Shown here: piece after piece, positions 1 through 64,000 of the stretch
Position numbering within the stretch: position 1 is the stretch's first letter
Layout: each line of letters starts with the position of its first letter
Assembly: GCA_031254295.1 (NCBI GenBank)
Contig: JAIRUS010000046.1
Span: forward strand, 2,973-66,972
DNA: 64,000 nt
Source of the DNA: Streptococcaceae bacterium
Lineage (GTDB): Bacteria; Bacillota; Bacilli; Lactobacillales; Streptococcaceae
Reading direction: 5' to 3'
Notes under the pieces: generated by a model
The model's database searches: none
What the model was told of the DNA's origin: nothing
The model's input: the letters and a program-made list of their open reading frames with translations, nothing else
Translations under genes and position numbers: made by a program

Positions 1-451
1 CCATGATCACGATCGCAGGATTTTCGGTGAGGAAGAGATAGCTTTCAAACTCTCCTCCGTCGGAGTAAATGACGGAAAGTCGACTGCAAGGTGCATCAGA
101 TGAAGCAGCGGTCGGAACAATTACGGCAGGAACATGCGCGTAATAAGCAACGGCCTTTGCGCTATCTAAAGTTTTTCCTCCTCCAATTCCGATGATTACA
201 TCAGCCCCATCAAGAGCCGCAAGGTGTCTGTCAATTTCATTCTTTGAACATTCTCCCCCAAAGAGATTAAAGGTTTGAGGAAGATTTTGACTTATAAAAC
301 TTGATAAAATATCAGCTTGATAAGTCTTAGCGATAAATGGATCAACCAAAATATAAGCTTTTTTTCCTTTTAGACTGGAATAATTAGCCAATTTTGTGAT
401 CTCGCCGTCTCCGATAATGAAGCTACCAGGAGAGCAAATGATTTTTGTCAT
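1..451 (-). CDS. gldA: Glycerol dehydrogenase (iron-containing ADH family); 5' part only, runs off the window edge
   Basis: Manual translation: MTKIICSPGSFIIG...VIIGIGGGKTLDSAKAVAYYAHVPAVIVPTAASSDAPCSRLSVIYSDGGEFESYLFLTENPAIVIM. ATG at 451 with AGAAAGG RBS. Not in the ORF track. Confidence 0.9.
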   Translation of the reverse strand, partial: MTKIICSPGSFIIGDGEITKLANYSSLKGKKAYILVDPFIAKTYQADILSSFISQNLPQTFNLFGGECSKNEIDRHLAALDGADVIIGIGGGKTLDSAKAVAYYAHVPAVIVPTAASSDAPCSRLSVIYSDGGEFESYLFLTENPAIVIM

Positions 452-667
452 GTGAAAAGCCTTTCTTTTTTGTATCTTGGCTGTATTATAATACTTAATC
501 AGTTAAAAGACAAAGATATTAAAAATGTTTTCACATGTTCAAAAGGTTGTAACCAGCCCAAACTCGATTATTCGTCTGTGTGTGGTAAACTCGTGTTCTA
601 TAACACAAAAAAGTGTACAAGAGCAATTTTTGCAACTATAGAATAATCGCTAAAGAATACGTTGAAT

Positions 668-681
668 TGAAAGCGGTTTTT
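668..681 (+). promoter_or_regulatory. Candidate cre (CcpA) site upstream of the PTS gene
   Basis: TGAAAGCGGTTTTT, a partial match to TGWAARCGYTWNCA. Confidence 0.5.
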
Positions 682-722
682 TGATAATATTTGACCAAGT
701 CATTAATAGGAGAAGGAGAAAT

Positions 723-2828
723 ATGATGCGGTTAAAAAAGGAGCAAGCTGAGGCGAAACTTTACGCACCTGTTTCAGGTGAGATGGTTCCCTTAGATAAG
801 GTTTCAGATCAAACATTTGCATCTAAAATGCTGGGAGACGGATTTGCGATTGAACCTTCGGATAGAAAAATTGTGAGTCCCGTATCTGGAACAATCAGTG
901 TGCAACAGGGACATGCGATTGGGATTCAAAGTGAGGAAGGACTTGAAATTCTGATTCACTTGGGAATTGATACAGTAGCTTTAAAAGGGACTCCATTCAA
1001 TATCAAAGCTCGGGTTGGAGATAAAGTTCAGGTGGGGGCACTTCTTGGAGAAGTGGACTGGGAGCAAGTAGACGCAGCATCTATCCCTAAAACTACACTT
1101 GTAATCATTACTAACACGGCAGATAAACTTGAGAAAATTTCAGCTGCTACAGGAAAAGTTATCGCTGGAAAAGAAGCAGCCAGATGTGAATTGAAACAGT
1201 CAAAATCAGAAGTTAAAAAGGCTGGAAAGGCAACGGGTTACCTTCAAAAATTAGGTAAGTCTCTCATGATGCCGATTCCGATCATTGCGGCAGCAGGAAT
1301 TTTCTTGGGGCTTGCGAGTGTTCTGCAAAATCCCAATATTGTAGGCCCAGCTTTTGTGGCCAATCTTGATGCGCAAAATGTCATTGGATTTATCAAAACG
1401 ATTATCGCAGCCTTATTTGCGAATTTGCCGATTTTGTTTGCAGTTTCAGTGACTATCGGTTTGGCCAAAGCTGAAAAAGCCAATGCAGCCTTTTCATCCG
1501 TCGTTGCCTTCTTGTTGATGCATGTCACGATTAGTTACATGCTGAGCCTTAAGGGAATCACAGCAGCAACTTATTCGGTTGATTTGTTAGTGAAGAGTGG
1601 GCAGTCAGTTTTAGAGGCAACAAAGGCTGTTTCCATGTATACGAGTGTCCTCGGTGTCTTTTCTTTCAATATGAATGTCTTTGGCGGCGTACTCGCTGGT
1701 GTGCTTGCGGCGGCTATTCATAACCGCTTCTATAAGACAGAGCTTCCAATGGCTATTTCTTATTTTGGCGGCAAACGGCTTGTGCCAATTATGACCACAC
1801 TTTTTGCACCAGTCCTTGGTGTGATTCTTTACTTTGTCTGGCCCTTCATTGGGACAGGCATTCAGAGTCTCGGAGAAATTATTGCCTCAGCTGGGCTGTT
1901 TGGAACCTTTATCTTTGGAATGCTGGAGCGTTTGCTCATCCCTACAGGCCTGCACAATATCCTCAATCAAATGGTTCGTTTCACACCAATTGGGGGTTCA
2001 GCGACCATTGACGGCAAACAATTTGTTGGCGCTTTGAATATTTTCAACGCTTTACTTGCTCAGGGGCATCCTAATATGGAAATCATGCGTTCGGCAACGC
2101 GCTTCCTTGCTCAAGGTAAGATTCCTTACATGATGTTTGGACTTCCAGCGGCTGCGTTAGCAATGTACCGCACGGCTTTACCAGAAAATAAGAAAAAAGT
2201 GGGCGCTCTGCTCTTTGCAGCAGCCTTGACGTCATTTACTACAGGGATTACAGAGCCCATTGAATTTCTGTTTATCTTCATCTCTCCAATTCTGTTTATA
2301 TTCCATGCAATCATGGGGGGCTTGGCCTTCATGCTCACAAACTTATTGGGAGTCGCGATTGGAAATGTTCAAGGGGGAGCCATTGATTTGGGAGTGTTCG
2401 GAGTGCTTCGTGGACTTGATACGCGCTGGTACTTTGAGCTTCTTCTAGGAGCCATTTATGCGCCAGTTTATTATTTCACATTCAAAAAAGTGATTATGTG
2501 GAAAAATCTGAAAACGCCAGGTCGTGAAGTAGAAGAAGATTTGGGAAGTTCCGCCGTCATGGACAACGCTCCAAAATTAACAGGAGACCTAGGACATAAA
2601 ATAATTGCCGCTCTGGGTGGTTTAGGAAATGTTGAATCCATTGACAATTGTTTCACGCGTCTTCGTCTAGTTTTGAATGATGCAAGCAAAATTGACGAAG
2701 AAACTCTGAAATCAACGGGAGCAGTCGGAATCGTCAAGTTGGATTCTAAAAATATTCAAGTTGTTTACGGACCACAAGTTGAATCTATCGCCTTGAAAGT
2801 AAAAGAGGCGGCAGGTCTGTCAGAATAA
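723..2828 (+). CDS. Glucose-family PTS enzyme II, domain order IIA-IIC-IIB
   Basis: IIA motif LIHLGIDTVAL at the N-terminus, IIC (LQKLGKSLMMP...GITEPIEF), C-terminal IIB (IDNCFTRLRL). ATG 723/726 follows an AGGAGAAGGAG RBS; the track start at 681 is too early. Confidence 0.92.
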   Translation: MMRLKKEQAEAKLYAPVSGEMVPLDKVSDQTFASKMLGDGFAIEPSDRKIVSPVSGTISVQQGHAIGIQSEEGLEILIHLGIDTVALKGTPFNIKARVGDKVQVGALLGEVDWEQVDAASIPKTTLVIITNTADKLEKISAATGKVIAGKEAARCELKQSKSEVKKAGKATGYLQKLGKSLMMPIPIIAAAGIFLGLASVLQNPNIVGPAFVANLDAQNVIGFIKTIIAALFANLPILFAVSVTIGLAKAEKANAAFSSVVAFLLMHVTISYMLSLKGITAATYSVDLLVKSGQSVLEATKAVSMYTSVLGVFSFNMNVFGGVLAGVLAAAIHNRFYKTELPMAISYFGGKRLVPIMTTLFAPVLGVILYFVWPFIGTGIQSLGEIIASAGLFGTFIFGMLERLLIPTGLHNILNQMVRFTPIGGSATIDGKQFVGALNIFNALLAQGHPNMEIMRSATRFLAQGKIPYMMFGLPAAALAMYRTALPENKKKVGALLFAAALTSFTTGITEPIEFLFIFISPILFIFHAIMGGLAFMLTNLLGVAIGNVQGGAIDLGVFGVLRGLDTRWYFELLLGAIYAPVYYFTFKKVIMWKNLKTPGREVEEDLGSSAVMDNAPKLTGDLGHKIIAALGGLGNVESIDNCFTRLRLVLNDASKIDEETLKSTGAVGIVKLDSKNIQVVYGPQVESIALKVKEAAGLSE

Positions 2829-2950
2829 ATCAAAGAAGCACGGGACGTCCGACCCACGTGCTTCTAGGGGGAATCCCTATGGGACCTGTCCTATGATTTG
2901 AAGAAGGAAGGAAAGCAGAAATAAGCTTGTTTCCGCCTCTCTTCCATCGT

Positions 2951-2976
2951 AAAAACGCGACTCGCGTCGCGTTTTT
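2951..2976. terminator. Bidirectional intrinsic terminator between the PTS gene and rpiR
   Basis: AAAAACGCGAC-TCGC-GTCGCGTTTTT. Confidence 0.8.
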
Positions 2977-3709
2977 AATTATAAGTCGCAAGATATTCCC
3001 TAAAAATAAGGCTCACGATATAGGTGAAGGAGAGGCGACTGGCCATGTCTAGTCCATTGATGAGTGTATTATCCGTCATCGCATAGAGTTGAAGATCTGA
3101 AAGCTTGGACAGGCTATTCTGCGAGAATCCAGTGATTGAGATGACTTTGGCAGAGTTTGCTTTGGCAATTGTCGCTGGAATTAAGACATTTTCTTGTTCT
3201 CCAGAAATTGAAAAACTAATCAGTAAATCTTTTTGAGTTAATTTTTTCGCCGCATATTTGACCATGTGGGGATCGACAAAAAGTTGAGAATTTTTACCTA
3301 AAACTTCCAGATAAAAATGAAATTCTTCAGCAGGAAAACGTGAAAGACCTAAGCCGTCCACCAAAATTTTATCAGACTCATGAATGAGGACTAGAACTTG
3401 TTTGATAAGCTCATCATTGAGTAACTGCTTGGTTTTGATAATTTGCTCATCGAGGCTAGTCGTTTCAAGCAGAGTCTGACCATCTTGTCGCGCAGCCTTA
3501 AGATTTTCCCTAAAGCTAGTATAGCCAGAAAAACCTAGCTTTTTAACCAGTCTTATAATTGTATTCGGACTGGTAAAATGTTTGACTGCAATGTCTCTAA
3601 CTGTAGGACTTTTTACTTCGGAGCGATTGTCAAGCAAATCTTGCAAAATCTCTTCTTCAAAGGAATTTAATTTATTCCGATTAGCTTTTAACACATCATA
3701 AAAGAACAT
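2975..3709 (-). CDS. RpiR/MurR-family regulator (HTH + SIS)
   Basis: TVRDIAVKHFTSPNTIIRLVKKLGFSGY; SIS motif ISFSISGE. Likely ATG at 3709 with GAGGT RBS. Confidence 0.9.
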   Translation of the reverse strand: MFFYDVLKANRNKLNSFEEEILQDLLDNRSEVKSPTVRDIAVKHFTSPNTIIRLVKKLGFSGYTSFRENLKAARQDGQTLLETTSLDEQIIKTKQLLNDELIKQVLVLIHESDKILVDGLGLSRFPAEEFHFYLEVLGKNSQLFVDPHMVKYAAKKLTQKDLLISFSISGEQENVLIPATIAKANSAKVISITGFSQNSLSKLSDLQLYAMTDNTLINGLDMASRLSFTYIVSLIFREYLATYN

Positions 3710-3721
3710 AAGGACCTCACC

Positions 3722-5374
3722 ATGAAATTTATAGAACAATTATATCAGAAATTAGCAGAAGTCTACTCAGGCCAAAAGCTAGAAGAAGCAAGAATAGCCT
3801 TTGAAGAGCTGGTTGAGGACTACTCAAAGCAGACTTTTTCAGAACGTGCACCCTTATCAGAAAAAAATGTTTATTTGATTACTTATGGGGATGCTTTTGT
3901 AGACGGCGATAGAAAAGGCTTATCAGTTCTTAAGGACGTTGTAGATAATAAACTGTCGGATACAGTCACAGATATTCATTTGCTTCCAATGTTTCCTTAT
4001 ACGAGCGATGATGGTTTTTCAGTAAGGGATTATGAGCAAATTAATTCTATCCTTGGAGATTGGAGGGATGTTAAGAGGCTTTCAGATGATTATCGCCTAA
4101 TGTTTGATTTTGTGGCCAACCATATGTCGCAATCAAGTGACTGGTTTCAGAAATTTTTGAATCAAGAGCCAGATTTTTCGGAGGCTTTCATCAAATTTGA
4201 TGAAAAGTTTGATAGCTCAAATGTCACACGCCCGAGGGTTTCTCCACTTTTCCATACTTATAAAAATGGACTGAAGGTTTGGACGACTTTTTCAGAGGAT
4301 CAGGTAGATGTTAATGCACAAGAGGTGAAGATGCTGGTAAGGCTGACTAAGATTCTGCTTGACTATGCAGCCAAGGGAGCAAGCAGCATTAGATTAGACG
4401 CAATTGGCTTCTTATGGAAAGAATCAGGCACGACTTGTATGCATCGGCCGCAAACTCATGCGATCATTCAGCTTTGGCGCTTACTGCTTGAAGAATTTGC
4501 ACCGAATACTCAAATAATAACAGAAACTAATGTGCCACATAAGGACAACGTTGCTTACTTTGGTAACGGAAATAATGAAGCGCAGCAAGTCTATCAATTC
4601 CCACTGCCTCCACTAGTATTACATACTTTTATCACAGGAAATAGCGAAAAGTTATCTGGTTGGGCAAAAGGCATAGAGCATGTGAGCCAAACAGCTAGTT
4701 ACTTTAATTTTTTAGCGAGTCATGATGGAATTGGATTACGTCCGACGGAAGGGATTTTATCAGACGAGGAGCGAGCACAACTTGTCGAACGCGTACTGGA
4801 AAACGGAGGTAAAGTTTCCTATAAAAATAATCCAGATGGCTCAGAATCAGTTTATGAGATGAATATCAATTTTTCCGAGGCGTTGAAAGAGGGAGAAAAT
4901 GATAAGTGGGTAACAGATAAAATGCTCGCTGCACATCATATTCTGCTTTCTGTAATTGGAGTTCCGGCTATTTATTATCACTCAATTTTTGGTTCAAAAA
5001 ATGATTACAAAGGCTTAAAGGAATCTGGGATAAATCGGCGAATAAATCGTGAAAAATTAGATATGCAGCAATTGTTTAACAGCTTAGAAGACGATGTTTA
5101 TCGAAAGGAGATATACCAAGGCATTCAGCGAATGATTAGAGTTCGGCAAAAAGAAATTGCCTTCAATCCTTATGGAAGCCAGAAGATTCTTGACTTGGGG
5201 AGTGGATGCTTTGGCGTGTTGAGAGAATTTAAAGGGCAACAAATTATTTGTGTCACGAATGTGACAAAGGAAAAACAAACATTGGGTGATTATGCGGGCT
5301 ATGATCTCATTTCTGAAAGGAAAGTTCAAGAACTTGGAGTCTATGAAACAGTTTGGATAAAGGAAGTCAGATGA
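3722..5374 (+). CDS. GH13_18 sucrose-phosphorylase-family enzyme, YcjM/glucosylglycerate-phosphorylase-like
   Basis: Motifs LITYGD, HLLPMFPYTSDDGFS, FDFVANH, RLDAIGFLWKESGT, ITETNVPHKDN, NFLASHDGIG, YEMNINF closely follow E. coli YcjM as I recall it. Confidence 0.85.
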   Translation: MKFIEQLYQKLAEVYSGQKLEEARIAFEELVEDYSKQTFSERAPLSEKNVYLITYGDAFVDGDRKGLSVLKDVVDNKLSDTVTDIHLLPMFPYTSDDGFSVRDYEQINSILGDWRDVKRLSDDYRLMFDFVANHMSQSSDWFQKFLNQEPDFSEAFIKFDEKFDSSNVTRPRVSPLFHTYKNGLKVWTTFSEDQVDVNAQEVKMLVRLTKILLDYAAKGASSIRLDAIGFLWKESGTTCMHRPQTHAIIQLWRLLLEEFAPNTQIITETNVPHKDNVAYFGNGNNEAQQVYQFPLPPLVLHTFITGNSEKLSGWAKGIEHVSQTASYFNFLASHDGIGLRPTEGILSDEERAQLVERVLENGGKVSYKNNPDGSESVYEMNINFSEALKEGENDKWVTDKMLAAHHILLSVIGVPAIYYHSIFGSKNDYKGLKESGINRRINREKLDMQQLFNSLEDDVYRKEIYQGIQRMIRVRQKEIAFNPYGSQKILDLGSGCFGVLREFKGQQIICVTNVTKEKQTLGDYAGYDLISERKVQELGVYETVWIKEVR

Positions 5375-6180
5375 TGCATCTTAAAATGCTAGTCACCGAT
5401 ATGGACGGAACTTTCTTGCGAGAAGATAAAAGCTATGATGAGAAACGATTTGAAAAAATCTTAATAGAGTTAGAGAAACGAGGTATTATTTTTGTTGTCG
5501 CCAGTGGAAATCAAATTTTCCGCCTCAAAGAATACTTTCAGAACTTTTCAAACAGAATTATTTATATTGCAGAAAACGGAGCCCAAGTATGGATAGACAA
5601 TGAGATGCTTTTTTCAGAAAAACTGGCAAGAGAACTCGTGCTTAATGTAAGCTGCGCAATTCTAGAACACCCCAAAATGGAAGGGAGAAAAGTTCTTCTT
5701 TCTGGCGAAAAGGGAGCTTACCTCTTGAACTCTGCCGATGAAGCCTATAAGAAAAAAATGAGTCGTTTTTATCGACAAATAAACTATGTCGAGGATTTCT
5801 CAAAGGTAGATGACGAGATTGTCAAGATAACAATGAACCTCCAAAATGAAAACTTAGGTGAAGTTGAAAAGTTTTTGAATACAATTCAGGGAGTAAGAGC
5901 AACAACAAGTGGCTTCCAGTCAATAGATGTAATCAAATCTGGAATTTCGAAAGCTAGTAGAATAAAATTTTTGGAAGACTATTTCAAAATTTCCTCGAAA
6001 GAAATTGCAGCCTTTGGAGATAATCTGAATGATAAAGAAATGCTAATGAGAGTAGCCTACCCATTTGCGACAGAAAATGCCGTTAACGCCATAAAAGAAA
6101 TAGCCCGAGAAGTTACCCCCTCTTGTGAAGAACAAGGAGTCTTAACCAAAATTGAAGAACTCCTAAAAAGCAATATATAG
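5371..6180 (+). CDS. Cof-type HAD-IIB sugar-phosphate phosphatase
   Basis: DMDGTFL, ASGN, GISKA, FGDNLNDKEM. ATGA overlap with the upstream stop. Confidence 0.9.
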   Translation: MMHLKMLVTDMDGTFLREDKSYDEKRFEKILIELEKRGIIFVVASGNQIFRLKEYFQNFSNRIIYIAENGAQVWIDNEMLFSEKLARELVLNVSCAILEHPKMEGRKVLLSGEKGAYLLNSADEAYKKKMSRFYRQINYVEDFSKVDDEIVKITMNLQNENLGEVEKFLNTIQGVRATTSGFQSIDVIKSGISKASRIKFLEDYFKISSKEIAAFGDNLNDKEMLMRVAYPFATENAVNAIKEIAREVTPSCEEQGVLTKIEELLKSNI

Positions 6181-6213
6181 AGTTAATAGAAAACGAAGAA
6201 ATAAGAATGCCCC

Positions 6214-7113
6214 TTATTTCTTAAAGCCATACTTCATCAAAACTTTTCGCTTTCTTTCAACTGAAACTTCAGTATAAATTTCAGTTGTCGTAATGCTTGA
6301 ATGTCCGAGAAGTTCTTGAATATCTCGCAGATTGGCTCCATTATCAAGTAAGCCCGTTGCAAAACCATGACGCAAGTAATGGGGAGTTGCAGCAGGATTT
6401 ACTCTGGCTAAAAGTTTATATTTAGAAAAAATATTTTCAATCGAAAAAATAGACAGCCTTTTCCCGTATTTATTGAGGAAAAAGGCTTTTTCATGCTCGC
6501 TGGGAAAATATTGTTTTCTCATGCTGAGATAAGCTTTGAGGCTACTTTTATCCTTTTTATGGAGAATGTAAAGAATGCGTTCCTTGCGATTTTTACCATG
6601 AATGACGATTTTTCCACTTTGTGCATCATAGTCGCCGAGTCGCATATTGCTGACCTCGCTGATACGTAAGCCAATGCTAACTAAAATATGCAAAATCGCA
6701 AGATTACGTATCTGATCTCGAAGTTTCTTAGGAGAAAGAGAAACAATGTTTTCAGCAGCCGAAAGCAGATTTTGGGTTTCACGAACGGTTAAAGTTCGAG
6801 GGAGCCTTTTTCCCTTACGAATCGCAATATGAGGGAGAGAGGAATCACTTATCAGCTTTTGCTCAAGCAAAAACTTATGAAAAAATTTAAGTGTAATCAA
6901 TTTTCTCTGCTTGGTACTGGCTTTATAATCCTCCTTTCGCTCAACAAATTCCATATAGTCAGCAATCCCTGAGACCAAGGTAAGTTGATGTTCAATGCAA
7001 AAATCTGAAAAAAGATTTAAATCAAAAGCATAGGATTTTAAACTACTAACAGATAAATTTTCCAATTCCTTTTTCTGAATAAAAGTTTCAATAAGTTTTT
7101 CCTTGTAGATCAT
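6214..7113 (-). CDS. Tyrosine recombinase/integrase (XerC/D-like)
   Basis: Complete catalytic set: GLRISE (R), HGKNRKER (K), PHYLRHGFAT (HxxR), LLGH, TEIYT (Y). Confidence 0.92.
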   Translation of the reverse strand: MIYKEKLIETFIQKKELENLSVSSLKSYAFDLNLFSDFCIEHQLTLVSGIADYMEFVERKEDYKASTKQRKLITLKFFHKFLLEQKLISDSSLPHIAIRKGKRLPRTLTVRETQNLLSAAENIVSLSPKKLRDQIRNLAILHILVSIGLRISEVSNMRLGDYDAQSGKIVIHGKNRKERILYILHKKDKSSLKAYLSMRKQYFPSEHEKAFFLNKYGKRLSIFSIENIFSKYKLLARVNPAATPHYLRHGFATGLLDNGANLRDIQELLGHSSITTTEIYTEVSVERKRKVLMKYGFKK

Positions 7114-7170
7114 AGAGTTCTTTCTAATCGAGAGTAATCTGCGCTGAAAGCGCTAATAATATGTTACAAT

Positions 7171-7203
7171 AATCTCAAAATAACTACATATTATTTTGAG
7201 ATT
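7171..7203. repeat. Perfect 13-bp inverted repeat with 7-bp spacer; candidate recombinase site or operator
   Basis: AATCTCAAAATAA-CTACATA-TTATTTTGAGATT, 57 bp upstream of the recombinase start. Confidence 0.75.
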
Positions 7204-7221
7204 CCACAGCAACTATTTGCC

Positions 7222-7250
7222 TTGACCCTCCCCCAAAAAAGTGATAAACT
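7222..7250 (+). promoter_or_regulatory. Sigma-A promoter of the riboswitch-deaminase transcript
   Basis: TTGACC-17 bp-TAAACT with TG extension. Confidence 0.75.
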
Positions 7251-7257
7251 AAGTCAA

Positions 7258-7324
7258 CTTATTTATACCCAGAATATGGCTGGGCGTCTCTACCTCGCAA
7301 CCAATGGAAATGCGGGACAATAAG
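7258..7324 (+). ncRNA. Purine riboswitch aptamer, guanine-type discriminator
   Basis: P1 CTTATT/AATAAG; P2 CCCAG/CTGGG with loop AATATGG; J2/3 GTCTCTAC; P3 CTCGCA/TGCGGG; C at 7318. Confidence 0.85.
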
Positions 7325-7475
7325 GTTGTTTTTTAACAGCTTTTTTGATAATCCAGTTCGCCCAAGCAGAAAACTAGGAAAAAAGATGACTTGGAACCTG
7401 CGCTTTGCGCAGAACCACAAGCTCCCTATTTTTCTACGTTTTCTATCATGCTAGGGCTAACTTTTTATGTAAAGT

Positions 7476-7504
7476 CGCCCTATCTTTTTGGATAGGGCGT
7501 TTTT
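7476..7504 (+). terminator. Leader (attenuator) terminator just upstream of the deaminase start
   Basis: CGCCCTATC-TTTTTG-GATAGGGCG-TTTTT. Confidence 0.75.
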
Positions 7505-7515
7505 GGAAGGAAATT

Positions 7516-8502
7516 ATGGAAAACAAAAAGTCGAACGTTTTAACAGATCTTGCAGAGCTTCATATGCATATTTCGTCTTCGGTCACACCGGAGATTCTTT
7601 GGGATTTGGCACATGAGCAGGGGATGAAGTTGCCTGCGCGTGATTATTTCGAGTTTTCAAGGCTTGTCACAATTGATGGGCAGGTTGGCTATGAGGATTA
7701 CTTGAAGATGTATGATTTACTCGAAGAGATTCAGTCAACGCCTGAGTCGATGTTTCATTTGGCTGAGTCTGTACCGACACATCTCTATCAGCATGATAAT
7801 ATCGACCTAGTCGAGATTCGTATGAATCCGATGTTGCGTTCGCGTGGTGGGAAGATTGATCTTGACCATATCATCGTGTATACTTTGCAAGGCCTTGAAC
7901 GGGCAAGTTTGAAGTTCCCAAAGCTCCGCACAGGTTTGATTTTATCCATGGATCGACGCTTTAGTAAAGAAGTCAATACGATTATTGTAGATAAGGCCAT
8001 CAAATACAAGGATCGTGGCGTTGTCGGGATTGATTTGGCAGGCCCAATTGATCCGAAGTTCTCAATTGACGATATCGCAGGTCTGTCAAAACGTATCCAT
8101 GCTGAGGGGCTTGGTTTGACGATTCATACTGGAGAGGCAACTAAAGCGGATGAGATGTGGGAGGTTGTGCAAAAGCTTCGCCCAAATCGGATTGGGCATG
8201 GCGTGGCGGCTGTGCATGATGAAAATTTGATGAAGTTTTTGGTGGATCATAATATCATTCTGGAAACTTGTCCCTCTTCAAACTTGCAAACACTTGCAGT
8301 CAAGGATTTGGAAGAGATGAAATTCAACTATCGGACCTTGATTGACCACGGTGTGCCTTTTACTATCAATACTGATGGCCCGATTCTGCAAAATACGACT
8401 CTGCCTAAGGAATACCAGATGTTGCTGGATAATAACATCTTGACACTTGAAGAGGCAAAGGCTGCCAATGCGCGCTCTCATGTGGCAACTTTTATCAAAT
8501 GA
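7516..8502 (+). CDS. Adenosine/AMP-deaminase-family metallohydrolase
   Basis: ELHMH, TIHTGE, RIGHG, LETCPSSN, NTDGP. ATG 7516 after AAGGA; the track start lies inside the leader. Confidence 0.85.
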   Translation: MENKKSNVLTDLAELHMHISSSVTPEILWDLAHEQGMKLPARDYFEFSRLVTIDGQVGYEDYLKMYDLLEEIQSTPESMFHLAESVPTHLYQHDNIDLVEIRMNPMLRSRGGKIDLDHIIVYTLQGLERASLKFPKLRTGLILSMDRRFSKEVNTIIVDKAIKYKDRGVVGIDLAGPIDPKFSIDDIAGLSKRIHAEGLGLTIHTGEATKADEMWEVVQKLRPNRIGHGVAAVHDENLMKFLVDHNIILETCPSSNLQTLAVKDLEEMKFNYRTLIDHGVPFTINTDGPILQNTTLPKEYQMLLDNNILTLEEAKAANARSHVATFIK

Positions 8503-8543
8503 TCGAGAATTACCAATTAAAAAATGCCACAGGCGTTTTTTAA

Positions 8544-8984
8544 TTAATCAAGTGTTGCATCAAGTGTAATGGTGACACCTGTCAAGACTTTAGAGACAGG
8601 GCAATTTTCCTTGACGATTTGAGCTATTTCTTGAAATTTATCATTGCTGCTCAGAGCTGAAATCTTGGAGTGATTGATAAGGTGAATGCCAGTAATGGCT
8701 GGACCATCTGCCGTGGCTGCAAAAGTAACCTCGGCTGTCGTATCTATGGATTCAGGCTTGATTCCCTTTGTGCCAAGGACGAGCGAGAAAGCCATGGAGA
8801 AACAGGCTGCATGAGCGGCACCTAGTAATTCTTCGGGAGTTGTGATGTGGACTTGGCTTTCAGCACGTGCTTTGAAGTTATAAGGTGCATCAGTAAAAAG
8901 CTGAGAAGATTCAGCTGAGATAGTACCCAAACCGTCTTCAAGGCCGCCCTCCCAATGTGCGGAAGCAGTAGATATATTTGCCAT
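8544..8984 (-). CDS. osmC: OsmC-family peroxiredoxin
   Basis: SAHWEG, TTPEELLGAAHAACFSMA, ENCPVSK. Confidence 0.9.
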   Translation of the reverse strand: MANISTASAHWEGGLEDGLGTISAESSQLFTDAPYNFKARAESQVHITTPEELLGAAHAACFSMAFSLVLGTKGIKPESIDTTAEVTFAATADGPAITGIHLINHSKISALSSNDKFQEIAQIVKENCPVSKVLTGVTITLDATLD

Positions 8985-9102
8985 GATTATTCTCCTTTAT
9001 GAGATGTAAAATGTTTTTGACATCTTTAGTATAGTAAATTTTCACAAAAATCACAAGAAATCTGCCTAGTGCAAAAAAATAATAGCGTATGGATATTAAG
9101 TG

Positions 9103-9131
9103 TTGAAAGCGCTCTAATATCGTGCTATAAT
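9103..9131 (+). promoter_or_regulatory. Near-consensus sigma-A promoter of LXG locus A
   Basis: TTGAAA-17 bp-TATAAT with TG extension. The -35 overlaps a cre-like TGAAAGCGCT. Confidence 0.7.
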
Positions 9132-9160
9132 AGACCCATTAAATACTCAGGAGGATAGTG

Positions 9161-9433
9161 ATGGGAGTTACAAATATTAGCTCAGACACAGTTGCAGCAC
9201 AGGAAGCCATTGCCGAGCTGACAGGCATTGACGCATCGAGCTTTACGAACCAAACAGTAGACATTGGAGAGAGTAATATCACAGCGATGAAAACTGGCAG
9301 CCGTGTGAATAATCAACTCATGAATGACCTATCAGGCTTTGTGCAAGCATTTTTGACTCAGGCAAATAAATTTCCAGAGCTTGCAGCTCGAATCGAAGCC
9401 AATGACAGGCAAGATGCACAGGATTGGAGATAA
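9161..9433 (+). CDS. TIGR04197/DUF3130-like small T7SSb accessory protein
   Basis: ~90-aa helical protein ending QANKFPELAARIEAND, first gene of a small-small-LXG triad; paralog at 40153-40428. Confidence 0.8.
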   Translation: MGVTNISSDTVAAQEAIAELTGIDASSFTNQTVDIGESNITAMKTGSRVNNQLMNDLSGFVQAFLTQANKFPELAARIEANDRQDAQDWR

Positions 9434-9435
9434 AT

Positions 9436-9798
9436 ATGCCAAAAGATATAAGTGCTGATAAACGTTATGAAATGGGATTAACCATCAGCCAAAAAGAGAA
9501 TGATATTGATAGTCTTTATCAAGAAAAAAAGAATTTTGAGGAACAACTTCAAAGTTTTCAAGCGACTACGCATCAAAACTTTCAACGCTCCTCTTTGCTT
9601 TATGAAAAAATGGCAAGATCAGGGAATCGCTACTCAGAGCGAGAGCTCTCAGTCGAATACGAGATGGAGATAAATATAAATCAGACTCTGACGCAACAGA
9701 GTGAGGAGTTTGATAAATATTACAAAGAGACAAGAGGAAAACTAGAAGCAGACATTGAGAAACTGCACAAGGAGAGGAACGCACTCCCATGGGATTGA
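9436..9798 (+). CDS. LXG-associated helical accessory protein (Lap-type)
   Basis: 120-aa coiled protein ending LHKERNALPWD, overlapping the LXG gene start. Confidence 0.75.
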   Translation: MPKDISADKRYEMGLTISQKENDIDSLYQEKKNFEEQLQSFQATTHQNFQRSSLLYEKMARSGNRYSERELSVEYEMEININQTLTQQSEEFDKYYKETRGKLEADIEKLHKERNALPWD

Positions 9799-11378
9799 GA
9801 TATAACTTTTTGGATTCACAGCTTTTTGTAACGGCGCTAAAAAGCAATATGTCCCAATGTCGTACAGTCAATGGGCAAATCAAACACGGAACAAACTATC
9901 TCATCTCCTCTTTGGGAGATGGGACAGGACTTTCAGGTGCTGCCTACACTGCGGGCGAGGGGCTTTTCACAGAGGTGATGTATCCAACAACAAATCAGTT
10001 TGAAGCGGCTCTTGACGATGTTCAGTCTGATTTGAATCGCTATTTGAGCGCTGAAAACTCGGTCTATCAGTATGGGGATTTGAACGAAGATGATCTCAAA
10101 GAACAGATTAATCAGAAGCAAGAGCAGATAGCTGACCTAGAAAATCAGAAACAATACTATGAAAATATGGCCTATGGAAACCCAGCTTTCTACAGCTCCA
10201 TGATAGCAGCGGCCAAAAATATCCAAAACGTAATCAACGAGACAGAGCGACAGTTGAATGACCTCCAGAAACAACTGTCCGCATTAGAAGATTTTGAGTA
10301 TCAGACAAGTCCTTTATTCCAAGATAGCTTAACTGCCTTTAGTGATATCGTCAGAGGAATTACAGCAATAAATAACATCACAGTAGATAGCTCAGGAAAC
10401 TATTATACGAACGGTGCAGATATGAGCTGGCTTACTATGCTAGAAAATCAAGGCTTTGACTCAGAGTCAGGCGAAGACAAAGCTCTGGAAAAAGCTGTCT
10501 CAAAGCTGGGCTTGGATGATGAGGCACGAGCTTACTGGGAAAAGGAAATGAAATCGGAATTAAAAAATATTCCGAAAAGTCAGTGGAACGCCAAGATAAA
10601 AGAGGCCGCTGCGAATCTTCAGTTTGATGCCGATGGGAATATCTTGCAAATTGGCCCTTTTCAACAGGGCATCATTGTACTGAAAAATGGAGTTTATGAT
10701 GAGACTCTGACTGAGCAGGCTAACAAAGAAATTGATTCAGAACGTTGGGAAGCCGTAAGAGATAGCTTTACACAATTATTAGTAGGCGGACTGACGATGC
10801 TTGGTGGTGGGCTGCTTGACCTAGCAGGGGTAGCTGTCATTACGGGCGGTGCGGGCTTCACCCTGACAGGCGCAGGCGCAGTAGTTGGAACTCCAGCCAT
10901 TGCAGGAGGTGTCGCGCTAGAGGGAGTAGGGACAGGCGCGCTAATAACAGGAGGCGCGACAGTCGGGAATGTGCTGAGTAGGATTAACCTATCCACAGAG
11001 GGTATGCAGTATAGCTTTACTGTTAGCGCAGAGGAACGAGCCAAAGCGGTTAGTGATACTGAACAAAAGATTGCTGGACTTACAAAAGGCCTCGATAATA
11101 TAACCGAATCAGGTGCCAGATTTCCAAATTATGAACAATCTGGTGGTATGGATCAGCTTAACAAGGATTTTGATGAGTTGAATCTATCAAATATTAAAGA
11201 GATCGAGACAAAAAAGTATGGTGTGGGAAGAGCGGGGAAATTACCTGATGGTTCGTCAGTTACTGCAAGAGCAGGAAGTAAAAGTGGTCCAACTGATGAC
11301 GGGTTTCCAACTCTTGAAATCAAGCGACCAAATGGTATGAAAGTTAAAATTAGGTATCCAGAGGAAATAGAAAAATGA
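9789..11378 (+). CDS. LXG-domain polymorphic toxin A
   Basis: N-terminal LXG (GLSGAAYTAGEGLF), Gly-rich hydrophobic middle, ~90-aa C-terminal tip (NKDFDEL...GKLPDGS...PTLEI...KIRY). Confidence 0.85.
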   Translation: MGLRYNFLDSQLFVTALKSNMSQCRTVNGQIKHGTNYLISSLGDGTGLSGAAYTAGEGLFTEVMYPTTNQFEAALDDVQSDLNRYLSAENSVYQYGDLNEDDLKEQINQKQEQIADLENQKQYYENMAYGNPAFYSSMIAAAKNIQNVINETERQLNDLQKQLSALEDFEYQTSPLFQDSLTAFSDIVRGITAINNITVDSSGNYYTNGADMSWLTMLENQGFDSESGEDKALEKAVSKLGLDDEARAYWEKEMKSELKNIPKSQWNAKIKEAAANLQFDADGNILQIGPFQQGIIVLKNGVYDETLTEQANKEIDSERWEAVRDSFTQLLVGGLTMLGGGLLDLAGVAVITGGAGFTLTGAGAVVGTPAIAGGVALEGVGTGALITGGATVGNVLSRINLSTEGMQYSFTVSAEERAKAVSDTEQKIAGLTKGLDNITESGARFPNYEQSGGMDQLNKDFDELNLSNIKEIETKKYGVGRAGKLPDGSSVTARAGSKSGPTDDGFPTLEIKRPNGMKVKIRYPEEIEK

Positions 11379-11974
11379 AATTAAAAGTTATTGGAAAAAA
11401 TGAAATACCTCAAATTGAGAATGAAGATATAGAAAGAGTTGATTATAATCTTAAAGGTTTATTTATTTATATTGTTGGGGTAAACAAGTTAAATGATAGA
11501 CAATATGTTAGAATTACATTAGATTTTGGTAATATTTGGCATTTTCGTGTTGGAGATGAAGGCGAGTATTTAAATTGGGAAAACGATTTTCCAACGCCAA
11601 AGACCCCTGAATGGAAAGAATATTCTCAAAACTATATTTTTGAGTTCTTTGAAACAGACTATCAAGAATGGTTCAAATATTCTAGCGCAGGAGTTTTCGA
11701 TGATAGTTGGGTAAGACACTTTTGTGTTGCAACGCGTAATGACATTGTAGATGTCATTTCAAACAGTGGACCAACTATTAAAATTGAATACATTGATAAA
11801 AAAGTATACGATCCAATGCAAGGCCACAGAAATGACGAACTCGAGCAAGAAATCGAAGAACTACGTAAATATAAAGCTGAACAAGAAAAGAAAGAGGATA
11901 TAAGCCCTGAGGAATTTGAAGAATTCAAAAAATGGAAGAAGCAACAAGATGAGTTCGAGGCATGGGGATTTTAA
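11375..11974 (+). CDS. Putative cognate immunity protein
   Basis: ATGA overlap with the toxin stop; acidic and AT-rich. Confidence 0.7.
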   Translation: MKLKVIGKNEIPQIENEDIERVDYNLKGLFIYIVGVNKLNDRQYVRITLDFGNIWHFRVGDEGEYLNWENDFPTPKTPEWKEYSQNYIFEFFETDYQEWFKYSSAGVFDDSWVRHFCVATRNDIVDVISNSGPTIKIEYIDKKVYDPMQGHRNDELEQEIEELRKYKAEQEKKEDISPEEFEEFKKWKKQQDEFEAWGF

Positions 11975-11983
11975 TAATAAAAG

Positions 11984-12595
11984 ATGGATAATTTAAGCTT
12001 TATTTTTGAGAAAACAGATAATCCATTTTTAAAAGAGCAAAACGGTTCTCAATACGATTTATGGGGAAGTCTTACGCTGAAATATGGAGATAAAATTCTT
12101 TTGGAATGTGAATGGGAAATGCACAACTGGATTTTGAGCTTTCTGGATAAAAAAGAAATATTGGAAACTGAAAATTATCCGTTTGAATATATCAATTCTA
12201 TAGCTGAAAGTAGAGATACTTTGTTTGGGAGAATAGATTATGAGAATGGCGATGATGAGAAAATTTATGCCGAAGAAAATATTTTGGAAGAATATTTTCC
12301 GAACCATTATTTCAAATTGATGGGAATAGAAAGTCAAAGTTTTTATATTGGCTTAAACCCAGATGGAGTTGGCGAAATTTCCTATTATGTTGAAGACGAA
12401 GATAAGTATTACAAATACGAATTTGATATGCCAACTTTTGTGAAACAAGCCGATCAAGCGATTATCAACTACTTGAAAAAATTTCAGCTCACACTTGTGA
12501 GTGATGAGGAGTATTTCAAGAAATTTTTTGGGGAGGAGTATTCTAAATATATCGGTGAGAATGCTCGGTTAGATGCGATGAGTTTTGGATTTTGA
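11984..12595 (+). CDS. Acidic hypothetical protein, possible second or orphan immunity protein
   Basis: Co-oriented, 9 bp after the first immunity gene; very acidic, AT-rich. Confidence 0.55.
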   Translation: MDNLSFIFEKTDNPFLKEQNGSQYDLWGSLTLKYGDKILLECEWEMHNWILSFLDKKEILETENYPFEYINSIAESRDTLFGRIDYENGDDEKIYAEENILEEYFPNHYFKLMGIESQSFYIGLNPDGVGEISYYVEDEDKYYKYEFDMPTFVKQADQAIINYLKKFQLTLVSDEEYFKKFFGEEYSKYIGENARLDAMSFGF

Positions 12596-12676
12596 TAGGA
12601 AATATAGAACTTTGTAAGGCTTATAAGAGCTTTTAAGTATGATAAAATTTCTGCTATAATAAATCTGGAGGTTATC

Positions 12677-13738
12677 ATGACATTAAAAATGGGATTTATC
12701 GGCTTTGGTAAGTCGGCGACACGCTATCACTTGCCTTATGTGCTTTTGCGTGAAAATATTCAGGTGAAGACGATTATGAACTTGAAGGTAGATGAGGCGA
12801 TGGCAGCGCCTTATCGTGAAAAGGGAATCGGCTTTACTGAGAATATTGATGAACTGCTCAATGACCCTGAAATCAGTTTTGTGACGATTTGTACGCCACC
12901 GTCAACTCACTATGGCTTAGCCAAGCAGGTGATTGAAGCAGGTAAGTCAGTTGTTGTGGAGAAACCTTTCTGTGATTCAGTAGAGCATGCACGTGAGCTT
13001 TTTGCTTTGGCGCGTGAGCATGGTGTTGTTGTCACGCCTTATCAGAATCGTCGTTTTGATGGAGATTATCTGGCAGTTAAGCAGGTTATTGAACAGGGCT
13101 TCCTTGGTGATATTCTCGAGGTTGAAAGTCATATTGATTACTTCCGTCCAGGCACGTCGCGTCAGCCAGGGGCTAAAGAAAATGGGGCTTTTTATGGCTT
13201 GGGGATTCATCAGATGGATCGAATGCTGGCTCTTTTTGGCCGTCCAGAGACTGTAACTTACGACATCCGAAATAATGAGACGACAGAAACTGGCGCAACA
13301 GATAACTATTTTGATGTTGACTTGCATTATGGCAATCAGCTCAAAGTCAAAGTGAAAACGAACTATACGGTTGCCAAAGACTATCCACGCTTCATCGTGC
13401 ATGGTCGCAATGGTTCATTTATCAAATATGGCGAAGATCAGCAGGAAAATGATTTGAAAGCAGGTATCATGCCTGAAATTGCAGGCTTTGGTGAGGATTC
13501 GCCGATGCTTTACGGAATCGCGAAATATCGCAATGCCAATGGCGACTGGATTGAAAAACAGATTAAAACGCCTGTTGGCGACTATGGCCGTTTCTATGAT
13601 GCCCTTTATGAAACTTTGGTCAATGGAGCGGAGCCGCTCGTAACTGAGGAACAAGCTGTGACAGCGATTGAAATATTGGAAAATGGCTTTGCTGCAGAGA
13701 GCCCGTCGGTTTATAAACTCAAAATCCCAAATGTCTGA
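12677..13738 (+). CDS. Gfo/Idh/MocA oxidoreductase (YhhX-like)
   Basis: GFIGFGKSATRYHLP, VEKPF, YQNRRFDGD. Confidence 0.9.
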   Translation: MTLKMGFIGFGKSATRYHLPYVLLRENIQVKTIMNLKVDEAMAAPYREKGIGFTENIDELLNDPEISFVTICTPPSTHYGLAKQVIEAGKSVVVEKPFCDSVEHARELFALAREHGVVVTPYQNRRFDGDYLAVKQVIEQGFLGDILEVESHIDYFRPGTSRQPGAKENGAFYGLGIHQMDRMLALFGRPETVTYDIRNNETTETGATDNYFDVDLHYGNQLKVKVKTNYTVAKDYPRFIVHGRNGSFIKYGEDQQENDLKAGIMPEIAGFGEDSPMLYGIAKYRNANGDWIEKQIKTPVGDYGRFYDALYETLVNGAEPLVTEEQAVTAIEILENGFAAESPSVYKLKIPNV

Positions 13739-13843
13739 AACATTTGGGATTTTTTTACGTATTAATAAGTAGGTCGGAATTTAGTAGTTGATAATTGTAC
13801 ATACGAAGTGTATACTTAATTATCAAATATATGGAGCTGAGAA

Positions 13844-14062
13844 ATGACGACTGTAAAAACTAGAAAGGTTGGAAATTCAATGACAATCACAATTCCAAAG
13901 AAAATGAACATCGAAGCAGGGCGGGAGTATGTTGCCTATCAGGGAGTCGACGAAGTTTTAGTTTTTTCTCCTAGGATCAAAAATCCCTTAGATAGCATAG
14001 AGCCAATGGTTATGGAGGACGATTTTTCAGAGATTTATTTCACAGATCATGAGGTAGATTAG
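13844..14062 (+). CDS. AbrB/MazE-type antitoxin
   Basis: VKTRKVGNSMTITIP; overlaps the toxin gene. Confidence 0.85.
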   Translation: MTTVKTRKVGNSMTITIPKKMNIEAGREYVAYQGVDEVLVFSPRIKNPLDSIEPMVMEDDFSEIYFTDHEVD

Positions 14063-14403
14063 TGTCTTACATTCCAGAAAAACAAGATATTATATACATC
14101 AATTTTAATCCCTCTCTCGGAAAAGAGATTCAAAAACGTCGCCCAGCCGTTGTAGTGTCGAGCCATAAATACAGTGAAATGACAGGTTTCGTTGCTGTCT
14201 TCCCTGTTACGCATGGGTCGGAAAAGCTGCGAAAACAAGGAATGCTTATTGAGGTTCAGAGCCGCAAAGTAGATGGATTTGTGAATCCTTTCCAGCTTCA
14301 CACTTTTGATTTTAGGGCTAGAGAAGCAGAAAAGGTCGGATTCATGAAGACCGCTGCATTTTTCAGGCTAGTGCAGCTTTATCACTATATTTTTGAGGAA
14401 TGA
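14062..14403 (+). CDS. PemK/MazF-family toxin
   Basis: DIIYINFNPSLGKEIQKRRPAVVVS. Confidence 0.9.
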   Translation: MSYIPEKQDIIYINFNPSLGKEIQKRRPAVVVSSHKYSEMTGFVAVFPVTHGSEKLRKQGMLIEVQSRKVDGFVNPFQLHTFDFRAREAEKVGFMKTAAFFRLVQLYHYIFEE

Positions 14404-14432
14404 TAGATGGCCAAGGCCCGCATAATAGCAAT

Positions 14433-14461
14433 TTGACAAAACTTAGAGTTTTTGATAAAGT
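14433..14461 (+). promoter_or_regulatory. rpsU promoter
   Basis: TTGACA-17 bp-TAAAGT with TG extension. Confidence 0.75.
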
Positions 14462-14519
14462 AGATAGAGCGATTCGATATTAAGTCGACGACTATAAAAC
14501 GGAAATGGGGTGAAAATAT

Positions 14520-14696
14520 ATGTCAAGAACAGTTGTTCGTAAGAATGAGTCTCTTGAAGACGCACTCCGCCGTTTCAAACGTGATACGTTGAAGGCTGGT
14601 ACACTTCAAGAACTTCGTAAACGTGAGCAATACGAAAAGCCATCTGTAAAACGTAAGAAAAAATCAGAAGCTGCTCGTAAGCGTAAAAAATTCTAA
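14520..14696 (+). CDS. rpsU: 30S ribosomal protein S21
   Basis: Manual translation [58 protein letters not shown] (58 aa, below the ORF-track cutoff). Confidence 0.97.
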
Positions 14697-14753
14697 ATTA
14701 TAATGAAAAATAGTCATGAAAATGGCTATTTTTTTATTATGGCGATGATTCAG

Positions 14754-15737
14754 TTACAGCTTGACAGACTCTAAGATGTTGAGATGGGGAACAATTTGCG
14801 TGTGTGTATAAGGAAGGTCTGGGTTTTCGAGACGATTAAGGAGAGTCGTCACACCAAGTTGAGCCATGTATTTTAAATCTGTACTGACATTTGTAATGCT
14901 TGGTATGGCCATGTGATTAAACTCGGTCTCGTCAAAGCAAATGATGCTGATGTCACGCGGAATGACATAGCCTAATGACTGTAGGTAGTAATTCAACATA
15001 AAAGCAAGACCTGAGTTGACGCAGAACCAAGCCTCAGGAATTGTTTCAATTCCTTTGAGACGATTAAATAACTCGCCTTGATTTTCCTTGATTTTTGTAA
15101 TGGTAACTTTTTCTTCAAGGGGAAGGTCAGAGTCAGTGAGTGCTTGAACATAGCCACGGTAGCGTTCCTTGTAGCTGGGAGAAAAGTCAATATCACCAAT
15201 AAAGCCAATTTTTTTATAACCATGTTCAATCAGGAGATTTGTGGCGAGATAGGCACCATCTGTATTTTTCGTCAAGATGCAATCGGCAGCAAATTTATAG
15301 CTATGATGGTCGATAATGACGGTCGGAATGTTTTGGTTGATAATCTTTGAGATGTAGCGATCGGAGATGTGTGAAACGATAAAGACTCCTTCATAATCAG
15401 AAAGTTGCACAGGTAATATTTCATGCTCAACCATCTCAGGCGTGACCTCGACAGTTAGGATATCTCGTTGATTCTCGCCTGAGTAGAAATAGAGATATTT
15501 GATAATCTCGCCAAAGAAACTCGCTTGCTGCAAGGCAAAACTCGTTGCTAAAACTGCGAAAGTCCCTTTGGGCTTTTTTTTATGCGGACTATAGTCATAA
15601 CCCAGTTTTTCAGCGACGCGTCTGACTTCAGTTTTCAGTTCATCGCTAACCTCTTTTGTATCCCTGAGAGCTTGAGATACGGAGTTTTTTGAGATGCCTA
15701 ATTCATCAGCGATTTTCTGCATGGAAACATTTTTCAT
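14754..15737 (-). CDS. LacI-family regulator
   Basis: VSMQKIADELGISKNSVSQAL HTH plus sugar-binding domain; divergent from the ABC operon. Confidence 0.9.
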   Translation of the reverse strand: MKNVSMQKIADELGISKNSVSQALRDTKEVSDELKTEVRRVAEKLGYDYSPHKKKPKGTFAVLATSFALQQASFFGEIIKYLYFYSGENQRDILTVEVTPEMVEHEILPVQLSDYEGVFIVSHISDRYISKIINQNIPTVIIDHHSYKFAADCILTKNTDGAYLATNLLIEHGYKKIGFIGDIDFSPSYKERYRGYVQALTDSDLPLEEKVTITKIKENQGELFNRLKGIETIPEAWFCVNSGLAFMLNYYLQSLGYVIPRDISIICFDETEFNHMAIPSITNVSTDLKYMAQLGVTTLLNRLENPDLPYTHTQIVPHLNILESVKL

Positions 15738-15819
15738 AGGAATATTTTAACACGAAATAAAGTAATTGTGTTTTCCAGTTGTTTATTTAGTAATGTTTTG
15801 TAATGTTAATTATTTATAC

Positions 15820-15886
15820 TTGACAAATAAAATTAAAAAGAGTATCCTGTTTTTGAAAGCGGTTCACATGAAGCGAGACGCTTCAT
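15820..15886 (+). promoter_or_regulatory. Promoter, cre site and inverted repeat of the sugar ABC operon
   Basis: TTGACA(15820)-17-TATCCT(15843); cre-like TGAAAGCGGTTCAC (15854-15867); IR ATGAAGCG-AGA-CGCTTCAT (15868-15886). Confidence 0.75.
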
Positions 15887-15920
15887 ATTCATAAATAAAA
15901 GTTTCATACAGGAGGAAAAA

Positions 15921-17189
15921 ATGAAAATTCGTAAAATTGCACTAGGAGTAACAGGGCTGATGGCGACTGTCGCTTTATTGTCGGCTTGTTCATCTAGCAA
16001 GTCATCAAGCACATCAGGAAAGGTTGAGATAAAAATTGCAACATGGGCAGGGGCAGATGAGGCTAAGCAGTTTGATAAGATTCTGGCGACGCTAAACAGC
16101 AAGTCAAAAGACTATAAAATCACACAGACGGTCATTCCAGGATCTGATTACTATACAAAAATCCAGACGATGATTGCAGGACAGAAAGCTCCAGACTTGA
16201 TGTGGCTGTCTCAAGAGTATATCCCAGCCTATGCCAGTAAAGGGGCGCTGGTTGATTTGACATCAGATTTAAAAGCTCAAAAAACAGTCAATATGTCCGA
16301 TTACTTCTCGGCTTCTTTAGATACTGCGAAGTATTCTGGTAAAACCTATGGTTTGCCTTGGATCAGTCAACCCTATGTAATTTATTACAATAAAACTGAT
16401 TTTGACAAGGCAAGTATTTCCAAACCAAGTCTGACTTGGACTTGGACTGACTTTGAAAAAGCAGCCACCACACTGACGACAAATGGTATCTATGGCTATG
16501 CCAATGATGGGACGCTACCACTGGCTGTTCCCGTCTGGGGCGAAGGTGGAGATATCTGGTCGAGCTCAGGAAAGGCCGCAATAAATAGCTCTGAGGCAGA
16601 AAAAGGGCTTCAACAGCTTTCAGATATTTCAACTCAGGATAAGATGACAATGCCTTATGCTCAGGCAAGTGCCAGCGGTGCGACACAGGCATTTGTTCAG
16701 GGCAAGGTAGACATGATTGTTGGCGGGGCCAATGATGACATTGAAAAACAAGTCAAAGCGGCTGGTGGAAAATTTGAAGTTGGCATGGCTGTCATGCCAG
16801 CGGGGACGAAGAAGCAAGTGACTTTTTCATATGTAGCTTCAACAGTTGTTTCTTCTCAAACCAAAAATAAAGCAATAGCTGAGGAAGCTATGGAAGATGT
16901 CACAAATGCGATGTTTGACTGGAAAGTTCCAGCACCTGTGAAGTCTGCCCAAAACAAGTTAGCCACGATAAATCCAGATAAAAGCTATGCGACAGACGTG
17001 ATTCAAAAATCAATGGAAATTGCCCGTGGCTTTAACAACTTGCCACAATCGGCTGATCTGAACAATTCCCTCTGGAATAAACTTTGGCTACCAGTTATTA
17101 GTAATAACAACGGTAAAGGTAGCTTAGATATTAAGGCTTCTGCAGAAAGCACTCAGAAAGAATTTGAAAATATATTAAGCAAAAAGTAA
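15921..17189 (+). CDS. Sugar ABC transporter substrate-binding lipoprotein
   Basis: Lipobox LSAC; CUT1-type SBP. Confidence 0.9.
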   Translation: MKIRKIALGVTGLMATVALLSACSSSKSSSTSGKVEIKIATWAGADEAKQFDKILATLNSKSKDYKITQTVIPGSDYYTKIQTMIAGQKAPDLMWLSQEYIPAYASKGALVDLTSDLKAQKTVNMSDYFSASLDTAKYSGKTYGLPWISQPYVIYYNKTDFDKASISKPSLTWTWTDFEKAATTLTTNGIYGYANDGTLPLAVPVWGEGGDIWSSSGKAAINSSEAEKGLQQLSDISTQDKMTMPYAQASASGATQAFVQGKVDMIVGGANDDIEKQVKAAGGKFEVGMAVMPAGTKKQVTFSYVASTVVSSQTKNKAIAEEAMEDVTNAMFDWKVPAPVKSAQNKLATINPDKSYATDVIQKSMEIARGFNNLPQSADLNNSLWNKLWLPVISNNNGKGSLDIKASAESTQKEFENILSKK

Positions 17190-17271
17190 TCTATCGAGGA
17201 CTATGGCTTCTTTGTAGCTTTAGTCCTTTTTAAAGACTTTAAGTTGCTAAAACTAATTAGAAAGGAGTTGT

Positions 17272-18210
17272 ATGAAAAATCTTCAATTAGAAAATCTAAG
17301 CACAAGTGAAAAAATTGCTGAGCTCAATAAGATAAAAAAGAAGACGCATTTTAGCGCAGGCTATTTTTATATCTTGCCATGGTTTTTTGCATATGCCCTG
17401 TTTGCCTTGATCCCAACCTTAATGTCGATTTATATGAGCTTTACAGACTGGTCGGCCATTGGAGGAAATCCCAATTTTGTTGGCTGGAAGAACTTTCAAG
17501 ATATTTTTCAAGATGCTGACTTCATCAATGCTTTACTTGTCACAGTACGCTATGCCGTTATTGCAGTTCCTTTAGGGATGCTGGCTTCATTTTCTGTGGC
17601 ACTCATTATGGCTTCAAAGACTAAAGCGCTAAACTGGTATCGGACGATTTACTACTTGCCGGCGGTTGTCTCAGGAGTGGCTGTGGGTATCATTTGGCGT
17701 TGGATACTCGACCCTACCAATGGTCTGATGAATAATATGCTGGCTCTGTTTGGAATCAGAGGACCAGGCTGGCTGACAGATCCAAACTGGGTGCTCCCGT
17801 CTTACATCGTCATGAGCCTTTGGAGTGCCGGTGCGGGTATGCTGACCTATCTAGTTTCCATAAATGAAGTGCCAAATGACTTGCACGAAGCTGCCGAGGT
17901 TCAAGGGGCGGGATACTTTAAGAGAATTTGGCTGATTACCATTCCTTACGTGCGGCCGATTCTTTACTATAACCTGATTATGGGGATTATTGGGGCTTTC
18001 AAGACTTTTAATACTGCCTATATCCTAGGTGGAGCAGGAAATCAAGGCGAATTTATCTTACTGCATATCTACAACACGGCCTTCAAATATTTCAAGATGG
18101 GCTATGCCTCTGCGATGTCTTGGATATTTCTCATCATTGTTTTGGCAATCACGATGGTCGTTTTCAAGTTTACAGATTTTTGGCAATACAGTCAGAAAAA
18201 TGAAGAGTAA
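17272..18210 (+). CDS. Sugar ABC permease
   Basis: EAA loop LHEAAEVQGAG; multiple TM segments. Confidence 0.92.
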   Translation: MKNLQLENLSTSEKIAELNKIKKKTHFSAGYFYILPWFFAYALFALIPTLMSIYMSFTDWSAIGGNPNFVGWKNFQDIFQDADFINALLVTVRYAVIAVPLGMLASFSVALIMASKTKALNWYRTIYYLPAVVSGVAVGIIWRWILDPTNGLMNNMLALFGIRGPGWLTDPNWVLPSYIVMSLWSAGAGMLTYLVSINEVPNDLHEAAEVQGAGYFKRIWLITIPYVRPILYYNLIMGIIGAFKTFNTAYILGGAGNQGEFILLHIYNTAFKYFKMGYASAMSWIFLIIVLAITMVVFKFTDFWQYSQKNEE

Positions 18211-18219
18211 GGAGACATA

Positions 18220-19161
18220 ATGGAAGTTCAAAAAATAAATCAATCGAATTCTCGTTCCCACTCCCATTCTAATGATACTTTCATCGCGTCGTTAGTAAAA
18301 GCGCGCGCAAAACGAAAGACTTTCAAGCAAATAGTTCCCTCGCTCATCAAGCATAGTCTGTTAATTTTGGTCGGGCTTTCGATGCTACTGCCTTTTTTCT
18401 GGATGGTCTCGACCTCTCTGAAAACCTCTGGAAATGTCTTTGCTGTTCCTCCACAGTGGATTCCAAATCCAGCCAGGATTCAAAACTTTGCAGATGTCTT
18501 CACGGCGGTGCCATTTCTTAGGTTTGTGTTAAATACAGTTGGCTATACCGTCGCGGTCGCATTTTTTGAGGTCACGGCCTCGATTATGGTAGCTTATGGA
18601 TTTGCTAGATTCAGATTTAGATTTAAGAAGACTTTATTCATGTTTTTGCTGGTAACAATCATGATTCCCGGAGAAATAAGTATCGTGCCAGGCTATATTT
18701 TCTGGGTCAAGCTGGGGCAAATTTTTGGAACGAGTTTTATCAATACTTATGTACCACTGATTTTACCCGCAATTGGAGGGCAGGCGGTCTTTATCTTCTT
18801 TATGACCCAGTATTTTCGGACGATTCCGAAAGACTTCTCAGAAGCTGCTTATATTAATGGGGCAGGAAGCTGGACGATTCTCTGGAAGATTTATTTCCCC
18901 ATGTCTTTACCGGCCATTTTGACAATTACAATCAGCTCGGTAATGGGTGTCTGGAATGCCTTTCTAGCTCCTCTGATTTATTTGAATGACAGTAATTTAT
19001 TTCCGATTCAGGTAGGGTTATCTTTGTTTAAAGGCTCGTTTAGCACAAACTGGTCCCTCCTAATGGCGGCGACAACGCTGTCGGTGATTCCGATGATTCT
19101 ATTGTTCTTCTCACTACAGAAGTATTTTATCCCATCAAACAAGCAGGATGGGGTGAAGTGA
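18220..19161 (+). CDS. Sugar ABC permease
   Basis: EAA loop FSEAAYINGAG; multiple TM segments. Confidence 0.92.
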   Translation: MEVQKINQSNSRSHSHSNDTFIASLVKARAKRKTFKQIVPSLIKHSLLILVGLSMLLPFFWMVSTSLKTSGNVFAVPPQWIPNPARIQNFADVFTAVPFLRFVLNTVGYTVAVAFFEVTASIMVAYGFARFRFRFKKTLFMFLLVTIMIPGEISIVPGYIFWVKLGQIFGTSFINTYVPLILPAIGGQAVFIFFMTQYFRTIPKDFSEAAYINGAGSWTILWKIYFPMSLPAILTITISSVMGVWNAFLAPLIYLNDSNLFPIQVGLSLFKGSFSTNWSLLMAATTLSVIPMILLFFSLQKYFIPSNKQDGVK

Positions 19162-19667
19162 TGAAGAAGATTGTAAAAAAGATAGAAGATAATATTCAAA
19201 AGTTACCGAGATATTTTCAAATCATGACTGGCTTATTTCTGTCTCTTAATATCGCGGGTTATCTGGCCATGCGAGAGATTTCAGACATCTTGATGTCATC
19301 ATCAAGCGGCGGAAGCAGTCAAGCTGAAGTCGCTAAGCTGTCAGCGCATGATTTTATAAACTATTCGAACAGTGTATTTTTCCTTGATACGGCAAAAAAT
19401 CTTATGATGCTGATATTTATTGTGGCAATTGTCACGATTGCCCTGCAAGTCTTAATCAAGTTTAGATTAAAGCTGCCACGCTTACTATCCGCTTTGCTTA
19501 TCAGTCTTTTTGTGGGAATGCTGCTATTAGTGCTTTCTTCGCTAGTTTTTGACTTCAAGGTTGAGTTCCTAGTTTTTGCTGTTGTATTTGCTGGGACAAT
19601 GACGGCTTTGATGGCTTCGGAGATAAAAAAACGGCTAACAGCCTATGACATGGGAGAAAGGATTTAA
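19158..19667 (+). CDS. Hypothetical membrane protein (about 4 TM) inside the ABC operon
   Basis: Overlaps the upstream stop and ends 1 bp before the ATPase start; hydrophobic segments. Confidence 0.7.
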   Translation: MMKKIVKKIEDNIQKLPRYFQIMTGLFLSLNIAGYLAMREISDILMSSSSGGSSQAEVAKLSAHDFINYSNSVFFLDTAKNLMMLIFIVAIVTIALQVLIKFRLKLPRLLSALLISLFVGMLLLVLSSLVFDFKVEFLVFAVVFAGTMTALMASEIKKRLTAYDMGERI

Positions 19668-19668
19668 C

Positions 19669-20754
19669 ATGAGTTATATAGAATTAAAAGATATTTACAA
19701 GGTCTATGACAAGAAGGTACTGTCGATTGATAACTTTAATCTGGAAGTTGAAAAGCATGAGTTTGTCTGCTTGATCGGGCCTTCGGGCTGCGGAAAATCC
19801 ACCTTGCTGCGCATGATTTCAGGACTTGAAGACATTACAAGTGGAGATTTGCTGATAGATGGAAAGAGGATAAATGATGTGCATGCCAAAGCCCGTGATA
19901 TGTCGATGGTCTTTCAGAACTATGCTCTATACCCTCATTTAAAAAATCGCGACAATATTGCCTTTGGACTCAAACTCCGTAAGGAAAAGAAAGAAGTCAT
20001 CAAAGAGCGCGTGGATAGGGTAGCAGAGATGTTAGATCTTAGCGAATATTTGGATAGGTACCCGAGTGAGCTTTCTGGAGGCCAACGACAACGTGTCGCA
20101 TTGGGACGTGCGATGGTTCAAAATTCACAGATATTCTTGATGGATGAGCCACTGTCTAATCTGGACGCTAAGTTACGCAGTCGGATGCGACTAGAAATAT
20201 TGAAGCTTCATAAAAGTCTCGGCGTGACGACGATTTATGTTACGCATGATCAGATTGAAGCGATGACGATGGCCGATAAGATCGTAGTGATGAGCATGGG
20301 GCAAATTCAACAAATCGGAAAGCCAAAAGATCTCTACTACAATCCAGCCAATCTTTTTGTGGCAAAGTTCATCGGAGATCCTGAAATCAATTTGTTGAGT
20401 GGGAGAATAACTGGAAATGTATTGAAAATTGGTGATATCTCTCTTGCTTTAACGGAGAATCTCTATCCTAATCTCAAAGACTATCAAGGAAAAGAAGTCA
20501 TTGCTGGGATTCGAGCTGAGGATTTCAGGACGGAAAATGTTTATCTTGAAAGCACAGGGCAGAGCTATAAGAGCAAAATTGACCTGATTGAAATGCGGGG
20601 GGACAGTCTGATTTTGATTACAAAGCTAGGAGAAAATGAAATTGCGATAAAGGTTTCGTCTAGTCAGAATCTGGAAGTCGGTGACGAGCTAGAATATACG
20701 GTAAATGTTCCAAAGATTTTGCTCTTTGACAAGGATTCAGGCTTGCGGATTTAG
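19669..20754 (+). CDS. Sugar ABC ATPase (MsmK/MalK-like)
   Basis: GPSGCGKST, LSGGQRQR, FLMDEP. Real start ATG 19669. Confidence 0.95.
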   Translation: MSYIELKDIYKVYDKKVLSIDNFNLEVEKHEFVCLIGPSGCGKSTLLRMISGLEDITSGDLLIDGKRINDVHAKARDMSMVFQNYALYPHLKNRDNIAFGLKLRKEKKEVIKERVDRVAEMLDLSEYLDRYPSELSGGQRQRVALGRAMVQNSQIFLMDEPLSNLDAKLRSRMRLEILKLHKSLGVTTIYVTHDQIEAMTMADKIVVMSMGQIQQIGKPKDLYYNPANLFVAKFIGDPEINLLSGRITGNVLKIGDISLALTENLYPNLKDYQGKEVIAGIRAEDFRTENVYLESTGQSYKSKIDLIEMRGDSLILITKLGENEIAIKVSSSQNLEVGDELEYTVNVPKILLFDKDSGLRI

Positions 20755-20772
20755 AAAAGGAGGAGCCGAATA

Positions 20773-21699
20773 ATGGAAGTTAAAGAACTACTCGAAGCGC
20801 ATCGACTTGATAAGTCGCCAAGACAAGCAGAAAAGTTAATATTTGAAGGTGTTGATGGATTTGATGTCTATAATATAAGTGCCCCTTTTGAGTTTTCTGG
20901 ATTGAAAATCATTGCAGGCCGAGTGGAAAAAACGGACTCTGAAGATTCAAGGATTTGTTTTTTTTCAGAAGCTGATACTGAAAAAAGTGCGGGCTTTTGG
21001 CGTTTGATTGAAGAGGCCAGTCAGCTAAAACTTCAAGATCCATTTACTTTCACTGTAAATCAGCAACGTTTCATTGGAGGAGTTGAAGTTATATTTGCAG
21101 AAAAAGTTGACGAAAAGACAACTTGGCGGACGATAGTTTATAAGATGGAAAGTTTGTCTGCCTTTGAACGGATTTTTGAAGGCCCTTGGGGAATGAAAGA
21201 CCTACGATTTAAACAAATACCCGATGGGAGTATTCTTGTTTTGACTCGACCGCAAAATGAAAATAAGAAAAAAGGCGGACGGGGAAAAATAGGCTTGGTG
21301 CATCTTAAAAGTTTTTCAGATTTATCGCTTGAAGTGATTGATAAGGCTCTTTTACTTGAAAATCAATTCATTGATGCCGAGTGGGGAGGAGCCAATGAGA
21401 TTCATTTTATTGATGGAAGGATTTGGATTCTAGGCCATATAGCAAATTTTGACCGTGCAGGAAATCGTCATTATTATTCGGCTTTATATCTCTTATCTGA
21501 GGATAGGAAGTCAATTCAGTTTTCAAAGATTATTGCGGAGAGAAAAGACTTTAAGGATGGAAAGTCAAAGCGGTCTGACTTGATAGATGTTGTGTTCAGT
21601 GGCGGACTTATACTTGATGGGAAATATGCAGTTATCTACGTCGGAACGTCAGATGCTGAAGCGCAAAGTTTGAAAATTTTAAATCCATTTATTAAGTAA
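20773..21699 (+). CDS. DUF1861/GT108 (MTP-like) beta-1,2-mannoside phosphorylase/transferase homolog
   Basis: DVYNISAPF, AGRVE, LQDPF, MKDLR, EWGGANE, DVVFSGG. Confidence 0.8.
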   Translation: MEVKELLEAHRLDKSPRQAEKLIFEGVDGFDVYNISAPFEFSGLKIIAGRVEKTDSEDSRICFFSEADTEKSAGFWRLIEEASQLKLQDPFTFTVNQQRFIGGVEVIFAEKVDEKTTWRTIVYKMESLSAFERIFEGPWGMKDLRFKQIPDGSILVLTRPQNENKKKGGRGKIGLVHLKSFSDLSLEVIDKALLLENQFIDAEWGGANEIHFIDGRIWILGHIANFDRAGNRHYYSALYLLSEDRKSIQFSKIIAERKDFKDGKSKRSDLIDVVFSGGLILDGKYAVIYVGTSDAEAQSLKILNPFIK

Positions 21700-21715
21700 A
21701 CAGAAAAGATAGACT

Positions 21716-22780
21716 ATGAAAATTAATAGATTTGTTGAAAATCCTTTGATAACTCCTGATGATGTTAAACCTTACCATCAGGGATTTGAGGTCATTGGTG
21801 CCTTTAATGCAGGGGTTGCGTTTTACAAGGGAGAGACCTTGCTTCTTTTGAGGGTAGCCGAACGTCCTATTAGTGAAACGCCCAATATCATCAAAGTCCC
21901 GCTACTAAAAAATGGTGAGTTGACCTTACTTGAGATAGAGCGAGATGACCCCAGATATGATTTTTCCGACCCTCGCATTATACATGAAGTCGGCTCAGAG
22001 GCAGACTTTATTTATCTGACCTCACTGTCTTATATTCGCATTGCGAGAAGCCGTGACGGGCATCGCTTTACGATTGATGAGAGCCCTTTTCTTTATCCTT
22101 TTAACGAATTTCAAAACTTTGGAATCGAAGATGCACGCTGTACTCAAATAGGTGATGAAAATTACTATATTAATTTCACTTCTGTTTCGGAGATGGGAAT
22201 TATTGAATCATTAGTCAAGACGACAGATTTTGAAAGTTTTGAAGACATGGGAAATATCTTTTTGCCGGATAACAAAGATATTTTAATCTTTCCAGAAAAA
22301 ATCAACAATCGCTACTATGCCTTGTCACGTCCTGTTTCGAGTAGTTTAGATCGAAAAGACATTTGGATTTCAAAAAGTTCTGATCTCAAAGCTTGGGGAG
22401 AACATCGCCATCTTCTAAATACGAGCAAGGACGACTGGGATAATGGACGCGTCGGTGGTGGACTTGTTCCTATCAGAACTGAAAAAGGTTGGCTAGAAAT
22501 TTATCATGGTGCAACCAAAAACAATGTTTATTGTATGGGCGCTCTGCTACTTGATTTAGATGATCCTACAAAAGTTCTAGCGAAGTCGAAAGCTCCGCTT
22601 ATGATGCCTGAAATGCCTTATGAAAAAGAAGGATTCTTTGGCGAAGTCGTTTTTGCTTGTGGTGGAATTGTCAATGGAGATAAACTGACCCTATACTATG
22701 GCGTGGCGGATAGGTCGATGGCTGCCTGTGAATTAAGCATTTCCGAAATTCTCAGCCAGCTAGAAAGTGAATTAGAGTAA
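21716..22780 (+). CDS. GH130 glycoside phosphorylase, beta-1,2-mannobiose/oligomannan-phosphorylase-like
   Basis: GAFNAG, LLRVAERP, FSDPR, YLTSLSYIR, GIEDAR, DNKD, EIYHG, VVFACG. Confidence 0.88.
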   Translation: MKINRFVENPLITPDDVKPYHQGFEVIGAFNAGVAFYKGETLLLLRVAERPISETPNIIKVPLLKNGELTLLEIERDDPRYDFSDPRIIHEVGSEADFIYLTSLSYIRIARSRDGHRFTIDESPFLYPFNEFQNFGIEDARCTQIGDENYYINFTSVSEMGIIESLVKTTDFESFEDMGNIFLPDNKDILIFPEKINNRYYALSRPVSSSLDRKDIWISKSSDLKAWGEHRHLLNTSKDDWDNGRVGGGLVPIRTEKGWLEIYHGATKNNVYCMGALLLDLDDPTKVLAKSKAPLMMPEMPYEKEGFFGEVVFACGGIVNGDKLTLYYGVADRSMAACELSISEILSQLESELE

Positions 22781-22786
22781 ATTAAC

Positions 22787-23539
22787 ATGAAAAAATTGAT
22801 TGCCTTTGATCAGGACGATACCATTAACATCACTAAAATGCCGATAGATGGCGAAATGGCTGAGCTTCTCAGTCAACTGATGGAAAAGTTTCAAGTCTGC
22901 ATCATCTCAGGGACAGATTGGGAAGTCATGAAACGAAATGATATTGATACACTCCCAGCTAATGCCAATTTGACTAACTATATCATCATGCCGACGACTG
23001 GAACACAGTATTGGTATTTTGAAAATGGAGACTGGAAACGAGAGTATGCACACTTTCTGACTGAAGAACAGTCAGAGAAGGTCAGTGAAAGTTTGGAGAA
23101 GGCAGCAAAAAGTCTAGGTTATTGGCCAGACTTTCCAGAGGGAGAAGTGATTGAAAATCGTGGCTCGCAGATTACCTATTCGGGTCTGGGACAGTGGGCC
23201 AAGCCTGAAGAGAAGCACGCTTGGGATCCAGACATGAAGAAACGCCAGAAAATTTTGGCACTCATTGAAGAAGAGTTAAAGGAACTCGGTGTGAAAATGG
23301 GCATCGGGGGTGCAACCAGCATTGACGTGACGTTACCAAATATTGACAAGGCTTATGGTATACGCGAACTCATGAAAATCACGGGACTAAAAAAAGAGGA
23401 AATCCTATTCATTGGCGATATGCTTGACGAAGGTGGAAATGATTATCCCGTCAAGGCTTTTGGTATTGACACGATACAAGTCAGAAATTGCGAGGATACA
23501 AAATGGATTTTGCGAGGGATTTTAGCTATTTCCTATTAG
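22787..23539 (+). CDS. HAD-IIB phosphomannomutase-like enzyme
   Basis: AFDQDDT, IISG, ENRGSQIT, GGATSIDVT, FIGD...GGNDYP. Confidence 0.8.
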   Translation: MKKLIAFDQDDTINITKMPIDGEMAELLSQLMEKFQVCIISGTDWEVMKRNDIDTLPANANLTNYIIMPTTGTQYWYFENGDWKREYAHFLTEEQSEKVSESLEKAAKSLGYWPDFPEGEVIENRGSQITYSGLGQWAKPEEKHAWDPDMKKRQKILALIEEELKELGVKMGIGGATSIDVTLPNIDKAYGIRELMKITGLKKEEILFIGDMLDEGGNDYPVKAFGIDTIQVRNCEDTKWILRGILAISY

Positions 23540-23550
23540 GATTGAGTTCA

Positions 23551-23582
23551 AAAGAAAAAGCCAATTATTTGGCTTTTTCTTT
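23551..23582. terminator. Bidirectional terminator
   Basis: AAAGAAAAAGCCAA-TTAT-TTGGCTTTTTCTTT. Confidence 0.85.
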
Positions 23583-23718
23583 AAACTGTAGTATTTTGTG
23601 ACTGCACAACTAATGTAGCTCTGGGTTCAACTGTAGCCGAGATTTGGTGATTTCCTGATAGGACAACTGCAGTGGCGGTGGTCAAGATAACAATAATTTT
23701 AGCTAATTTCGTATTCAT
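23581..23718 (-). CDS. 45-aa peptide with signal-peptide-like N-terminus
   Basis: MNTKLAKIIVILTTATAVVLSGNHQISATVEPRATLVVQSQNTTV*; AGGAGAA RBS; stop codon sits in the terminator. Confidence 0.7.
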   Translation of the reverse strand: MNTKLAKIIVILTTATAVVLSGNHQISATVEPRATLVVQSQNTTV

Positions 23719-23742
23719 GATAATTTTCTCCTAATGATTCAA

Positions 23743-23856
23743 TTAATTAATTTTAATATTTACAGTGTAAGTGTTGATTTCGTAAACCATCATTGAATTC
23801 TCAGAAATTACACTATAATTTACTCTAAGTTTCACGATATTTGTATTTTTCATCAT
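23743..23856 (-). CDS. 37-aa hypothetical peptide
   Basis: MMKNTNIVKLRVNYSVISENSMMVYEINTYTVNIKIN*; AAGGAG RBS. Confidence 0.55.
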   Translation of the reverse strand: MMKNTNIVKLRVNYSVISENSMMVYEINTYTVNIKIN

Positions 23857-23902
23857 ATTTCCATTCTCCTTGCCTTAAAGGCTTTTCGCTTTCGATGATG
23901 TT

Positions 23903-23957
23903 ATTATAGGTTGCGTAGCTTAAAGAAATATTAGCTAGGACTGAAATCAAACTGAAA
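23903..23957 (-). promoter_or_regulatory. Promoter with 11-bp-phased CiaR-like hexamers
   Basis: Minus strand: TTTCAG-5-TTTCAG-5-GCTAAT-5-TTTAAG-10-TATAAT. Confidence 0.6.
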
Positions 23958-23996
23958 TTGTAAATTTCAGTCCTATAGATAAAAAGAAGCTCAATA

Positions 23997-24758
23997 TCAG
24001 AGCTTCTTTTTCATTTTGATTGTTCCGAGATTTCGATAGATAGAAAAACAATCAAGCAAGATTCTTGCATTAATCTGTAGCGCGATACGGCTAGAAGAAT
24101 CAACATCGAATTCATAACGACTGACGGGGGACTTGTAAGCGAGCATAGAATAATCGGCAAGATGGTGTAAGCGACTTCCTTTGCCACAAGTCAAAAGCAT
24201 TATGGTGATGCCTCTTTTTTTGGCCTCTTTGACAGCATTTATTAGGCTGTTAGTTTCACCAGATTGTGATAAGACGAGAATGACATCTTTCAGTCCTATT
24301 TGGTGGGAGTAGTAGAGAAAAAGGTCGTCATCATCAACATTGATACAGGGCTTTGCAATGAGATTCAACTTCCGATTGATATAATTTGCAATCGCTGTTG
24401 TGGTACCCGTGCTATAAATGTAGATGGTTTGAGCGCGATTCATCACTTGTACAAGATTTTCTACAATTTCAGGCTCTAATAACTCTAAAGTTTGATTGAC
24501 TTCAATAAAGTTTTTTTCGATAACGTGATTGACCTCATCAGAGAAGTTATTGAAGTGACGGAGTTCTTTTCTTTTGACAAAATTTTTATAGTCCGAATAG
24601 CCACTAAAGCCATGCTTTTTCAGACTGCGGATAATCGTTGCAGGTGATGCCGTCGCAAAGACTGACAGATCTTTAATTCCTAATTGAAGGACTTTCTGAG
24701 GATTTAGCTCAAGCTTAATAAATGTCTGCTTTTCCGTATCTGTAATTTCTTTTTTCAT
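23997..24758 (-). CDS. RpiR/MurR-family regulator
   Basis: ASPATIIRSLKKHGFSGY; SIS motif VLSQSGET. Confidence 0.9.
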   Translation of the reverse strand: MKKEITDTEKQTFIKLELNPQKVLQLGIKDLSVFATASPATIIRSLKKHGFSGYSDYKNFVKRKELRHFNNFSDEVNHVIEKNFIEVNQTLELLEPEIVENLVQVMNRAQTIYIYSTGTTTAIANYINRKLNLIAKPCINVDDDDLFLYYSHQIGLKDVILVLSQSGETNSLINAVKEAKKRGITIMLLTCGKGSRLHHLADYSMLAYKSPVSRYEFDVDSSSRIALQINARILLDCFSIYRNLGTIKMKKKL

Positions 24759-24919
24759 AAGAAATTCCTTCCTTATCTGATCACGAGTACTCTGTTTTCA
24801 TTGTAACAGATTTAATAGAGATTTAATAAAGAATAAAAATATTTTCAAGAAAATCAAGAAAAATAAAAAATTTTTCAAAAGTTCGATGCTAAGATGAACT
24901 TAACAGAAAAGGAGATTAG

Positions 24920-26236
24920 GTGAAAAAGATTAATATAACGGTTGCTGGGGCAGGGAGTGGCTATACTCCAGGAATACTACTGACGGCGCTTAACTTTCCA
25001 GATGAGTTGCCAGTTGGCGAGATTAGACTTTATGATATTGATGAAGAACGTCTTCGTGACATGGAGACGATTATGGCTTATCTTTTGGAAAAGAGACAAG
25101 AAGATGTAAAGTTGATTGCAACAGTGAATCCAAAGCTGGCTTTTGAGGGCTGTGACTTTGCCTTCACTCAAATCCGAGCGGGTGGAATGGAAATGCGCGA
25201 GTTGGATGAAAAAATACCTCTCAAGCATGGACTGGTCGGTCAAGAAACGTGTGGTTTAGGTGGTTTTGCCTATGGGATGCGCTCAATGAAAAGTTTTAAA
25301 GAGCTAGTTGGCTATATACAATTGTATGCTCCAGACGCTTGGATTCTTAATTACACAAATCCAGAATCCATTATCTCTGAATCGGTTCGTCGTTTTTTTC
25401 CAGAGGCCAAAATTATCTGCGCTTGCGATATGACCATAGGGATTGAAGAGATCATTGAGAAATCCTTTGGATATGATAGAAAGAATTTTATTTCTCAATA
25501 TTATGGTCTGAACCATTTTGGCTGGTATCGAGAAATTTTTGACATCTCAAGAGGAAAAGATATACTTCCAGAGATTATTGAAAAGACTATCGCAGAGGGA
25601 TATAAGGTTGATGAAGAGGAACTAGATTGGCAACATACCTGGAAATTTCTGGAGTTTCTGACAGGTCAGTTTCCAAGTGCGCTCCCGAATAACTATCTAC
25701 AGTATTATCTTTATCCAAACAAAAAGGTTGCGGAGGCAAATCCAAACTACACGCGGGCAAATGAAATCATGGACGGCCGTCTTAAGAAGATAAAGGATAC
25801 AGTTGCTAAAATCAAAGAAAATAGAGATTTGGATACAATTGATTATGCAGGAACAGGGCATGGTCTTTACATTGTTCAGATTGCCATTTCTTTGCTTCAG
25901 AATAAAAATGGCCGCTTCATGTTGATTGTGCCAAATAAAGGAGCCATTCCTAATCTTAGAGAAGACGCAGTGGTCGAAGTGCCTTGTTATGTCAATTCAA
26001 GAGGGGTGGAGCCTATTTCACTCAGATTTGATATTCCTGATTTTCACAAAGGTTTGATGGAAGCGCAAGTAGCCGCTGAAAAATTACTTGTAGATGCTTT
26101 CGTTGAAGGTTCTTATCAAAGAGCCTTTGAAGCTTTTACGTTAAATCAAACTGTTCCCAATGCAGAAGTAGCCAAAATAGTCTTAGACGAGTTTATCGAA
26201 GCAAATGGAGATATGTGGGTTGACTTGAAAAAATAG
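24920..26236 (+). CDS. GH4 6-phospho-alpha-glucosidase
   Basis: TVAGAGSGYT, GQETCGLGG, NYTNP, CACDM, GLNHFGW. Confidence 0.9.
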   Translation: MKKINITVAGAGSGYTPGILLTALNFPDELPVGEIRLYDIDEERLRDMETIMAYLLEKRQEDVKLIATVNPKLAFEGCDFAFTQIRAGGMEMRELDEKIPLKHGLVGQETCGLGGFAYGMRSMKSFKELVGYIQLYAPDAWILNYTNPESIISESVRRFFPEAKIICACDMTIGIEEIIEKSFGYDRKNFISQYYGLNHFGWYREIFDISRGKDILPEIIEKTIAEGYKVDEEELDWQHTWKFLEFLTGQFPSALPNNYLQYYLYPNKKVAEANPNYTRANEIMDGRLKKIKDTVAKIKENRDLDTIDYAGTGHGLYIVQIAISLLQNKNGRFMLIVPNKGAIPNLREDAVVEVPCYVNSRGVEPISLRFDIPDFHKGLMEAQVAAEKLLVDAFVEGSYQRAFEAFTLNQTVPNAEVAKIVLDEFIEANGDMWVDLKK

Positions 26237-26321
26237 CTTTCCAATAAAAGTTAGAGGTTTATAGGGAAGCTATAAAGATGTTCGCACAGTTGAGTGAACG
26301 CAATTTAAAGGAGTTAAAAAT

Positions 26322-27908
26322 ATGATGGCAAAAATTCAGCGCTTTGGAGGCGCAATGTTCACGCCAGTTCTATTCTTTGTTTTTTCGGGATTGATTGTTT
26401 CGATTTTTGGGGTGTTAAATAATCCAGCAATTGTAGGAAGTATTGCAACAGATGGAACGACCTATCATGGAATTATGAAAGTTGTTGAAAATGGTGGCTG
26501 GACAGTTTTTAATAATATGGATATTCTCTTTGCTGTTGGGCTTCCTCTCGGATTAGCCAATAAAGCAAGAGGACGGGCAGCTCTGGAAGCCTTCCTGCTC
26601 TATATGACCTTTCAAACTTTTCTTTCAACTTTATTGGAAAATTTTGGAAAAATCGTTAAGATTGACTTTGCTTCTGAAGTTGGAGATACAGGAAAAGGCT
26701 TAACCATGATTGGGGGAATCAAGACGCTTGATACAGGAGTGCTTGGTGCCATTGTGATTGCTGCGATTATTGTCTATCTACACAATAAATTTTTCGATGT
26801 GCGTTTGCCAGATTGGCTCGGAATTTTCCAAGGCTCTGCCCTTGTAGCTGTGATTGGATTTGTTGTCATGTTTGCGTTAGCAATCGTCACTTTCTTTGTT
26901 TGGCCAATCCTCCAAAATGGAATTAATGACATGCAACATTTCATGGTGAAATCTGGTGATTTTGGGGTCTTTATCTATATTTTCCTTGAAAAAGCTTTGC
27001 TTCCGACGGGGTTACATCACTTCATTTATGCCCCATTTCAATTTGGCCCTGCAGTTGTAGAAGGTGGAACAACCCTTTATTGGTACGATCATTTACAACA
27101 ATTTGCAGCTTCTCATCAAACGTTGAAGTCTTTATTTCCAGCAGGAGGATTTGCACTCCAAGGTTTGTCAAATTTCTTTGGTGTACCAGGAATTGCACTG
27201 GCATTTTGGTCAACAACTAAAAAAGAAAATCGTAAGAAGCTTGCCGTGTTAATTATCCCAGGAGTGATTACCTCAGTCTTTGCAGGAATTACGGAGCCAT
27301 TTGATTATACTTTCCTCTTTATTGCACCTGTTCTATTCTTTGTTCATGCAGGTTTAGCTGCCATATTTGCAACAATTTCCTATGCGCTAGGCACGGTGGG
27401 AAATATGGGAGGTGGTTTGATTGAAATCACAACCTCCAATTTTATCCCTCTTTGGGCCAATCACTACATGACTTATATCGTCATGTTTGTTGTGGGAGCT
27501 TTCTCACTCTTGACTTACTTCCTTGTTTTCAGATTTTTAATTCTTAAGTTCAACTTTCAAACGCCTGGTCGAGCTGAAGGCGAAGTTCAGATGTTTCATA
27601 AAGAAGATTACAAGGCCAAAAAAGCCGCGAAAAAGTCAAACGGAGACTCTGCAAGTGATTCTCAATATGATGAGCAAGCCATCGGCTTGATAGAGGCTTT
27701 TGGTGGAGTTGAAAACATTGATACGATTACCAATTGTGCAACACGCCTGCGAGTTTCAGTTTTTGATGAAGCAAAGGTCTTGAGTGATGCGGATTTTAAA
27801 AACTATCAAGCCCTAGGCGTTGTAAGAAATGGCAAAGCCTTTCAAGTTATTATCGGTCTCTATGTTCCAAATTTACGGGAAGTTTTTGAAAAGATTGTCA
27901 AAGGTTAA
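26322..27908 (+). CDS. Alpha-glucoside PTS IICB (GlvC/AglA-like)
   Basis: IQRFGGAMFTPVL, PTGLHHFIYAPF, GITEPF, NCATRLR. Confidence 0.9.
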   Translation: MMAKIQRFGGAMFTPVLFFVFSGLIVSIFGVLNNPAIVGSIATDGTTYHGIMKVVENGGWTVFNNMDILFAVGLPLGLANKARGRAALEAFLLYMTFQTFLSTLLENFGKIVKIDFASEVGDTGKGLTMIGGIKTLDTGVLGAIVIAAIIVYLHNKFFDVRLPDWLGIFQGSALVAVIGFVVMFALAIVTFFVWPILQNGINDMQHFMVKSGDFGVFIYIFLEKALLPTGLHHFIYAPFQFGPAVVEGGTTLYWYDHLQQFAASHQTLKSLFPAGGFALQGLSNFFGVPGIALAFWSTTKKENRKKLAVLIIPGVITSVFAGITEPFDYTFLFIAPVLFFVHAGLAAIFATISYALGTVGNMGGGLIEITTSNFIPLWANHYMTYIVMFVVGAFSLLTYFLVFRFLILKFNFQTPGRAEGEVQMFHKEDYKAKKAAKKSNGDSASDSQYDEQAIGLIEAFGGVENIDTITNCATRLRVSVFDEAKVLSDADFKNYQALGVVRNGKAFQVIIGLYVPNLREVFEKIVKG

Positions 27909-27912
27909 AGAG

Positions 27913-28182
27913 ATGAATCAAGCATTAGTTACAGTGATTGGACTGCTGGCTTCATTTTTAACAACGGCCTCTTTTCTTCCGCAAGCCTTCTATGTGATCC
28001 GAACCAAAGATACAAAAAGTCTTTCTCTCCCAATGTATATCATGTTCGTCGTAGGAGTAATGAGCTGGTGTATATATGGACTGTTTTTACGGGACTTCCC
28101 GTTGATATTTGCCAATGTCGTCACAGGAATTTTTGCAGGGATTATATTATTTTATAAAATTAGGGAAAAGAAGAGTGGGTAA
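27913..28182 (+). CDS. SemiSWEET / PQ-loop transporter
   Basis: 89 aa, 3 TM, FLPQA motif, TKDTKSLS; ATG 27913. Confidence 0.88.
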   Translation: MNQALVTVIGLLASFLTTASFLPQAFYVIRTKDTKSLSLPMYIMFVVGVMSWCIYGLFLRDFPLIFANVVTGIFAGIILFYKIREKKSG

Positions 28183-28230
28183 GTTTGACAAAAAAGCTTT
28201 TATTAACTCTAGAAGATGTAACTTGAAGCA

Positions 28231-28306
28231 AAAGGAAAAGCTATTTGGGAGGATGACTTTTCTAGGAGTATTTATGAACAAGCCAACTAAGATTCGCAAG
28301 GAGTAT
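28231..28306 (-). ncRNA. csRNA-like small RNA, tandem copy 1
   Basis: -10 TATACT at 28313-28318; core TTCATAAATACTCCTAG; terminator-like hairpin 28234-28262. Confidence 0.6.
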
Positions 28307-28380
28307 GTAAATAGTATAAGTATTTTTTAGAGTTTCTATTAACAAAATTCATAAAATAGCAGGTACGTGATAGTTGAAAT

Positions 28381-28457
28381 AAAAAGAAAAGCCATCTTAG
28401 GGGGGTGGCTTTTCTAGGAGTATTTATGAACAAGTCAACTAAGACTTGTAGGAATAT
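28381..28457 (-). ncRNA. csRNA-like small RNA, tandem copy 2
   Basis: TTGAAA-16-TATACT (28464-28469); hairpin ACAAGTC/GACTTGT; same core; terminator hairpin. Confidence 0.65.
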
Positions 28458-28626
28458 GATACTAGTATAGCGCTTGACCTCAAAATTTCAATAACAAAGT
28501 TTAAAAAATTGTATAATTTAGGCTAAATTTGGACTGGTTTTCAAAAAATGATATTTGATTTTCTGAAAATCAGACCAAATTTTTTCATAATTACTATTTG
28601 AAAAATAGATTTTATAATTTAGGAGA

Positions 28627-28702
28627 AAGTGAAAAGCCATCTGAGGAGATGACTTTTCTAGGAGTATTTATGAACAAGTCTACAAAGACTTGTAAGGAGT
28701 AT
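28627..28702 (-). ncRNA. csRNA-like small RNA, tandem copy 3
   Basis: TGaTATACT (28709-28714); hairpin ACAAGTC/GACTTGT; same core; terminator hairpin. Confidence 0.65.
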
Positions 28703-28833
28703 GAAAATAGTATATCATTTGTTTTAGAAAAATTCATTAACAAAGCTCACAAAGTTGTATTGAATTAGAGAAAAAATATAGCAGATGCTCTAAGGTTTCC
28801 TGTATTGGAGAAAAAAAGTAGTAGAATTATTCT

Positions 28834-30576
28834 ATGATTAACATTGGAAAAAAGTATTTACAAGCTTTGCCAGTAACTCTGGCAATTTTATTTTTAATTG
28901 TGCAGGTTGTGACAAACTTGATGTTGCCTAATATCACTGCGGATATTATCAATAAAGGAATTGCGAAATCAAATCTGAATTATATCTGGATGCAAGGTTT
29001 TTGGATGTTGCTTGTTGCTTTGATTTCTTGGCTGGCAGCTATTTTAAATGTTTATTTTGCTTCACAACAGTCCCAGAGGCTTGGTAGAAAACTGCGCTCG
29101 GATGTATTTAAGCGGATCGTCAAAATGGATGAATCAAGCTTTAAAGAATTTGGAGATGCAACCTTAATCACGCGTAGCACAAATGATGTTACACAGCTCC
29201 AGAATGTCTATCAGACCGCACTTCGGATGATGCTAATGTCGCCTCTTATGTTAGTTGGTTCAATTTTTATGGCTTGGAATCTTGATCATAACTTAATTTT
29301 GGTCTTTCTGGTGGCTTTACCTCTTTTGGCTATTGCGGCTGTGATAAATATTATGCTGGTCATGCCACGTTTTCGTAAAATGCAAGAGAAGATTGACAAG
29401 ATAAATTTGGTTTTTCAGCAGGGCTTAACGGGTGTACGGGTGATTCGTGCATTTAACCGAGATGATTATGAGCTTGAGAAATTTGATCTAGCAAATAAAG
29501 ACCTTACGAGAATTAGCCAATTTGTGATGGCAACTGTGGCTATGCTTGGGCCAATTATGACCGTGATTTTGTCAGCGACAAATCTAGCCATTGTCTGGTT
29601 TGGCGCTCAGCTCATCGGAAAAGGACTTATGGGAATGGGAAATCTGGTGGCTTTCCTGACCTATGCCAATCAGATTTTATTGTCATTTATGCAATTAACT
29701 GCGGTGATGGTGATGATTCCACGGGCGCAGGTTTCAGCTGTTCGGGTTAGTGAGGTATTGAATAGTAAAGAGAAAATCCTAGAGCCTGTAAATCCGATTG
29801 AATTACTTTCGGCCGATGAAATGAAATTTGAAAAAGTTACATTTGCTTTTTCTCAGGCAGAGCGTCCGGCCTTATCAGATATTAACTTCACTGTCAAAAA
29901 AGGCAAAACATTGGCGATTATTGGTGGTACAGGTTCAGGGAAATCAACCTTGCTCAATCTGATTGTGCGTCTGATGGACGTAAGTTCTGGAAATATTTCA
30001 ATTTCAGGGATAGATATTCGTAATCTAAGCCAGAAAGCTCTACATGACAAGGTTTCATTAACTCAGCAGAAGGCAGTTTTATTCTCCGGAACTATTCGCA
30101 GTAATATGCTTTTTGGAAAACAAGACGCAAGTGATGAGGAAATCTGGTCAGCCCTTGAGATTGCTCAAGCTAGTGATTTTGTCAAAGTCCAGGGCGGGCT
30201 TGAGATGACAGTTGAGCAAAATGGTAGTAATTTCTCTGGTGGTCAACGTCAACGCCTTGCGATTGCGCGTACCTTAATCAAAAAAGCAGATTTTTACTGT
30301 TTTGATGATTCATTTAGCGCGCTTGACTTTGCGACAGATGCCAAGTTGCGAGCTGCCATAAATGCCAGTCCAAGTCATCGAGATAAGATAAAGATTATTG
30401 TAGCTCAGCGTATCGCAACCGTCATGAATGCTGATTTAATTTTGGTGCTTGATAAAGGGCAAGAAGTTGGATTTGGTAGCCATGCGGAGCTGGTCAAAAG
30501 TTGTGAAACCTATCAGGACATCATGCGCTCGCAGCTGTCAGATAAAGATTTGGAAAAAATGGGGGTGACCTTATGA
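28834..30576 (+). CDS. Heterodimeric ABC exporter subunit 1
   Basis: TM domain + GGTGSGKST, FSGGQRQR, degenerate Walker B FDD. Confidence 0.92.
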   Translation: MINIGKKYLQALPVTLAILFLIVQVVTNLMLPNITADIINKGIAKSNLNYIWMQGFWMLLVALISWLAAILNVYFASQQSQRLGRKLRSDVFKRIVKMDESSFKEFGDATLITRSTNDVTQLQNVYQTALRMMLMSPLMLVGSIFMAWNLDHNLILVFLVALPLLAIAAVINIMLVMPRFRKMQEKIDKINLVFQQGLTGVRVIRAFNRDDYELEKFDLANKDLTRISQFVMATVAMLGPIMTVILSATNLAIVWFGAQLIGKGLMGMGNLVAFLTYANQILLSFMQLTAVMVMIPRAQVSAVRVSEVLNSKEKILEPVNPIELLSADEMKFEKVTFAFSQAERPALSDINFTVKKGKTLAIIGGTGSGKSTLLNLIVRLMDVSSGNISISGIDIRNLSQKALHDKVSLTQQKAVLFSGTIRSNMLFGKQDASDEEIWSALEIAQASDFVKVQGGLEMTVEQNGSNFSGGQRQRLAIARTLIKKADFYCFDDSFSALDFATDAKLRAAINASPSHRDKIKIIVAQRIATVMNADLILVLDKGQEVGFGSHAELVKSCETYQDIMRSQLSDKDLEKMGVTL

Positions 30577-32387
30577 TGCGTGGAAATTATCTAAAGCGAG
30601 ATGGAGCGGCTGGCCGATTTGGTAATCGCAGTCAAAAGCCGGTCAAGTTCTGGCCCACGATTACTCGACTTTTTGGCTATATGGAGCATGATAAATGGGG
30701 CGTCATCTTTAGTTTGATTATTGCGGCTGTGTCGGTTATTTTATCTGTTCAGGCGCCGAAGATTTTGGGAACTGCAACAACGATTGTCGCAAAAGGAGTG
30801 ACAAGCAAGTCAGGAATAAACTTTGATAAAGTTGGCTCAATTTTGCTGACAGTTGCGATTATTTATGCTGTGAGTTTTGTCTCTGGTATTTTGCAGCAAC
30901 AAGTCATGACGCGTATTTCTCAACGGACAGTTTATCGGCTACGTAAACAATTTAAAAGCAAGATGGTGAAGCTTCCGGTCAGCTATTACGATCGGCATTC
31001 AAATGGTGATATTATGTCTCGTATGATTAATGACATGGATAATATCGCGGGGACCTTAAACCAGACTTTGATTCAGGTGGTGACATCGGCGTTACAATTT
31101 ATTGGCGTTTGTTATTTTATGTTGACGATTAACTGGCTGCTTGCTTTAGTGGCCTTTGTGACAGTGCCTTTGGCAATTGTTCTGGTGCGCGTGATTGCGC
31201 CCCTGTCGCAGAAATATTTTTCTGAACAGCAAAAAAATCTAGGTTTATTAAATAATCAAATCGAGGAAAATTATGCAGGACATACTGTGATTAAAACATT
31301 TAATCATCAGGAGACGGCATTGCTAGAATTTGATGAAAAAAATGAAAAGTTCTTCAAAGCTGCTTGGCGCGCCCAATTTGTCTCGACTCTTATTTTTCCG
31401 ACAATGCGTTTTTTGAATAACCTAGATTATCTAGCTATGGCAGTTATTGGTGGTATTTATGTCGTGAACGGTCAGGTAAATATTGGTGATGTTCAAGCTA
31501 TGTTGCAGTATACGAATCAATTTAGTCAGCCCATCACAAATATGTCAAATTTGATTAATACAATTCAGGCGACAGCGGCTTCTGCTGAACGCATTTTTGC
31601 CCTTTTAGACGAAGAAGAGATGAAAGAACTTCAAGCAGTTGAGGATATAGAGACAGACAGTATTATCCGCTTTGATGATGTGGCCTTTGCCTATGTTGAG
31701 GATCAGCCTCTGATGACAGATGTTTCAATCGAAGTAACCGAGGGAGAAATGGTCGCAATTGTTGGCCCAACAGGTGCTGGGAAGACTACGCTGATTAATC
31801 TGCTTGAGCGTTTTTATGAGAGCACTGCTGGTACGATTCGCTTATGGGGCAAAGATACGAAAGGCCTCAGTCGAGAAGTACTTCGTTCAAAAATTTCTAT
31901 GGTACTTCAAGATACTTGGCTTTTCTCAGGGACAATTCGTGATAATCTTCGTTATGGGAAGCTTGAGGCGACAGACGATGAAATCTATCAAGCTTCTAAA
32001 ATGGCTTACGCAGATGAATTTATCAAGACTTTACCGCAAGGCTATGACACAGTTTTGAATGAAGAAGCCAGTAATATTTCACAAGGACAACGTCAGCTTT
32101 TGACAATTGCCCGTGCTTTTCTAGTAAATCCAGAAATCCTAATCCTCGATGAGGCGACATCATCAGTTGATACACGCACTGAGCGCATGATTCAAGAGGC
32201 AATGTCTCGTTTGTTAAAAGGTCGCACGAGTTTTGTTGTGGCGCACCGCCTGTCTACGATTCGTGACGCAGATCAAATCTTGGTTATGAATCAAGGGAAT
32301 ATTGTGGAGCAGGGAACACACAAGACGCTTCTAGCGAGTGGAGGAATGTATGCAGATTTGTATAATTCACAGTTCGCAGAGGCTTGA
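30573..32387 (+). CDS. Heterodimeric ABC exporter subunit 2
   Basis: TM domain + GPTGAGKTT, ISQGQRQ, ILDEATS. Confidence 0.92.
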   Translation: MMRGNYLKRDGAAGRFGNRSQKPVKFWPTITRLFGYMEHDKWGVIFSLIIAAVSVILSVQAPKILGTATTIVAKGVTSKSGINFDKVGSILLTVAIIYAVSFVSGILQQQVMTRISQRTVYRLRKQFKSKMVKLPVSYYDRHSNGDIMSRMINDMDNIAGTLNQTLIQVVTSALQFIGVCYFMLTINWLLALVAFVTVPLAIVLVRVIAPLSQKYFSEQQKNLGLLNNQIEENYAGHTVIKTFNHQETALLEFDEKNEKFFKAAWRAQFVSTLIFPTMRFLNNLDYLAMAVIGGIYVVNGQVNIGDVQAMLQYTNQFSQPITNMSNLINTIQATAASAERIFALLDEEEMKELQAVEDIETDSIIRFDDVAFAYVEDQPLMTDVSIEVTEGEMVAIVGPTGAGKTTLINLLERFYESTAGTIRLWGKDTKGLSREVLRSKISMVLQDTWLFSGTIRDNLRYGKLEATDDEIYQASKMAYADEFIKTLPQGYDTVLNEEASNISQGQRQLLTIARAFLVNPEILILDEATSSVDTRTERMIQEAMSRLLKGRTSFVVAHRLSTIRDADQILVMNQGNIVEQGTHKTLLASGGMYADLYNSQFAEA

Positions 32388-32406
32388 AAGAGATTTGAAA
32401 TTTAAT

Positions 32407-32448
32407 AAAAAAGTGTATCGATGAAAATTATCATCGATACACTTTTTT
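32407..32448. terminator. Bidirectional terminator
   Basis: AAAAAAGTGTATCGATGA-N6-TCATCGATACACTTTTTT. Confidence 0.85.
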
Positions 32449-32449
32449 A

Positions 32450-33769
32450 TTAAATCTTTCGTCCGTCTTTGCTAAAGCCGTGCTTTAATCGCGTGCGTTG
32501 ATTTGCATGCGGTGTAAATTTTTCCAAAGTAGCGCCCATGATACCTGCAGCCGCAATACCTGCAACACCTAATGCCCAGATGCCACCTGCTAGCCAGCTC
32601 AAAGCGGCTCCGATTGCGACAATTAAAGGCCCAGCAGCTGCACCTAAATCTCCAAATAAACGGGTCGTAGCAAGGAATTGCGCGCGATATTCGTGAGGGG
32701 CCATATCGGCGGAAATAGTCATGATCATACCTGCCCCGATTGAGTTACCGAGCCCCATGACAAGAGAGACAAGCGCAATCGACCAGACCGAATGAGTAAA
32801 AGGAAGAAAAAGAATCGAAGCGCCCAGAATCAACATTGATGGAACAGCCACCCAAAGCCGGCCATAACGATCCATAATTTTACCAGCTGGGTAAAAGAGC
32901 ATCGCATCAAGTAGATTTGCTAGACCGTAGACATAGGAGATTGTTGAGGCATTGAGGCCGATATGGGCAGACCAGAGCGGGATTGCAGTGTTGGAAGTTT
33001 GACGGACAGCGCCAACTAAGATGATGGCAATCCCCAGACTGGCAAACATTTTTTTGTGCTTTTTCAGGATAAAGCTCGGCTTGACCTCGTGTTTTTCAAA
33101 TTTTACTTTGTCTGTATTTTCTTTGATTTCTGGAATGAGGTAAACAACGACTAGAGTAATAGCTGACAAGACTGCGGCAACCCAGTAAGCTCCAGCTAAC
33201 CAGTCCTTTGAGCCATGTAGCGAGTGAATGACAAAAAGTGACATCACAAAACCACCGATAAATGGCCCAATTAAAGAGCCGATTCTCTGCATGCCTCCGA
33301 GCATGGATAAAGACAGTGAACGCTTATATACAGGTGTCACTTCAGTCAGATAGGCTTGTCTGGCGAGCACAAAAAGTGAGTTAATCATACCTAGCAGGAA
33401 AGTTGCCAGCGCAAAAACCCACCAATTTGGACTAAAGGTACATAGAATCAGAAGCGATAAAGTTGCTACTGCTCCATAAAGCATGGCTTTACGGTCACCC
33501 AGACGAGTGGCTAAGATACCTGCAGGGATATCACCGACAACCTGCCCAATTCCTAGAAGTGCAACAATAAAAGCGGCGATACCAGCATTGGCGTGTAGCT
33601 GTAACGCCATCAATGGAATGACAGGAGTAATCGCACCGATTCCCGTTTCATATATCATAGTGGGGAGAAAAACGCTCGTAAATTGTTGAGCGAAACTTAA
33701 TTCGTTACTTTTGCTTTCGTTTTCGTTTTGATGAGGAGATTTTATCTTATTTTCTAAATTATTCTTCAT
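32450..33769 (-). CDS. MFS transporter
   Basis: About 12 TM; motif A GKIMDRYGR; start ATG 33769 with AGAAGG RBS. Confidence 0.9.
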   Translation of the reverse strand: MKNNLENKIKSPHQNENESKSNELSFAQQFTSVFLPTMIYETGIGAITPVIPLMALQLHANAGIAAFIVALLGIGQVVGDIPAGILATRLGDRKAMLYGAVATLSLLILCTFSPNWWVFALATFLLGMINSLFVLARQAYLTEVTPVYKRSLSLSMLGGMQRIGSLIGPFIGGFVMSLFVIHSLHGSKDWLAGAYWVAAVLSAITLVVVYLIPEIKENTDKVKFEKHEVKPSFILKKHKKMFASLGIAIILVGAVRQTSNTAIPLWSAHIGLNASTISYVYGLANLLDAMLFYPAGKIMDRYGRLWVAVPSMLILGASILFLPFTHSVWSIALVSLVMGLGNSIGAGMIMTISADMAPHEYRAQFLATTRLFGDLGAAAGPLIVAIGAALSWLAGGIWALGVAGIAAAGIMGATLEKFTPHANQRTRLKHGFSKDGRKI

Positions 33770-34057
33770 GACCTTCTGAACTTTCTGCTTTAAATTATAA
33801 CGTAAAATATTGCAAACGGCCATTTTGTAATATTTTATTAAAAGGAGCGCTAGAAAGTTTGTTGACCATTTACTCTAATGTGCTAAAGCATAAAGGTAAA
33901 TCACAGCGACTTTTGTTTGCTTGTTCTTGATTTATCAAGATCCGAGCATTTCGCCTTATAACAAAAAGTGAAGAGAAGCGTTTTGAAGCGTAGAAAGATG
34001 GGACTAAAAATAATGAAAGACCTAGCTTCTGTGCTTGTTTGGTTATATAGTGTTGTT

Positions 34058-34170
34058 AAAAAAGTAAAAAGCCCCAACGGGACTTTTTACTTTTAGGAGT
34101 AATTTATGAAAAAGTTTTTGAAGCTTTCGCTTCATTTTAGAGGTGTTTAGGAGTCACCTCTTAGGAGTAT
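34058..34170 (-). ncRNA. CiaR-dependent-type small RNA (csRNA)
   Basis: TTTCAG-5-TTTAAG-10-TATAAT promoter; three ACTCCT anti-SD tracts; TTTTTCATAAATTACTCCT core; terminator AAAGTCCC-GTT-GGGGCTTTTT. Confidence 0.8.
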
Positions 34171-34227
34171 AATTGTATTATAGAGTAGCTAACTTAAAGC
34201 AATCTGAAAGTTTATAAAATTAAAATT

Positions 34228-35730
34228 TTATTTTATGAGCCCTTGAGATTCAAGGTAAGTCTTGGCAACCGTTGCCGCATCTTTTTGCTCGACAGAGACT
34301 TCGTAGTTCATTTTCACCATCTGGCTGTCTGTGACTTTCCCAGCGAGTTCATTGAGGATAGATTCGAGCTTGGGATATTTTTTGAGAAGACTTGGCTTCA
34401 TGAGTGGAGCTGCTTGATAGGGAGGGAAGAGATGTTTGCTGTCTTTGAGGACAGTTAGTTTGTATTGTTGAATTTGACTATCGGTTGAATATACCTGCGC
34501 AACGTCAATCGCATTTGAAGTTAGGGCACTATAAATTAATGAGGTCTGCATGGTATTGACAGTGAGATTTAGACCATAAAGTTTTTGGAGGCCAAGGTAG
34601 CCATCATTGCGACTGGCAAATTCGAGGTCAAAACCTGCTCTAGCGCTACTTAGATTTTTCAAATCAGAGATATTTGTAAGATGATTTGTAGTCGCGTAGC
34701 TTGTTTTAACTGCCAGCGCATAGGTGTCTTGAAACTTCATCGGTTTCAGATAAGTCAAATCCTTTTGCTTTGCGATGTCTGTTTGAGCAGCTTTCCAAAC
34801 GGTCACAGGATCTGTTGAGCTTGTCGGATTTTTGATAAAGGTTGTGAGAATCGTCCCCGTATACTCAGGATAAATGTCAATCTTGTTTGCATTGAGCGCA
34901 CTATAACAAAAAGTTGTGTCGCCAAAGTTTGGCTTGAGATTAACCTTGATATCACTATTGGCCTCAATCAATTCTTTGTACATGTTGATAAGAATAGTTG
35001 GCTCAGTACCGAGTTTTCCGCCAATGGTAATATTTTTTTGAGAACTACTAGGACGATAAAAACTGCCAAGTAAAATCAGAAGTCCGATGAAAAAACTAAT
35101 AAGAATTGTACGGATACGGGCTTTTTCCAAGCGGTGTAAGATGAAGCTGAAAATCACGGCTAAGATGGCACTTGAGATTGCACCGATAAGAATTAAGTTG
35201 ACATCGTTTTGGTTGATGCCAAGCAAGATAAAGTTACCCAGTCCGCCTGCGCCTATCAAAGCTGCAAGAGTAGCTGTTCCGATAATCATGACAGTCGCCG
35301 TGCGAATGCCCGCCATGATAAAGGGCATCGCCAGAGCTAATTCATAAGTCATGAGACGTTCACGGCGGCTCATACCAAAGGCAACGGCGGCTTCGGTGAG
35401 GCTAGGGTCAATCTGTTGTAGGCCAGTATAAGAATTTTGCAAAATTGGAAAAATGGCATAGACAACCAGTGCGATGATGGCAGGGACAGAACCAATGCCG
35501 ACAAGAGGTATCAATAAACCTAGGAGTGCAAGTGAAGGGATTGTCTGGAAAATGCCTGTGATTTGGAGGCACCATTCAGCTACTCTGGGGAAACGTCTCA
35601 AAAGCAAGGCAATAGGCAAGGCGATTAAAATTGCAATAAAAAGTGAAATGAGTGAAATTTGAATATGCTCAAGTAAACTTTGCCAAAAATGCCCTTGCTG
35701 TGATTGCCAAGTTGAAATTAAAGCGTTCAT
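34228..35730 (-). CDS. Osmoprotectant (glycine betaine/choline) ABC permease-SBP fusion
   Basis: QTIPSLALLG, EAAVAFGMS, GGKLGTEP, YPEYTGT. Confidence 0.92.
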   Translation of the reverse strand: MNALISTWQSQQGHFWQSLLEHIQISLISLFIAILIALPIALLLRRFPRVAEWCLQITGIFQTIPSLALLGLLIPLVGIGSVPAIIALVVYAIFPILQNSYTGLQQIDPSLTEAAVAFGMSRRERLMTYELALAMPFIMAGIRTATVMIIGTATLAALIGAGGLGNFILLGINQNDVNLILIGAISSAILAVIFSFILHRLEKARIRTILISFFIGLLILLGSFYRPSSSQKNITIGGKLGTEPTILINMYKELIEANSDIKVNLKPNFGDTTFCYSALNANKIDIYPEYTGTILTTFIKNPTSSTDPVTVWKAAQTDIAKQKDLTYLKPMKFQDTYALAVKTSYATTNHLTNISDLKNLSSARAGFDLEFASRNDGYLGLQKLYGLNLTVNTMQTSLIYSALTSNAIDVAQVYSTDSQIQQYKLTVLKDSKHLFPPYQAAPLMKPSLLKKYPKLESILNELAGKVTDSQMVKMNYEVSVEQKDAATVAKTYLESQGLIK

Positions 35731-36569
35731 GTAAGGTCTCCTTCGTAAGCTTTATCTGCTAGCTCGCGTATTGCGACGTTTAGCTTTGTTTCTGGACTTA
35801 AGCCAAGTCTTGTCAAGTCTTCAAGATTAAAATTTGAGAGATTCGGTTGATAATCCTTGAAAAAATTTGCAACAAAGTCATTGGCAGGATTTGATAAAAT
35901 TTCGGCAGGGCTTCCAAGCTGGGCGAGTTTTCCGTCTTGCACAATCGCAATGTGGTCAGCCAAAGCCATGGCTTCATTCATATCGTGGGTAACGAAAACT
36001 GTCGTGATTTTTAAGTCATGCTGTAGTTTCTTAATGAGCTCTTGTAGCTGTTTTCGAGAAATCGGATCAAGTGCGCTGAAAGGCTCATCCATGAGAATAA
36101 TTTTTGGATTGGCCGCGAGGGCGCGCAAGATACCGATGCGCTGTGCTTCGCCGCCAGATAACTCTGAGGGGAAACGATTCATATAAATATTTGGGTCAAG
36201 TCCGACAAGTGGAAGAAGTTCCTCAGCGCGTGCCTGAATTTTTTTCTTGTCCCAGCCTTTCATTGCAGGGATAAGCCCGATATTTTCAAGGACTGTCATA
36301 TTAGGGAAAAGGGCGATTTGCTGTAGGACATAGCCAATCTGCAAACGCAAATCCCGCAGATTCATCTCAGTGATAAGCTCATCATCAATAGAAATAGTTC
36401 CTGAGCTAGGCTCTATAAGTCGATTTAGCATCTTTAGGAGAGTTGTTTTTCCTCCCCCAGAAGGCCCGACCAAAACAAAAAACTCCCGAGACAAGATTTT
36501 AAGTGAAATGTCCGATAGGACTGCCTTGTCTTGGTAGCTTTTTGAAATATTTTTTAATTCAATTGTCAT
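35727..36569 (-). CDS. Osmoprotectant ABC ATPase
   Basis: GPSGGGKTT, LSGGEAQR, LMDEPFSALD; likely ATG 36569. Confidence 0.92.
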   Translation of the reverse strand: MTIELKNISKSYQDKAVLSDISLKILSREFFVLVGPSGGGKTTLLKMLNRLIEPSSGTISIDDELITEMNLRDLRLQIGYVLQQIALFPNMTVLENIGLIPAMKGWDKKKIQARAEELLPLVGLDPNIYMNRFPSELSGGEAQRIGILRALAANPKIILMDEPFSALDPISRKQLQELIKKLQHDLKITTVFVTHDMNEAMALADHIAIVQDGKLAQLGSPAEILSNPANDFVANFFKDYQPNLSNFNLEDLTRLGLSPETKLNVAIRELADKAYEGDLT

Positions 36570-36655
36570 GTATGTATTATAACGTAAAAACTGCGAATAG
36601 CGTGTTTGCAAGTTTCACTAATTATAGCCCAAAGTGAGGATTACGTTTTGTAGAT

Positions 36656-37186
36656 TTATATAGCGCCGTTGTTACTTTGAGCAATATTTATCATATTTTT
36701 CTCTTCGTGTTCCTGTAACAGAGCGTCGCCTTTTTCGAGGTGCTTGATAAAATCAGTCATTGCTTTTTCGAACTCTTCATAAGTTTTAAGATAATCAGCA
36801 AAATATTGCCCTTTCCATTCACTTTCGATGGTTGCATTCATTTCGGCTATTTTTTGGATTATATTCTCTAATTTTCTTTTCTCATCAAGATAGATTCTAT
36901 TATGATTTTCTGAGACTTGATTATTTAGCAGGTCTTGGAAGCTTAATTCTTCACTGTCTAAGAGACCCATTTGGAAGATATACGTAATGTCATCGGCGTT
37001 AAACAAGTAGAGTTGATCAGCATTTTGATAACCCTCTGGGAAAAGAACTCCAGCATAGTCAAATTCTTTTTGAGTTTCTACCGAAATTTGCTTACGCCCA
37101 ATTATCATCAGTCTCTTTTCACCACCATCTAATAATATGACACTACCGAGAGGTAAAAAGCCTGTTAAATTATTGTCATTATTCAT
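36656..37186 (-). CDS. DUF4176 protein with a C-terminal WXG100-like extension
   Basis: N-terminal LPLGSVILL...MIIGR...FDYAGVLFPEG...FNADDI (DUF4176); C-terminal helix-EWKG-helix. Confidence 0.8.
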   Translation of the reverse strand: MNNDNNLTGFLPLGSVILLDGGEKRLMIIGRKQISVETQKEFDYAGVLFPEGYQNADQLYLFNADDITYIFQMGLLDSEELSFQDLLNNQVSENHNRIYLDEKRKLENIIQKIAEMNATIESEWKGQYFADYLKTYEEFEKAMTDFIKHLEKGDALLQEHEEKNMINIAQSNNGAI

Positions 37187-37221
37187 TTATTTAAGATCCT
37201 TTTTCTTATAGATTTATTCAA

Positions 37222-37569
37222 TCAAGCTATGAATCTCACGGTTAAAGTCCATATCTCTGCTTTTCTTCGTCTGGGGTCAATTTTTTTCGGAGTATCTTGC
37301 TTGTTTTCTATGAGCATATCTTGATATTCTTTACTTTTCATGATCTTTCTTCCACGTTTGATTATAGCGAAGTAGAAAGATATGGCAAGTAAAAAACAAA
37401 ATATCTTGCTATAATTTTCCAGATCATTCCACCATAGTGGTTTCTTAATTACAGGGGATAGTGGAAAAAATGCTTGAATAGATATCTCGACTACGAAAGC
37501 AGTGAATATGCTCACAACAGCAATTATCCACAATTTTCTCTCATATTTATCACTTACTATGTATTTCAT
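37222..37569 (-). CDS. Membrane protein, cassette 2 large gene (C-terminus altered by +1 frameshift)
   Basis: Paralog of 37835-38158 (IKRGRKIM.SKEYQDMLIENKQ). Removing one base of the T7 tract 37281-37287 restores PKKLTPDEEKQRYGL*. Confidence 0.75.
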   Translation of the reverse strand: MKYIVSDKYERKLWIIAVVSIFTAFVVEISIQAFFPLSPVIKKPLWWNDLENYSKIFCFLLAISFYFAIIKRGRKIMKSKEYQDMLIENKQDTPKKIDPRRRKAEIWTLTVRFIA

Positions 37570-37757
37570 TTTATAACTCCTGAAATTCTACCAATAATTG
37601 TGATAAGCATATTTAATAGTCCTATACTAGTTATGAGCATTAAAACTAAATTTCCTATCAAAAACCACATTCGCTTTTTTTCTATTCGTGGTTTATCATT
37701 TTCAAAGTCTTCTGCAATATATAAATGAACATAGTAATTAATTAGCTTATTTATCAC
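37566..37757 (-). CDS. Small membrane protein, cassette 2 small gene
   Basis: Paralog of 38161-38349 (NK.INY.V.LYI..D....PRIE..R..FLIG). Confidence 0.75.
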   Translation of the reverse strand: MINKLINYYVHLYIAEDFENDKPRIEKKRMWFLIGNLVLMLITSIGLLNMLITIIGRISGVIK

Positions 37758-37834
37758 TTTTTCTCCAAATTACTTTATTTTAAAATTGATTCCAATTTCT
37801 TACAGATTTATTCAATTAGCTATGAACTTTAGCA

Positions 37835-38158
37835 TTAAAGTCCATATCTCTTTTTCTCTTCTTCAGGGGTCAATTGCTTAGGTTCATTTTGTTTGTTTTC
37901 TATGAGCATATCTTGATATTCTTTGCTTCTCATGATTTTTCTTCCACGCTTGATGACTGTTCTAATGAAAAGTATTGCTATAATTATCCAAATCCAATTG
38001 ATAATATCTAGATATAATTGGGGCATTTTAGGATTAAGTTTAGCGATATCAATATTATTGGTAATAAAGCTTAGAATAGCTATGGGAATAAAACATAAAA
38101 ACATAATTACAGTGAGCATATTTTCTTGTTTTGAAGTTGTCTGAAAACTGAATTTCAT
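37835..38158 (-). CDS. Membrane protein, cassette 1 large gene (putative immunity)
   Basis: 2 TM plus basic/acidic tail; its RBS lies in the end of the small gene. Confidence 0.75.
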   Translation of the reverse strand: MKFSFQTTSKQENMLTVIMFLCFIPIAILSFITNNIDIAKLNPKMPQLYLDIINWIWIIIAILFIRTVIKRGRKIMRSKEYQDMLIENKQNEPKQLTPEEEKKRYGL

Positions 38159-38160
38159 TA

Positions 38161-38349
38161 CTATTTTCCTCCTACAAATAAATTATAGATGACAATCATA
38201 ATGAGTGAAGTCCAATATGAACCTACTATGCAAACAGCACTCATACTTCCAATCAAGAAAGCTAAACGGCTGCTTTCAATTCTGGGATTTTTTTTACGGG
38301 TATCCTGTCCAATATAGAGATTGACAAAATAATTTATAAATTTATTCAT
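38161..38349 (-). CDS. Small membrane protein, cassette 1 small gene (putative immunity)
   Basis: ATGA overlap with the toxin C-terminal ORF stop; 1 TM. Confidence 0.75.
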   Translation of the reverse strand: MNKFINYFVNLYIGQDTRKKNPRIESSRLAFLIGSMSAVCIVGSYWTSLIMIVIYNLFVGGK

Positions 38350-39795
38350 TTTTTCTTTTTCTCCTCCGATATTTTAAAATTAAATCCGGCGCCTGCACCA
38401 ACAGAAGTTTTTCCTCCTAGTGAAAATTCGCCTTTATTAGGGTTAATGTCTACATGTCCAGTTAAACCAGCAGATAGCACAGAACCTTCGAAGCTTGCAT
38501 TCGCTTTCAAATCAGTAAATGGAATTGTAAATGAAAAAGGTATTTCTAGCTTTGTAGCGGCTATTTCTGCGCCGCCCCCAATATTGAAGTTATTTTTATT
38601 TATATCAGTATAGCCACCTAATTTTCCTGTAACTAAGTTAATATTTGGCCTTGTATTCCATACTTTTGGAGACCATTCCAGCCATGTTCCCGATCCGCCA
38701 ATGCTCGGCCCCATATGGACGTTATCACCCACAGCCTTTGAGCCAAAAGTTTTTCCTTTAGGAGAAATAAGGCTAAAATTTCCATCCATCAGATTTTTTT
38801 TCCGTGACGGCTTTTCCAAATTCAACTTTACCTAATGCGGTATTCCACTGAAAGGCGGAGGCTTCTCCGTATTTTTTCAGTTTTTCTTTATACTCATCAT
38901 GATCGTCTTTTGTACTATATTCGCCATTCAAGAAATTTGATAATCTATTGAGCTTGTCCATTCTTTTTTGATTTTCACTATACTTTTTAAGAGCTAAATA
39001 AAGATCTTCAGCTTTCAAAGGTGAAAGTCCCATAGATTTTGCCATCTCCATAATGGCTTTCAGATCTTTAGGGTCTTTCTTATACTTGATAGTTAATCCT
39101 CCGGCTCCTTCGTCAAATTTCTCATTTCCAAGCTTTTTAGTCCAGCTCATATCGGCATTATTAATGTAGTAATTACCAGAACTGTCAAAACTAACTTGAT
39201 TCAGCGCTATTGCTCCTTGGATAGCCAGTTGAAAGGCTTCTAAACTATCGCTAAAAAGAGAGGAAACTGCAGATACAAACCATTGTAATTTATCAAGTTT
39301 AGTTTTAATTTCGCTAATTTGCGGTTCAAGGATTTGGTCACGCATGTATTCTAATGCTTGATTTTGAGCGATGATAGCCCCAAGCTCTCCAGAGAAAGTT
39401 TCCTGTATAAGATTAAAAAAATTATTATTTCTCTCAAGCTGATCATTGATTTCATCTACTTGCGCATTTTTTAATGTAAGTTGTTGCCTCAAGTTATCCT
39501 CATCTAGCAAATCATAGCCACTGATTTGAGAGTCTGCATAGCTGTAGGAAGAAAGATCGTTTCTAACATCATCAATAGCAGCGTGCACTTTATAAATGGC
39601 TGGAATGATAATCTGCTCAATGAGTCCTTTGCCTGCAGTATACACTGCTCCAGAAAGCAGGCCTGTATTGAGTACGGCTATCAAATGCTTACAACCATTT
39701 GTCAAACGCTCAACAATTTGCGTAGCGATATTTGAGTTATTTGTCAACGCTTGAATAAGTGCTTCAGACTCTGAACTACTATATTTTACTCCCAC
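38346..39795 (-). pseudogene. LXG toxin B split by a frameshift (ORFs 38773-39795 and 38346-38825)
   Basis: LXG N-terminus paralogous to toxin A. The reading frame shifts at the A8 tract (plus-strand T8, 38794-38801) or the adjacent TGGA duplication. Repair gives ~480 aa with a Gly-rich C-terminal domain. Confidence 0.75.
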
Positions 39796-40149
39796 GGCAG
39801 TGCATTCCTTTCTTTATGCAGTTTTTCAATGTCATCATCAGCTGTTTGCCTTATACAAGAATAAGTAAGATTTATTTCTTCGGACTGCTCTGAAATGTAA
39901 TTTCTCATACGTTGATTAAGTTCTTGGTTGAGTTCAAACTCCTCTTGAGCTTTTTGACTTCCCTTTGTAACCTGTTGATAAGAAATTTCGTCATACTGGG
40001 CAGATAGCTGCTGAAATTGACGATTGAAATTTTCTAAAATCACGTTGGTAGTTTTCTTTTTCTTGATATAGCGTATCTATATCATTCTCTTTATGTTGAA
40101 TTTTTAATCCAAGTTCGAGTCGCTCATTCGCATTAATATCTTTTGGCAT
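39786..40149 (-). pseudogene. LXG accessory (Lap-type) gene with a 1-bp insertion
   Basis: MPKDINANERLELGLKIQHKENDIDTLYQEKENYQR, then an extra base at ~40041, then ILENF...LHKERNALPWE. Repaired length is 363 nt, the same as paralog 9436-9798. Confidence 0.8.
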
Positions 40150-40152
40150 TGA

Positions 40153-40428
40153 CTACTCCCAACCTCTAGCATCGGCCTGATCGCGCTGTTCAATATGATA
40201 AGCCAACTCTGGGAATTTATTTGCTTGACCTAAAGTGGCAGAAACTAAATCAGAAACTGCAGTTAGCATTTGATTGGCTAGATTTTTTCCTGTTTCCATT
40301 CCTGATATTCCAGAGCTGTAGTTCAACTCAATATTCTGATTTTGAAAATTAGACGCATCAATTCCTGTTAGCTCGGCGATTGCCTCTTGAGCATCGACGG
40401 TATTTGATTGTATATTCCCTGACGACAT
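40153..40428 (-). CDS. TIGR04197/DUF3130-like small T7SSb accessory protein
   Basis: Paralog of 9161-9433 (AQEAIAELTGIDAS.F.NQ...QANKFPELA). Confidence 0.8.
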   Translation of the reverse strand: MSSGNIQSNTVDAQEAIAELTGIDASNFQNQNIELNYSSGISGMETGKNLANQMLTAVSDLVSATLGQANKFPELAYHIEQRDQADARGWE

Positions 40429-40509
40429 ATAAACTCCTTCTTTTTAATTCACGATTTAATTTTACTATTTTTTTGTAAAAGTTTCCGCATAGAGGGATAA
40501 AATGTCGAT

Positions 40510-40574
40510 AAAAGTAAAAGAAAAGCTAGGTTCAACAACCTAGCTTTCCCGGAGAATTTATGAAGATCTTCTTT
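40510..40574 (-). ncRNA. Short CiaR-dependent-type small RNA (csRNA)
   Basis: TTTAAG-5-TCTAAG-10-TATAAT; core TTCATAAATTCTCC; terminator AAAGCTAGG-TTGTTGAA-CCTAGCTTTT. Confidence 0.75.
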
Positions 40575-40679
40575 AAATATATTATAAGCCATAGAGCTTA
40601 GAAAGAACTTAAAAAATACGATAAAATACAGTAAAATAGAAGCTAAAGATAATTTAAAAAATATAGGAATTTAATTAAT

Positions 40680-41069
40680 ATGAAAAGTTTAAAAAAGTTA
40701 AGTCTGCTTTTGCTCTTTGCCATACTAAGTATGGGGCTTGTAGCTTGCTCAAATATTTCGGTCACAAAAGAAAGCTCAACGAAGAATGTTGTTCCGACCG
40801 CAAATAAGATTTTAGTAAAAGTTATGATTGCACAGAAAAGCAAGGATTATACTGTTAAGAGTGAGACTAATTTATTGACATTTGCTAAAAATCAACTCGC
40901 TGCAAATGAGGCAAATGGCTTGATTAACTCGGTAGCTGGAATGAAGTCAGACCCCACCAATAAAGCCTATCTGATGTTTAAGCTAAATGGAAAAGTTTCA
41001 AATGTGGGAGCAGAAGAGGTCAAATTAAAAGAGGGCGACAAGATTGAGTTCTATATTTCAAAATTCTAA
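40680..41069 (+). CDS. DUF4430-like lipoprotein
   Basis: Lipobox LVAC; GLINSVAG...YLMFKLNGKVSNVGA...LKEGDKIEF. Confidence 0.8.
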   Translation: MKSLKKLSLLLLFAILSMGLVACSNISVTKESSTKNVVPTANKILVKVMIAQKSKDYTVKSETNLLTFAKNQLAANEANGLINSVAGMKSDPTNKAYLMFKLNGKVSNVGAEEVKLKEGDKIEFYISKF

Positions 41070-41577
41070 TCGAAATCTTAAGAGCTTTAGTCCAAAACAT
41101 CTAGCGACATTAGGTTTACTGACAGCAGTTTGTGTGGTGATACGTTTGTTTTTTACTTGGCTTCCGAATTTTACAGCTGTAACGGCGCTGATTCTCCTCG
41201 TTTGCCTTTATTGGGGATTATTTGATGCCTTGATTGTCGCAAATCTTATGGTTTTGGCAACAGGCCTTTATCTGGGAATAGGCTACTGGGTCTTCGAGCA
41301 GATGTTGGCTTATAGTTTGGTTCTTTTGATTTATTTTTTACTCTGTAAAATTCCGAGCTTAAAAAAACTGCCGATGCAAATGATGCTCGCTTTTTGTAGC
41401 GCTTTGCTTTATGGTTTTATCATTTCAGCTTGTGAAGTCTTCATCTTCAGAATTAATTTTTTCTGGGCTTATTACGGAGCTGGCATTCCCTTTGATCTGA
41501 TGCACGCGTCAGGAAGTTTTCTGTTTATGTTGATATTAAAAAAGCCTGTCGAACTACTTAGAAAACGACTAGGCTAA
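41044..41577 (+). CDS. ECF transporter S component (CbrT-like)
   Basis: About 6 TM; LTAVCVVIR...LPNF, GIPFDLMHA; start codon uncertain (TTG). Confidence 0.75.
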   Translation: MSSIFQNSNRNLKSFSPKHLATLGLLTAVCVVIRLFFTWLPNFTAVTALILLVCLYWGLFDALIVANLMVLATGLYLGIGYWVFEQMLAYSLVLLIYFLLCKIPSLKKLPMQMMLAFCSALLYGFIISACEVFIFRINFFWAYYGAGIPFDLMHASGSFLFMLILKKPVELLRKRLG

Positions 41578-41609
41578 TCAGTATATCAATGACGAAAAAG
41601 AAGCTTATA

Positions 41610-41771
41610 TTATTTCGCGCCTTTTTGTTTTTTCATTTTTTCTCGGAGATTGGCAATTTTTGAATTCGTCTCCTTTTGGGTATTGCTTCCTCTACCACCA
41701 GCAGTAGAGTTCTTCTCGTGAAATTTTCCAACTGCGGCTGTTCCTTTATTGTCAAGTTGATATTTTCCCAT
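41610..41771 (-). CDS. 53-aa basic small protein translationally coupled to luxS
   Basis: [53 protein letters not shown]; TAATG overlap with the luxS stop; AGAAAGG RBS. Confidence 0.75.
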   Translation of the reverse strand: MGKYQLDNKGTAAVGKFHEKNSTAGGRGSNTQKETNSKIANLREKMKKQKGAK

Positions 41772-42265
41772 TAGATAACCTTTCTTTCAAATGCGTCAAT
41801 AGAGATGCCCTCAGCCAGAATTTTCTTTGCCCACTCTTTAGCCCCAAAGACGCTATGGTTTTTATAGTTTCCACATTCCTTTTCTGCAACACCAGGAACT
41901 TGCTCCCAGTCGAAGGCGTCACTTGCAATTTCTTCAAGAGAGGCCTTAATGACCTGAGCGATTTCTGCGGAGGAATGCTCTCCCCACATGATCATGTGAA
42001 AGCCAGTCTGACAACCAAATGGCGAGAAATCAATCATCCCGTCAATGCGATTGCGGATCAGGCTCGCCATGCTATGCTCGATAGTATGCAATGCAGCCAT
42101 GCCGATAACATTGCGGTTAGGTTGTACAAAACGGACGTCAAAGTTAGTAATGCTATCGCCATGTGGGCCTTTTTCAATATTGATTAGGCGCACATAAGGG
42201 GCCAGCACTTTTGTGTGATCCAGTTGAAAACTTTCTACATTATTTATCTTTTTTGTTTCAGCCAT
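41771..42265 (-). CDS. luxS: S-ribosylhomocysteine lyase
   Basis: [33 protein letters not shown]. Confidence 0.97.
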
Positions 42266-42330
42266 TTATAAAATCCTCCATATTTAATTTGAATTAGTTA
42301 TATTGTACCATTGATTGAAGGATATCAATA

Positions 42331-42359
42331 AAAAATCTTGATTCAAAATCAAGATTTTT
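42331..42359. terminator. Terminator downstream of the pullulanase gene
   Basis: AAAAATCTTGATT-CAA-AATCAAGATTTTT. Confidence 0.65.
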
Positions 42360-42385
42360 TATCTCTGCTGATATGTTAGTTCTTG

Positions 42386-45300
42386 TTATTCATATTTCTT
42401 TTTCTTGTTCAACAGGATTGAACCTGAGATCAAAAGAGCATAGATGCCAAGTGCTTCAAGTCCAGTTGCTTCACTCAGGTTTTCACCAGTCCTAGGAAGT
42501 ATAGATGCTGGAGAGCTTGCCGTGGAAGAATTAGGATTTGCATTACTAGCAGATTTTGCTTTACTTGAACCTTGCGAAATCTCTGAGGATGGAGTTGGAG
42601 CTACATTTGACCATTTTGCGTAAAGCGTTAAGTCAGAAATAACTGTTTGAGCGAAGTTGTAAGCTTGGGTGAGCTGACTGTCAGCATACCAGCCAGAAAA
42701 AGTGTAGCCAGATTTGCTCGGAGTAGCAGGAGCGTTGACTTTTTCTCCCTCGACAATCGTAAGATTTGAGAGACGATTTCCACCATTGCTGTTGAAGGAG
42801 ACGGTGAAATCTTGGGCAAGGCGAATAATGGTCGCGGATAAGTCAGAGAGGGCGAGAGTTTTAGAAGCGACTTTTTGACCAGAGATCAAGCCAGTGCTGT
42901 CGCTGACCTCAACTTCGGCCTCTGTAAAGTCGGTCGTCGCATAGTTATTCAGTCCCGCTAGGCTACTGGAGCCTTGACCAAGGGAAACGACCTTCCCAGA
43001 AGCATTATAGACAACGAGGAATTTCTGCTTGCCCTGAGTGACTTCATAAGTAATCAGACCTGAACCTGGAAGCTGATTGGTGATTTTAACGCTCGCATTG
43101 ATTTCATTGAAAGTTGGCAGAGTAAAGGATGGGTTAGTTTTTTTGAAGGTAATGACATCTTGGATAAATTTGACCATGCTAGAGTTTGTGCCTGCTAGAT
43201 TCCAATTAATACTGTTTACAGTATCTCCAGCGTTGTAAGAATTAACGGCGGCTTCCCATTCACTGTCATCAATTTTCCCATTATTATTGGCGTCGACGAC
43301 TTTTGTGCGGTCAAATTCTTGGCCTGTTTCCATGATAGTGGAACCTGCGGAAAGGAGATTGATGGCATTTGCAAGATTGACACGGAGATTATGCTGGACC
43401 TGCGTGTCGGTTGGATTCTGCTTCCAGATGAGGTCGTTCAGCGTAGCATTGTCATGGACTTCGACGAAGTTGAAGATTTGAGATGGCGTAAGAGCTGGAA
43501 TGGATTTTTCTCCCATGGCTTTCTGCGTGCCAGTGATGACGTCGGCGACCCCAGCCACGGTATCGTCAAAGACATTGTTCGTCGTGGATTCATTGACAAA
43601 TCCAGTCTTTGGATCTGTCTTGCTGTAGACATCGGAGCCCTTAATAGCATCGCGGGCAATGTCGTTGAAGACACCGATGCCAGGAATTTCTTGAATATTA
43701 TTCTGGTCTGAGAGTTGCTTCTTCGGCAAGGCAGTTGAGCTGCCGTTCCAGCCCTCGCCATAGAGGAGGATATTGGGGTCAATGGCATTGAGCTTGGCGC
43801 GAATGCTGTTCATCGTATTGACATCAATATTCATCATTTGGTCGAAGCGGAAGCCATCAATGTTGTAGTTATTCACCCAACCGAGGAGGGAATTGACGAT
43901 GTAATTAGAGTACATTTCACGCTCGCTGGCCGTGTCATTGCCCATGCCAGATCCGTTGGACTTGCGGAAGTAGTAATCAGGTGTGAGAACTTGGAAAGGA
44001 GAGCTGGCGACATTTGCCACGTGTGGATAGACGACATCCATGATAACGCCAATTCCTGCATTATGTAGGCCTTGAACCATTTGCTTCATTTCAGTGACAC
44101 GGGTCAGAGGATTTGCTGCATTTGTAGAATAGCTTCCCTCTGGCACATTATAATTCAAGGGATTGTAGCCCCAGTTTTGTTCGTCTTTGGTCTCATCATT
44201 GGCAAAATCAGCCGTCGGCATGACTTCGACATAGTTAATCCCTAGCTTTTTGAGATAATCCAGACCAGTTGGGTTTCCAGCTGCATTCTTTGTCCCTGTC
44301 TGAATGACACCGAGATATTTACCACGGATAGCTTTGTCAACGCCAGAGCTTGCGGAAATCGTGAAATCACGAATGTTCATCTCCTGAATGATGGCATCGG
44401 TTGGAGATGAAACGCGCCAAGTCGCCTCTGCGCCCTGCTTAACGCTGAAGCCAGCTGGAATGGTATCCGCAGGATTCACAACGACAGAGCGTGTACCATT
44501 GAGAATCGTTGCGACCGTGTAAGGATCTTCGACCAGAACCGAAGTTCCGTCTTGATAAGTCACCTTATAAGCGTAAACTGTATTTTTCTGATCGCCAGAC
44601 CTTGTCAGTGTCCAAAGCCCGACGGTGTTGAGCGTGTGATTGTCAGGATTTGAAACTTTTCCTTGGACCATGTCGTAGGTTGAAAGGGCAGGCGCTGTGG
44701 GACTCGTATTCGTCCCATAGTCGACCAATTGAACCTTCGATATGCCAGTGTCGGCAGTTGTAGGTGCCCAGACCTTGTAGGTCGTGCTGTTAGGACTGTA
44801 AATCGCTCCAAGTGCACCATCATAGCCCCATTGTTTGTCAAAGGCGGCATAGTCAATATTTCCACGAGCGAAAGCAGCCATGGCATCTGTAGAGTTTTGG
44901 AAGACCTTATTGACCCCAGACACAATATAAATGTCTTTTGGGCTACCGTCAAGATTTGGACTGACAGAAAGATCAGAGGTCTGAGCCGCCCAATCATTGC
45001 CGGCAACACTTTGACGAATGATGAGATTGACCTTGTTGAAGTTGGCCTTAGCATTGCCGTCTGTGGCAGAAGTATCATATTTGAGCGTGCCTGTGTTCCA
45101 AGTATTTCCGTCAATCGTTGTCGTGCCTGAGAACTGATTGCTAGCTCCATTGCCATCGACCCATTTCCAGATGTTCCAATCTGTGTAGCCTGCTGGATTG
45201 TAGAAATGGACATTGAGTGTGGCAGCCGAAACAGCATCAGGAGCGGGAGCGATTGTCAGCGTTTGGCGAACAAATGCTGGAGCGGTATCCTGTCCCATGT

Positions 45301-46303
45301 ATTGGACAGTGTAAGTCCCGACAGGTAAGCTATACGTTCCGCTTTTATCGGGGACGAGCAGTGTGTCAGCTTTAAAAACGGTAATATTTGTCGGATTTCT
45401 GGAACTATCTGATAAAGCAGCAGGAGTATAGGACGTCTCTGTCTGTCCTTGGGGCAGAGTAATGATCTGGCTAGTAATAGGCACTTGCAAGGTCGCCTGA
45501 TTGGCCGCCGCCACGTTAAAGATGAGTTGCTTTGTCGCCGTGACCTTTCCTTCATTTGGACTTGTATAGCCATAACTGTAGTCAACGGTGTAAGTTCCAG
45601 CGCTTGTCGGTGTAAATTGGCTTGGGTCTGTCGTAAGGGCAGCACCATTTACAGAAATTGAAAGCCCAGTGCTTGGTGTGAGTTGACTCGGATTATTAAT
45701 CGTTGCGCTCAGGTTGACAGCTTGATTGACAGTGGCAGTTGTGATGGTTGGAACTGTAATGGAGATTTCATTATAAGATTTGTCAGTTGGAAGTCCAGCC
45801 GAGTTGATATTGATTTGCTCAGAAGTCCCAGTGGCGACAGTAGCTTTAATGTCGTCACCGGCTGTGCCGTCGCCATTGACATCTCCGTTTAGTTTCTGAG
45901 CCGTACTCCAGTCATTTGTCGTCGTGACAATCACGCCAACATCTGTAGGTGTCTTGACATCAGGAATCGTGGTCTGGTATTGATTGGTCGTTCCTGTGGC
46001 AAGGGTCATATTATTGAAGTTTCCATCGGCCGTCGTTCCTGTTCCCCAAACATAGGCATATGGAGCTGTTGTTTGACTGGCTGGTGCCGTGTAATTAACC
46101 TGCACGCTTGGTGCAATTGTATCGGCAGCAGCCACGAGAGTCCAATTTGTGAATTGGTTAATGACTTCTGGAGTAGCTGCCGTGAAAGTGAGGGCCGCAA
46201 GGGCAGTAGAAGCATAAAGCCAAGTTTTCCCAGATTTCCAACTCCGATAGTGTGATTTGCTCGTGTGTAAACGGGTGACACGGCTCAAATTTTGCGTTTT
46301 CAT
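42386..46303 (-). CDS. pulA: Cell-wall-anchored type I pullulanase (GH13)
   Basis: KxYKxGKxW-type signal (YRSWKSGKTWLY); CBM-like modules; NWGYNP, DVVYPH, GFRFDQM, YGEGW, FVEVHDN; InlB-B-type repeat; LPRTG anchor; ATG 46303 with AAGGAG. Confidence 0.9.
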   Translation of the reverse strand: MKTQNLSRVTRLHTSKSHYRSWKSGKTWLYASTALAALTFTAATPEVINQFTNWTLVAAADTIAPSVQVNYTAPASQTTAPYAYVWGTGTTADGNFNNMTLATGTTNQYQTTIPDVKTPTDVGVIVTTTNDWSTAQKLNGDVNGDGTAGDDIKATVATGTSEQININSAGLPTDKSYNEISITVPTITTATVNQAVNLSATINNPSQLTPSTGLSISVNGAALTTDPSQFTPTSAGTYTVDYSYGYTSPNEGKVTATKQLIFNVAAANQATLQVPITSQIITLPQGQTETSYTPAALSDSSRNPTNITVFKADTLLVPDKSGTYSLPVGTYTVQYMGQDTAPAFVRQTLTIAPAPDAVSAATLNVHFYNPAGYTDWNIWKWVDGNGASNQFSGTTTIDGNTWNTGTLKYDTSATDGNAKANFNKVNLIIRQSVAGNDWAAQTSDLSVSPNLDGSPKDIYIVSGVNKVFQNSTDAMAAFARGNIDYAAFDKQWGYDGALGAIYSPNSTTYKVWAPTTADTGISKVQLVDYGTNTSPTAPALSTYDMVQGKVSNPDNHTLNTVGLWTLTRSGDQKNTVYAYKVTYQDGTSVLVEDPYTVATILNGTRSVVVNPADTIPAGFSVKQGAEATWRVSSPTDAIIQEMNIRDFTISASSGVDKAIRGKYLGVIQTGTKNAAGNPTGLDYLKKLGINYVEVMPTADFANDETKDEQNWGYNPLNYNVPEGSYSTNAANPLTRVTEMKQMVQGLHNAGIGVIMDVVYPHVANVASSPFQVLTPDYYFRKSNGSGMGNDTASEREMYSNYIVNSLLGWVNNYNIDGFRFDQMMNIDVNTMNSIRAKLNAIDPNILLYGEGWNGSSTALPKKQLSDQNNIQEIPGIGVFNDIARDAIKGSDVYSKTDPKTGFVNESTTNNVFDDTVAGVADVITGTQKAMGEKSIPALTPSQIFNFVEVHDNATLNDLIWKQNPTDTQVQHNLRVNLANAINLLSAGSTIMETGQEFDRTKVVDANNNGKIDDSEWEAAVNSYNAGDTVNSINWNLAGTNSSMVKFIQDVITFKKTNPSFTLPTFNEINASVKITNQLPGSGLITYEVTQGKQKFLVVYNASGKVVSLGQGSSSLAGLNNYATTDFTEAEVEVSDSTGLISGQKVASKTLALSDLSATIIRLAQDFTVSFNSNGGNRLSNLTIVEGEKVNAPATPSKSGYTFSGWYADSQLTQAYNFAQTVISDLTLYAKWSNVAPTPSSEISQGSSKAKSASNANPNSSTASSPASILPRTGENLSEATGLEALGIYALLISGSILLNKKKKYE

Positions 46304-46337
46304 AAATATCTCCTTGTGATAAATAATATCCAAAACA

Positions 46338-46379
46338 AGTAATCGCTTACATGATATACAATATTTTCTTATTTGTCAA
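46338..46379 (-). promoter_or_regulatory. Pullulanase promoter with cre
   Basis: TTGACA-17-TATCAT followed by TGTAAGCGATTACT. Confidence 0.75.
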
Positions 46380-46455
46380 GTGTAAATAGAGTTTGAAATA
46401 GAGAGTTGGAAATCTAAAAGAACAGATTTTTTTAAAATCTGGTACAATTCTAAAC

Positions 46456-47004
46456 ATGAAGAAGAATATCTTTCCGCTGACCTTGATTGCCTTAGGTGCA
46501 GCGTTAATTGCGGTTGCGTCACAAATTTCTTTTCCAATTGGCACAGTTCCAATTACTTTACAGACCTTAGCAGTTGGCTTGATTGCGAGCATTTATAAGA
46601 TTCGAGAAACATTTTTGACGATGTTACTTTATCTTTTGCTTGGAGTTATCGGTTTACCAGTTTTTAGTGGAGGAGCGGGTGGATTTGCTATCCTTTATGG
46701 GCCAACGGGAGGTTTCTTACTTGCTTTTCTAATCTCGGGAACATTGATTTCAGTGCTTTTAAGTCTCTTCAAAAAAGGCCTTGTGTCCTTAGCAATTGCC
46801 AATAGTTTGGCAGTGCTACTGACCTTGTTTATCGGGACGATTTGGCTTAAAATTTTTGCAAATATGAGCTGGTCGTCGGCTTTCCTCGCAGGCTTTATTC
46901 CCTTTGTCGCAGGAGAAATTCTTAAAGTTATCGTCATTATCTTGATTACAAGAGCGCTCCTGAGAATCCTACCGAGAGTCAATAATTATTTTAAAAGCGA
47001 ATGA
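46456..47004 (+). CDS. bioY: Biotin ECF S component
   Basis: VPITLQT, GLPVFSGG.GG, GPTGGFL. Confidence 0.93.
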   Translation: MKKNIFPLTLIALGAALIAVASQISFPIGTVPITLQTLAVGLIASIYKIRETFLTMLLYLLLGVIGLPVFSGGAGGFAILYGPTGGFLLAFLISGTLISVLLSLFKKGLVSLAIANSLAVLLTLFIGTIWLKIFANMSWSSAFLAGFIPFVAGEILKVIVIILITRALLRILPRVNNYFKSE

Positions 47005-47141
47005 AAATGCCTTCGGGTATTTTTTTTGTAACTTTTTTATAATTTAGTGATAGACAAGTGAAATATATTGTGTTAATATCTTAAAGTAATGTTAAGTTAA
47101 ATAATTAACAAACTAGAGAATTAGGGGAAATTTTTAGGGAA

Positions 47142-49964
47142 ATGAAAAAGTTAAAGAAAAAGCGCGTGCTTTTATCTCTTGTCTTTGCACTGATTATTGG
47201 GTTTGGGAGCCTATTTGTCAGTCAGGCTGTCTCAGCCGCAAGTCCAGCTATAGCGAGTCCAGTAAAAAGCACGACAGTTCAAAAAGCGCTGATGAGCCAA
47301 ACGGCTGCGTTGCTACAAGCTCAAGCGCAAAGTCAGGCACAGGCACTCGCTCAAAGCACTGTGACAAATAACAGCCAAGTCTCGCCAACAGCTCCCATCA
47401 CAAAGACAGTGGATCCGACTGTCTCAGCTTCCGCCACAGTTGTCAATCAACCTGTGACAGGAGCGGACATTGCAAGTGCATCGGCCGGACAAGACCCAGA
47501 AATCACTAATATAAAAGTAACAGGTGCAGTTGATAACAATGCCACAGGCGCACCTGTTTTTGATGGCGTGGATATTACACTCCAAGCCAATAACCTAACA
47601 CCCGATAATTTCCTAACCCCAGATGGCTTGCACTGGTCGGATAAGACAGAGCTAGTCCCTATCACAGGAACAGCCGTCGGTCAGCTCGATGTGGGAAACT
47701 TTGGCGACAATGGCCCAATCAAACCTGCGACCATCTACAGTATGAATGATAATGACAGTGGTCGATTAACTTATGTCGGACAGACCTTATCAGGAATTGA
47801 CCTCGACATGATTTATACCGTCATCACCAGTGATAAAGACTATTGGGCAGCTAATAGTGGCGGTGCCAGTCTACCTGTTGGCGTGGCCTTTACAGGTGAG
47901 CAAAATACACTAAATAGTACAGGAGACTCTATCGCGGCTTACTACTATGGTGCCAACTCGCTGAGTATGGCCTATCAAATCGTGGCACATGGCACAGATG
48001 TTGAAATGCCAGTTGTCGCCTCCTTTATCACGACAGACATTGATGTGGCGCAGGGAGTAGATACCAACCTCGCCAATCTGATGACGATTATCCCCAACAC
48101 CACAAATCTGAAACAAGACGGAAACATCATCTATGATGCAAGCCCAGACTACGGCCAACTTTACGGTGCATCAAGCTTGCCCTATGGTGGTTATCTGGGT
48201 GTTGGCTTCCAGTCAGAGTTTTACTACAACTACTATGCGCCAGCGCCTGCTCGAGCAGAGGACAGCTATTTCTTCTCCCAAGGTGTGCGTTATGACCTTT
48301 TCGGCAGTGCGCTTCAAGCCCATCTGACAACCCAAGTCCGCCAACAAGTTACCGTCAACTACTATGACCTCAGCGGGCATCAGATTGCCTCAACCGACCA
48401 CTACCAATGGTTTACCAATCAAGACTACAAAGTCCCAACGCCAACGATAGCAGGTTATGGCTTTGTGAACTTCACACAGGACAGCAGTATCGCCAATCAC
48501 CCCGTCATCAACGTCTACTATGACAAGCAGAACGTCCAAGACTACCGCCAAGGCTATATTAACAATGCGGTCTACAACGACGGCACATTTTATACGCCAA
48601 GTGTCAATGTGAACTTCTCGAACTATGGGGATACGAGCTATCAGGTGTCTTATGATAACTATGACCATACAAAGAACTTGGCGACATTTAATTTGTTGGC
48701 GTCAAATCAGAAACCTGTGCCAAGTTCTGGAAGTGTGAGTGGCACAGGTCTGACTGAACAAGAGCTACAGAACTATATGGCAAATAATGGAATTAGTCGA
48801 AAAGATGCGATTAGCTTGCTTCAGTATATGGACGAGGTAGCTAAAAATAATAAAGGCAATAAGAATCATGCGGTAGATAATTCCTTAGCCTATCCGAGCT
48901 ACTATAACGATCCGCTACAACCGAAGTATAATGATTTTTCAATTGGTAAGTATGACAGAAATAATGATGACAAAATAAACAGGATGCTTCAAAGAATGCA
49001 TAGAGGCTCAACACTGGACCTACCTCATCTTGCGACAACTTTAGCCTCCATAGAAAAGAGCGGAGGAAAATGGGACACGACGAAAGGTTGGGCATCTTTC
49101 CCGTTTTCTCTTCGTATTGGTTTTTCAAAACCTGACAGACTTCGACATGGTACGACAACATTTTCTCTTGATTTTGATAAAGAAACTATTTTACAACAAA
49201 ATGGTTTAGTGGGTGATTTGCTTACAAACTACGATAAACCAGAGATTGCGGCAGACTTAGATGCCCTCATCATGGCAAATGACCCTAAATGGTCGAAATA
49301 TCCGATGAATGAGCGACTGAAAAGATACTATAGTCAAAGTCCCGAAGAAATTGATAAACTCCGTCGAAATGAAGCTAAAAAGTTTAAGAAATCAAGTGAC
49401 GTTTATCGAGTAATATTTAGTCCAGGTGGCGTTGGTTTAGCAGGAATGGGTCTTATTAAAGCCATTAAAGGGGGAGATGTAAATAATGTCTTTACTCATG
49501 CGATTAAATCAATCAAAACCGCTTTTAATAATTTAAAAAATAATGCAAAAAATGGCTTTAATATAGCAATAAGAACAGGGCAGAATGTCTTTAATAGTTT
49601 TGCGGAACAAGTCAAAGCCTCAGGAGAAGATATCGGACAATTTGTAGGAGGGACAGTAAGAGGCGCTCAAAGCGCGCTTAACGCGCGCGTTATTGCAAGG
49701 CAACTCGCAGAAGCAGCCCGAAATGCGATGAATTATGCCACTAATGTTGTCTCAACAGTATGGAATGGTGTGACTTCGGTGTATAATAACTATGTAGCCC
49801 CTGTTGTGAATGCAGTAAGCACCGTAGTAAGTCAAGTTGTGCAGGCAGCAGGAAATGTGATACATCAAGTAGCACAGGCTGTCTCACACGCTGTAAATAA
49901 TGTCGTACACGCGATTGGGAATGCGGTAAATGGAGTGGTCAATTGGGTAAAAAATCTTTGGTAA
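47142..49964 (+). CDS. 940-aa secreted multidomain protein (signal peptide, MucBP-like domain, candidate toxin domain, amphipathic tail)
   Basis: Sec signal ending VSA; MucBP-like VTVNYYDLSGHQI...PTIAGY...VINVYYDK; Asp-rich GLVGDLLTNYDKPEIAADLDAL; no LPxTG. Confidence 0.85.
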   Translation: MKKLKKKRVLLSLVFALIIGFGSLFVSQAVSAASPAIASPVKSTTVQKALMSQTAALLQAQAQSQAQALAQSTVTNNSQVSPTAPITKTVDPTVSASATVVNQPVTGADIASASAGQDPEITNIKVTGAVDNNATGAPVFDGVDITLQANNLTPDNFLTPDGLHWSDKTELVPITGTAVGQLDVGNFGDNGPIKPATIYSMNDNDSGRLTYVGQTLSGIDLDMIYTVITSDKDYWAANSGGASLPVGVAFTGEQNTLNSTGDSIAAYYYGANSLSMAYQIVAHGTDVEMPVVASFITTDIDVAQGVDTNLANLMTIIPNTTNLKQDGNIIYDASPDYGQLYGASSLPYGGYLGVGFQSEFYYNYYAPAPARAEDSYFFSQGVRYDLFGSALQAHLTTQVRQQVTVNYYDLSGHQIASTDHYQWFTNQDYKVPTPTIAGYGFVNFTQDSSIANHPVINVYYDKQNVQDYRQGYINNAVYNDGTFYTPSVNVNFSNYGDTSYQVSYDNYDHTKNLATFNLLASNQKPVPSSGSVSGTGLTEQELQNYMANNGISRKDAISLLQYMDEVAKNNKGNKNHAVDNSLAYPSYYNDPLQPKYNDFSIGKYDRNNDDKINRMLQRMHRGSTLDLPHLATTLASIEKSGGKWDTTKGWASFPFSLRIGFSKPDRLRHGTTTFSLDFDKETILQQNGLVGDLLTNYDKPEIAADLDALIMANDPKWSKYPMNERLKRYYSQSPEEIDKLRRNEAKKFKKSSDVYRVIFSPGGVGLAGMGLIKAIKGGDVNNVFTHAIKSIKTAFNNLKNNAKNGFNIAIRTGQNVFNSFAEQVKASGEDIGQFVGGTVRGAQSALNARVIARQLAEAARNAMNYATNVVSTVWNGVTSVYNNYVAPVVNAVSTVVSQVVQAAGNVIHQVAQAVSHAVNNVVHAIGNAVNGVVNWVKNLW

Positions 49965-50575
49965 AAAAAAGAATTCAGTTTTCAACAAGGAAAATCATAT
50001 TCATCTCAGTTATAATGGGGCTTTTCATGTCCTTGGCACCTTTAGCACAGCTTGCAAAAGATAACTTAGCAAAATATTCCGTTTATTATGCAGGAAATTT
50101 ACCCCATAAAGAGGGAACAGACCCAGAGCTTGTGGCGATACTTGATAATCTGGACAAGATATATATTCCGAATCTTGATGAAAGTACACGAATGGATGAT
50201 GATTTCAGTGCAAATCACTATATTTATAGCATTAATAGAAAATATCAATACGTCTTTGATACTTTGGAAATAGATTACAAAGATTCTAACATTGAATGGA
50301 GTATCAATAAAAATGAGAATTCGGGGGAAAAAAAGAGCTATTGTATAGTGATTTATCCATTATCTGATTCAGAGAGAGAGTATTTTGATTCAAGAGGGGA
50401 GCCTACATATGTTTTGGAAAGAGATGGGAGCAAGCATTCTCCAAGCCAGTCAGATTTAAAAGACATTAAGGAAAAACGAGAAATTCTCATTGGAAATATC
50501 ATCAGAACAAAGCAAAAACCAGTAATAAATCTCCAATTCATTTATGATTATTTGAATAAATCAAAGTTTAATTAA
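49943..50575 (+). CDS. Putative membrane-anchored immunity protein, copy 1
   Basis: TTG start overlapping the upstream 3' end; one N-terminal TM; AT-rich. Confidence 0.75.
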   Translation: MGKKSLVKKRIQFSTRKIIFISVIMGLFMSLAPLAQLAKDNLAKYSVYYAGNLPHKEGTDPELVAILDNLDKIYIPNLDESTRMDDDFSANHYIYSINRKYQYVFDTLEIDYKDSNIEWSINKNENSGEKKSYCIVIYPLSDSEREYFDSRGEPTYVLERDGSKHSPSQSDLKDIKEKREILIGNIIRTKQKPVINLQFIYDYLNKSKFN

Positions 50576-50596
50576 TGGAACAGATGGAGTGGTCAA

Positions 50597-51231
50597 TTGG
50601 GTAAAAAATCTTTGGTAAAAAAAGTAAGTTTTCAACAAGGAAAATTGTATTCATTTCAGTCATAATAGGACTTTTCTTGTCCTTGGCACCTTTAGCACAA
50701 CTTGCGAAAGATAACTTGGCGAAGTATTCTGTTTACTATGCAGGAAATTTACCACACAAAGAGGGAACAGATCCAGAGCTTGTGGCAATTATAGATAACT
50801 TAGACAAGATATATATTCCTAATCTTGATGAGAACTCTCGTGTAGTTGATGAATTTAGTGCAAAAAATTATATTTCTTCAAAAAATCGGTTATATCAATA
50901 TGATTTTTTGACATCTAGTATAGATTTTCAAAATGGAGATACAGAATATATTTTGTATAAAATGGAAAATTTCAATAAAACACAAACGACATATGTTTTA
51001 ACAAAAAGGAATAATCTAGGTTCGATAGGCGAGACAATTGGAACAGACGGTCATTTAAATTCCATTTATGAGAATATAAATGACCATGAATATTATCCCC
51101 AAAAGGCAGATTTATTAAAATTTGAAAAAGAAAAAGAAAGTATTTTTGGAAACATCATCAAAGCCAAGCAAAAACCAGTAATAAATCTCCAATTTATTTA
51201 TAACTATTTGAATCAATCGAAGTTTAATTAA
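50597..51231 (+). pseudogene. Immunity-like copy 2, frameshifted in an A7 tract
   Basis: A7 at 50617-50623 versus A8 in copies 1 and 3; adding one A gives 211 aa paralogous to copy 1. Confidence 0.75.
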
Positions 51232-51252
51232 TGCGGTAAATGGAGTGGTCAA

Positions 51253-51375
51253 TTGGGTAAAAAATCTTTGGTAAAAAAAAGTAAGTTTTCAACAAGGAAA
51301 ATCATATTCATCTCAGTTATAATGGGACTTTTCATGTCCTTGGCACCTTTAACACAACTTGCGAAAGATGACTGA
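51253..51375 (+). pseudogene. Immunity-like copy 3, truncated remnant (40 aa)
   Basis: LGKKSLVKKSKFSTRKIIFISVIMGLFMSLAPLTQLAKDD*; homology stops abruptly. Confidence 0.75.
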
Positions 51376-51500
51376 GATACTATGATGCGATATAAACGAC
51401 TCTTTAATTCATTGATGTGTAAGTAATCTATGGAGTAGCCTTGATGTCATCTTAAACTTGTGTATATTTTGCAGATTTCATTAAAAAATGAACTGATTTT

Positions 51501-52238
51501 TTAGTCAGTCCATTTTTTTAATGAAATCTCCCCAGAGTTTAAACAGCGTTGTATCCCATCGTTACAGTCTATGATTAATTCTCCCAGAGGGCTTAGGTCT
51601 ATAGCGCGTCCCTGATAGTTTTGATTATTCTGTGTAAATTCAACAGTCATTCCAAGGATAAAGCAGTGAGATTTGTAGATATCAAGATAATTTTCGCTTT
51701 TTAAGCGATAAAACTCAGACCAAATCTCAGCTATGAGGTCAGACTCAGTAATGTCTGGCTTAGACTCTCCAAAAAGAGAGGTTGCTCGTCCAAGCAAATC
51801 ATCAGGAAATTCTTTGATCTGGAAGTTAATTCCCATGCCAAGTACGGTGCCGCTAGGCCCAGACTCAGCTAAAATTCCGACCAATTTTTTATTGTCTAGA
51901 TAAATATCGTTCACCCATTTGATTAAGGGTTTCTTATCTGTTAATTTTTCGATGGCAGAAACAACAGCCACGGCGGCAAGCAGAGTATATTGAATAGGTT
52001 TATCATTTAGGTCAATTGAACCTAAATTAATACTCATATATATACCGCCAGTTTCTGGGGCGAAATAGTTTCGCCCAAAGCGTCCATAGGTAGCAGTTTG
52101 TCGATCTGTCAAGTAAAGGCTATTCTTTTTACTAGTAGACTTGGCTTCTAGCTGAGTAGAAGGCGTTTCAGCAAGGACAGTCAACTCAGACAGCCAAGGA
52201 TTTTTTTGTGAGATAAAATCTTTATCAAAAGTAGTCAT
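51501..52238 (-). CDS. birA: Biotin protein ligase lacking the N-terminal HTH
   Basis: STQ, QTATYGRFGR, IKWVNDIYLDNKKLVGIL, GMGIN. Confidence 0.9.
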   Translation of the reverse strand: MTTFDKDFISQKNPWLSELTVLAETPSTQLEAKSTSKKNSLYLTDRQTATYGRFGRNYFAPETGGIYMSINLGSIDLNDKPIQYTLLAAVAVVSAIEKLTDKKPLIKWVNDIYLDNKKLVGILAESGPSGTVLGMGINFQIKEFPDDLLGRATSLFGESKPDITESDLIAEIWSEFYRLKSENYLDIYKSHCFILGMTVEFTQNNQNYQGRAIDLSPLGELIIDCNDGIQRCLNSGEISLKKWTD

Positions 52239-52284
52239 GACTTATTTTAACAAAATCGAAGATTTTTACTTCTCTTTATCATTA

Positions 52285-52548
52285 TCATTTTTTGACAATC
52301 ATCTTGATAGCTTGATTGATTTTGTCAAGTTTATCTGGACTTTCGTTGCCGTTGGCGTCAAGCAGGCAATTTTTTAAATTCTCGGCTACAATAAGGCCAA
52401 TGAGTGTGTCAAGACTGGCGCGAGTGGCTGAAAGCTGCGTGATGACATCTGGGCAATCTTGTTCATTTTCCATCATGCGAAGCACGCCATGGAGTTGTCC
52501 TGTTGCACGTTTGAGACGATTTTTCATTTTAACATCGTATTTTTCCAT
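52285..52548 (-). CDS. CsoR/CstR-family repressor
   Basis: NRLKRATGQLHGV...CPDVITQLSA. Confidence 0.9.
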   Translation of the reverse strand: MEKYDVKMKNRLKRATGQLHGVLRMMENEQDCPDVITQLSATRASLDTLIGLIVAENLKNCLLDANGNESPDKLDKINQAIKMIVKK

Positions 52549-54239
52549 TATCTAGTCTCAGCCTCTTTTTTTACCTGTTTCTCAGCTTTTTTTTCTAAAA
52601 GTGCATCGGTCATGCTACTGTAAAGTCCGTAGGCGCCATCAAGATTTTCAACTTCAAAGCCAGACTGTTTCAAAATGCGCTCGGCATTGTAAGAGCGAAG
52701 TCCAGATTGGCAACTGACGATGTAGGCTTGGTCTTTATCAAGCTCAGTAAGGCGCTCGCGGAGTTCATCAAGCGGAATGTTTAGGCTGTTTTTAAAAGCG
52801 CCACGTGCAATCTCACTTGGATTACGCACATCAAGTAAGACTTTTCCTTGAGCGAGTTCATCAGCGAGTTGGTACCATTGAATATTATCAGAGAGCCCCA
52901 AGGCAAGATTCATCGCAGCGTAGCCAATCATATTGACAGGGTCTTTGGCTGAGCCAAAAGGTGGTGCATAACTTAGCTCAAGCTCGGGCAAGTCAAAAAT
53001 AGTTAGTCCGCCTTTGATGGCAGTCGCGATCACATCAACTCGCTTGTCTACACCATTCTTTCCAGTGGCTTGTGCCCCATAAATGGCACCAGACTCGGGG
53101 TTAAAAATCAACTTCAGCAAAATAGGACTTGCGCTAGGATAGTAACCTGCATGATGATTGGCCGAGATATGCACGACTTTATGAAGCCAGCCAGTGACTT
53201 TGACCTGTTGTTCTGAAAGGCCAGTGCTGGCGGCTGTTTGCTCAAAGACGCGCACGATGGCAGTACCGAGAGAACCTCGATTTTTGACATCTAAGCCTGA
53301 AAGAATATCCGCCACTTGTCGGCCTTGTCGATTAGCAGGGCTTGCGAGTGAGATGAGGCTGTCCGCTTTGGTTTGTTCTTGCTTGACGATAATGGCATCT
53401 CCGACAGCATAGATATCTTTTACAGATGTCTCATAGCGCTCGTTGACCAAAATTCCGCCTCGTAAACCAAGCGCGATTTCGGCATCGGCTGCAAGAGTTG
53501 TCTCTGGCTGAACACCGACAGACATGAGAGTTAAGCCACTTGAGATGACTTGTCCGTCATCAAGTAGGATTTCTCGTCCATCATCTTCGAATTGACTGGC
53601 AGAATGTCCGGTGAGAACGCGGACACCATGAGCTTCAAGGGAAATTTGAATAGGCTTTGCCATTTCTGGATCAAGTGTTGGCAAAATATGATCAGCCTTT
53701 TCTATAATTGTGACAGCTAGTCCACGCTGAGTAAGATTCTCAGCCATCTCAATCCCGATAAAACCTGCTCCGATGACGACAGCTTGCTTTACCGTCTGAT
53801 TTTCAATAAAGTGTGTGATTTTATCTAAATCAGGGATATTTCTCAATGTGAAAATATTTTTTGCCTCAGAAAGGCCAGGCAAAGAGGGTAAAATGGGTTT
53901 TGCGCCTGGCGAAAGGATTAGGCTATCATAGCTTTCTAGATAGGTTTGATTACCTGACTTTACGATGACTGTTTTTTCACTCGGATTGATTTTGATAACT
54001 TCAGAGTTTTCTCTGATATCCAAGCGAAAGCGCTGTGTCAAAGCTTCAGCAGACTGAACGATAAGCTGCTCGCGCTTTTCGATCTCTCCAGAAATATAAT
54101 AGGGAAGCCCGCAATTGGCAAAAGAAACATGAGGACCTTTTTCAAAGACGATGATTTCTGCTGACTCCTGAAGGCGACGGAGGCGCGTTGCGGCGCTCAT
54201 TCCACCGGCCACCCCTCCGATAATAAGATATTTAGACAT
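52548..54239 (-). CDS. CoA-disulfide reductase with C-terminal rhodanese domain
   Basis: GGVAGGMSAA, SFANCGLPY, YAPPF, SCQSGLRS. Confidence 0.92.
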   Translation of the reverse strand: MSKYLIIGGVAGGMSAATRLRRLQESAEIIVFEKGPHVSFANCGLPYYISGEIEKREQLIVQSAEALTQRFRLDIRENSEVIKINPSEKTVIVKSGNQTYLESYDSLILSPGAKPILPSLPGLSEAKNIFTLRNIPDLDKITHFIENQTVKQAVVIGAGFIGIEMAENLTQRGLAVTIIEKADHILPTLDPEMAKPIQISLEAHGVRVLTGHSASQFEDDGREILLDDGQVISSGLTLMSVGVQPETTLAADAEIALGLRGGILVNERYETSVKDIYAVGDAIIVKQEQTKADSLISLASPANRQGRQVADILSGLDVKNRGSLGTAIVRVFEQTAASTGLSEQQVKVTGWLHKVVHISANHHAGYYPSASPILLKLIFNPESGAIYGAQATGKNGVDKRVDVIATAIKGGLTIFDLPELELSYAPPFGSAKDPVNMIGYAAMNLALGLSDNIQWYQLADELAQGKVLLDVRNPSEIARGAFKNSLNIPLDELRERLTELDKDQAYIVSCQSGLRSYNAERILKQSGFEVENLDGAYGLYSSMTDALLEKKAEKQVKKEAETR

Positions 54240-54240
54240 A

Positions 54241-54531
54241 TTAGACCAGCTTTCCAGCCCAAGCAGAAGTGCCGCCTAGTACATTGATTACGTCCAAGCC
54301 TTGTGTGGCCAAATATTGGCAGGCTCTCTCTGAGCGAGCACCAGACTGACAGATGATATAGCTACCCGGTTGGACTTCGGAAAGACGCTTTTCTAGCTGG
54401 CTAAGTGGCAGATTTCTAGCCGCTGGAACATGACCTCCAGCATATTCAAAGTCCTCTCGGATATCAAGCAAGATAGCCTTATCTTCTAAAACAATTGCGA
54501 GTTCATCAGTTGTGATTGAGTTCATTTTCAT
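54241..54531 (-). CDS. Rhodanese-like protein
   Basis: LDIRE...GHVP...ICQSGARS. Confidence 0.9.
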   Translation of the reverse strand: MKMNSITTDELAIVLEDKAILLDIREDFEYAGGHVPAARNLPLSQLEKRLSEVQPGSYIICQSGARSERACQYLATQGLDVINVLGGTSAWAGKLV

Positions 54532-54558
54532 CTCCTAAATTTAATTTGATAGTTAATT

Positions 54559-54578
54559 ATATACCCTATGGGGTATAT
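54559..54578. promoter_or_regulatory. CsoR-family operator
   Basis: Perfect IR ATATACCC-TATG-GGGTATAT upstream of the rhodanese operon. Confidence 0.8.
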
Positions 54579-54675
54579 TTTTTGCTAAAATGCTCATTCA
54601 AAATTTTGATAAATTTAAAATGGTTTTTATTTTTAAAAAAATTAAAAATATTTTTAAAAAAATTCAAGTTTTTGA

Positions 54676-54723
54676 TTGACAAATATTTTGGGGAAGACTA
54701 AGATTGAGGTGTAATCGATTTCA
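54676..54723 (+). promoter_or_regulatory. Citrate transporter/oad promoter with cre
   Basis: TTGACA-17-TAAGAT; TGTAATCGATTTCA at 54710-54723. Confidence 0.75.
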
Positions 54724-54756
54724 ATCGAATTCATGAAAAATTTATAGGAGGAAAAT

Positions 54757-56130
54757 ATGTTAACGGTATTGGCTTATCTGATGATTATTGCCTTTATGAT
54801 AGTCATCATGAAAAAATGGCTCTCTCCATTTATCACACTTGTGCTTGTTCCTATTGTCTTCGCAGTCGTTGCGATTTTGACTGGACTCGCTCAATATGCC
54901 AAAGGTGATGATGGTGTCGTCGTTAAGAACTTAGGGACGATGATTATGAATGGGATGTCGGGTGTCGCAGGAACAGGGATTATGCTGATTTTTGCGATTC
55001 TTTATTTCTCTATCATGCTAGATGCAGGACTTTTTGATCCCATCACCAAGCGTATGATTTATTTTGCCAAAGGTGATCCAATGAAAATTCTGGTTGCTAC
55101 AGCGATAGTCGCTGCAGCAGTCTCAATGAATGGTGATGGTACAACGACAACTCTGATTGTAGTTTCAGCTTTCTTGCCCATCTACAAGAAGCTTGACATG
55201 AAAATCATGAATCTGGGTGTGCTGCTGATTCTACAAAATACGATTATGAACTTGCTTCCTTGGGGCGGTCCAACCGCACGTGTTATGGCTGTCATGAAGG
55301 TAGATGCAAAAATTCTGACCTACCTACTTCCCGGTATGATTCTTGCTCTTGTCTATGTCATCGCTTTTGTCGCAGTACGTATGGGACGCCAAGAGCGCAA
55401 ACGGCTTGGGATTTCAACTCTGACTTATCAAGAAATTGATGCCATGCTTGAGATCAAAGACGAAGCAACTTTGAAACTTCGTCGCCCTAAATTCTTCGCT
55501 TTTAATGGTGTTTTGACAATTGTATTGATTGTATGGTTGGTAACAAGTTCATTTGTAGAGGCAGTTGCTGTTCCACCGTCAGTTCTTTTCTTGATTGGAA
55601 CTGTCATTGCTTTGATGGTCAACTATCCAAATCTTAAAGAGCAGTCGTCACGTATTGCAGAGCATGGCGGAGATGCCCTCCAAGTTGTCATCTTGATTTT
55701 TGCAGCAGGTGTTCTTTTGGGACTATTCAGCGGGACAGGCATGGCGTCTGCACTATCAGCCAATCTTGTGAGTATTATTCCAGCTTCTTGGGGTAAAGCC
55801 TACGGCCTCATCATTGCCTTTCTCTCAGCACCAGGTACTTTCTTCCTCTCAAATGATGGCTTCTACTTTGGCGTCATGGCGTCTCTAGGTAAGGTGGGAG
55901 CTTCCTTCGGCTTTACGAATATGCAACTTGCCGTTGCCTCTTTGATGGGACAAGCCTTCCACTTACTTAGTCCACTCGTTGCCTTTATCTATCTCCTACT
56001 TCGTTTGACAGGACTTGATATGGGTGCTTGGCAAAGAGAGTCGGCCAAATATGCATTAGGTGTCTTTGCCATCTTTATTTTGACAGGCCTGATGTTCTTC
56101 GCTGTGCCAGGTCATATGCTCTTTGGCTAG
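54757..56130 (+). CDS. CitMHS-family citrate:metal symporter
   Basis: NGDGTTTT, NLLPWGGPT, SNDGFYFG. Confidence 0.9.
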   Translation: MLTVLAYLMIIAFMIVIMKKWLSPFITLVLVPIVFAVVAILTGLAQYAKGDDGVVVKNLGTMIMNGMSGVAGTGIMLIFAILYFSIMLDAGLFDPITKRMIYFAKGDPMKILVATAIVAAAVSMNGDGTTTTLIVVSAFLPIYKKLDMKIMNLGVLLILQNTIMNLLPWGGPTARVMAVMKVDAKILTYLLPGMILALVYVIAFVAVRMGRQERKRLGISTLTYQEIDAMLEIKDEATLKLRRPKFFAFNGVLTIVLIVWLVTSSFVEAVAVPPSVLFLIGTVIALMVNYPNLKEQSSRIAEHGGDALQVVILIFAAGVLLGLFSGTGMASALSANLVSIIPASWGKAYGLIIAFLSAPGTFFLSNDGFYFGVMASLGKVGASFGFTNMQLAVASLMGQAFHLLSPLVAFIYLLLRLTGLDMGAWQRESAKYALGVFAIFILTGLMFFAVPGHMLFG

Positions 56131-56209
56131 ATGTAGTAAAATTAAAAATGAAAGTGTCGGGGAGGAAACTCACCCGACCTTTCGTATTAAGTAAGAGACG
56201 AGGTAATAA

Positions 56210-56518
56210 ATGGTGTTCTTTCGCAGAAAAAAGACAAAAGAGAATGAAAAGAAATTTGAAGAAGTGGCGTCTAATCAAGAGGGTTGGGAAGAACTTCCGG
56301 CCTATATCCTTGCAGATGCAAAAGATATTAAGACAGTCTCAATCATAGCAAGTAGTCTCTTGGCTGGGGACTATCCTGAGTCTAAGTTTACAGTCAAAAA
56401 GATTTGGCAACGTAATCCAGAAGTAGAGTTAGTTTCAGTGATTGCCACAGCTCTGACTGCAAGAGAAAATACAAGCTCAGTCAAAGTGACAAAAATTAGT
56501 AAGAAATTAGCAAATTAG
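56210..56518 (+). CDS. OadH-like oxaloacetate decarboxylase accessory subunit
   Basis: WEELPAYI, internally duplicated VS.IA....A motif; position before oadD as in Enterococcus. Confidence 0.7.
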   Translation: MVFFRRKKTKENEKKFEEVASNQEGWEELPAYILADAKDIKTVSIIASSLLAGDYPESKFTVKKIWQRNPEVELVSVIATALTARENTSSVKVTKISKKLAN

Positions 56519-56551
56519 TAAATTAGCAAACTAGTAAATTGGAAAGAGGAA

Positions 56552-56932
56552 ATGATGTTACGTAAATTTAAAATCCGCATTGACGGAAAAGAATATCTGG
56601 TTGAAATGGAGGAAGAAGGTGTTGCGCAAGCTCCTCTTGCCCCACAAGCAGCAGTTGTATCAGAAAGCGCACCCACTCCAGCACCCACTATTCCAACAGA
56701 AATTGTAACTGTAGCAGGTGAAGGCGCACTTCTGGCTCCCATGCCGGGTGCGATCTTGAAAGTTTTGGTAAATGTCGGAGACACAGTTGAGGAAAATCAG
56801 CCCGTCATGATTCTTGAAGCCATGAAAATGGAAAATCAGATTGTGGCGGACAAGACAGGTAGTGTATCAGGCATCCACGTCACAGTCGGAAATCAAGTAA
56901 ATCCGGGTGATGCCCTGATAACAATTGTATAA
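56552..56932 (+). CDS. oadD: Biotin carboxyl carrier subunit of oxaloacetate decarboxylase
   Basis: APMPG, LEAMKMEN. Confidence 0.9.
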   Translation: MMLRKFKIRIDGKEYLVEMEEEGVAQAPLAPQAAVVSESAPTPAPTIPTEIVTVAGEGALLAPMPGAILKVLVNVGDTVEENQPVMILEAMKMENQIVADKTGSVSGIHVTVGNQVNPGDALITIV

Positions 56933-56943
56933 GGAGAGAAGAC

Positions 56944-58059
56944 TTGGAGACTTTACTACACGGAATCACACAAATGGGAGCAGAGCCTGGGCGTATCGTT
57001 ATGATGCTGGTTGGTGCTGTTCTCATGTACCTAGGAATCAAAAAAGACTATGAACCAACCCTGCTCGTTCCGATGGGACTTGGGGCTATTCTTGTCAATT
57101 TTCCCAATACGGGTGTCTTACAGACTGGTTCTGATGCTGGACCTTTCAAGGTATTATTTGATGCTGGAATTAATACTGAACTTTTTCCGCTTTTACTTTT
57201 TATAGGAATTGGTGCCATGATTGACTTTGGCCCGATCCTCCAAAATCCTTTCTTGCTACTTTTCGGTGCAGCTGCTCAGTTTGGCATTTTCTTTACGATT
57301 ATAGTGGCGACTTTGCTCGGTTTTCATATGAACGATGCCGCTTCAATCGGAATTATCGGTGCTGCAGATGGCCCAACCTCGATATTTGTAGCCAATACCT
57401 TGCATTCGCAATATCTTGGTGCCATCATGGTTGCAGCATACAGCTATATGGCCTTAGTTCCGATTATCCAACCTGTTGCGATTCGGGCGGTGACAACGAA
57501 ACATGAGCGACGCATTCGGATGACTTATCGCGCAGGGGAAGTGTCACAAACAGCCAAAATTCTTTTCCCAATCGTCATTACGGTTATTGCTGGACTGATA
57601 GCGCCTGTTTCGCTTCCACTAGTTGGCTTCCTCATGTTTGGAAATCTGTTACGTGAATGTGGTGTGCTTGAGCGCTTATCGCTGACAGCTCAAAATGAAC
57701 TTGTGAATATCATTTCTATCCTGCTCGGTCTAACAGTCTCAGTCAAACTTGAGTATCATGATTTTTTGAAGGTCAATACCCTCATCGTCATCGCTCTCGG
57801 ACTTGTGGCCTTTACGATGGATTCTATCGGTGGCGTACTGTTTGCTAAACTTCTAAATCTTTTCCGTAAAGAGAAAATCAATCCAATGATTGGTGCTGCA
57901 GGTATATCTGCCTTCCCGATGAGTTCTCGTGTTATTCAAAAAATGGCAACGGCTGAAGATCCGCAAAACTTTATTCTCATGCACGCCGCAGGTGCCAATG
58001 TCGCAGGGCAAATTGCCTCCGTTATCGCAGGTGGGCTTGTTCTGGCTCTGTTGGCCTAA
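56944..58059 (+). CDS. oadB: Na+-translocating decarboxylase beta subunit
   Basis: YEPTLLVPMG, IGAADGPT, GISAFPMS. Confidence 0.95.
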   Translation: METLLHGITQMGAEPGRIVMMLVGAVLMYLGIKKDYEPTLLVPMGLGAILVNFPNTGVLQTGSDAGPFKVLFDAGINTELFPLLLFIGIGAMIDFGPILQNPFLLLFGAAAQFGIFFTIIVATLLGFHMNDAASIGIIGAADGPTSIFVANTLHSQYLGAIMVAAYSYMALVPIIQPVAIRAVTTKHERRIRMTYRAGEVSQTAKILFPIVITVIAGLIAPVSLPLVGFLMFGNLLRECGVLERLSLTAQNELVNIISILLGLTVSVKLEYHDFLKVNTLIVIALGLVAFTMDSIGGVLFAKLLNLFRKEKINPMIGAAGISAFPMSSRVIQKMATAEDPQNFILMHAAGANVAGQIASVIAGGLVLALLA

Positions 58060-58074
58060 CTGAAAGGAGACCTA

Positions 58075-58221
58075 ATGTCTGAAAATTTATCTAAAGCCTT
58101 TGAACTCCTGACTTTTGGTTGGGGTGGCGTCTTTGTAGTCTTAATCATTATCATTTTTGCTTCTTGGGCGCTGAGTCGCCTATTTCCTGCCAAGAAGCCC
58201 GACGAGACGAAAGGAAGCTAA
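58075..58221 (+). CDS. oadG: Small gamma-type decarboxylase subunit (48 aa, 1 TM)
   Basis: MSENLSKAFELLTFGWGGVFVVLIIIIFASWALSRLFPAKKPDETKGS*; AAAGGAG RBS; not in the track. Confidence 0.8.
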   Translation: MSENLSKAFELLTFGWGGVFVVLIIIIFASWALSRLFPAKKPDETKGS

Positions 58222-58222
58222 G

Positions 58223-59623
58223 ATGATGAGAAAAATTCAATTCATGGAGACAGTCTTGAGAGATGGAAATCAATCACAGATTGCTACTCGGATGCCGATA
58301 ACGGATATGCTCCCGGTTCTTTCGACGTTGGATCAGGCTGGTTACAGGGCTTTGGAAGTCTGGGGAGGCGCAACATTTGATGCCTGCCTTCGCTTTTTAA
58401 ATGAGGATCCTTGGGAACGTCTGCGTTTGATTCGTGCCCAAGTGAAAGATACAAAGCTACAAATGCTCCTGCGAGGACAAAATCTTCTCGGCTATCGGCA
58501 TTATGCTGATGATGTGGTTGAAAAGTTTGTCGTAAAGTCAGTTGAAAATGGCATTGATGTGATACGTATTTTTGATGCCCTGAATGACACACGCAATATA
58601 CGGACAGCTCTCGAGGCGACAAAAAAAGCTGGAGCAGAAGCGCAGGCTGCAATTGCCTACACGACTTCGGACTTTCATACGCTAGAGTATTTTGTAAATC
58701 TGGCAGATGAAATGGCCCAAATGGGCGCAGACTCCATCTGTATCAAGGATATGGCAGGTGTCTTGCTACCGGAGACAGCCTACAAGCTCGTTTCACAAAT
58801 TAAAGACAAAATAGATTTACCACTTGAAATACATTGCCATGCAACAGCAGGTGTCTCTGAAATGACCTATTTAAAAGCTGTAGAAGCTGGTGCGGACATC
58901 ATTGACACCTGTATTTCAAGCTTTTCAAGTGGAACCTCGCAGCCGGCAAGCGAATCAATGGCAATTGCCCTTGAAAATCTAGGTTTTGAAACAGGTCTAA
59001 AACTCGAAAAACTTACAGTCATTGCTGGGCATTTTGATTCTGTACGTGATCGTTTTAGAGATGAAAAAATCCTCAACCCGAAAGTTAAGGATATAGATCC
59101 TAAAGCCCTGATTTACCAAGTACCTGGTGGTATGTTGTCAAATCTCATGAGTCAACTGCAGGAACAGGGGATTTCAGAAAAATATGAAGAAGTTCTGAAA
59201 GAAGTACCTAAGGTTCGAGCAGATTTAGGATTTCCACCTCTCGTAACACCTTTGTCACAGATGGTGGGGACACAAGCTGTTATGAACGTTGTAACAGGTG
59301 AGCGCTACAAACTTATCCCGCAGGAAGTCAAAGACTATGTAGCAGGGGGATATGGAAAGCCACCCGTTGAGATTTTGCCAGAGATTCGTCAAAAAATCAT
59401 TGGTCAAATAGCAGTTGAGACAGGACGACCAGCCGATAAGCTAAAGCCAGAATTTGACCGTCTGAAAGCAGAAATTTCTCCTTATGCGAAGTCAGACGAG
59501 GACGTCTTGGATTATGCACTGTTTCCAAAGCAGGGACGAGATTTTCTCGGCCGTCGAGAAGATCCATTTTATGACATTCCGATACAAACAGTCGACCTTA
59601 AAATTGATCTCAAATTTCTTTAA
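58223..59623 (+). CDS. oadA: Oxaloacetate decarboxylase alpha (carboxyltransferase) subunit
   Basis: LRDGNQS, WGGATFD, IKDMAG, HCHAT, QVPGGM, PPLVTP; no biotin domain. Confidence 0.93.
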   Translation: MMRKIQFMETVLRDGNQSQIATRMPITDMLPVLSTLDQAGYRALEVWGGATFDACLRFLNEDPWERLRLIRAQVKDTKLQMLLRGQNLLGYRHYADDVVEKFVVKSVENGIDVIRIFDALNDTRNIRTALEATKKAGAEAQAAIAYTTSDFHTLEYFVNLADEMAQMGADSICIKDMAGVLLPETAYKLVSQIKDKIDLPLEIHCHATAGVSEMTYLKAVEAGADIIDTCISSFSSGTSQPASESMAIALENLGFETGLKLEKLTVIAGHFDSVRDRFRDEKILNPKVKDIDPKALIYQVPGGMLSNLMSQLQEQGISEKYEEVLKEVPKVRADLGFPPLVTPLSQMVGTQAVMNVVTGERYKLIPQEVKDYVAGGYGKPPVEILPEIRQKIIGQIAVETGRPADKLKPEFDRLKAEISPYAKSDEDVLDYALFPKQGRDFLGRREDPFYDIPIQTVDLKIDLKFL

Positions 59624-59634
59624 TAAATCTTGTT

Positions 59635-60573
59635 CTAGTTCATGTTCATCTCAGCTAGGATACGCTGTGCTACATCTTCGGATAGGATGACATCTGTAAA
59701 GAACTTGCCACGGAGAGCTCCTAGTGTGGATTGAGCCTTAAATTTACTAGGGATAACACCAATTCTGGTCGGAGTTCTGAGAACTTGGAGCATAGACAGT
59801 CCAAAAACATTGTCAACATCAGGATGAATGAGGATTTTACCGTTAATGTCAAAAGGACGCCCATAGCACATTCCTGCAACCTCATTGAGATTGACATTAG
59901 GGAATATCTTGTGAATATTGGTTCGCCAGGTTGGTATTGAATTGACAGAGGCGAGAGTGCCAAGACCAGAGAAAAGCATGTTCATTCGCTTCGCTGCGGC
60001 GATTGCGTCTACAGCTGCAATGTCTCGTATCAATCCGATGCGACTTGTTTTGTCTAAAATGTAAAGAGGACCAGATAACGTGATAAAATCAGAGGAGAAC
60101 TTTTGAGCAGCATTTTCTACCATGCGACGCGAGCCAGCTAGCGACTTATATTTGCGATTTTCGCCCATAAACTGAGTAAAGGTTAGCCCCTCTCGTTCAG
60201 TTGGGGTGAAATGGTCCATGACTTCATACATGGTTGTTCCCCAAAGCGTTCCAACGATTGAACTTTTCATAATTTCCTGTTGAATATAGTCGGCCGCAAA
60301 TTTAATCAAATTCTTGCGCCCAGTACTCCCTCCACCATTTTCGATAATGGCAATCTCGTGGATATCAAAGAGTTTGTGAAAAACTTGTTCCAGCTCGTGA
60401 TTACGCTGAAGTGAAGAAGCAATAGAAATTGTGACAATACCAGAGTCACGTGCCTCGTCAAGATATTTGTTGACCAAATAGCGACTCAATGAGTATTTTT
60501 CTGCTAAATCTGCAAAGCTCATTTTTTTGAGATAAAAATCTTTTGCAAGATTGGATAATAAGTCGATGTTCAT
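59635..60573 (-). CDS. SorC/DeoR-family citrate regulator (CitI/CitR-like)
   Basis: N-terminal HTH (LAEKYSLSRYLVNKYL), sugar-binding domain; divergent from citC. Confidence 0.85.
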   Translation of the reverse strand: MNIDLLSNLAKDFYLKKMSFADLAEKYSLSRYLVNKYLDEARDSGIVTISIASSLQRNHELEQVFHKLFDIHEIAIIENGGGSTGRKNLIKFAADYIQQEIMKSSIVGTLWGTTMYEVMDHFTPTEREGLTFTQFMGENRKYKSLAGSRRMVENAAQKFSSDFITLSGPLYILDKTSRIGLIRDIAAVDAIAAAKRMNMLFSGLGTLASVNSIPTWRTNIHKIFPNVNLNEVAGMCYGRPFDINGKILIHPDVDNVFGLSMLQVLRTPTRIGVIPSKFKAQSTLGALRGKFFTDVILSEDVAQRILAEMNMN

Positions 60574-60635
60574 TTATTCAGTATAACACTTTTTAAAAAT
60601 TTAAAATTTATTTTTAAAATAAGAAAAGAAATCCT

Positions 60636-61685
60636 ATGGAAAAAATACAAGATATATTATTGAAAATTCCAAGTATGAGAAAGCAGTGGCAAGATTTTCT
60701 CAGAGCTTTTCATTTACGTCCGCCAGATGACCTATCACAGCTTGATGAAACGGTGGGAATCTATGATGAAGTAACAGGGGAGCTTCTTGCTTGTGGATCG
60801 TTGAAGGCAAATGTGATTCAGCTTGTTGCAACTTGCAGGGAGGAACAGGTATCATCGCGATTTAATGCGATACTAACAGAACTTGGTCGACGCTTAGCGC
60901 TTCGGGAGATTTACCACAGCTTTGTTTTCACAAAACCTGAGTATCGTCAAAGTTTTGAATATCTTGGATTTCATGAGTTGGTTAGGACAGATCGGGCAGT
61001 GCTCCTCGAAAAAGGTAAGCCAGATATTCAGGACTTTTTGATAAACTTTGATTTGCCAGAAAAAACAAAAGGAAAAAGTATTGCCAGCATCGTCATGAAT
61101 GCAAATCCGTTCACGCTGGGACATCTCTCACTGGTAAAAAAAGCGGTGGCGGAGAATGACCTCGTATATGTTTTCGTCCTTGCGGCTGACGGCTCACTCT
61201 TTAGTCCAATAGAAAGATTAGAGCTGGTGAGAAAGGCTTGCGTAGATTTGGATAATGTAATGGTTAGCTCGGGTGGTGACTATATGGTCAGTTTTGCGAC
61301 TTTCCCAAGTTATTTTATCCCCGATGAAGCTGAAATCGTCCGATATCAGACAGAGCTAGATGCAAAGCTGTTCGGTAGATGGATAGTTCCAAATCTAGGT
61401 ATCACGAGTCGCTATCTGGGGGAAGAACCATTTTCCCCCACGACTGAAATTTATAATAAAACTTTGCTCCAAGAACTAGGCACACAGATAGAGGTCAAGA
61501 TTGTTCCACGAGAAAAGACAGCCAAGGGCGAGATCATCTCAGCTACTCAAGTGCGTCTTGCGATAAAAGCGGGGAATATCCCAGATATTAAAGAATTTCT
61601 ACCGTCAACGACTTATGCCTTTATCTTAGAAAATCTGGAAAACCTCCGAGAGAGAGAAGTAAAAAAGAACTATAGAAAGAAGTAA
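60636..61685 (+). CDS. citC: [Citrate lyase] ligase
   Basis: IVMNANPFTLGH, SFATFPSYF, RYLGEEP, ISATQVR. Confidence 0.95.
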   Translation: MEKIQDILLKIPSMRKQWQDFLRAFHLRPPDDLSQLDETVGIYDEVTGELLACGSLKANVIQLVATCREEQVSSRFNAILTELGRRLALREIYHSFVFTKPEYRQSFEYLGFHELVRTDRAVLLEKGKPDIQDFLINFDLPEKTKGKSIASIVMNANPFTLGHLSLVKKAVAENDLVYVFVLAADGSLFSPIERLELVRKACVDLDNVMVSSGGDYMVSFATFPSYFIPDEAEIVRYQTELDAKLFGRWIVPNLGITSRYLGEEPFSPTTEIYNKTLLQELGTQIEVKIVPREKTAKGEIISATQVRLAIKAGNIPDIKEFLPSTTYAFILENLENLREREVKKNYRKK

Positions 61686-61689
61686 CAAA

Positions 61690-61980
61690 ATGGAGCTTAA
61701 AAAAACGGCAGTAGCCGGCACGCTTGAGTCCTCAGATCTTCAAATCACCATTTCGCCAGCAATAAATGGTCTGAGCTTTGAGCTAACAAGCGATGTTAAA
61801 AAACAATTTGGCGATCAAATCATCGCGACGATTGAAGATGTTCTAAAGAAATATGAGATAGAAAATGCTACGATACAGATTGTGGATAAGGGAGCGCTAG
61901 ATCTCGTGATTCGTGCGCGGGCGGTAGCAGCCGTTGAGCGTGCCCTTGAAACTGAAGATATTAACTGGGAGGCGCTCTAA
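61690..61980 (+). CDS. citD: Citrate lyase acyl carrier protein
   Basis: AGTLESSD, DKGALD. Confidence 0.95.
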   Translation: MELKKTAVAGTLESSDLQITISPAINGLSFELTSDVKKQFGDQIIATIEDVLKKYEIENATIQIVDKGALDLVIRARAVAAVERALETEDINWEAL

Positions 61981-62912
61981 TGGCTGAAAAATTACGTCGG
62001 ACGATGATGTTTGTGCCAGGAAATAATCCAGCAATGATAAAAGACGCTGGAATTTTTGGTGCCGATTCAATCATGTTTGACCTTGAAGACGCAGTTTCTC
62101 TATCTGAAAAGGATGTGGCAAGGCTGCTGGTCTATGAAGCGGTCAAAAATATTGATTATGGAGAGGCAGAGCTGGTTGTGCGAATCAATGGTCTCGACAC
62201 GGCCTTTTGGAAGCAAGACGTTCGTGCCATGGTAAAGGCTGGCATCGAAGTCATTCGTGCGCCTAAAGTTGAGACCGCTGCTATGATGGAAGAGCTCTCG
62301 GCAGAAATTGAAAAGGCCGAACTCGAGTTTGGTCTTGAAGTCGGGAAAATTCAGGTCATGGCTGCGCTTGAATCAGCTCTTGGTGTCATGAATGCCTTCG
62401 AAGTGGCACGGAGTGTGCCAGAACGCATGATGGGAATTGCGCTTTCGGGTATGGATTACCGTGTTGATATGAAGACAAAAACATATCCAGATGAGGAAGA
62501 ACTGTACTTTGCACGCAATATGGTGCTTCATGCTGCAAGAGCCGCTGGTATCGCCGCGTTTGATACAGTTTATGGAAATGTGGATGACGAATCAGGTTTC
62601 CTACGGGGAGTAGAGCTGATTCATAAACTCGGATTTGACGGCAAGTCAGTAATCAACCCACGTCAAATTCCACTTGTGGACAAGGTCTATACACCAACAG
62701 AAAAAGAAATCTTAGAGGCTCAGAAGATTATGCTAGCCATCGAAGAAGCCAAAGCCAAAGGCTCAGGCGTCATCAGCTTAGATGGAGAAATGATTGACCG
62801 CCCTATTGTATTGCGTGCAGAGCGGATTATCCAGCTTGCAAAAGCTGTTGGCGTTCTTGCTGAAGATAAGCCGATGAATGAAAAGGAAAAGGAGGAAGAG
62901 AATGCAAAATAA
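61980..62912 (+). CDS. citE: Citrate lyase beta subunit
   Basis: [30 protein letters not shown]. Confidence 0.95.
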
Positions 62913-64000
62913 AGCAGGGAGAGAATTACCCGATCAACTGATGACAGAGCTTGGCTATGAAGCTTTTGAAACGACAGACTACGGAAACAAAGTGACACAG
63001 CGCATTGCACCAAAAGTCAGAGCTTCAACGGCAGAAAATAAACTTGTGGCTTCGCTTGAAGAAGCAGTAAGACTGTCTGTCAAAGACGGGATGACAATTT
63101 CTTTTCATCATCATTTTCGTGAAGGCGATTTTGTTTTTAATATGGTCATGCGTATTATCATTGAGGCGGGCTATAAAAATTTGACGATTGCGCCCTCCTC
63201 GCTCACAAATGTCATGAATGATATTTTGGTTGAAGCAATCGAGAAAGGCTGTGTCACGAATATTACCTCATCAGGAATGAGGGGGAGTTTGGGAGATGCC
63301 GTATCGCACGGTGCCCTAAAAAATCCAGTCATATTTCGTAGCCATGGTGGACGTGCGCGTGCTATTGAAGAGGGGACGATAAAAATTGATGTCGCCTTTC
63401 TAGGCGTCCCCAACTCGGATGAAATGGGAAATGCTAACGGAATGGACGGAGAGACGGCATTTGGCTCACTCGGCTATGCTCTGATGGACGCAGCTTATGC
63501 CGACAAGGTCATTCTCGTCACAGATAATCTTGTCGCCTATCCTAATACACCTGCCTCAATCAGACAAACACAGGTGGATATGATTGTCAAAGTAGAGGCA
63601 GTCGGAGACCCCACTAAAATCGGAGCAGGCGCAACACGCTTTACCAAGGATCCAAAAGAGCTAAAAATAGCTCAAACAGTCAATGACGTTATCATAAATT
63701 CTCCTTATTTTAAAGATGGTTTTAGTTTTCAAACTGGAACAGGTGGTGCCGCCCTTGCTGTGAGCCGTTTTCTTCGCCAGTCGATGATTGAGAAAAATAT
63801 TAAGGCCTCCTTTGCTTTAGGTGGGATCACTTCCCCGATGGTAGAACTCTTAGAGGAGGGACTTGTTGCCAAGCTCATGGATGTACAAGACTTTGATGCT
63901 GGTGCTGCGCAATCCATGCACAAAAATAAGGCGCAGCAAGAAATCGACGCTTCATGGTATGCCGATCCTGCGAATAAAGGAGCCATGGTTGACAAACTTG
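62902..64000 (+). CDS. citF: Citrate lyase alpha subunit; runs off the window end
   Basis: Manual translation [10 protein letters not shown]...[15 protein letters not shown]...SHGGRARAI...FQTGTGGA. Confidence 0.93.

Follow-up and report, generated by a model that had tools for sequence, protein, structure and literature searches.

Three tandem csRNA-related small RNA genes without a recognizable CiaR box in a termite-gut Lactovum genome, with comX as a predicted target

Introduction

To our knowledge, csRNAs have been defined by, and studied solely as, outputs of CiaRH in Streptococcus. A literature search returned no paper on csRNAs beyond Streptococcus, on csRNA homologues without a CiaR box, or on csRNAs directed at comX. 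The described csRNAs (ccnA-E of S. pneumoniae; Rfam family RF02379) are short intergenic genes (51-202 nt) that start 7 nt downstream of a −10 element and end in an intrinsic terminator, and their RNAs carry unpaired CUCCU and CAU tracts complementary to the Shine-Dalgarno sequence (SD) and AUG (Halfmann 2007; Marx 2010, PMC3091779). CiaRH was reported to be absent from Lactococcus and other genera (Marx 2010, PMC3091779). In the pneumococcus, csRNAs repress comC additively, and three csRNAs are needed (Laux 2015, PMC4507080).

Here we describe three tandem units from the genus Lactovum that resemble csRNAs in all of these features of gene and RNA, and also in a near-identical UUCAUAA..CUCCUA core, in the TATACT −10 and the C at −1, in their occurrence in multiple, at times tandem, copies, and in reciprocal covariance-model matches. 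They differ in the promoter, which has an extended −10 or a −35 where csRNAs have an NTTAAG-N5-TTTAAG box, in the first anti-SD tract, which lies at the free 5' end and not inside a hairpin loop, in the host (Lactovum, not Streptococcus), and in scoring below the Rfam threshold. We consider it probable, at about 0.7, that the locus consists of tandem small RNA (sRNA) genes of csRNA lineage, each with its own promoter and terminator, whose products would repress translation by pairing with SD/AUG regions.

Results

Three tandem units in an intergenic region

The host genome is a metagenome-assembled genome from a termite gut, placed in the genus of Lactovum miscens (2.12 Mb, 181 contigs). The window, by which we mean the whole stretch of 64,000 nt that was analyzed, belongs to contig C51. 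The array is housed in a 651-nt intergenic gap, with flanking open reading frames (ORFs) that end at 28182 and start at 28834. The left neighbor is a SWEET-like ORF (27829-28182, plus strand) and the right neighbors are an ABC-exporter pair (28834-30576 and 30573-32387, plus strand), beyond which an MFS gene follows in the window and in L. miscens alike.

A unit of 89 nt is present in three direct copies, which we numbered copy 1 (28230-28318), copy 2 (28382-28470) and copy 3 (28626-28714), at spacings of 152 and 244 nt. Compared with the unit of copy 3, the other two are 81% and 80% identical. No further copy was found anywhere in the 2.12-Mb genome, and this, together with a unique hairpin in the spacer, ruled out a mobile-element or REP-like repeat. 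When the source reads (run X1, termite gut metagenome) were assembled independently, each unique segment between the copies was present at a depth similar to that of the flanks, so the triplication is real and not an assembly artefact.

The initial annotation had read the gap as three tandem minus-strand sRNA units, and on re-inspection all of its coordinates and motifs were correct. On the minus strand, every unit runs from TATACT through six bases ending in C, ATA(C/T)TCC, a hairpin, the core and a terminator hairpin to a T-rich tract. The TATACT elements lie at 28313-28318, 28464-28469 and 28709-28714 (minus strand), one per copy, and the 5' tract CATA(C/T)TCC begins 6 nt past the −10 in each. 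Every copy is intergenic, with the −10 followed by an intrinsic terminator inside 250 nt, as in the csRNA definition; the terminator of copy 1 is weak. The core UUGUUCAUAAAUACUCCUAGAAAAG, composed of an anti-AUG, a 5-nt spacer and an anti-SD, occupies 28257-28281, 28409-28433 and 28653-28677 (minus strand), and the sequence TTGTTCATAAATACTCCTAGAAAAG at these positions is letter-identical across all three copies.

We scored the predicted genes with a covariance model, R1, built from the three copies and the single L. miscens homologue only, its E-values being rough owing to a shortened calibration. Copy 3 (28624-28703, minus strand; 102.9 bits) has the 5' (C)AUACUCCUU tract, an 8-bp hairpin, a core predicted to be single-stranded and a terminator at 28631-28658. 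Copy 2 (28379-28458, minus strand; 89.5 bits) combines a 7-bp hairpin and the core with a U-tract (UUUUCUUUUUAUUU) that is better than those of the other two copies. In copy 1 (28228-28307, minus strand; 93.6 bits) the core is intact, with hairpin and terminator weakened. The internal hairpin is ACAAGTC/GACTTGT in copies 2 and 3 and contains three G:U pairs and one A-C mismatch in copy 1.

Folding gave −24.2 kcal/mol for copy 3 (z −6.2 against shuffles) and −20.6 kcal/mol for copy 2 (z −5.5), each with the 7-8-bp hairpin and the terminator formed and both pyrimidine tracts unpaired. AUACUCCUU and UCAUAAAUACUCCUA were single-stranded in the minimum free energy and centroid folds of copies 2 and 3 and of L. 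miscens. The complementarity of the core to SD and AUG claimed in the initial annotation thus falls in sequence that is predicted to be accessible. Copy 1 reached −7.7 kcal/mol (z +0.15), no better than shuffles; it may be decaying, as stability is lost in both helices.

Aligning the three copies, we found 90 of 162 columns to be identical, 26 of them in one unbroken run over the core. Permuting the identity pattern 100,000 times never gave a run of this length; chance is therefore excluded, and the seed has been kept under selection.

Homologues in L. miscens and a third Lactovum genome

The relative L. miscens DSM 14925 (G001), of the same genus, has a single homologue (NZ_JACHHV010000017.1, around 13005-13083), and the orthologous ABC-exporter pair diverges from it. 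With one copy at the syntenic L. miscens site and three in the termite-gut genome, the amplification proposed earlier is supported. In the L. miscens gene, the 5' tract is identical in 16 of 16 nt and the core has two changes. Its fold (−15.1 kcal/mol, z −3.6) has the layout of copies 2 and 3, and compared with copy 3, one change in its terminator stem is compensated on both sides, two are one-sided and compatible, and none is disruptive. Since copy 3 and the L. miscens gene have in common the promoter AAATGATATACT and the position beside the ABC operon, copy 3 is probably ancestral, with copies 2 and 1 as likely local duplicates.

In G003, a third Lactovum genome, the homologue is found downstream of an ABC pair, in the same orientation, and consists of the 5' tract CATACTCCTTA, a hairpin GGAGAG/CTCTCC, TTTTCATAATTACTCCTTG and a terminator. 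The layout is kept while the stem sequences are entirely different at both positions. The seeds of the two relatives are UUCAUAAACACUCCUC in L. miscens and UUCAUAAUUACUCCUUG in G003.

Kinship with csRNAs

Contig C93 encodes a CiaR orthologue of the OmpR type whose recognition helix reads VVEVYMSKIRKKL, and a histidine kinase with the H-box SHELRTPL comes after it; the recognition helix of pneumococcal CiaR is VVEVYVSKVRKKL (Marx 2010, PMC3091779). Scanning the genome for TTTAAG-N5-TTTAAG-N9-11-(−10), we obtained four canonical CiaR-box csRNA genes, all with the canonical 10 nt between box and −10. Two of them are inside the window, one at 34057-34171 (minus strand; TTTCAG-N5-TTTAAG-N10-TATAAT; 28.2 bits with R1) and a minimal one at 40514-40583 (minus strand; TTTAAG-N5-TCTAAG-N10-TATAAT; 33.0 bits with R1). 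The same scan placed the other two at C143:11360-11455 (minus strand) and near position 5660 of C34 (plus strand). The core UUCAUAAAU(A)ACUCCUA is common to the four canonical csRNAs and the three tandem copies, and the canonical cores, UUUUUCAUAAAU(A/U)ACUCCUAAAA (e.g., CUUUUUCAUAAAUAACUCCUAAAAAC), nearly equal that of the tandem copies.

Across 201 Streptococcaceae genomes, R1 had matches in 128 at E ≤ 0.01. A CiaR box with at most two mismatches accompanied 17 of the 27 matches inspected, and 12 inspected matches had a perfect TTTAAG-N5-TTTAAG-N10-TATACT, with the same unusual −10 as the tandem copies. As a model made from the tandem type only retrieves genuine CiaR-box csRNAs, the three units are csRNA homologues; this and the common core bear out the relatedness suggested in the initial annotation.

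The Rfam csRNA models had been named as a check in that annotation. Copy 3 aligned over its full length with RF02379, at 22.2 bits (E 2.4) against a gathering threshold of 57 bits. At E-value thresholds this score stands amid noise (Phe_leader, nse_sRNA, miRNAs), and at gathering thresholds a purine riboswitch was the only match in the window. RF02379 is a narrow model: the best canonical csRNA of this genome reached 36 bits and the other CiaR-box genes stayed below 18, outside the ten best matches. Because canonical csRNAs of the same genome fall short too, the Rfam score is uninformative here. Judged by sequence, the tandem copies are not csRNAs in the strict sense, as the CiaR-dependent promoter of that definition is not recognizable, but csRNA paralogues by descent and architecture.

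Tandem csRNA duplicates are already known from S. sanguinis (csRNA1-1 and 1-2; PMC8186281), where csRNA1-1, 1-2 and 1-3 are, like the copies described here, local head-to-tail duplicates, each with its own promoter and terminator. Two further cases of head-to-tail csRNA duplication in the Streptococcaceae are the arrays L165 (Lactovum G004) and L177 (G016). Unlike the tandem copies, the arrays of S. sanguinis, G004 and G016 keep CiaR boxes, the second copy of G004 having TTTTAG-N5-TTAAAG-N10-TATAAT.

Promoters, CiaR box and the shared upstream motif

The promoter of copy 3 has a TG-extended −10, TGATATACT (28709-28717, minus strand), which recurs unchanged in L. miscens, with C and A 6 and 7 nt downstream, and transcription is predicted to start at A28702. 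Copy 2 has TTGAAA, 16 nt and TATACT (28464-28491, minus strand), which with 10 of 12 matches is the best sigma-70-like site of the region; copy 1 has only TTAATA-18-TATACT. The TG extension is common to copy 3, L. miscens and G003, and the −10, the C at −1 and the A at +1 are kept in all five homologues. A C directly before the start is a trait of csRNA promoters (Marx 2010, PMC3091779). From these elements, the promoters look self-sufficient, through the TG extension in copy 3 or the −35 in copy 2.

We then compared each promoter with the CiaR box as defined by Marx 2010 (PMC3091779), NTTAAG-N5-TTTAAG with both Gs kept and the −10 following after 10 bp; candidates without these Gs were dropped in that study, as the residues are critical for activation. 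At spacing 10, mismatches among the 12 positions numbered 5 in copy 3 (GTTAAT/TTTCTA), 6 in copy 2 and 10 in copy 1, compared with 6 in the L. miscens orthologue, 8 in G003 and 1-2 in the four canonical genes. The essential G residues of the repeat are lost in all three tandem copies. The lack of a CiaR box claimed in the initial annotation therefore stands, at 5-10 mismatches against 1-2 in the canonical genes. A missing recognizable box is not proof of CiaR independence. The simplest history would start from a CiaR-dependent gene, which lost the box and acquired promoter elements that need no activator.

The same annotation had noted TTTGTTA(A/T)T upstream of all three copies and taken it for the site of a different regulator. 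The motif (TTTGTTAAT) is indeed there in each, at 28736-28744, 28490-28498 and 28338-28346 (minus strand), inside the duplicated unit; its role as a regulator site did not hold up. The homologues of L. miscens (CCGTAAATAAT) and G003 do not share it, and it occurs 135 times genome-wide. In a genome scan for TTGTTAWT (the motif minus its first T) at the matching distance upstream of a −10, we recovered the three copies and three unrelated chance sites, with no hint of a regulon. We therefore rejected it as an operator, and the three copies probably carry it because it was duplicated along with the unit. Other known boxes were rejected as well. Of the WalR-type repeat TGTWAH-N5-TGTWAH, only the first half-site could be seen by eye, and the full repeat occurs elsewhere in the genome, not at these promoters. 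For the CodY box and cre, the best site had 3 mismatches and was in L. miscens only, the copies themselves having 4-5, in a genome with 668 sites at ≤3 mismatches.

comX as predicted target

For target prediction, we computed the duplex energy of the core with 2,458 crudely called start sites (mean −9.0 kcal/mol, sd 3.1). The best duplex, at −27.0 kcal/mol, was with the start region of a 157-aa ComX homologue on contig C49 (UAUCUAGGAGUAUUUAUGUACGAA). It has 15 perfect pairs over CUAGGAGUAUUUAUG, from CUAG through AUG, and four more past one mismatch; the canonical csRNA cores reached at best −15.4 kcal/mol on the same site. Apart from the sRNA genes, the comX start is the sole site in the genome within three mismatches of the 21-nt complement. 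The gene is single-copy. Its 157-aa product gave weak sigma-70 matches and 119 HMMER homologues, the closest named ones being competence protein or competence-specific sigma factor ComX from Floricoccus, Lactococcus and Pseudolactococcus.

As a control, CAU and CUCCU were fixed and the other seed positions permuted, and −27 kcal/mol was attained somewhere in 12 of 300 cases (p ~0.04). By these calculations comX is the leading predicted target, on statistics that are modest, suggestive but not conclusive. The neighboring genes gave ordinary duplex energies, −3 to −14 kcal/mol. The ComX start regions of three related organisms were unlike this one in a comparison of the start regions alone, and a genome scan for a regulon of the streptococcal cin-box (TACGAATA) found no enrichment. 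In L. miscens, seed-target covariation would correspond to a comX start region reading GAGGAGUGUUUAUG.

Discussion

Taking the anatomy, the csRNA homology and the promoters together, we propose that each gene, equipped with a sigma-A promoter and an intrinsic terminator of its own, would give rise to a trans-acting RNA of 72-80 nt from the minus strand. A TG extension or a −35 would aid the TATACT −10 at the place where canonical genes have the CiaR direct repeat. The RNA is predicted to expose two single-stranded pyrimidine-rich tracts, AUACUCCUU at the 5' end and UUCAUAAAUACUCCUA between hairpin and terminator, the latter complementary to SD, a 5-nt spacer and AUG. UUCAUAAAUACUCCUA, perhaps aided by the 5' AUACUCCUU, would pair with initiation regions and block ribosome loading, so that translation would be repressed as by the pneumococcal csRNAs on comC. 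Three identical seeds would act additively, giving a triple dosage, and loss of the CiaR box would uncouple the sRNA dose from the CiaRH signal.

The resemblance to the pneumococcal csRNA-comC case (Laux 2015, PMC4507080) lies in several sRNAs with the same seed on the SD/AUG of a competence regulator, where dose matters; the difference is that the target there is comC, while for the tandem copies it would be comX (sigma X), as a computational prediction. The most specific version of our proposal, in which a csRNA lineage escaped CiaRH, acquired sigma-A-sufficient promoters and was triplicated as a CiaR-independent, dose-set brake on ComX translation, is a doubtful one at present, which we put forward as a conjecture.

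Other explanations deserve weighing. The genes could be silent relics of csRNA genes whose CiaR-dependent promoter was lost, with duplication and unexpressed decay to follow; the vanished CiaR box as well as copy 1, without both of its stable helices, would fit such a history. Decay sits poorly, however, with a seed that is invariant over 26 columns while its flanks diverge, with a −10, TG extension and C/A start context kept between species, and with stem changes that are compensatory or compatible in L. miscens and G003; copy 2 has even gained a good −35. We therefore consider silent relics unlikely. Somewhat less likely still is that CiaR continues to control the genes, indirectly or through a degenerate or non-canonical site, which would make them ordinary csRNAs with unusual promoters. 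In TATACT −10, C at −1 and start position, the promoters match classical csRNA promoters, GTTAAT/TTTCTA stands at the box position in copy 3, and binding of CiaR in spite of three mismatches has been reported for S. suis satRAB (PMC9241815). Against this, 5, 6 and 10 of the 12 box positions are mismatched in the copies, compared with 1-2 in the canonical genes, and both Gs are gone on whose absence Marx 2010 (PMC3091779) discarded candidates; the box is missing in L. miscens and G003 too.

The plus strand offers a reading of another kind. Leader-peptide or attenuator control of an exporter operon has a precedent in B. subtilis bmrB, which acts in this way on bmrCD, and the hairpin, SD and mini-ORF of each copy could be such a leader of the ABC exporter operon, or could encode small peptides. 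Every copy does have a perfect SD, 5 nt and ATG; the array points at the ABC exporter gene (28834), with synteny kept in L. miscens, and a TATAAT is found at 28612-28617 (plus strand). Neither folding energy nor G:U pairs can call the strand, as the two strands fold equally well. The peptides, though, would be 18, 14, 32, 29 and 9 aa long and have in common just MNK(S/P)T, a stretch imposed by the RNA seed, and 1-nt indels between the copies shift the frame. Each ORF comes after its hairpin, not before it, and the plus-strand U-tract is short (UUUUCU), the U-tracts being longer on the minus strand. In G003 the homologue is downstream of the ABC pair, not upstream, in the same orientation, and the homologous canonical csRNAs are oriented unambiguously by their CiaR promoters. 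The promoter context in five homologues, the U-tracts, the csRNA orientation and the unconserved mini-ORFs all favor the minus strand, and a functional plus strand appears very improbable to us.

Returning to repressor sRNAs of csRNA lineage, the locus shows that the CiaR-csRNA module reaches other genera of the Streptococcaceae. Within one genome, canonical CiaR-box csRNAs stand beside paralogues that keep the seed and the core promoter without the box, which would be a naturally occurring case of an sRNA placed under another transcriptional input. The amplified genes are the putatively rewired paralogues, whose seed makes a much better match to the comX start than the canonical seeds. Should this be confirmed, the array would be a tractable case of the evolution of an sRNA regulon through promoter turnover, gene dosage and target shift. 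If the comX prediction is true, the link between csRNAs and competence would have been rewired from comC in Streptococcus to comX, and its confirmation would suggest that post-transcriptional control of competence by the csRNA family predates the genus Streptococcus. L. miscens DSM 14925, cultured and with a single copy, is a suitable test organism.

Two pattern searches touched on the wider distribution of these genes. An exact core-pattern scan of the genome contigs was swamped by ordinary gene starts (SD plus ATGAACAA), with the L. miscens record as its sole yield. A two-seed pattern scan of the metagenome contigs, which found no further hairpin-type homologues, brought up many copies of a CiaR-box csRNA from another Streptococcaceae genus.

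Canonical CiaR-box csRNA genes in the Lactovum genome

Four canonical csRNA genes, each with a CiaR box at 10-nt spacing, were found in the Lactovum genome G000. Two lie on the minus strand of the window (34057-34171 and 40514-40583), a third on the minus strand of contig C143 (11360-11455), and the fourth on the plus strand of contig C34, near position 5660. The same genome carries a ciaRH-like operon on contig C93. CiaRH was described as absent from Lactococcus and other genera by Marx 2010 (PMC3091779). The co-occurrence of four CiaR-box csRNA genes and a ciaRH-like operon in one Lactovum genome shows that the CiaR-csRNA circuit is present beyond genus Streptococcus.

csRNA-like genes in other Streptococcaceae

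R1, the covariance model built from the three tandem copies and their L. miscens homologue, gave a 41-bit match to a csRNA-like gene located behind a TATACT −10 element in genome G108 (C1:515532-515596, minus strand; L137/L174). We recognized no CiaR box upstream of this gene; the closest match had 4 mismatches and stood at the wrong distance. Its genus, g5, is probably Streptococcus, because 12 inspected g5 matches are classical csRNA genes with the arrangement TTTAAG-N5-TTTAAG-N10-TATACT. csRNA paralogues without a CiaR box may not be limited to Lactovum.

A csRNA of about 70 nt, composed of CATACTCCTAAATAAACTTTTTTCATAAATACTCCTAAAA and a terminator, is highly conserved in a Streptococcaceae genus other than Lactovum (g9 genomes, L138/L139) and in many metagenome contigs from food and the human gut (L186-L209). 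It is probably lactococcal, and its promoter reads TTTAAG-N5-TTTCAG-N10-TATAAT. It shares both seeds with the tandem genes but lacks their internal hairpin.

Two or three csRNA genes also stand in tandem in other Streptococcaceae, at G004:C39:4900-5700 (L165) and G016:C1:190200-190800 (L177). In the array of G004, another Lactovum genome, the second copy is preceded by a CiaR-type box read by eye as TTTTAG-N5-TTAAAG-N10-TATAAT. The csRNA family seems to have undergone such amplification repeatedly.

Sequence context of the tandem genes

The wider of the inter-copy spacers, between copies 3 and 2, contains a long AU-rich imperfect hairpin (28525-28583, both strands; −25.9 kcal/mol, z −5.2), which occurs only once in the genome and is flanked on both sides by the direct repeat TATAATTTAGG (28503-28527 and 28604-28628). 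This hairpin explains the copy spacing of 244 nt versus 152 nt.

Back-to-back with the sRNA promoter lies the 5' leader of an ABC-exporter operon (28745-28833, plus strand), with the order GAGAAA..AAAGTAGTAGAATTA, 4 nt, ATG. The leader is conserved between this Lactovum genome and L. miscens (1390-1500 of locus L014). One heterodimeric ABC exporter under direct CiaR control is SatAB of S. suis (PMC9241815).

The single-copy ComX-like sigma factor gene, the best predicted target of the tandem-gene core, adjoins pyrG on contig C49 (1740-2213, plus strand) of G000, with no adjacent comR-like gene. A crude scan of G000 revealed no evident streptococcal-type cin-box (TACGAATA) regulon.

Elsewhere in the window, a purine riboswitch aptamer (RF00167) was detected at 7239-7340 on the plus strand, with a score of 54.9 bits where the gathering threshold is 37.

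Follow-up and report, generated by a model that had tools for sequence, protein, structure and literature searches.

A csRNA-family small RNA gene behind a CiaR-type promoter in Lactovum, and the probable extension of the CiaRH-csRNA circuit beyond Streptococcus

We describe a small RNA gene in the genome of a bacterium of the family Streptococcaceae that the evidence supports as a well-formed, genuine-looking member of the csRNA family with a canonical CiaR-type promoter. Judging from its sequence and that of its host genome, the promoter is very probably activated by the genome's own CiaR orthologue, and the RNA would block ribosomes by pairing with the SD and start-codon regions of mRNAs. 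In pneumococcus, competence, autolysis and beta-lactam tolerance are connected through csRNAs with CiaRH, a system that senses the envelope, and to our knowledge these RNAs have so far been treated as a Streptococcus-specific device. The locus is ordinary in kind, and it is noteworthy only for extending the CiaRH-csRNA circuit to Lactovum and Lactococcus. It is intergenic and lies at 34058-34209 of the window, by which we mean the whole stretch of 64,000 nucleotides analysed; it is on the minus strand, since the motifs listed in the first-pass annotation of this DNA are the reverse complement of the forward strand. Its features and flanking genes are the following:

34228-35730, minus strand: upstream gene for a fused OpuAC/permease ABC protein, with its stop at 34228
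34193-34209, minus strand: CiaR-type direct repeat TTTCAG-ATTGC-TTTAAG, with 1 mismatch to TTTAAG-N5-TTTAAG (TTTCAG 34209-34204; ATTGC 34203-34199; TTTAAG 34198-34193)
34192-34183, minus strand: 10-nt spacer between the second repeat and the -10
34177-34182, minus strand: -10 hexamer, a perfect TATAAT exactly 10 nt after the second repeat
34170 to 34058, minus strand: predicted csRNA of 113 nt, from the predicted +1 to the terminator's last U
34163-34168, minus strand: anti-SD tract 1, ACUCCU, single-stranded at the 5' end
34139-34161, minus strand: hairpin 1, in which AGAGGUG (34161-34155) pairs with CACCUCU (34145-34139)
34154-34149, minus strand: anti-SD tract 2, ACUCCU, in the 9-nt loop of hairpin 1
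34119-34134, minus strand: hairpin 2, UGAAGC-GAAA-GCUUCA, in which GAAGC (34133-34129) pairs with GCUUC (34124-34120)
34093-34114, minus strand: single-stranded anti-TIR core CUUUUUCAUAAAUUACUCCUAA, holding the anti-AUG CAU (34108-34106) and anti-SD tract 3, ACUCCU (34100-34095)
34058-34094, minus strand: Rho-independent terminator with a 16-bp stem (arms 34094-34079 and 34075-34060), a 3-nt loop and a U tail
32450-33823, minus strand: downstream gene for an MFS transporter, starting at or before 33823 and co-oriented with the csRNA

The direct repeat keeps both G's as well as the third T and the second A, and its repeat 1 reads TTTCAG rather than TTTAAG; the predicted +1 (34170) falls 7 nt past the -10. 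RNAfold predicts exactly three hairpins for the 113-nt RNA (hairpin 1, hairpin 2 and the terminator) at a dG of -36.5 kcal/mol, with a fold z of -6.9 and 0 of 200 shuffles equally stable, and leaves all three ACUCCU tracts and one CAU unpaired. The annotation had listed the hairpins AGAGGTG/CACCTCT and GAAGC/GCTTC plus a terminator, which are precisely those of this fold; its TTTCAG-ATTGC-TTTAAG repeat, 10-nt gap and TATAAT are all present at 34209-34177 on the minus strand, and its RNA unit of about 113 nt with three copies of ACTCCT is recovered in the predicted transcript, with the tracts at 34168-34163, 34154-34149 and 34100-34095. The box and -10 pattern, allowing up to two mismatches, is expected 0.04 times per window and was found twice, and three ACTCCT inside 113 nt (Poisson P ~4e-6) form the sole such cluster in the window on both strands. 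Together with the fold z-score, these promoter-pattern and cluster statistics exclude a chance assembly.

Some further features of the window may be recorded here. A terminator scanner flagged hairpin 2 as a terminator and missed the true one; this candidate was rejected, there being 6 nt between that hairpin and the U run. There is no terminator between the OpuAC-permease stop and the csRNA promoter (34228-34209, minus strand), and operon read-through would therefore stop at the csRNA terminator; such read-through of the OpuAC-permease gene could also yield the csRNA as a 3'-derived fragment. A purine riboswitch aptamer (RF00167) at 7239-7340 on the plus strand scores 54.9 bits, above the gathering score. 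Adjoining the opuA-like operon, at 36656-37186 on the minus strand, is a gene for a 176-aa protein with a DUF4176 and a WXG100-like region, which points to a putative type VII secretion or LXG-type locus.

The csRNA family was delineated by Marx et al. (2010), who predicted 61 genes in 14 streptococcal genomes from a TTTAAG-N5-TTTAAG repeat in which the G's are kept and neither half deviates at more than one position, a -10 (TATAAT, at most two mismatches) after N10, a place between genes and a terminator no more than 250 nt away; they describe the first A of the repeat as slightly variable, and noted unpaired anti-SD/anti-AUG sequence in all 61 (PMC3091779). The likeness to CiaR direct-repeat geometry and csRNA layout claimed in the first-pass annotation holds on every one of these points. 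The single mismatch of TTTCAG-ATTGC-TTTAAG falls on the tolerated first A of repeat 1, a perfect TATAAT follows after a 10-nt spacer, the gene lies between the OpuAC-permease and MFS genes with its terminator ending 113 nt after the +1, and CAU and ACUCCU share an unpaired tract, with two more unpaired ACUCCU elsewhere in the RNA.

The comparison with the Rfam csRNA model that had been suggested as a check fell short of its threshold. No csRNA was found at the Rfam gathering threshold in the window scan, and in a permissive scan RF02379 scored the element at 24.1 bits (E 0.79 within a region of 601 nt), the gathering score being 57; the alignment takes in the full model (positions 1-93) and has hairpin 1, the UUUUUCAUAA..CUCCUAA tract and the terminator in their proper order. 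Even the best csRNA copy in this genome reaches only 36 bits by RF02379. With the score below gathering, csRNA membership was therefore tested by other routes. We used a covariance model, R1, made from six other copies (two of this genome and four of same-genus genomes) with the flagged element left out, which covers the 5' hairpin and anti-TIR tract only, because the hairpins and terminators vary too much to be aligned with MAFFT. R1 scores the flagged element at 44.7 bits (E 1.2e-6 over the window), the top match with filters off. Counted on an alignment fitted to R1's own structure, the 5' hairpin is 96.6% paired over 16 distinct copies, with changes on both sides in 7 of its 8 pairs; this covariation is reached by 0 of 500 shuffles, with slid controls at 28-48%. 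The single-stranded core CUUUUUCAUAAAU(U/A)ACUCCUAA is invariant in 12 copies, whereas stems and terminators vary.

A search for ciaRH in the genome, likewise proposed with the original annotation, recovered a CiaR/CiaH pair on contig C93. Among the five OmpR-type regulators encoded, the CiaR candidate (9051-9719 of that contig, minus strand) is 76.6% identical to the CiaR of S. salivarius, to which the remaining four are at most 37.5% identical; it is also 77% identical to a Lactococcus garvieae protein annotated as CiaR, and 90-91% identical to proteins of Lactovum miscens and L. odontotermitis. Its recognition helix, VVEVYMSKIRKKL, differs by one V-to-M substitution from the VVEVYVSK(V/I)RKKL of streptococci. 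The kinase gene next to ciaR overlaps its stop and encodes a kinase of 447 aa with HisKA and HATPase_c domains; this kinase is 66% identical to the L. miscens kinase, 46-49% to those of Lactococcus, Pseudolactococcus and Floricoccus, and 41-43% to Streptococcus kinases over 94-97% of the length; several sources give its homologues the name CiaH, for which identities of 47-86% are reported among streptococci (PMC3091779). The neighbourhood of the pair (GH65 - HAD - LacI - RR - HK - DXP synthase, dxs) is the same in Lactococcus cremoris and L. garvieae.

Outside the csRNA genes, a CiaR box (TTTAAG-CTATT-ATTAAG-N10-TAAAAT) precedes the gene for an HtrA protease (Trypsin_2+PDZ) on contig C52, correctly spaced boxes also stand before a malP-like carbohydrate phosphorylase gene and an Spx/ArsC-family gene, and ciaR itself is preceded by a weak half-box (TTTAAG-TTTCA-GGAAAG-N10-TAAAAT), a candidate site for autoregulation. 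In pneumococcus, htrA and malP are reportedly CiaR targets, according to the work of Halfmann in 2007. Control of HtrA by CiaR is also described elsewhere (PMC6560143). With a CiaR orthologue of conserved helix, an adjacent kinase and a box-driven htrA all in place, sequence comparison supports the presence of a syntenic CiaR/CiaH pair and of a CiaRH-csRNA regulon in this genome; the regulon had been inferred in the first-pass annotation, and the orthologous ciaR and ciaH, the boxes at htrA and the malP-like gene, and four more csRNA-like genes bear that inference out. CiaR-box promoters at C52:9546 and C153:1293 (both on the minus strand) were also seen before very short ORFs, which encode two peptides, one hydrophobic and 42 aa long, the other of 41 aa and signal-like at its N-terminus.

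The genome (2.12 Mb in 181 contigs) holds at least four further csRNA-like genes:

C143:11493, minus strand: sibling with hairpin 2, core and terminator loop in common with the flagged RNA
C34:5632, plus strand: sibling of the same build
C83, ~5749-5870, minus strand: sibling with a degenerate box, scoring 79.6 bits with R1
box 40613-40597 and RNA ~40574-40516, minus strand: minimal sibling of ~59 nt, with TTTAAG-TTCTT-TCTAAG-N10-TATAAT

Hairpin 2 of the 113-nt RNA is common only to the paralogue on C143. The promoter of the C83 copy lacks a well-formed and correctly spaced CiaR repeat (TCTAAAGTCTTAGAAAGG ... TATACT), and its upstream motif 'TCAGTCTAAAGT' recurs in same-genus genomes, there with a good box. 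The minimal RNA comprises little beyond UUCAUAAAUUCUCC and a terminator; some 85 nt downstream of it a gene in the same orientation begins at 40428. Weak csRNA-like tandem matches at 28411-28465 and 28655-28696 (minus strand) score 17 and 15 bits with R1; an Rfam csRNA match of 22 bits falls at about 28630-28703 on the same strand, and the core of this 28.4-28.7 kb region reads UUCAUAAAU-ACUCCUAGAAA. The CiaR box scan picked up none at the two tandem matches.

Marx et al. (2010) state that CiaRH is absent from Lactococcus and other non-streptococcal genera (PMC3091779). Full-text literature searches turned up neither csRNAs nor CiaR boxes reported for any genus but Streptococcus, and a lactococcal sRNA study is silent on both. 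By its sequence relationships the present host is a species of Lactovum and not of Streptococcus, its CiaR being 90-91% identical to Lactovum proteins, so that the CiaRH-csRNA circuit would not be confined to Streptococcus. Box-driven csRNAs occur in all five other Lactovum genomes, and each Lactovum genome has 3-5 csRNA genes. In Lactococcus taiwanensis, L. nasutitermitis and L. fujiensis, TTTAAG-TTTCA-TTTCAG-N10-TATAAT drives AUACUCCUAAAUAAACUUUUUCAUAAAUUACUCCUAA and a terminator, and a second csRNA type in these three species begins with UUAUUCCAAU; four further genomes of the genus Lactococcus (code g9) have the same box and a short csRNA. This Lactococcus csRNA of ~60 nt, with its near-perfect CiaR box, is almost invariant in at least seven genomes (L099/L100/L101, L125-L129), and we found no published description of it. 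One genome of another genus (code g10) also has a box-driven csRNA.

A survey of the family with the covariance model gave matches in 13 of 201 genomes and 5 of 11 genus codes, the five including one false positive (g5) and one without a recognisable box (g8); the count is an underestimate, because the model was tuned to Lactovum copies and the filters were strict. The box-driven copies in relatives were checked by eye. Matches to CTTTTTCATA....CTCCTAA at loci L077-L080, L088-L091 and L130 proved to be ordinary 'MKK' gene starts on the opposite strand, and were discarded because they have neither box nor terminator. The g8 genome, G012, carries four nearly identical csRNA-like units (L124, L136, L141 and L142), each with two 5' hairpins, the core ACUUUUUCAUUAACUCCUAAA and a terminator, two of them 375 nt apart on one contig; no CiaR box was recognisable at any of the four. 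The presence of CiaRH and csRNAs in Lactovum and Lactococcus contradicts the 2010 statement of CiaRH absence outside streptococci, and we consider it likely that the circuit goes back to the ancestor of the family Streptococcaceae and did not originate within Streptococcus.

The locus itself has a counterpart in Lactovum miscens, where an MFS gene 79% identical to that of the window is immediately preceded by an RNA of 121 nt that is box-driven, folds into three hairpins and carries three anti-SD tracts; from this arrangement we take that RNA as a positional orthologue of the flagged csRNA. Synteny was also sought by way of the upstream OpuAC gene, and no csRNA was found after OpuAC in the Lactovum or Lactococcus relatives.

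As to function, the anti-TIR model has been proposed for all csRNAs (PMC3091779), and it is reported to have been demonstrated for comC in pneumococcus, whose csRNAs repress comC translation additively (PMC6560143). In the mechanism we propose, phosphorylated CiaR would activate the promoter when CiaRH is active in response to the state of the cell envelope, and the RNA would accumulate. The csRNA would then pair with the SD and start-codon regions of mRNAs, mainly those of transporters, and ribosome access would be blocked and translation lowered, additively with the at least four sibling csRNAs. Read as mRNA, the third tract gives AGGAGU-AAUUU-AUG-AAAAAG, with a natural SD-AUG spacing. At -14 kcal/mol or better, 167 of 2814 crude TIRs pair with the 30-nt linker that holds the anti-TIR tract, as against 1-24 for each of five shuffled tracts. 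Solute-binding lipoproteins and permeases stand out among the best predicted targets, which include an oligopeptide-type SBP (SBP_bac_5) at -22.8 kcal/mol, an SBP_bac_3-permease fusion, an amino-acid permease, an ABC ATPase, an alpha-amylase lipoprotein and a sugar ABC permease; as predictions they are generic, since a good many gene starts will fit any anti-SD/anti-AUG sequence. The two extra anti-SD tracts, at the 5' end and in loop 1, may, speculatively, be added pairing sites or serve in the binding of two mRNAs.

Other readings of the locus have to be weighed against that of a CiaR-activated, trans-acting csRNA. The unit could be a cis-acting leader or attenuator, in which the CiaR-type promoter serves the downstream MFS gene and the hairpin is a regulated terminator. 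The csRNA unit is indeed co-oriented with the MFS gene, their adjacency is kept in L. miscens with a gap of only ~45 nt between terminator and MFS start, and no convincing sigma-70 promoter was found in this genome's 235-nt gap. Against it, the L. miscens gap has an extended -10 (TGATATAAT) for the MFS gene, the 16-bp terminator stem with its U tail has no evident alternative antiterminator pairing, paralogues with the same core sit in unrelated contexts, and the conserved part is the anti-TIR tract typical of trans-acting csRNAs; we regard a leader as improbable. To much the same degree we doubt that a genuine csRNA-family RNA is here transcribed from a constitutive promoter or under an OmpR-family regulator other than the CiaR orthologue. 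The recognition helix is one residue off all streptococcal CiaRs, and boxes are degenerate or absent at the C83 copy, the G012 copies and the tandem copies at 28.4-28.7 kb; against this stand a box in which every invariant position of the CiaR consensus is kept and the N5 and N10 spacings are exact, the same box before htrA, a hallmark CiaR target, and the dissimilarity of all four other OmpR-type regulators to CiaR.

Still less credible is a small protein gene. A 30-codon frame does open from an ATG at 34134 (MKRKLQKLFHKLLLKVKSPVGAFYFFNNTI), but this ATG has no SD before it and is missing in both the C143 paralogue (CTGAAG) and the L. miscens orthologue, and the frame crosses the terminator hairpin. 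We give as little weight to the notion that the motifs came together by chance or that the locus is a silent remnant in decay, against which stand the low expectations given above for the promoter pattern (0.04 per window) and the ACTCCT cluster (~4e-6), the fold z of -6.9, the perfect -10 and intact terminator, the conserved position and the covarying stems. The trans-acting csRNA under the genome's own CiaR remains by far the reading we favour.

Taken with the syntenic ciaRH and the CiaR-box htrA, the csRNA genes of Lactovum and Lactococcus would date the circuit before the split of these genera, across which the anti-RBS core of the csRNAs is almost unchanged. The target predictions point to peptide, amino-acid and sugar uptake as what the circuit may originally have controlled, and L. 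miscens and the lactococci suggest themselves as harmless and tractable hosts for studying its original targets. If the circuit is ancestral, csRNA biology would be opened to non-pathogenic, genetically tractable lactic acid bacteria. The Rfam csRNA model, in turn, is too narrow for annotating these genomes.

Set beside the known csRNAs (ccnA-E of S. pneumoniae; RF02379), the flagged RNA likewise has a CiaR direct repeat 10 nt before the -10, and shares with them a 5' anti-SD hairpin, an unpaired CUUUUUCAUAA..CUCCUAA anti-AUG/anti-SD tract and a terminator. Its 113 nt fall inside the published size range of 51-202 nt for Streptococcus, and the at least five csRNA genes of this genome compare with 2-6 in streptococci. 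It differs from them in its host, Lactovum instead of Streptococcus, in its score under the Rfam gathering threshold, and in its three anti-SD tracts and extra GNRA-loop hairpin, the latter common only to one paralogue. The short csRNAs of the three named Lactococcus species have a core identical to that of the flagged RNA and the same kind of CiaR box, but, unlike it, are only ~60 nt long and lack the 5' hairpin. The CiaRH system itself departs from that of Streptococcus in a kinase of only 41-43% identity, in the V-to-M change of the helix and in a locus context that is as in Lactococcus, yet it matches it in a regulator 77% identical with a near-identical helix, in the adjacent kinase and in the boxes at htrA and the malP-like gene.

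Follow-up and report, generated by a model that had tools for sequence, protein, structure and literature searches.

A DUF4176 domain fused to an EsxA-derived helical hairpin closes an LXG toxin locus in a termite-gut Lactovum-like bacterium

The window analysed here is a stretch of 64,000 nucleotides from the genome of a termite-gut Lactovum-like bacterium, and it contains an LXG toxin locus on the minus strand that is orthologous to the locus L036. The first gene encodes a Lap1-like helical protein of 91 aa (40153..40428) that is 76% identical to the Lap1 of L036 and for which the Pfam scan returned no match; its C-terminus (...IEQRDQADARGWE) resembles that of EsxA. It is followed by a Lap2-like gene (39786..40149) that lies in two frames of 52 aa and 85 aa: in tblastn searches with the intact 120-aa Lap2 of L036, aa 1-43 and aa 37-120 match the window in different frames. 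The LXG-type toxin gene (38346..39795) is split as well. Here tblastn with the intact 486-aa orthologue of L036 places aa 1-334 and aa 329-477 in separate frames, at 63-64% identity, and the two parts are a 340-aa LXG part (38773-39795) and a 159-aa glycine-rich tip (38346-38825). Two tandem pairs of small membrane-protein genes (ORFs of 62/63 aa and 107/115 aa; 37222..38349), presumed to be the immunity cassette, are homologous to the 63/87/84-aa genes of L036. The locus is closed by the gene that is the subject of this work, which encodes a DUF4176 domain joined to an EsxA-like hairpin.

The fusion gene (36656..37186, minus strand, stop codon at 36656-36658) encodes 176 aa. Read from the window sequence, it is an intact open reading frame with an ATG start and no internal frameshift, preceded by a Shine-Dalgarno-like AAGGA (37197..37201) 10 nt 5' of the ATG. 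A scan for promoters and terminators gave no signal above shuffled expectation. The ORF list and the reading of the locus agree with the sequence-only reading, in which this gene was described as the last of its LXG locus and as unbroken in frame. The protein collection contains an identical protein, P0001.

The N-terminal DUF4176 (Ltc/Lcp chaperone) domain covers aa 10-83 (36938..37159) and matches Pfam PF13780 over profile positions 1-74 of 74 (E 1.4e-24, 86.4 bits, cut-off 25). A solved small DUF4176 protein, 9DCS chain A, matches aa 9-90 with an E-value of 4.6e-8. This protein, MQE10_09270 of S. intermedius GC1825, is the chaperone of TelD (Gkragkopoulou et al. 2025, PMC12478183). Genes for small DUF4176 chaperones lie downstream of the membrane immunity genes of membrane-acting LXG toxins (PMC12478183), and the fusion gene, downstream of the membrane-protein genes of its own locus, occupies the same place. 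DUF4176 chaperones have been divided into two classes, a small one of 70-130 aa that consists of the domain only and a large one of 200-250 aa with an N-lobe and a C-lobe (PMC12478183). The fusion protein, with its 176 aa and its C-terminal extension, fits neither: the extra part is an N-terminal lobe in the large class and a C-terminal EsxA paralogue here. The combination of DUF4176 with an EsxA-like hairpin is a third architecture of the family, beside the small and large forms. The same genome also carries ordinary small DUF4176 copies and one large-type copy of 240 aa (C14).

The C-terminal extension is an EsxA-derived, WXG100-like helical hairpin (aa 93-163; 36698..36910, minus strand) with the turn motif W124-K125-G126 (36809..36817); it forms a ~70-residue C-terminal domain of the 176-aa protein and is not a free-standing protein of ~100 residues. 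In BLASTP it aligns with the genome's own 96-aa EsxA at 40% identity over 58 aa without gaps (E 4e-14). Profile-profile comparison by hhalign of eight modules with seven EsxA sequences gives a probability of 99.3% (E 9.4e-21, 66 ungapped columns) and spans EsxA residues 15-80, the module as a whole corresponding to EsxA ~13-83, without a counterpart of the N-terminal ~12-16 and C-terminal ~13-16 residues of EsxA. The module profile also matches the solved EsxA structures 12FA (6.6e-15), 2VS0 (1.3e-6) and 3GVM (2.7e-6). The W and the G of the turn are invariant in all eight modules and in every EsxA sequence compared, and 22 hydrophobic positions are common to module and EsxA (22 of the 26 in EsxA), with one found in the module only and four in EsxA only.

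An AlphaFold2 model of aa 80-176 (pLDDT 72) consists of two long helices, residues 2-44 and 48-95 of the modelled piece, with the break at the WKG turn. When this model was compared with the PDB by Foldseek, 28 of the 28 best matches were WXG100, EsxA or EsxB chains (TM 0.64-0.77, rmsd 1.7-2.7 A). The full-length AlphaFold2 run on a three-sequence alignment was poor (pLDDT 47), and only the secondary structure was used from it. Together with the EsxA homology and the PF13780 match, the model bears out what had been proposed from the letters alone, namely that a WXG100-type hairpin is joined to a DUF4176 domain, and the C-terminal part does model as such a hairpin. The HMMER evidence for the two halves is divided: PF13780 lies above its cut-off, but the WXG100 models find aa 100-154 of the window copy below theirs (PF06013, 23.4 bits against 27.3; TIGR03930, 23.8 bits against 44.85). 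For PF06013 the orthologue P0002 passes with 30.2 bits, and the scores of the other modules range from 19 to 27 bits. On these comparisons the hairpin and the EsxA of the same genome are paralogues, and the WxG is no coincidence. In the window copy DUF4176 and helix 1 are joined by next to no linker, which may hinder an intradimer head-to-tail bundle.

The window copy ends differently from its relatives. Homology between L031 and the window is confined to 37277-36699 (blastn), and the breakpoint relative to P0002 lies at ~36699, right after the hairpin, so the window copy is without a tail of ~45-60 aa. In its place stands a 13-residue C-terminal end (the MINIAQSNNGAI region; 36659..36697, minus strand), which blastn and the alignments show to be unrelated to the orthologue tails, and the motif [VI]xx[TP]EAK... 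that is conserved in the tails of the closest relatives is missing. The C-terminal PhixxxD motif of EsxA (V83xxxD87), which is essential for the export of EsxA and of toxin (PMC13355648), is missing too: at the places of EsxA V83 and D87 stand N164 and I168, with no acidic residue after them. At the end of helix 2 the conserved Tyr of LLxEYE is a His. Since the tail is lost and both Lap2 and the toxin gene carry frameshifts, the window's locus is possibly inactive or decaying.

The fusion of DUF4176 to the hairpin is a real and conserved one. It recurs in two metagenomic orthologues, P0002 (224 aa, 67% identity) and P0003 (210 aa, 58%), and in a paralogue of the same genome (contig C63, 2224-3057, 277 aa) that follows a glycine-rich LXG toxin and a multi-TM protein; this recurrence refutes a strain-specific read-through. 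The same module is also found on proteins without DUF4176. P0011, on contig C109, starts after a 9-bp gap behind a 509-aa LXG toxin; P0045 lies 3 bp after an LXG-EndoU toxin; the gene for P0053, a tail-less form, overlaps that of an intact 626-aa toxin; and a 243-aa protein on contig C70 is preceded by a 139-aa ORF that is 68% identical to the C-terminal domain of the P0053 toxin. Pfam assigned no family to the N-terminal domains of these four proteins, and we call them immunity-type because of their gene position and their co-variation with the C-terminal domain of the toxin. Carriers of the module are DUF4176 and three unrelated N-domains in the immunity position. In the L035/L036 lineage (18 contigs) the fusion orthologue is split by an A-run, shorter by one base, between DUF4176 and hairpin; as the hairpin is split off there while the toxin is intact, the module is dispensable, at least in that lineage.

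The architecture is very rare. Counting it in databases, as the sequence-only reading had proposed, gave only a handful of fusion clusters among 1.84 billion representatives, and it is absent from about 800 other Lactobacillales genomes. A search of genome contigs with the window protein as single query returned no relatives, a word-index search with the module region of C63 found only C63 itself and P0011, and a second search with a mixed alignment yielded mostly plain DUF4176 proteins and no new fused member. Within the searches made, the module occurs in a single Lactovum-like genome from a termite gut and otherwise only in a few relatives from metagenomes. Representative matches with two matched stretches were considered as further fusions and rejected, being tandem DUF4176 proteins.

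The hairpin evolves under purifying selection as judged by substitution patterns. Its dN/dS is 0.11-0.37 in all unsaturated module pairs; between the C63 and C109 modules dN is 0.049 and dS 0.225, and the differences of the window hairpin from its relatives are mainly synonymous (pN 0.22-0.34, pS 0.58-0.92). At the DNA level C63 and C109 resemble each other only in a block of 412 bp at 93% identity that coincides with the module and its tail, and this pattern indicates that the block was exchanged between a DUF4176 gene (C63) and an immunity-type gene (C109). In the tree the modules are split from EsxA with a support of 100/99, and modules borne by DUF4176 proteins are interleaved with those borne by immunity-type proteins. 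The idea that the module serves as a 3' homology arm for cassette exchange was rejected because C63 and C109 are not similar on the 5' (LXG) side and synonymous sites are saturated in most module pairs.

What might such a hairpin do on a chaperone? The WxG turn and the hydrophobic core and interface pattern of EsxA are kept and PhixxxD is missing, and this makes a handle for docking or dimerisation the most likely function; to the reading of the fusion protein as an Ltc-type chaperone that carries an EsxA-derived handle of this kind, not an autonomous export signal, we give about even odds. The DUF4176 domain would act as a small-type Ltc/Lcp chaperone for the membrane-acting, glycine-rich LXG toxin of its own locus and would hold the hydrophobic toxin segment in the cytoplasm of the producer, as shown for members of the family. 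The ~70-residue EsxA-derived hairpin, grafted onto the C-terminus of the chaperone, could bundle with a second WXG-type hairpin, which may be free EsxA, a further module copy or the LXG-Lap stalk; bundling of this sort would tie the cytoplasmic partner of the toxin to the T7SSb targeting complex. The comparisons above show what the two domains are, that the hairpin is homologous to EsxA, and that the module recurs, is under purifying selection, has moved as a unit and is rare; we infer chaperone activity in this protein, the partner of the hairpin and an effect on export. The movement of the same module, as a discrete unit, onto the probable immunity proteins of other toxins would fit a general partner handle. 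A bolder version, which we put forward as a tentative and somewhat less probable possibility, is that the hairpin serves as a portable handle for docking to the T7SS, which this lineage has attached to whichever cytoplasmic protein partners an LXG toxin, Ltc chaperone and immunity protein alike, and which couples partner complexes to the EsxA-dependent export step, either through a bundle with free EsxA that contains one complete WxG and PhixxxD signal or through mimicry of EsxA at EssC. LXG toxins need the export of EsxA for their own export, but in S. intermedius EsxA makes no contact with the toxin complexes (PMC13355648); a contact between EsxA and the module would therefore depart from the sole system tested.

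The hairpin could instead be an additional Lap-like helper that sits on the LXG-Lap1-Lap2 stalk of the toxin from its own locus and anchors the chaperone or immunity lobe to this stalk before secretion, with EsxA and EssC uninvolved. EsxA does structurally resemble the LXG-LapA3 portion of the TelA complex (PMC13355648), the stalk, chaperone and immunity lobes are joined in the pre-secretion complex of TelE (bioRxiv 10.64898/2026.03.12.711312), and the module is always found on proteins expected to bind the middle or C-terminal part of the toxin. However, Lap1-like and Lap2-like genes are still present in every locus that has the module, and the module sequences are nearer to EsxA than to Lap proteins. 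The near-identical C63/C109 module, moreover, serves two toxins whose LXG genes have no detectable DNA similarity, which argues against recognition of a toxin-specific stalk, and we consider a stalk helper unlikely. Export of the fusion protein itself, as a T7SSb substrate or co-substrate, is doubtful to a slightly greater degree. The hairpin, together with EsxA or another helper, would then be a C-terminal targeting domain in a reverse arrangement like that of TslA/TslM, and a chaperone or immunity domain would leave the cell together with the toxin or in parallel to it. Substrates arranged in reverse do exist (PMC10730906; PMC13560087); the invariant WxG turn of all modules is compatible with such a role, a heterodimer of module and EsxA would restore a composite signal of one WxG and one PhixxxD (by the logic of PMC13355648), and the conserved [VI]xx[TP]EAK of the long-tailed relatives could be a displaced PhixxxE. 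[quoted passage not shown] The N-terminal domains, furthermore, are those of a chaperone and of proteins in the immunity position, not of toxins, and there is no obvious gain in exporting immunity.

A different kind of explanation concerns the window copy only: the locus may have been pseudogenised, the gene being a decaying remnant with a truncated hairpin that is functionless and a frame that is open only because it is short. The two-frame Lap2 and toxin genes, set against their intact orthologues, would agree with decay, as would the loss of everything after the hairpin relative to P0002, the Tyr to His change in LLxEYE and the frameshift in the orthologous gene of another lineage (L035/L036). 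Decay is nevertheless difficult to reconcile with a hairpin that differs from its relatives mainly at synonymous sites and keeps all invariant residues and the hydrophobic pattern of the module, or with the tail-less P0053 adjoining an intact toxin, and the frameshifts, which fall in homopolymer stretches of a draft assembly of metagenome type, could have arisen during assembly. We give this explanation a rather slim chance. The chaperone with a docking or dimerisation handle stays our preferred reading.

With the EsxA proteins of S. intermedius (12FA), S. aureus (2VRZ/2VS0) and GBS (3GVM) and that of its own genome, the hairpin shares the helix-WxG-helix fold and the hydrophobic pattern, but it is a C-terminal domain, is without both ends of EsxA including V83xxxD87, and forms a separate group (100/99). 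A functional analogy can be drawn to EIC-CR/DUF6572, the C-terminal region of S. suis MSE-ExT T7SS immunity proteins, which in a study of 2025 proved dispensable for neutralisation and promoted T7SS delivery (PMC12558993). In both cases a variable N-terminal domain that partners a toxin would be followed by a conserved helical C-terminal region akin to a small T7SS helper. Unlike EIC-CR, the module derives from EsxA, is also carried by DUF4176 chaperones and has no clear YxxxD motif; Pfam finds no DUF6572 match in the window protein and eight other module-bearing proteins (at E-values up to 0.01-1, according to the scan). TslA/TslM (PMC10730906; PMC13560087), which combine an N-terminal lipase toxin with an LXG-like domain and have partner proteins dedicated to them, likewise have their helical T7SS-type domain at the C-terminus and not at the N-terminus. 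In the window protein, by contrast, the N-terminal domain is DUF4176 (or, in its relatives, of immunity type) instead of a toxin, and the C-terminal one is a short EsxA-type hairpin instead of an LXG-like domain.

The sequence-only reading had suggested that the fusion could tether the accessory domain to the secretion pathway or be secreted itself. Its structural part holds, and its functional part has to be divided. The tether is supported indirectly by the portability of the module, its purifying selection, its interface pattern and the S. suis analogue. Autonomous secretion has become less likely, as PhixxxD is missing in the window copy and Ltc chaperones reportedly remain cytoplasmic. 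Beyond that reading, the present analysis identifies the hairpin as a paralogue of the EsxA encoded in the same genome, finds the module on proteins without DUF4176 as well, and shows that the window copy is truncated at its 3' end, in a locus with frameshifts in the toxin gene and in Lap2.

The significance of the fusion is tempered by its rarity and by the possibility that the window's own copy is degenerate. It nonetheless offers a testable hypothesis, that an EsxA-type hairpin is sufficient to recruit the partner of a toxin into the targeting complex, and it bears on how Ltc chaperones and immunity proteins reach the T7SSb machine and are released there. If the docking handle is true, these proteins would join EsxA to LXG toxin complexes through a natural connection that is fixed in the genes and absent from S. 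intermedius, and would offer a means to study the removal of chaperones and immunity proteins at the machine.

The fusion gene lies at 36656-37186 on the minus strand, as an open frame of 176 codons that begins with ATG and has the Shine-Dalgarno sequence AAGGA 10 nt 5' of it on the same strand. Residues 10-83 of its product are a DUF4176 domain (PF13780; E 1.4e-24, 86.4 bits against a Pfam cut-off of 25), also similar to the solved small DUF4176 protein 9DCS (E 4.6e-8). Residues 100-152 match WXG100 (PF06013) at 23.4 bits, slightly below the Pfam cut-off of 27.3, and the NCBIfam model TIGR03930 likewise matches below its cut-off. The sequence-only reading, which had described a DUF4176 domain fused to a helix-WxG-helix hairpin, was correct in coordinates and description (Pfam, ORF; the turn is WKG), and the fusion is confirmed. 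A near-consensus sigma-70 promoter-like site (TTGCCA-16-TATAAT, 11/12) is found at 37361-37388 on the minus strand, within the gene of a 115-aa membrane protein and ~175 bp upstream of the fusion gene; over the region as a whole, promoter-like sites are in no excess compared with shuffles.

The hairpin (the module, residues ~93-163) is a paralogue of EsxA, the small WXG100 protein of T7SSb, and no chance WxG. Contigs C84 and C58 of the genome carry T7SSb core loci, each including a 96-aa esxA, and BLASTP aligns the C-terminal part with its own EsxA ungapped at 40% identity across 58 residues (E 4e-14; found by tblastn too). In hhalign, a profile of 8 modules matches one of 7 EsxA sequences with a probability of 99.3% (E 9.4e-21), module 3-68 corresponding to EsxA 15-80; against PDB structures the module profile finds EsxA of S. 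intermedius (12FA, 6.6e-15), of S. aureus (2VS0/2VRZ, about 1e-6) and the GBS structure 3GVM (2.7e-6). An AlphaFold2 model of residues 80-176, built from 18 sequences (pLDDT 72), shows two long helices that break exactly at W124-K125-G126, and the 28 PDB entries that Foldseek ranks closest to it are without exception WXG100/EsxA/EsxB chains (TM 0.64-0.77, rmsd 1.7-2.7 A). Because of this structural and homology evidence, the objection that the C-terminus might fail to model as a WXG100 hairpin falls away. The two core loci (C84:174-5259 and C58:3-4853) are separate, each with esxA, essA-like, esaB, essB and essC, and their EsxA proteins are 81% identical; either there are two systems, or sequences of two strains were combined in the draft assembly (2.1 Mb, 181 contigs, contamination estimate 2.95%).

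EsxA and the modules have 22 hydrophobic positions in common, with one found only in modules and four only in EsxA. The shared set includes adjacent pairs typical of a four-helix bundle, beyond a two-helix hairpin; by inference, pairing of the module with a second hairpin has been kept. The first ~12-16 and last ~13-16 residues of EsxA are missing from it. The EsxA export signal is bipartite, consisting of the WxG turn and a C-terminal PhixxxD (V83xxxD87), and with D87A neither EsxA nor any of the LXG toxins is exported (PMC13355648). At the positions of V83 and D87 the window protein has N164 and I168, with no acidic residue after. In longer relatives, helix 2 is followed by a helix-breaking Gly-Pro and a tail of 45-70 residues in which the motif [VI]xx[TP]EAK is conserved; all of this is absent from the window copy. 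Its nucleotide homology to L031, the metagenomic contig of the orthologue P0002, runs from 37277 to 36699 and ends just past the hairpin, so the window copy has lost its tail at the island edge.

DUF4176 proteins are the Ltc/Lcp chaperones, which bind a disordered or hydrophobic segment of the cognate LXG toxin, stabilise it and remain cytoplasmic (PMC12478183); LcpE of TelE is a further example. A small class (70-130 aa) often lies beside membrane immunity genes of membrane-acting toxins, and a large class (200-250 aa) has an extra N-terminal lobe (PMC12478183). The window protein is like the small class in gene context but unlike both in its C-terminal extension of EsxA type, and so adds a third architecture; a literature search found no mention of this fusion. 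As a functional precedent, EIC-CR (DUF6572), a conserved region at the C-terminus of immunity proteins in S. suis, comes nearest; it is unneeded for neutralisation, promotes T7SS delivery, resembles the small helper MapC2 and carries YxxxD (PMC12558993). No DUF6572 similarity was detected here, so the tie to EIC-CR is one of analogy, not of membership. One DUF4176 protein of the genome has a near relative under the source name Lactovum odontotermitis. Several of the genome's DUF4176 paralogues that lack the hairpin (C88:2966.., C60:889.., C30:2290.., C9:3648..) have at their ends an acidic stretch and, after it, DPF (DPFYKFR or DDDPFA[SD]VRD[LM]ED), as does the tail of the metagenomic protein P0045; a similar end occurs in only 3 of 194 proteins fetched from databases, and it could be a short linear motif at the C-terminus for a shared partner.

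The same fusion is found in the metagenomic orthologues P0002 (224 aa, 67% identity), which at 30.2 bits is above the Pfam WXG100 cut-off, and P0003 (210 aa, 58%), as well as in a 277-aa paralogue on contig C63, where a linker of ~55 aa joins DUF4176 to the module and a tail follows; this gene, too, comes last in its locus, preceded by those of a 462-aa Gly-rich LXG toxin and a multi-TM protein. A strain-specific read-through is thereby ruled out. Gene for gene, the window locus is orthologous to that on metagenomic contigs L035/L036, with identities of 76% for Lap1 and 56-62% for Lap2 (the helper proteins of the LXG stalk), 63-64% for the LXG toxin, 30-50% for the small membrane proteins, 65% for DUF4176 and 48% for the hairpin. 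There, toxin and Lap2 are intact and the DUF4176-hairpin gene (L036:9001-9632, also L035) is split into P0004, a DUF4176 protein of 106 aa, and P0024, a piece of 94 aa; the two are separated by an in-frame stop at a five-A run (...GAAAAATAG), and the hairpin resumes in the next frame; 18 contigs have this split form. The window shows the opposite state: the fusion gene is intact, whereas Lap2 and the LXG toxin are each in two frames. Integrase, DUF3173 and Rep_OBD genes adjoin the L035/L036 locus, and the L036 locus is therefore probably on an integrative mobile element. The toxin tip (window 38346-38825, minus strand; L036:6667-8127) is Gly-rich with alternating hydrophobic residues, and its sole match is a faint one to an autotransporter beta-domain (E 0.065). 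Its appearance is that of a beta-rich domain which inserts into membranes, and not that of an enzymatic toxin or of a helical glycine zipper.

The architecture is rare. Of 401 family genomes only the window's own contains the fused form, all other matches being ~96-aa EsxA, and 401 genomes of the order (83 genera) yielded no further fusions. In the family search, the five congeners sampled (G001, G012, G020, G027, G033) gave no EsxA-like match, which makes the T7SS and its toxin islands accessory in the genus. When 1.84 billion representative proteins were searched exhaustively with HMMER, 1805 matches of DUF4176 type were obtained. Within the best 150 of these, the count that the sequence-only reading had called for comes to very few fused clusters, only P0001 (identical to the window protein) and P0003, with P0002 presumably inside one of them; the module on other domains is seen there only in P0011, P0045, P0053 and the fragment P0024. 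Those two-stretch hits that were checked (P0006-P0010, P0012, P0014-P0016, P0023, P0026, P0036, P0062, P0088) proved to be tandem DUF4176 proteins and were rejected as fusions. In many proteins (P0006, P0007, P0009, P0010, P0014-P0016, P0026, P0062 and P0088) the two tandem domains come after an N-terminal signal peptide with a lipobox-like Cys; these would be predicted extracellular lipoproteins, which is unexpected when the family is known for chaperones of the cytoplasm.

The domain identities, the homology to EsxA, the recurrence of the fusion, the selection on the module and its transfer as a unit are established by the data, whereas the hairpin's partner, its effect on export and its activity in this organism are what we infer. 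The likeliest account, at about even odds, is that the DUF4176 domain acts as chaperone of the Gly-rich toxin tip and that the EsxA-derived hairpin serves for docking or dimerisation. Bundled with free EsxA, with a further copy of the module or with the LXG-Lap stalk, such a handle would connect the cytoplasmic partner of the toxin with the targeting complex. In its interpretation, the sequence-only reading is supported in part. The earlier proposal that the protein is itself secreted, which would be export in the manner of a reverse arrangement, is improbable: the fusion it was built on stands, but the window protein lacks PhixxxD and Ltc proteins stay in the cytoplasm. A purely Lap-like part for the hairpin on the stalk is unlikely, if slightly less so, and decay of the fusion gene in this genome we consider as doubtful as self-export.

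A handle of the proposed kind would not be peculiar to DUF4176 proteins. By tblastn, the genome holds four fused copies of the module (C51, the window's contig; C63; C70; C109) and two EsxA genes. P0011 (C109:9633-10694, minus strand; 353 aa) has a ~200-aa N-domain without Pfam family and lies 9 bp after a 509-aa LXG toxin with its own Lap1/Lap2 genes; the C70 protein (C70:2698-3429, plus strand; 243 aa) has a different N-domain and follows a 139-aa ORF. In metagenomes, the 215-aa P0053, whose N-domain is related at 39% identity to that of the C70 protein, overlaps a 626-aa toxin at the latter's stop, and the 270-aa P0045, with an N-domain without Pfam family, lies 3 bp after an LXG-EndoU toxin; these module-bearing genes in immunity position are located at L033:2322-3134 and L034:2516-3163. 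The 139-aa ORF and the 626-aa toxin's C-terminal domain share 68% identity; toxin domain and following gene thus vary together, in the manner of toxin-immunity pairs. Position and co-variation are the sole basis of the immunity label for N-domains other than DUF4176. The module is seen on three unrelated N-terminal domains, none in Pfam, right after LXG toxins (EndoU, 626-aa, 509-aa). At C70:2275-4617, orphan C-terminal domains of toxins (139 and 141 aa, with ...ENGY.F... at the end of both) form an array in which each precedes a putative immunity gene; the array lies downstream of an LXG toxin of DUF6883 type that has a DUF4926 gene.

At the DNA level C63 and C109 resemble each other only in a 412-bp block of 93% identity, which covers exactly module and tail. 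In the tree, modules stand apart from EsxA (support 100/99), and those borne by DUF4176 and by immunity proteins are interleaved, C63 grouping with C109 (98/92). Wherever dS is unsaturated, module pairs have dN/dS of 0.11-0.37; for C63 and C109, dN is 0.049 and dS 0.225 across 139 codons. The block, the interleaving and the low dN/dS show that the module is a selected, translated unit that has moved between genes of different kinds of toxin partner. Its presence on immunity-position proteins may be the more general, and the more interesting, phenomenon.

Follow-up and report, generated by a model that had tools for sequence, protein, structure and literature searches.

Immunity to the extracellular LXG toxin EsxX in Staphylococcus aureus ST398 requires both of two proteins, ExiC and ExiD (Alcock et al. 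2025, PMC12744356). Both are polytopic integral membrane proteins, they are encoded by non-adjacent genes of the toxin locus (SAPIG0306 and SAPIG0309), and they also occur as orphan pairs lacking a toxin, with a distribution restricted to the Staphylococcaceae (PMC12744356). EsxX has been described as a glycine-zipper toxin, for which a soluble DUF5085 immunity, ExiAB, is further needed (PMC12744356). In streptococci, the LXG module comprises two genes for WXG100-like chaperones, the LXG toxin gene, a gene for a transmembrane (TM) protein and a DUF4176 gene, and partial modules of GBS and other streptococci retain the last two (PMC9900821, PMC11481500). The TM protein of GBS modules is encoded by one gene between toxin and DUF4176, is subtype-specific and highly variable and contains 2-4 TM segments (182 aa for ID870_4220); a single TM protein in this position gave no protection in one assay tried (PMC11481500). 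Other membrane-embedded immunity proteins are TsaI, directed against TspA in S. aureus, and Imm3, directed against LXG1-CT3 in Streptococcus suis; both are single polytopic DUF443 proteins acting against a T7SS toxin that depolarises the membrane from outside. Finally, several partners bind the C-terminus of the pore-forming toxin TelE of Streptococcus gallolyticus, whose operon includes Gallo_0563, Gallo_0564 and TipE (bioRxiv 10.64898/2026.03.12.711312). The proven immunity protein of this system, TipE, is a soluble DUF5085 protein; Gallo_0563 is a 244-aa protein with six TM segments that travels in a soluble pre-secretion complex, and the DUF4176 gene lies upstream of the toxin gene (10.64898/2026.03.12.711312).

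The locus described here lies in a stretch of 64,000 nucleotides of a Streptococcaceae contig (the window) and carries, behind the gene of a putative LXG toxin (toxin B), two copies of a pair of small genes that we call S and L. It shares its gene order and operon logic with the GBS module, including a highly variable TM slot between toxin and DUF4176, but this slot is filled by two genes, sometimes repeated, instead of one. As in the EsxX locus, two integral membrane proteins are encoded beside an LXG toxin; unlike ExiC and ExiD, as these have been described, S and L contain one and two TM segments and are translationally coupled neighbours, and the locus has no DUF5085 partner and a toxin tip that is beta-type in appearance. 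S and L likewise differ from the single polytopic TsaI and Imm3. The TelE operon resembles the locus in having a membrane protein gene directly after the LXG toxin (10.64898/2026.03.12.711312), but DUF4176 follows S-L in the window and S and L are far smaller than Gallo_0563.

Results

The host of the window locus is a termite-gut Lactovum-like bacterium. Its genome encodes a full-length EssC with a score above the family cut-off. The first-pass annotation had described a coupled S and L pair present twice, and the four corresponding minus-strand open reading frames (ORFs) were recovered within an LXG module (Table 1). All of them have a Shine-Dalgarno sequence 5-10 nt upstream. No terminator was found between the toxin gene and the DUF4176 gene, the promoter/terminator scan giving results at chance level. 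The DUF4176 gene was recognised by its Pfam model (E=1.4e-24). Toxin B shows, in the assembly sequence, a one-base length change in an A8 tract (~38794-38801) that places its C-terminal ORF out of frame with the LXG part; its relatives are intact proteins of 448-487 aa. The Lap2-like gene, split in the window, is intact in the nearest relative of the locus, L064, where it encodes 124 aa.

Table 1. Features of the S-L locus, with positions in the window.
Feature	Position	Strand	Description
DUF4176 chaperone-family gene	36656-37186	-	closes the module; fused here to a WXG100-like hairpin
3' block copy 2	37192-37371	-	high nucleotide identity to copy 1
L2	37222-37569	-	115 aa; 4-nt overlap with S2; core intact, distal tail frameshifted
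S2	37566-37757	-	63 aa; GTG start; GGAG Shine-Dalgarno
3' block copy 1	37786-37963	-	L tail codons and ~40 nt downstream
L1	37835-38158	-	107 aa; two TM; canonical ...RYGL tail; starts 2 nt past the S1 stop
S1	38161-38349	-	62 aa; single TM; start codon overlaps the stop of the toxin C-terminal ORF
Toxin C-terminal-domain ORF	38346-38825	-	glycine-rich; beta-type amphipathic periodicity; family without a name
Toxin N-terminal LXG-like and linker ORF	38773-39795	-	340 aa
Upstream helper genes	39786-40428	-	Lap1-like and Lap2-like
Lap2-like gene	39991-40149 and 39786-40043	-	split into two ORFs
Lap1-like gene	40153-40428	-	91 aa

Hydropathy and charge bias confirmed one TM segment in S and two in L, with predicted topologies of N-in/C-out for S and N-in/C-in for L. 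The two copies are 37% identical in S and 44% in L, a similarity far above chance: L1 used as a query against 5.8 billion proteins retrieved L2 at E=4.6e-9, and family profiles matched both copies in their own genome at E=1e-26 to 1e-40. The motifs quoted earlier, PRIE..R..FLIG and IKRGRKIM.SKEYQDMLIENKQ, were found in the window pairs. Conservation is concentrated in the parts predicted to be cytoplasmic, namely the N-terminal ~30 aa of S (KLxNxYVxLYIxED..N.KPRIE..R), the N-terminus of L (MKY..DKYE) and the juxtamembrane RGRKIM motif after its second TM segment, and the TM segment of S and the TM hairpin of L are variable. Expressed as column identity, TM helices and loop reach 19-29% versus 49-53% for the cytoplasm-facing segments.

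No family match was obtained for S or L in Pfam, NCBIfam, PHROG or the PDB. For these two proteins and the toxin tip, the first three collections returned sub-threshold noise only, with a differing family for each member, and PDB profile searches gave no match. None of the genes of the locus and no member of the L family matched the Pfam models DUF443 (TsaI) or DUF5085 (TipE/ExiAB). Word-based homologue searches with single proteins returned the window's own genes only, an order-level search with the S profile gave nothing but weak TM noise beyond its own genome, and weak L matches in another genome (G288) proved to belong to an unrelated array. Fused S-L homologues, which the first-pass annotation had suggested looking for, were not found among 1.84 billion representative proteins and 5.8 billion clusters. 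Family members are 57-142 aa long, and the 142-aa member is a deletion chimera of an LXG N-terminus and half of L, not an S-L fusion. A read-through S-L fusion was rejected for structure prediction, as it would be a meaningless chain given the predicted topologies. S and L are both genuine but rare families.

S-L pairs were present in 11 distinct loci outside the window (L005, L006, L007, L008, L009, L021, L023, L024, L052, L058, and L061), which come from Lactococcus nasutitermitis, Pseudolactococcus plantarum, P. piscium and metagenome contigs; L064, which is of the L021 locus type but on a longer contig, was counted besides these. The two genes are adjacent in all 11, and their spacing ranges from -4 to +3 nt across all loci. 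In 10 of the 11, S-L directly follows a glycine-rich beta-type LXG toxin tip; the linkage of the pair to this toxin type holds outside the window, L058 excepted, wherever the contig includes the upstream flank, and a DUF4176 gene comes after S-L wherever the contig reaches far enough. In a sample of ~400 Streptococcaceae genomes, the toxin tip was present in exactly four, the same four that gave strong L-family matches. No strong S or L match was found in sampled genomes free of the toxin family and orphan pairs lay inside toxin loci only, unlike those of ExiCD. A scan of genome contigs with a narrower toxin alignment returned only two Pseudolactococcus type strains, and the other LXG modules of S-L-bearing genomes are without S-L. 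In the exceptional locus, L058, the pair stands behind a different toxin tip, Ntox35, which has its own soluble immunity-like genes; this arrangement could mean that it is the module, not the toxin tip, with which S-L is associated. The pair is also kept in L008, where the toxin tip alone survives, and in the window, though the toxin is frameshifted in the assembly sequence.

The LXG Pfam model did not match the window ORF, and a relative in L. nasutitermitis scored E=0.001, below the Pfam cut-off; the LSGAAY motif and the synteny of an LXG module were seen for the toxin. Hydrophobicity along the toxin tip showed a periodicity peak at 170-180 degrees and none at 100 degrees, and the small-xxx-small strings of the tip are a consequence of this period-2 alternation. 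AlphaFold predicted an all-beta tip with long beta-hairpins at low to moderate confidence (pLDDT 61 overall, 70-75 in the C-terminal half), and a fold search with this model gave no significant match, the non-significant ones being mostly transmembrane beta-barrels. With its ~180-degree periodicity, its all-beta models and no Gly-zipper Pfam match, the tip does not resemble a helical glycine-zipper toxin such as TelE, EsxX or TspA. Two S. suis systems were also rejected as counterparts: LXG-T2/Imm2, since LXG-T2 has been described as Gly-zipper_Omp, unlike the window toxin, and LXG1-CT3/Imm3, since its immunity protein is a DUF443 protein and this family had no match at the locus.

The reading that we favour, with a probability of roughly 0.55, is that S and L would be co-translated subunits of a small membrane immunity determinant specific for the glycine-rich, beta-hairpin-type LXG tip. 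The two-protein membrane immunity module against a membrane-active toxin that had been proposed from the window gains comparative support from the linkage to the tip, the co-divergence described below and the recurrence of toxin-less pairs. Within the module, divergence is fastest in S and the L core, with mean pairwise identities of 36% for the L core and 41% for S, followed by the toxin tip (44%), the LXG head (48%), Lap1 (59%) and DUF4176 (67%). In Mantel tests S co-diverged with the L core (r=0.64, p=2e-4), and the toxin tip with the L core (r=0.53, p=4e-4) and with S (r=0.37, p=0.015), these correlations being inflated by the shared ancestry of the 10 related loci; those of the L core with the LXG head (r=0.14) and with DUF4176 (r=0.20) were not significant. 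Co-divergence, extra pairs without a toxin and a pair behind Ntox35 make up the pattern expected for toxin-immunity cassettes.

These values also bear on the need for both proteins. Only one of them, most likely the two-TM L, might confer immunity, with S as an accessory that stabilises L or helps its insertion, or that serves as a tether to the pre-secretion complex through its conserved cytoplasmic N-terminus. Such a division of labour would agree with the better correlation of the toxin tip with the L core than with S, with the cytoplasmic location of the most conserved part of S, and with the single nature of most characterised T7SS membrane immunity proteins (TsaI, Imm3, and Imm2). Nevertheless, S is missing from no locus, toxin-less extra pairs included, it is as hypervariable in its TM segment as L is, it co-diverges with L, and conservation like that of DUF4176 would be expected of a pure helper. 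We consider immunity by one protein alone rather improbable, though the best of the alternatives.

Comparison of the two cassettes revealed a mosaic structure. A block of ~180 nt with 70-93% nucleotide identity (Table 1) begins within L at the RGRK codons and ends ~40 nt beyond the stop, and identity is just 30-60% over the 5' ~420 nt of the cassettes. The conserved downstream non-coding DNA reported earlier is real but belongs to this block, and in copy 2 part of it lies inside the L2 ORF. In the assembly sequence, L2 has one additional A in an A-run (37281-37287), by which the family's ...LT.EE..(K/R)YGL end is swapped for 19 unrelated residues; the stop of the ancestral frame (..RYGL*) is at 37242-37244. 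Family-wide, the only conserved residues of the L tail are the RGRKIM-like ones. The long conserved tail and non-coding DNA are a shared constant 3' flank or the product of recent homogenisation, not a functional motif. Moreover, DUF4176 identity goes with the type of L tail (84%) rather than with the group of the L core (74%), so that S and the L core fall on that side of a recombination junction which is variable and includes the toxin.

This last result is relevant to a further explanation, in which S-L would be a membrane accessory of the LXG module, involved in docking, maturation or hand-over of the toxin/DUF4176 pre-secretion complex. The precedent would be the 6-TM Gallo_0563, which co-purifies with TelE, and the explanation would account for the constant position of S-L next to DUF4176, even with the Ntox35 tip, and for the conserved cytoplasmic motifs of both proteins. 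We judge it unlikely, as neither DUF4176 nor the LXG head co-varies with the L core, DUF4176 goes with the tail of L instead of its core, and S-L is absent from other LXG modules in the same genomes; in addition, secretion factors do not typically form tandem arrays of divergent pairs or vary so extremely in their TM segments, as immunity genes do.

Returning to the immunity determinant, the first-pass annotation had regarded the second copy as an orphan variant. Pair S2-L2 indeed has no toxin of its own, and second pairs also occur in L023 and L064. The order and positions of the two pairs in L064 match those of the window, with identities of 64% in the toxin tip, 50%/36% in S/L of pair 1 and 45%/42% in S/L of pair 2. 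This correspondence indicated that pair 2 is an old, maintained extra and not a recent, decaying duplicate. Pair S1-L1 is probably cognate to toxin B, which is now frameshifted, and pair 2 has most likely been kept as protection against a related toxin from competitors. Alternatively, in the sub-lineage of the window and L064 both pairs might act jointly against one toxin, as a four-protein complex or by protection from inside plus outside, so that pair 2 would be no orphan. The shared arrangement and similar tip of L064 fit such joint action, but 8 of the 11 non-window loci of the toxin family carry a single pair, and both pairs of L023 resemble a pair that is the sole, cognate one of another locus (L008 for L023a, L009 for L023b); we find joint action very improbable.

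The possibility that the S and L ORFs, which are short, hydrophobic and devoid of family matches, are chance ORFs or annotation artefacts of AT-rich DNA is already refuted by their conservation across the 11 non-window loci, where they are intact and keep motifs and order at 27-68% identity, with profile E values down to 1e-40.

Discussion

Under the immunity reading, a type VIIb system would export the toxin, which would insert into the cytoplasmic membrane of neighbouring cells. In cells producing a matching S-L pair, its hypervariable TM helices, three in total, together with the short outer loop of L, would act within the bilayer by binding or blocking the inserted toxin, and the conserved cytoplasmic parts (the N-termini of S and L, and RGRKIM) would hold S and L together or anchor both. 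The swappable unit of the polymorphic toxin locus would be made of the toxin tip, S and the L core, with its 3' recombination junction inside L, at the RGRKIM codons. The full version of this model, which we put forward tentatively as a possibility with the odds against it, is that a minimal three-helix S-L heterodimer neutralises a beta-hairpin pore-forming type VII toxin in the bilayer, that specificity resides almost wholly in the hypervariable TM helices, and that new specificities arise by cassette swaps at the junction within L. Such a heterodimer would have to be encoded by two genes, since with the C-terminus of S predicted outside and the N-terminus of L inside, a single chain could not accommodate both topologies.

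The expectation that immunity is normally provided by a single gene had made the pair look surprising; since ExiCD has already been published as a two-protein system (PMC12744356), that surprise is weaker. Two-protein membrane immunity is not new, and by analogy S-L would be a variant with a precedent in ExiCD/EsxX. The description of ExiCD dates only from 2025, and the TM protein of streptococcal LXG modules has so far withstood attempts to prove its function.

The S-L family constitutes a very small system, with proteins of ~60 and 85-130 residues, and is carried by cultured, non-pathogenic strains (Pseudolactococcus plantarum DSM 20686 and Lactococcus nasutitermitis). Its natural alleles form a series in which toxin tips and helices are already paired, and the tandem arrays suit cross-protection tests. 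For annotation, the gain is two unannotated small-protein families and one toxin domain. The locus also suggests that the recombination junction of a toxin-immunity cassette can fall inside the immunity gene. If the proposed mechanism is true, the toxin would be the first beta-type pore former among LXG toxins, and the three-helix heterodimer would be the simplest known model of intramembrane toxin-immunity recognition.

Organization of the S-L pairs behind LXG toxin B

The first-pass annotation had described a duplicated pair of genes at 37200-38349, one coding for a protein of 62-63 aa with one transmembrane (TM) segment (S) and one for a protein of 107-115 aa with two (L). The duplication was confirmed: the region contains four ORFs (S1-L1, next to the toxin, and S2-L2, without a toxin of its own), each preceded by a Shine-Dalgarno sequence; the toxin stop overlaps the start of S1, S1 and L1 are separated by 2 nt, with a 4-nt overlap between S2 and L2; hydropathy predicted a single TM segment for S and two for L; and identity between copies was 37% (S1/S2) and 44% (L1/L2). 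Scanning of the toxin-to-DUF4176 interval revealed no convincing terminator. From the positive-inside rule and charge bias, S is predicted to run from an inside N-terminus to an outside C-terminus, and L to have both ends inside. A near-consensus sigma-70-like site (TTGCCA-16-TATAAT, 11/12; 37361-37388, minus strand) was also observed within L2, upstream of the DUF4176 gene, the count of such sites in the region being at chance level.

Genes of the window locus, in order of transcription
Feature	Position	Strand	Remarks
Lap1-like gene, 91 aa	40153-40428	minus	first of the locus
Lap2-like gene	39991-40149 and 39786-40043	minus	split into two ORFs
Toxin, LXG-like head and linker, 340 aa	38773-39795	minus	
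ORF with glycine-rich toxin tip	38346-38825	minus	out of frame
S1, 62 aa	38161-38349	minus	
L1, 107 aa	37835-38158	minus	
S2, 63 aa	37566-37757	minus	GTG start
L2, 115 aa	37222-37569	minus	
DUF4176 gene fused to WXG100-like hairpin	36656-37186	minus	Pfam E=1.4e-24; last of the locus

Distribution of the module and linkage to the toxin

The locus was compared with 11 distinct non-window loci (L005, L006, L007, L008, L009, L021, L023, L024, L052, L058, and L061) and with L064, which represents the L021 locus type on a longer contig. At every locus whose flanks the contig included, the genes followed the order Lap1 (88-92 aa), Lap2 (120-272 aa), LXG toxin (448-487 aa), S (60-74 aa), L (84-133 aa), and DUF4176 (75-106 aa), with an S-L spacing of -4 to +3 nt across the compared loci. 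In alignments, the glycine-rich domain of the window toxin tip also ended the toxin in 10 of the 11 non-window loci, the exception being L058. Lack of linkage between the pair and this toxin type had been proposed as a refutation of the immunity reading; the two were linked, the tip and strong L matches being found in the same four of about 400 Streptococcaceae genomes sampled. The chromosomal site of the module differed between genomes and in one case adjoined an integrase, so that the module constitutes a mobile island.

S and L each form a genuine but rare family. Neither matched any family in Pfam, NCBIfam, PHROG, or PDB. An L profile retrieved only nine other proteins (60-122 aa) from 1.84 billion representative proteins using HMMER, and five more members from 5.8 billion clusters; members include Lactococcus nasutitermitis and Pseudolactococcus piscium proteins annotated as hypothetical, and one genome match was Pseudolactococcus plantarum DSM 20686. 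The module was absent from five other genomes of the window's own genus, S-L copies in its own genome were limited to the two in the window, and an S profile gave no credible match beyond that genome among 401 Lactobacillales genomes. A fused S-L form was not found in the 1.84 billion representative proteins and 5.8 billion clusters, in agreement with the predicted topology, in which the S C-terminus is outside and the L N-terminus inside.

A variable cassette and a constant flank

Mean pairwise identity over the seven loci with all parts was 36% for the L core, 41% for S, 44% for the toxin tip, 48% for the LXG head, 59% for Lap1, and 67% for DUF4176. In Mantel tests on 10 loci, which are related to each other so that p-values are optimistic, the L core correlated with S (r=0.64, p=2e-4) and with the tip (r=0.53, p=4e-4), and the tip with S (r=0.37, p=0.015); correlations of the L core with the LXG head (r=0.14) and DUF4176 (r=0.20) were not significant. 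The cytoplasm-facing segments of S and L were conserved (49-53% column identity), and their TM helices and outer loop variable (19-29%). L tails were of three types independent of the core, short and KYGL tails both being present in each of three core lineages. DUF4176 identity was 84% by tail type versus 74% by core group: proteins with an ..LALGS.. N-terminus (L006, L007, L052) accompanied short tails and those with ..LPLGT.. (L008, L009, L024) KYGL tails, irrespective of toxin tip type. Since tails are uncoupled from cores and DUF4176 tracks the tail, the variable cassette comprises toxin tip, S, and L core, and the constant flank L tail and DUF4176; a recombination junction hence lies between them, at the RGRKIM codons.

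Such a junction explains the mosaic in the window, where the two cassettes share only 30-60% DNA identity over their first ~420 nt and 70-93% between the RGRK codons in L and a point ~40 nt beyond the stop (37786-37963 vs 37192-37371). Within this 3' block, L2 carries one additional A in an A-run (37281-37287), and as a result its final 19 residues are unrelated. The alternative frame ends in ...LTPDEEKQRYGL before the stop, agreeing with the end of L1 (...LTPEEEKKRYGL) and with the ...KKLTKEEE.KKYGL ending of non-window family members. The shifted tail is probably tolerable, since short-tail L variants occur naturally. The downstream string that the first-pass annotation had taken as conserved and non-coding does belong to the high-identity block, and in copy 2 it lies partly inside the shifted ORF. 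Spacers at the equivalent position in other loci were dissimilar. The highlighted conservation of tail and string is that of a recombination flank, and that of the string results from recent common descent of the 3' flank rather than from a functional element.

Arrays, orphan pairs, and degenerate loci

Tandem double S-L pairs were present in two further loci, the metagenome contigs L023 and L064. The pairs of L023 resemble those of L008 and L009, where each is the sole, cognate pair. L064 is the locus most closely related to that of the window: the toxin tips share 64% identity, the L064 tip being intact over the point of the window frame change, Lap2 of L064 is unbroken (124 aa), and the L064 pairs match those of the window (pair 1, S 50% and L 36%; pair 2, S 45% and L 42%), so the two-pair array probably predates the split of both lineages. 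Window pair 2 is thus an old, maintained extra pair with a frameshifted distal tail. L064 (4245-4876) encodes DUF4176 (106 aa) and a WXG100-like protein of 94 aa in separate adjacent genes, which in the window (36656-37186) form a single 176-aa ORF; their fusion is therefore a recent event in the window lineage.

L058-L060 have a broken LXG gene whose tip is another toxin domain, Ntox35, with S-L and DUF4176 kept downstream. The toxin gene is in two parts, an LXG head of 191 aa and an Ntox35 tip of 256 aa (L058:1402-4589; also L059, L060). Two genes for soluble immunity-like proteins (152 and 103 aa) come next, and after them a 62-aa S gene that had not been called (3809-3997), L, DUF4176 in truncated form, and an integrase of the phage type. 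This arrangement exemplifies a swapped toxin tip with the former S-L pair left behind. All that is left of the toxin in L008 (1945-2936) is its tip, as a separate ORF of 119 aa that starts at an ATG of its own and lies immediately 3' of the Lap2-like gene, beside intact S, L, and DUF4176. In the 142-aa metagenome protein P0018, the first ~70 LXG toxin residues run straight into the C-terminal half of an L protein; it is a deletion chimera lacking the body of the toxin, S, and the N-terminus of L. Displaced immunity genes in polymorphic toxin loci behave in this manner. A separate locus in another sampled genome (L016; G288:C12, ~384.7-387.9 kb) contains three tandem repeats of an N-terminally anchored protein of ~130-140 aa, each with a fragment of 87-90 aa behind it that ends ...EEPDGNITLLFQGSKG...DWLDHDF; it resembles an immunity array containing relics of toxin fragments, and is unrelated to S-L.

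Toxin tip, proposed immunity, and state of the locus

The toxin tip matched no known family. Its hydrophobicity rose and fell about every two residues, with a peak at 170-180 degrees and no peak at 100 degrees, and AlphaFold modeled long beta-hairpins from 10 sequences (pLDDT 61 overall, 70-75 in the last 70 residues; 52 in a six-sequence run). Foldseek gave no significant match to the model (best E=0.09), the non-significant top ranks being transmembrane beta-barrels. These predictions hint at a membrane-inserting, beta-type domain, unlike TelE, EsxX, and TspA, which are glycine-zipper toxins of helical type. Since S and L are barely exposed outside the membrane, recognition of the toxin within the membrane would be the most economical reading.

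In S. aureus, two membrane proteins, ExiC and ExiD, are both needed against extracellular EsxX, and also occur as orphan pairs (PMC12744356), which reduces the surprise expressed in the first-pass annotation that immunity should need more than a single gene. Streptococcal 'LXG modules' carry one variable TM protein between toxin and DUF4176, for which an immunity role was not shown (PMC9900821, PMC11481500). TelE has a 6-TM partner within a pre-secretion complex, and TsaI and Imm3 are single DUF443 proteins. The window module fits this kind of system. It differs in that its TM slot is occupied by two mini-proteins, soluble DUF5085 immunity is lacking, the toxin tip is predicted to be beta-type, and S-L pairs can be arrayed.

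The genome of the window contains a full-length EssC (C126). Seven more EssC fragments lie on short contigs (C84, C58, C9, C60, C61, C88, and C130), and may represent several essC variants or modules, or a strain mixture in the assembly.

The proposal of a bipartite membrane immunity module was borne out in part: a putative immunity role of S-L, and the predicted action of the pair as a unit, are well supported by comparative genomics. Since this assembly has frameshifts in both toxin and Lap2, the window locus may now serve protection only.
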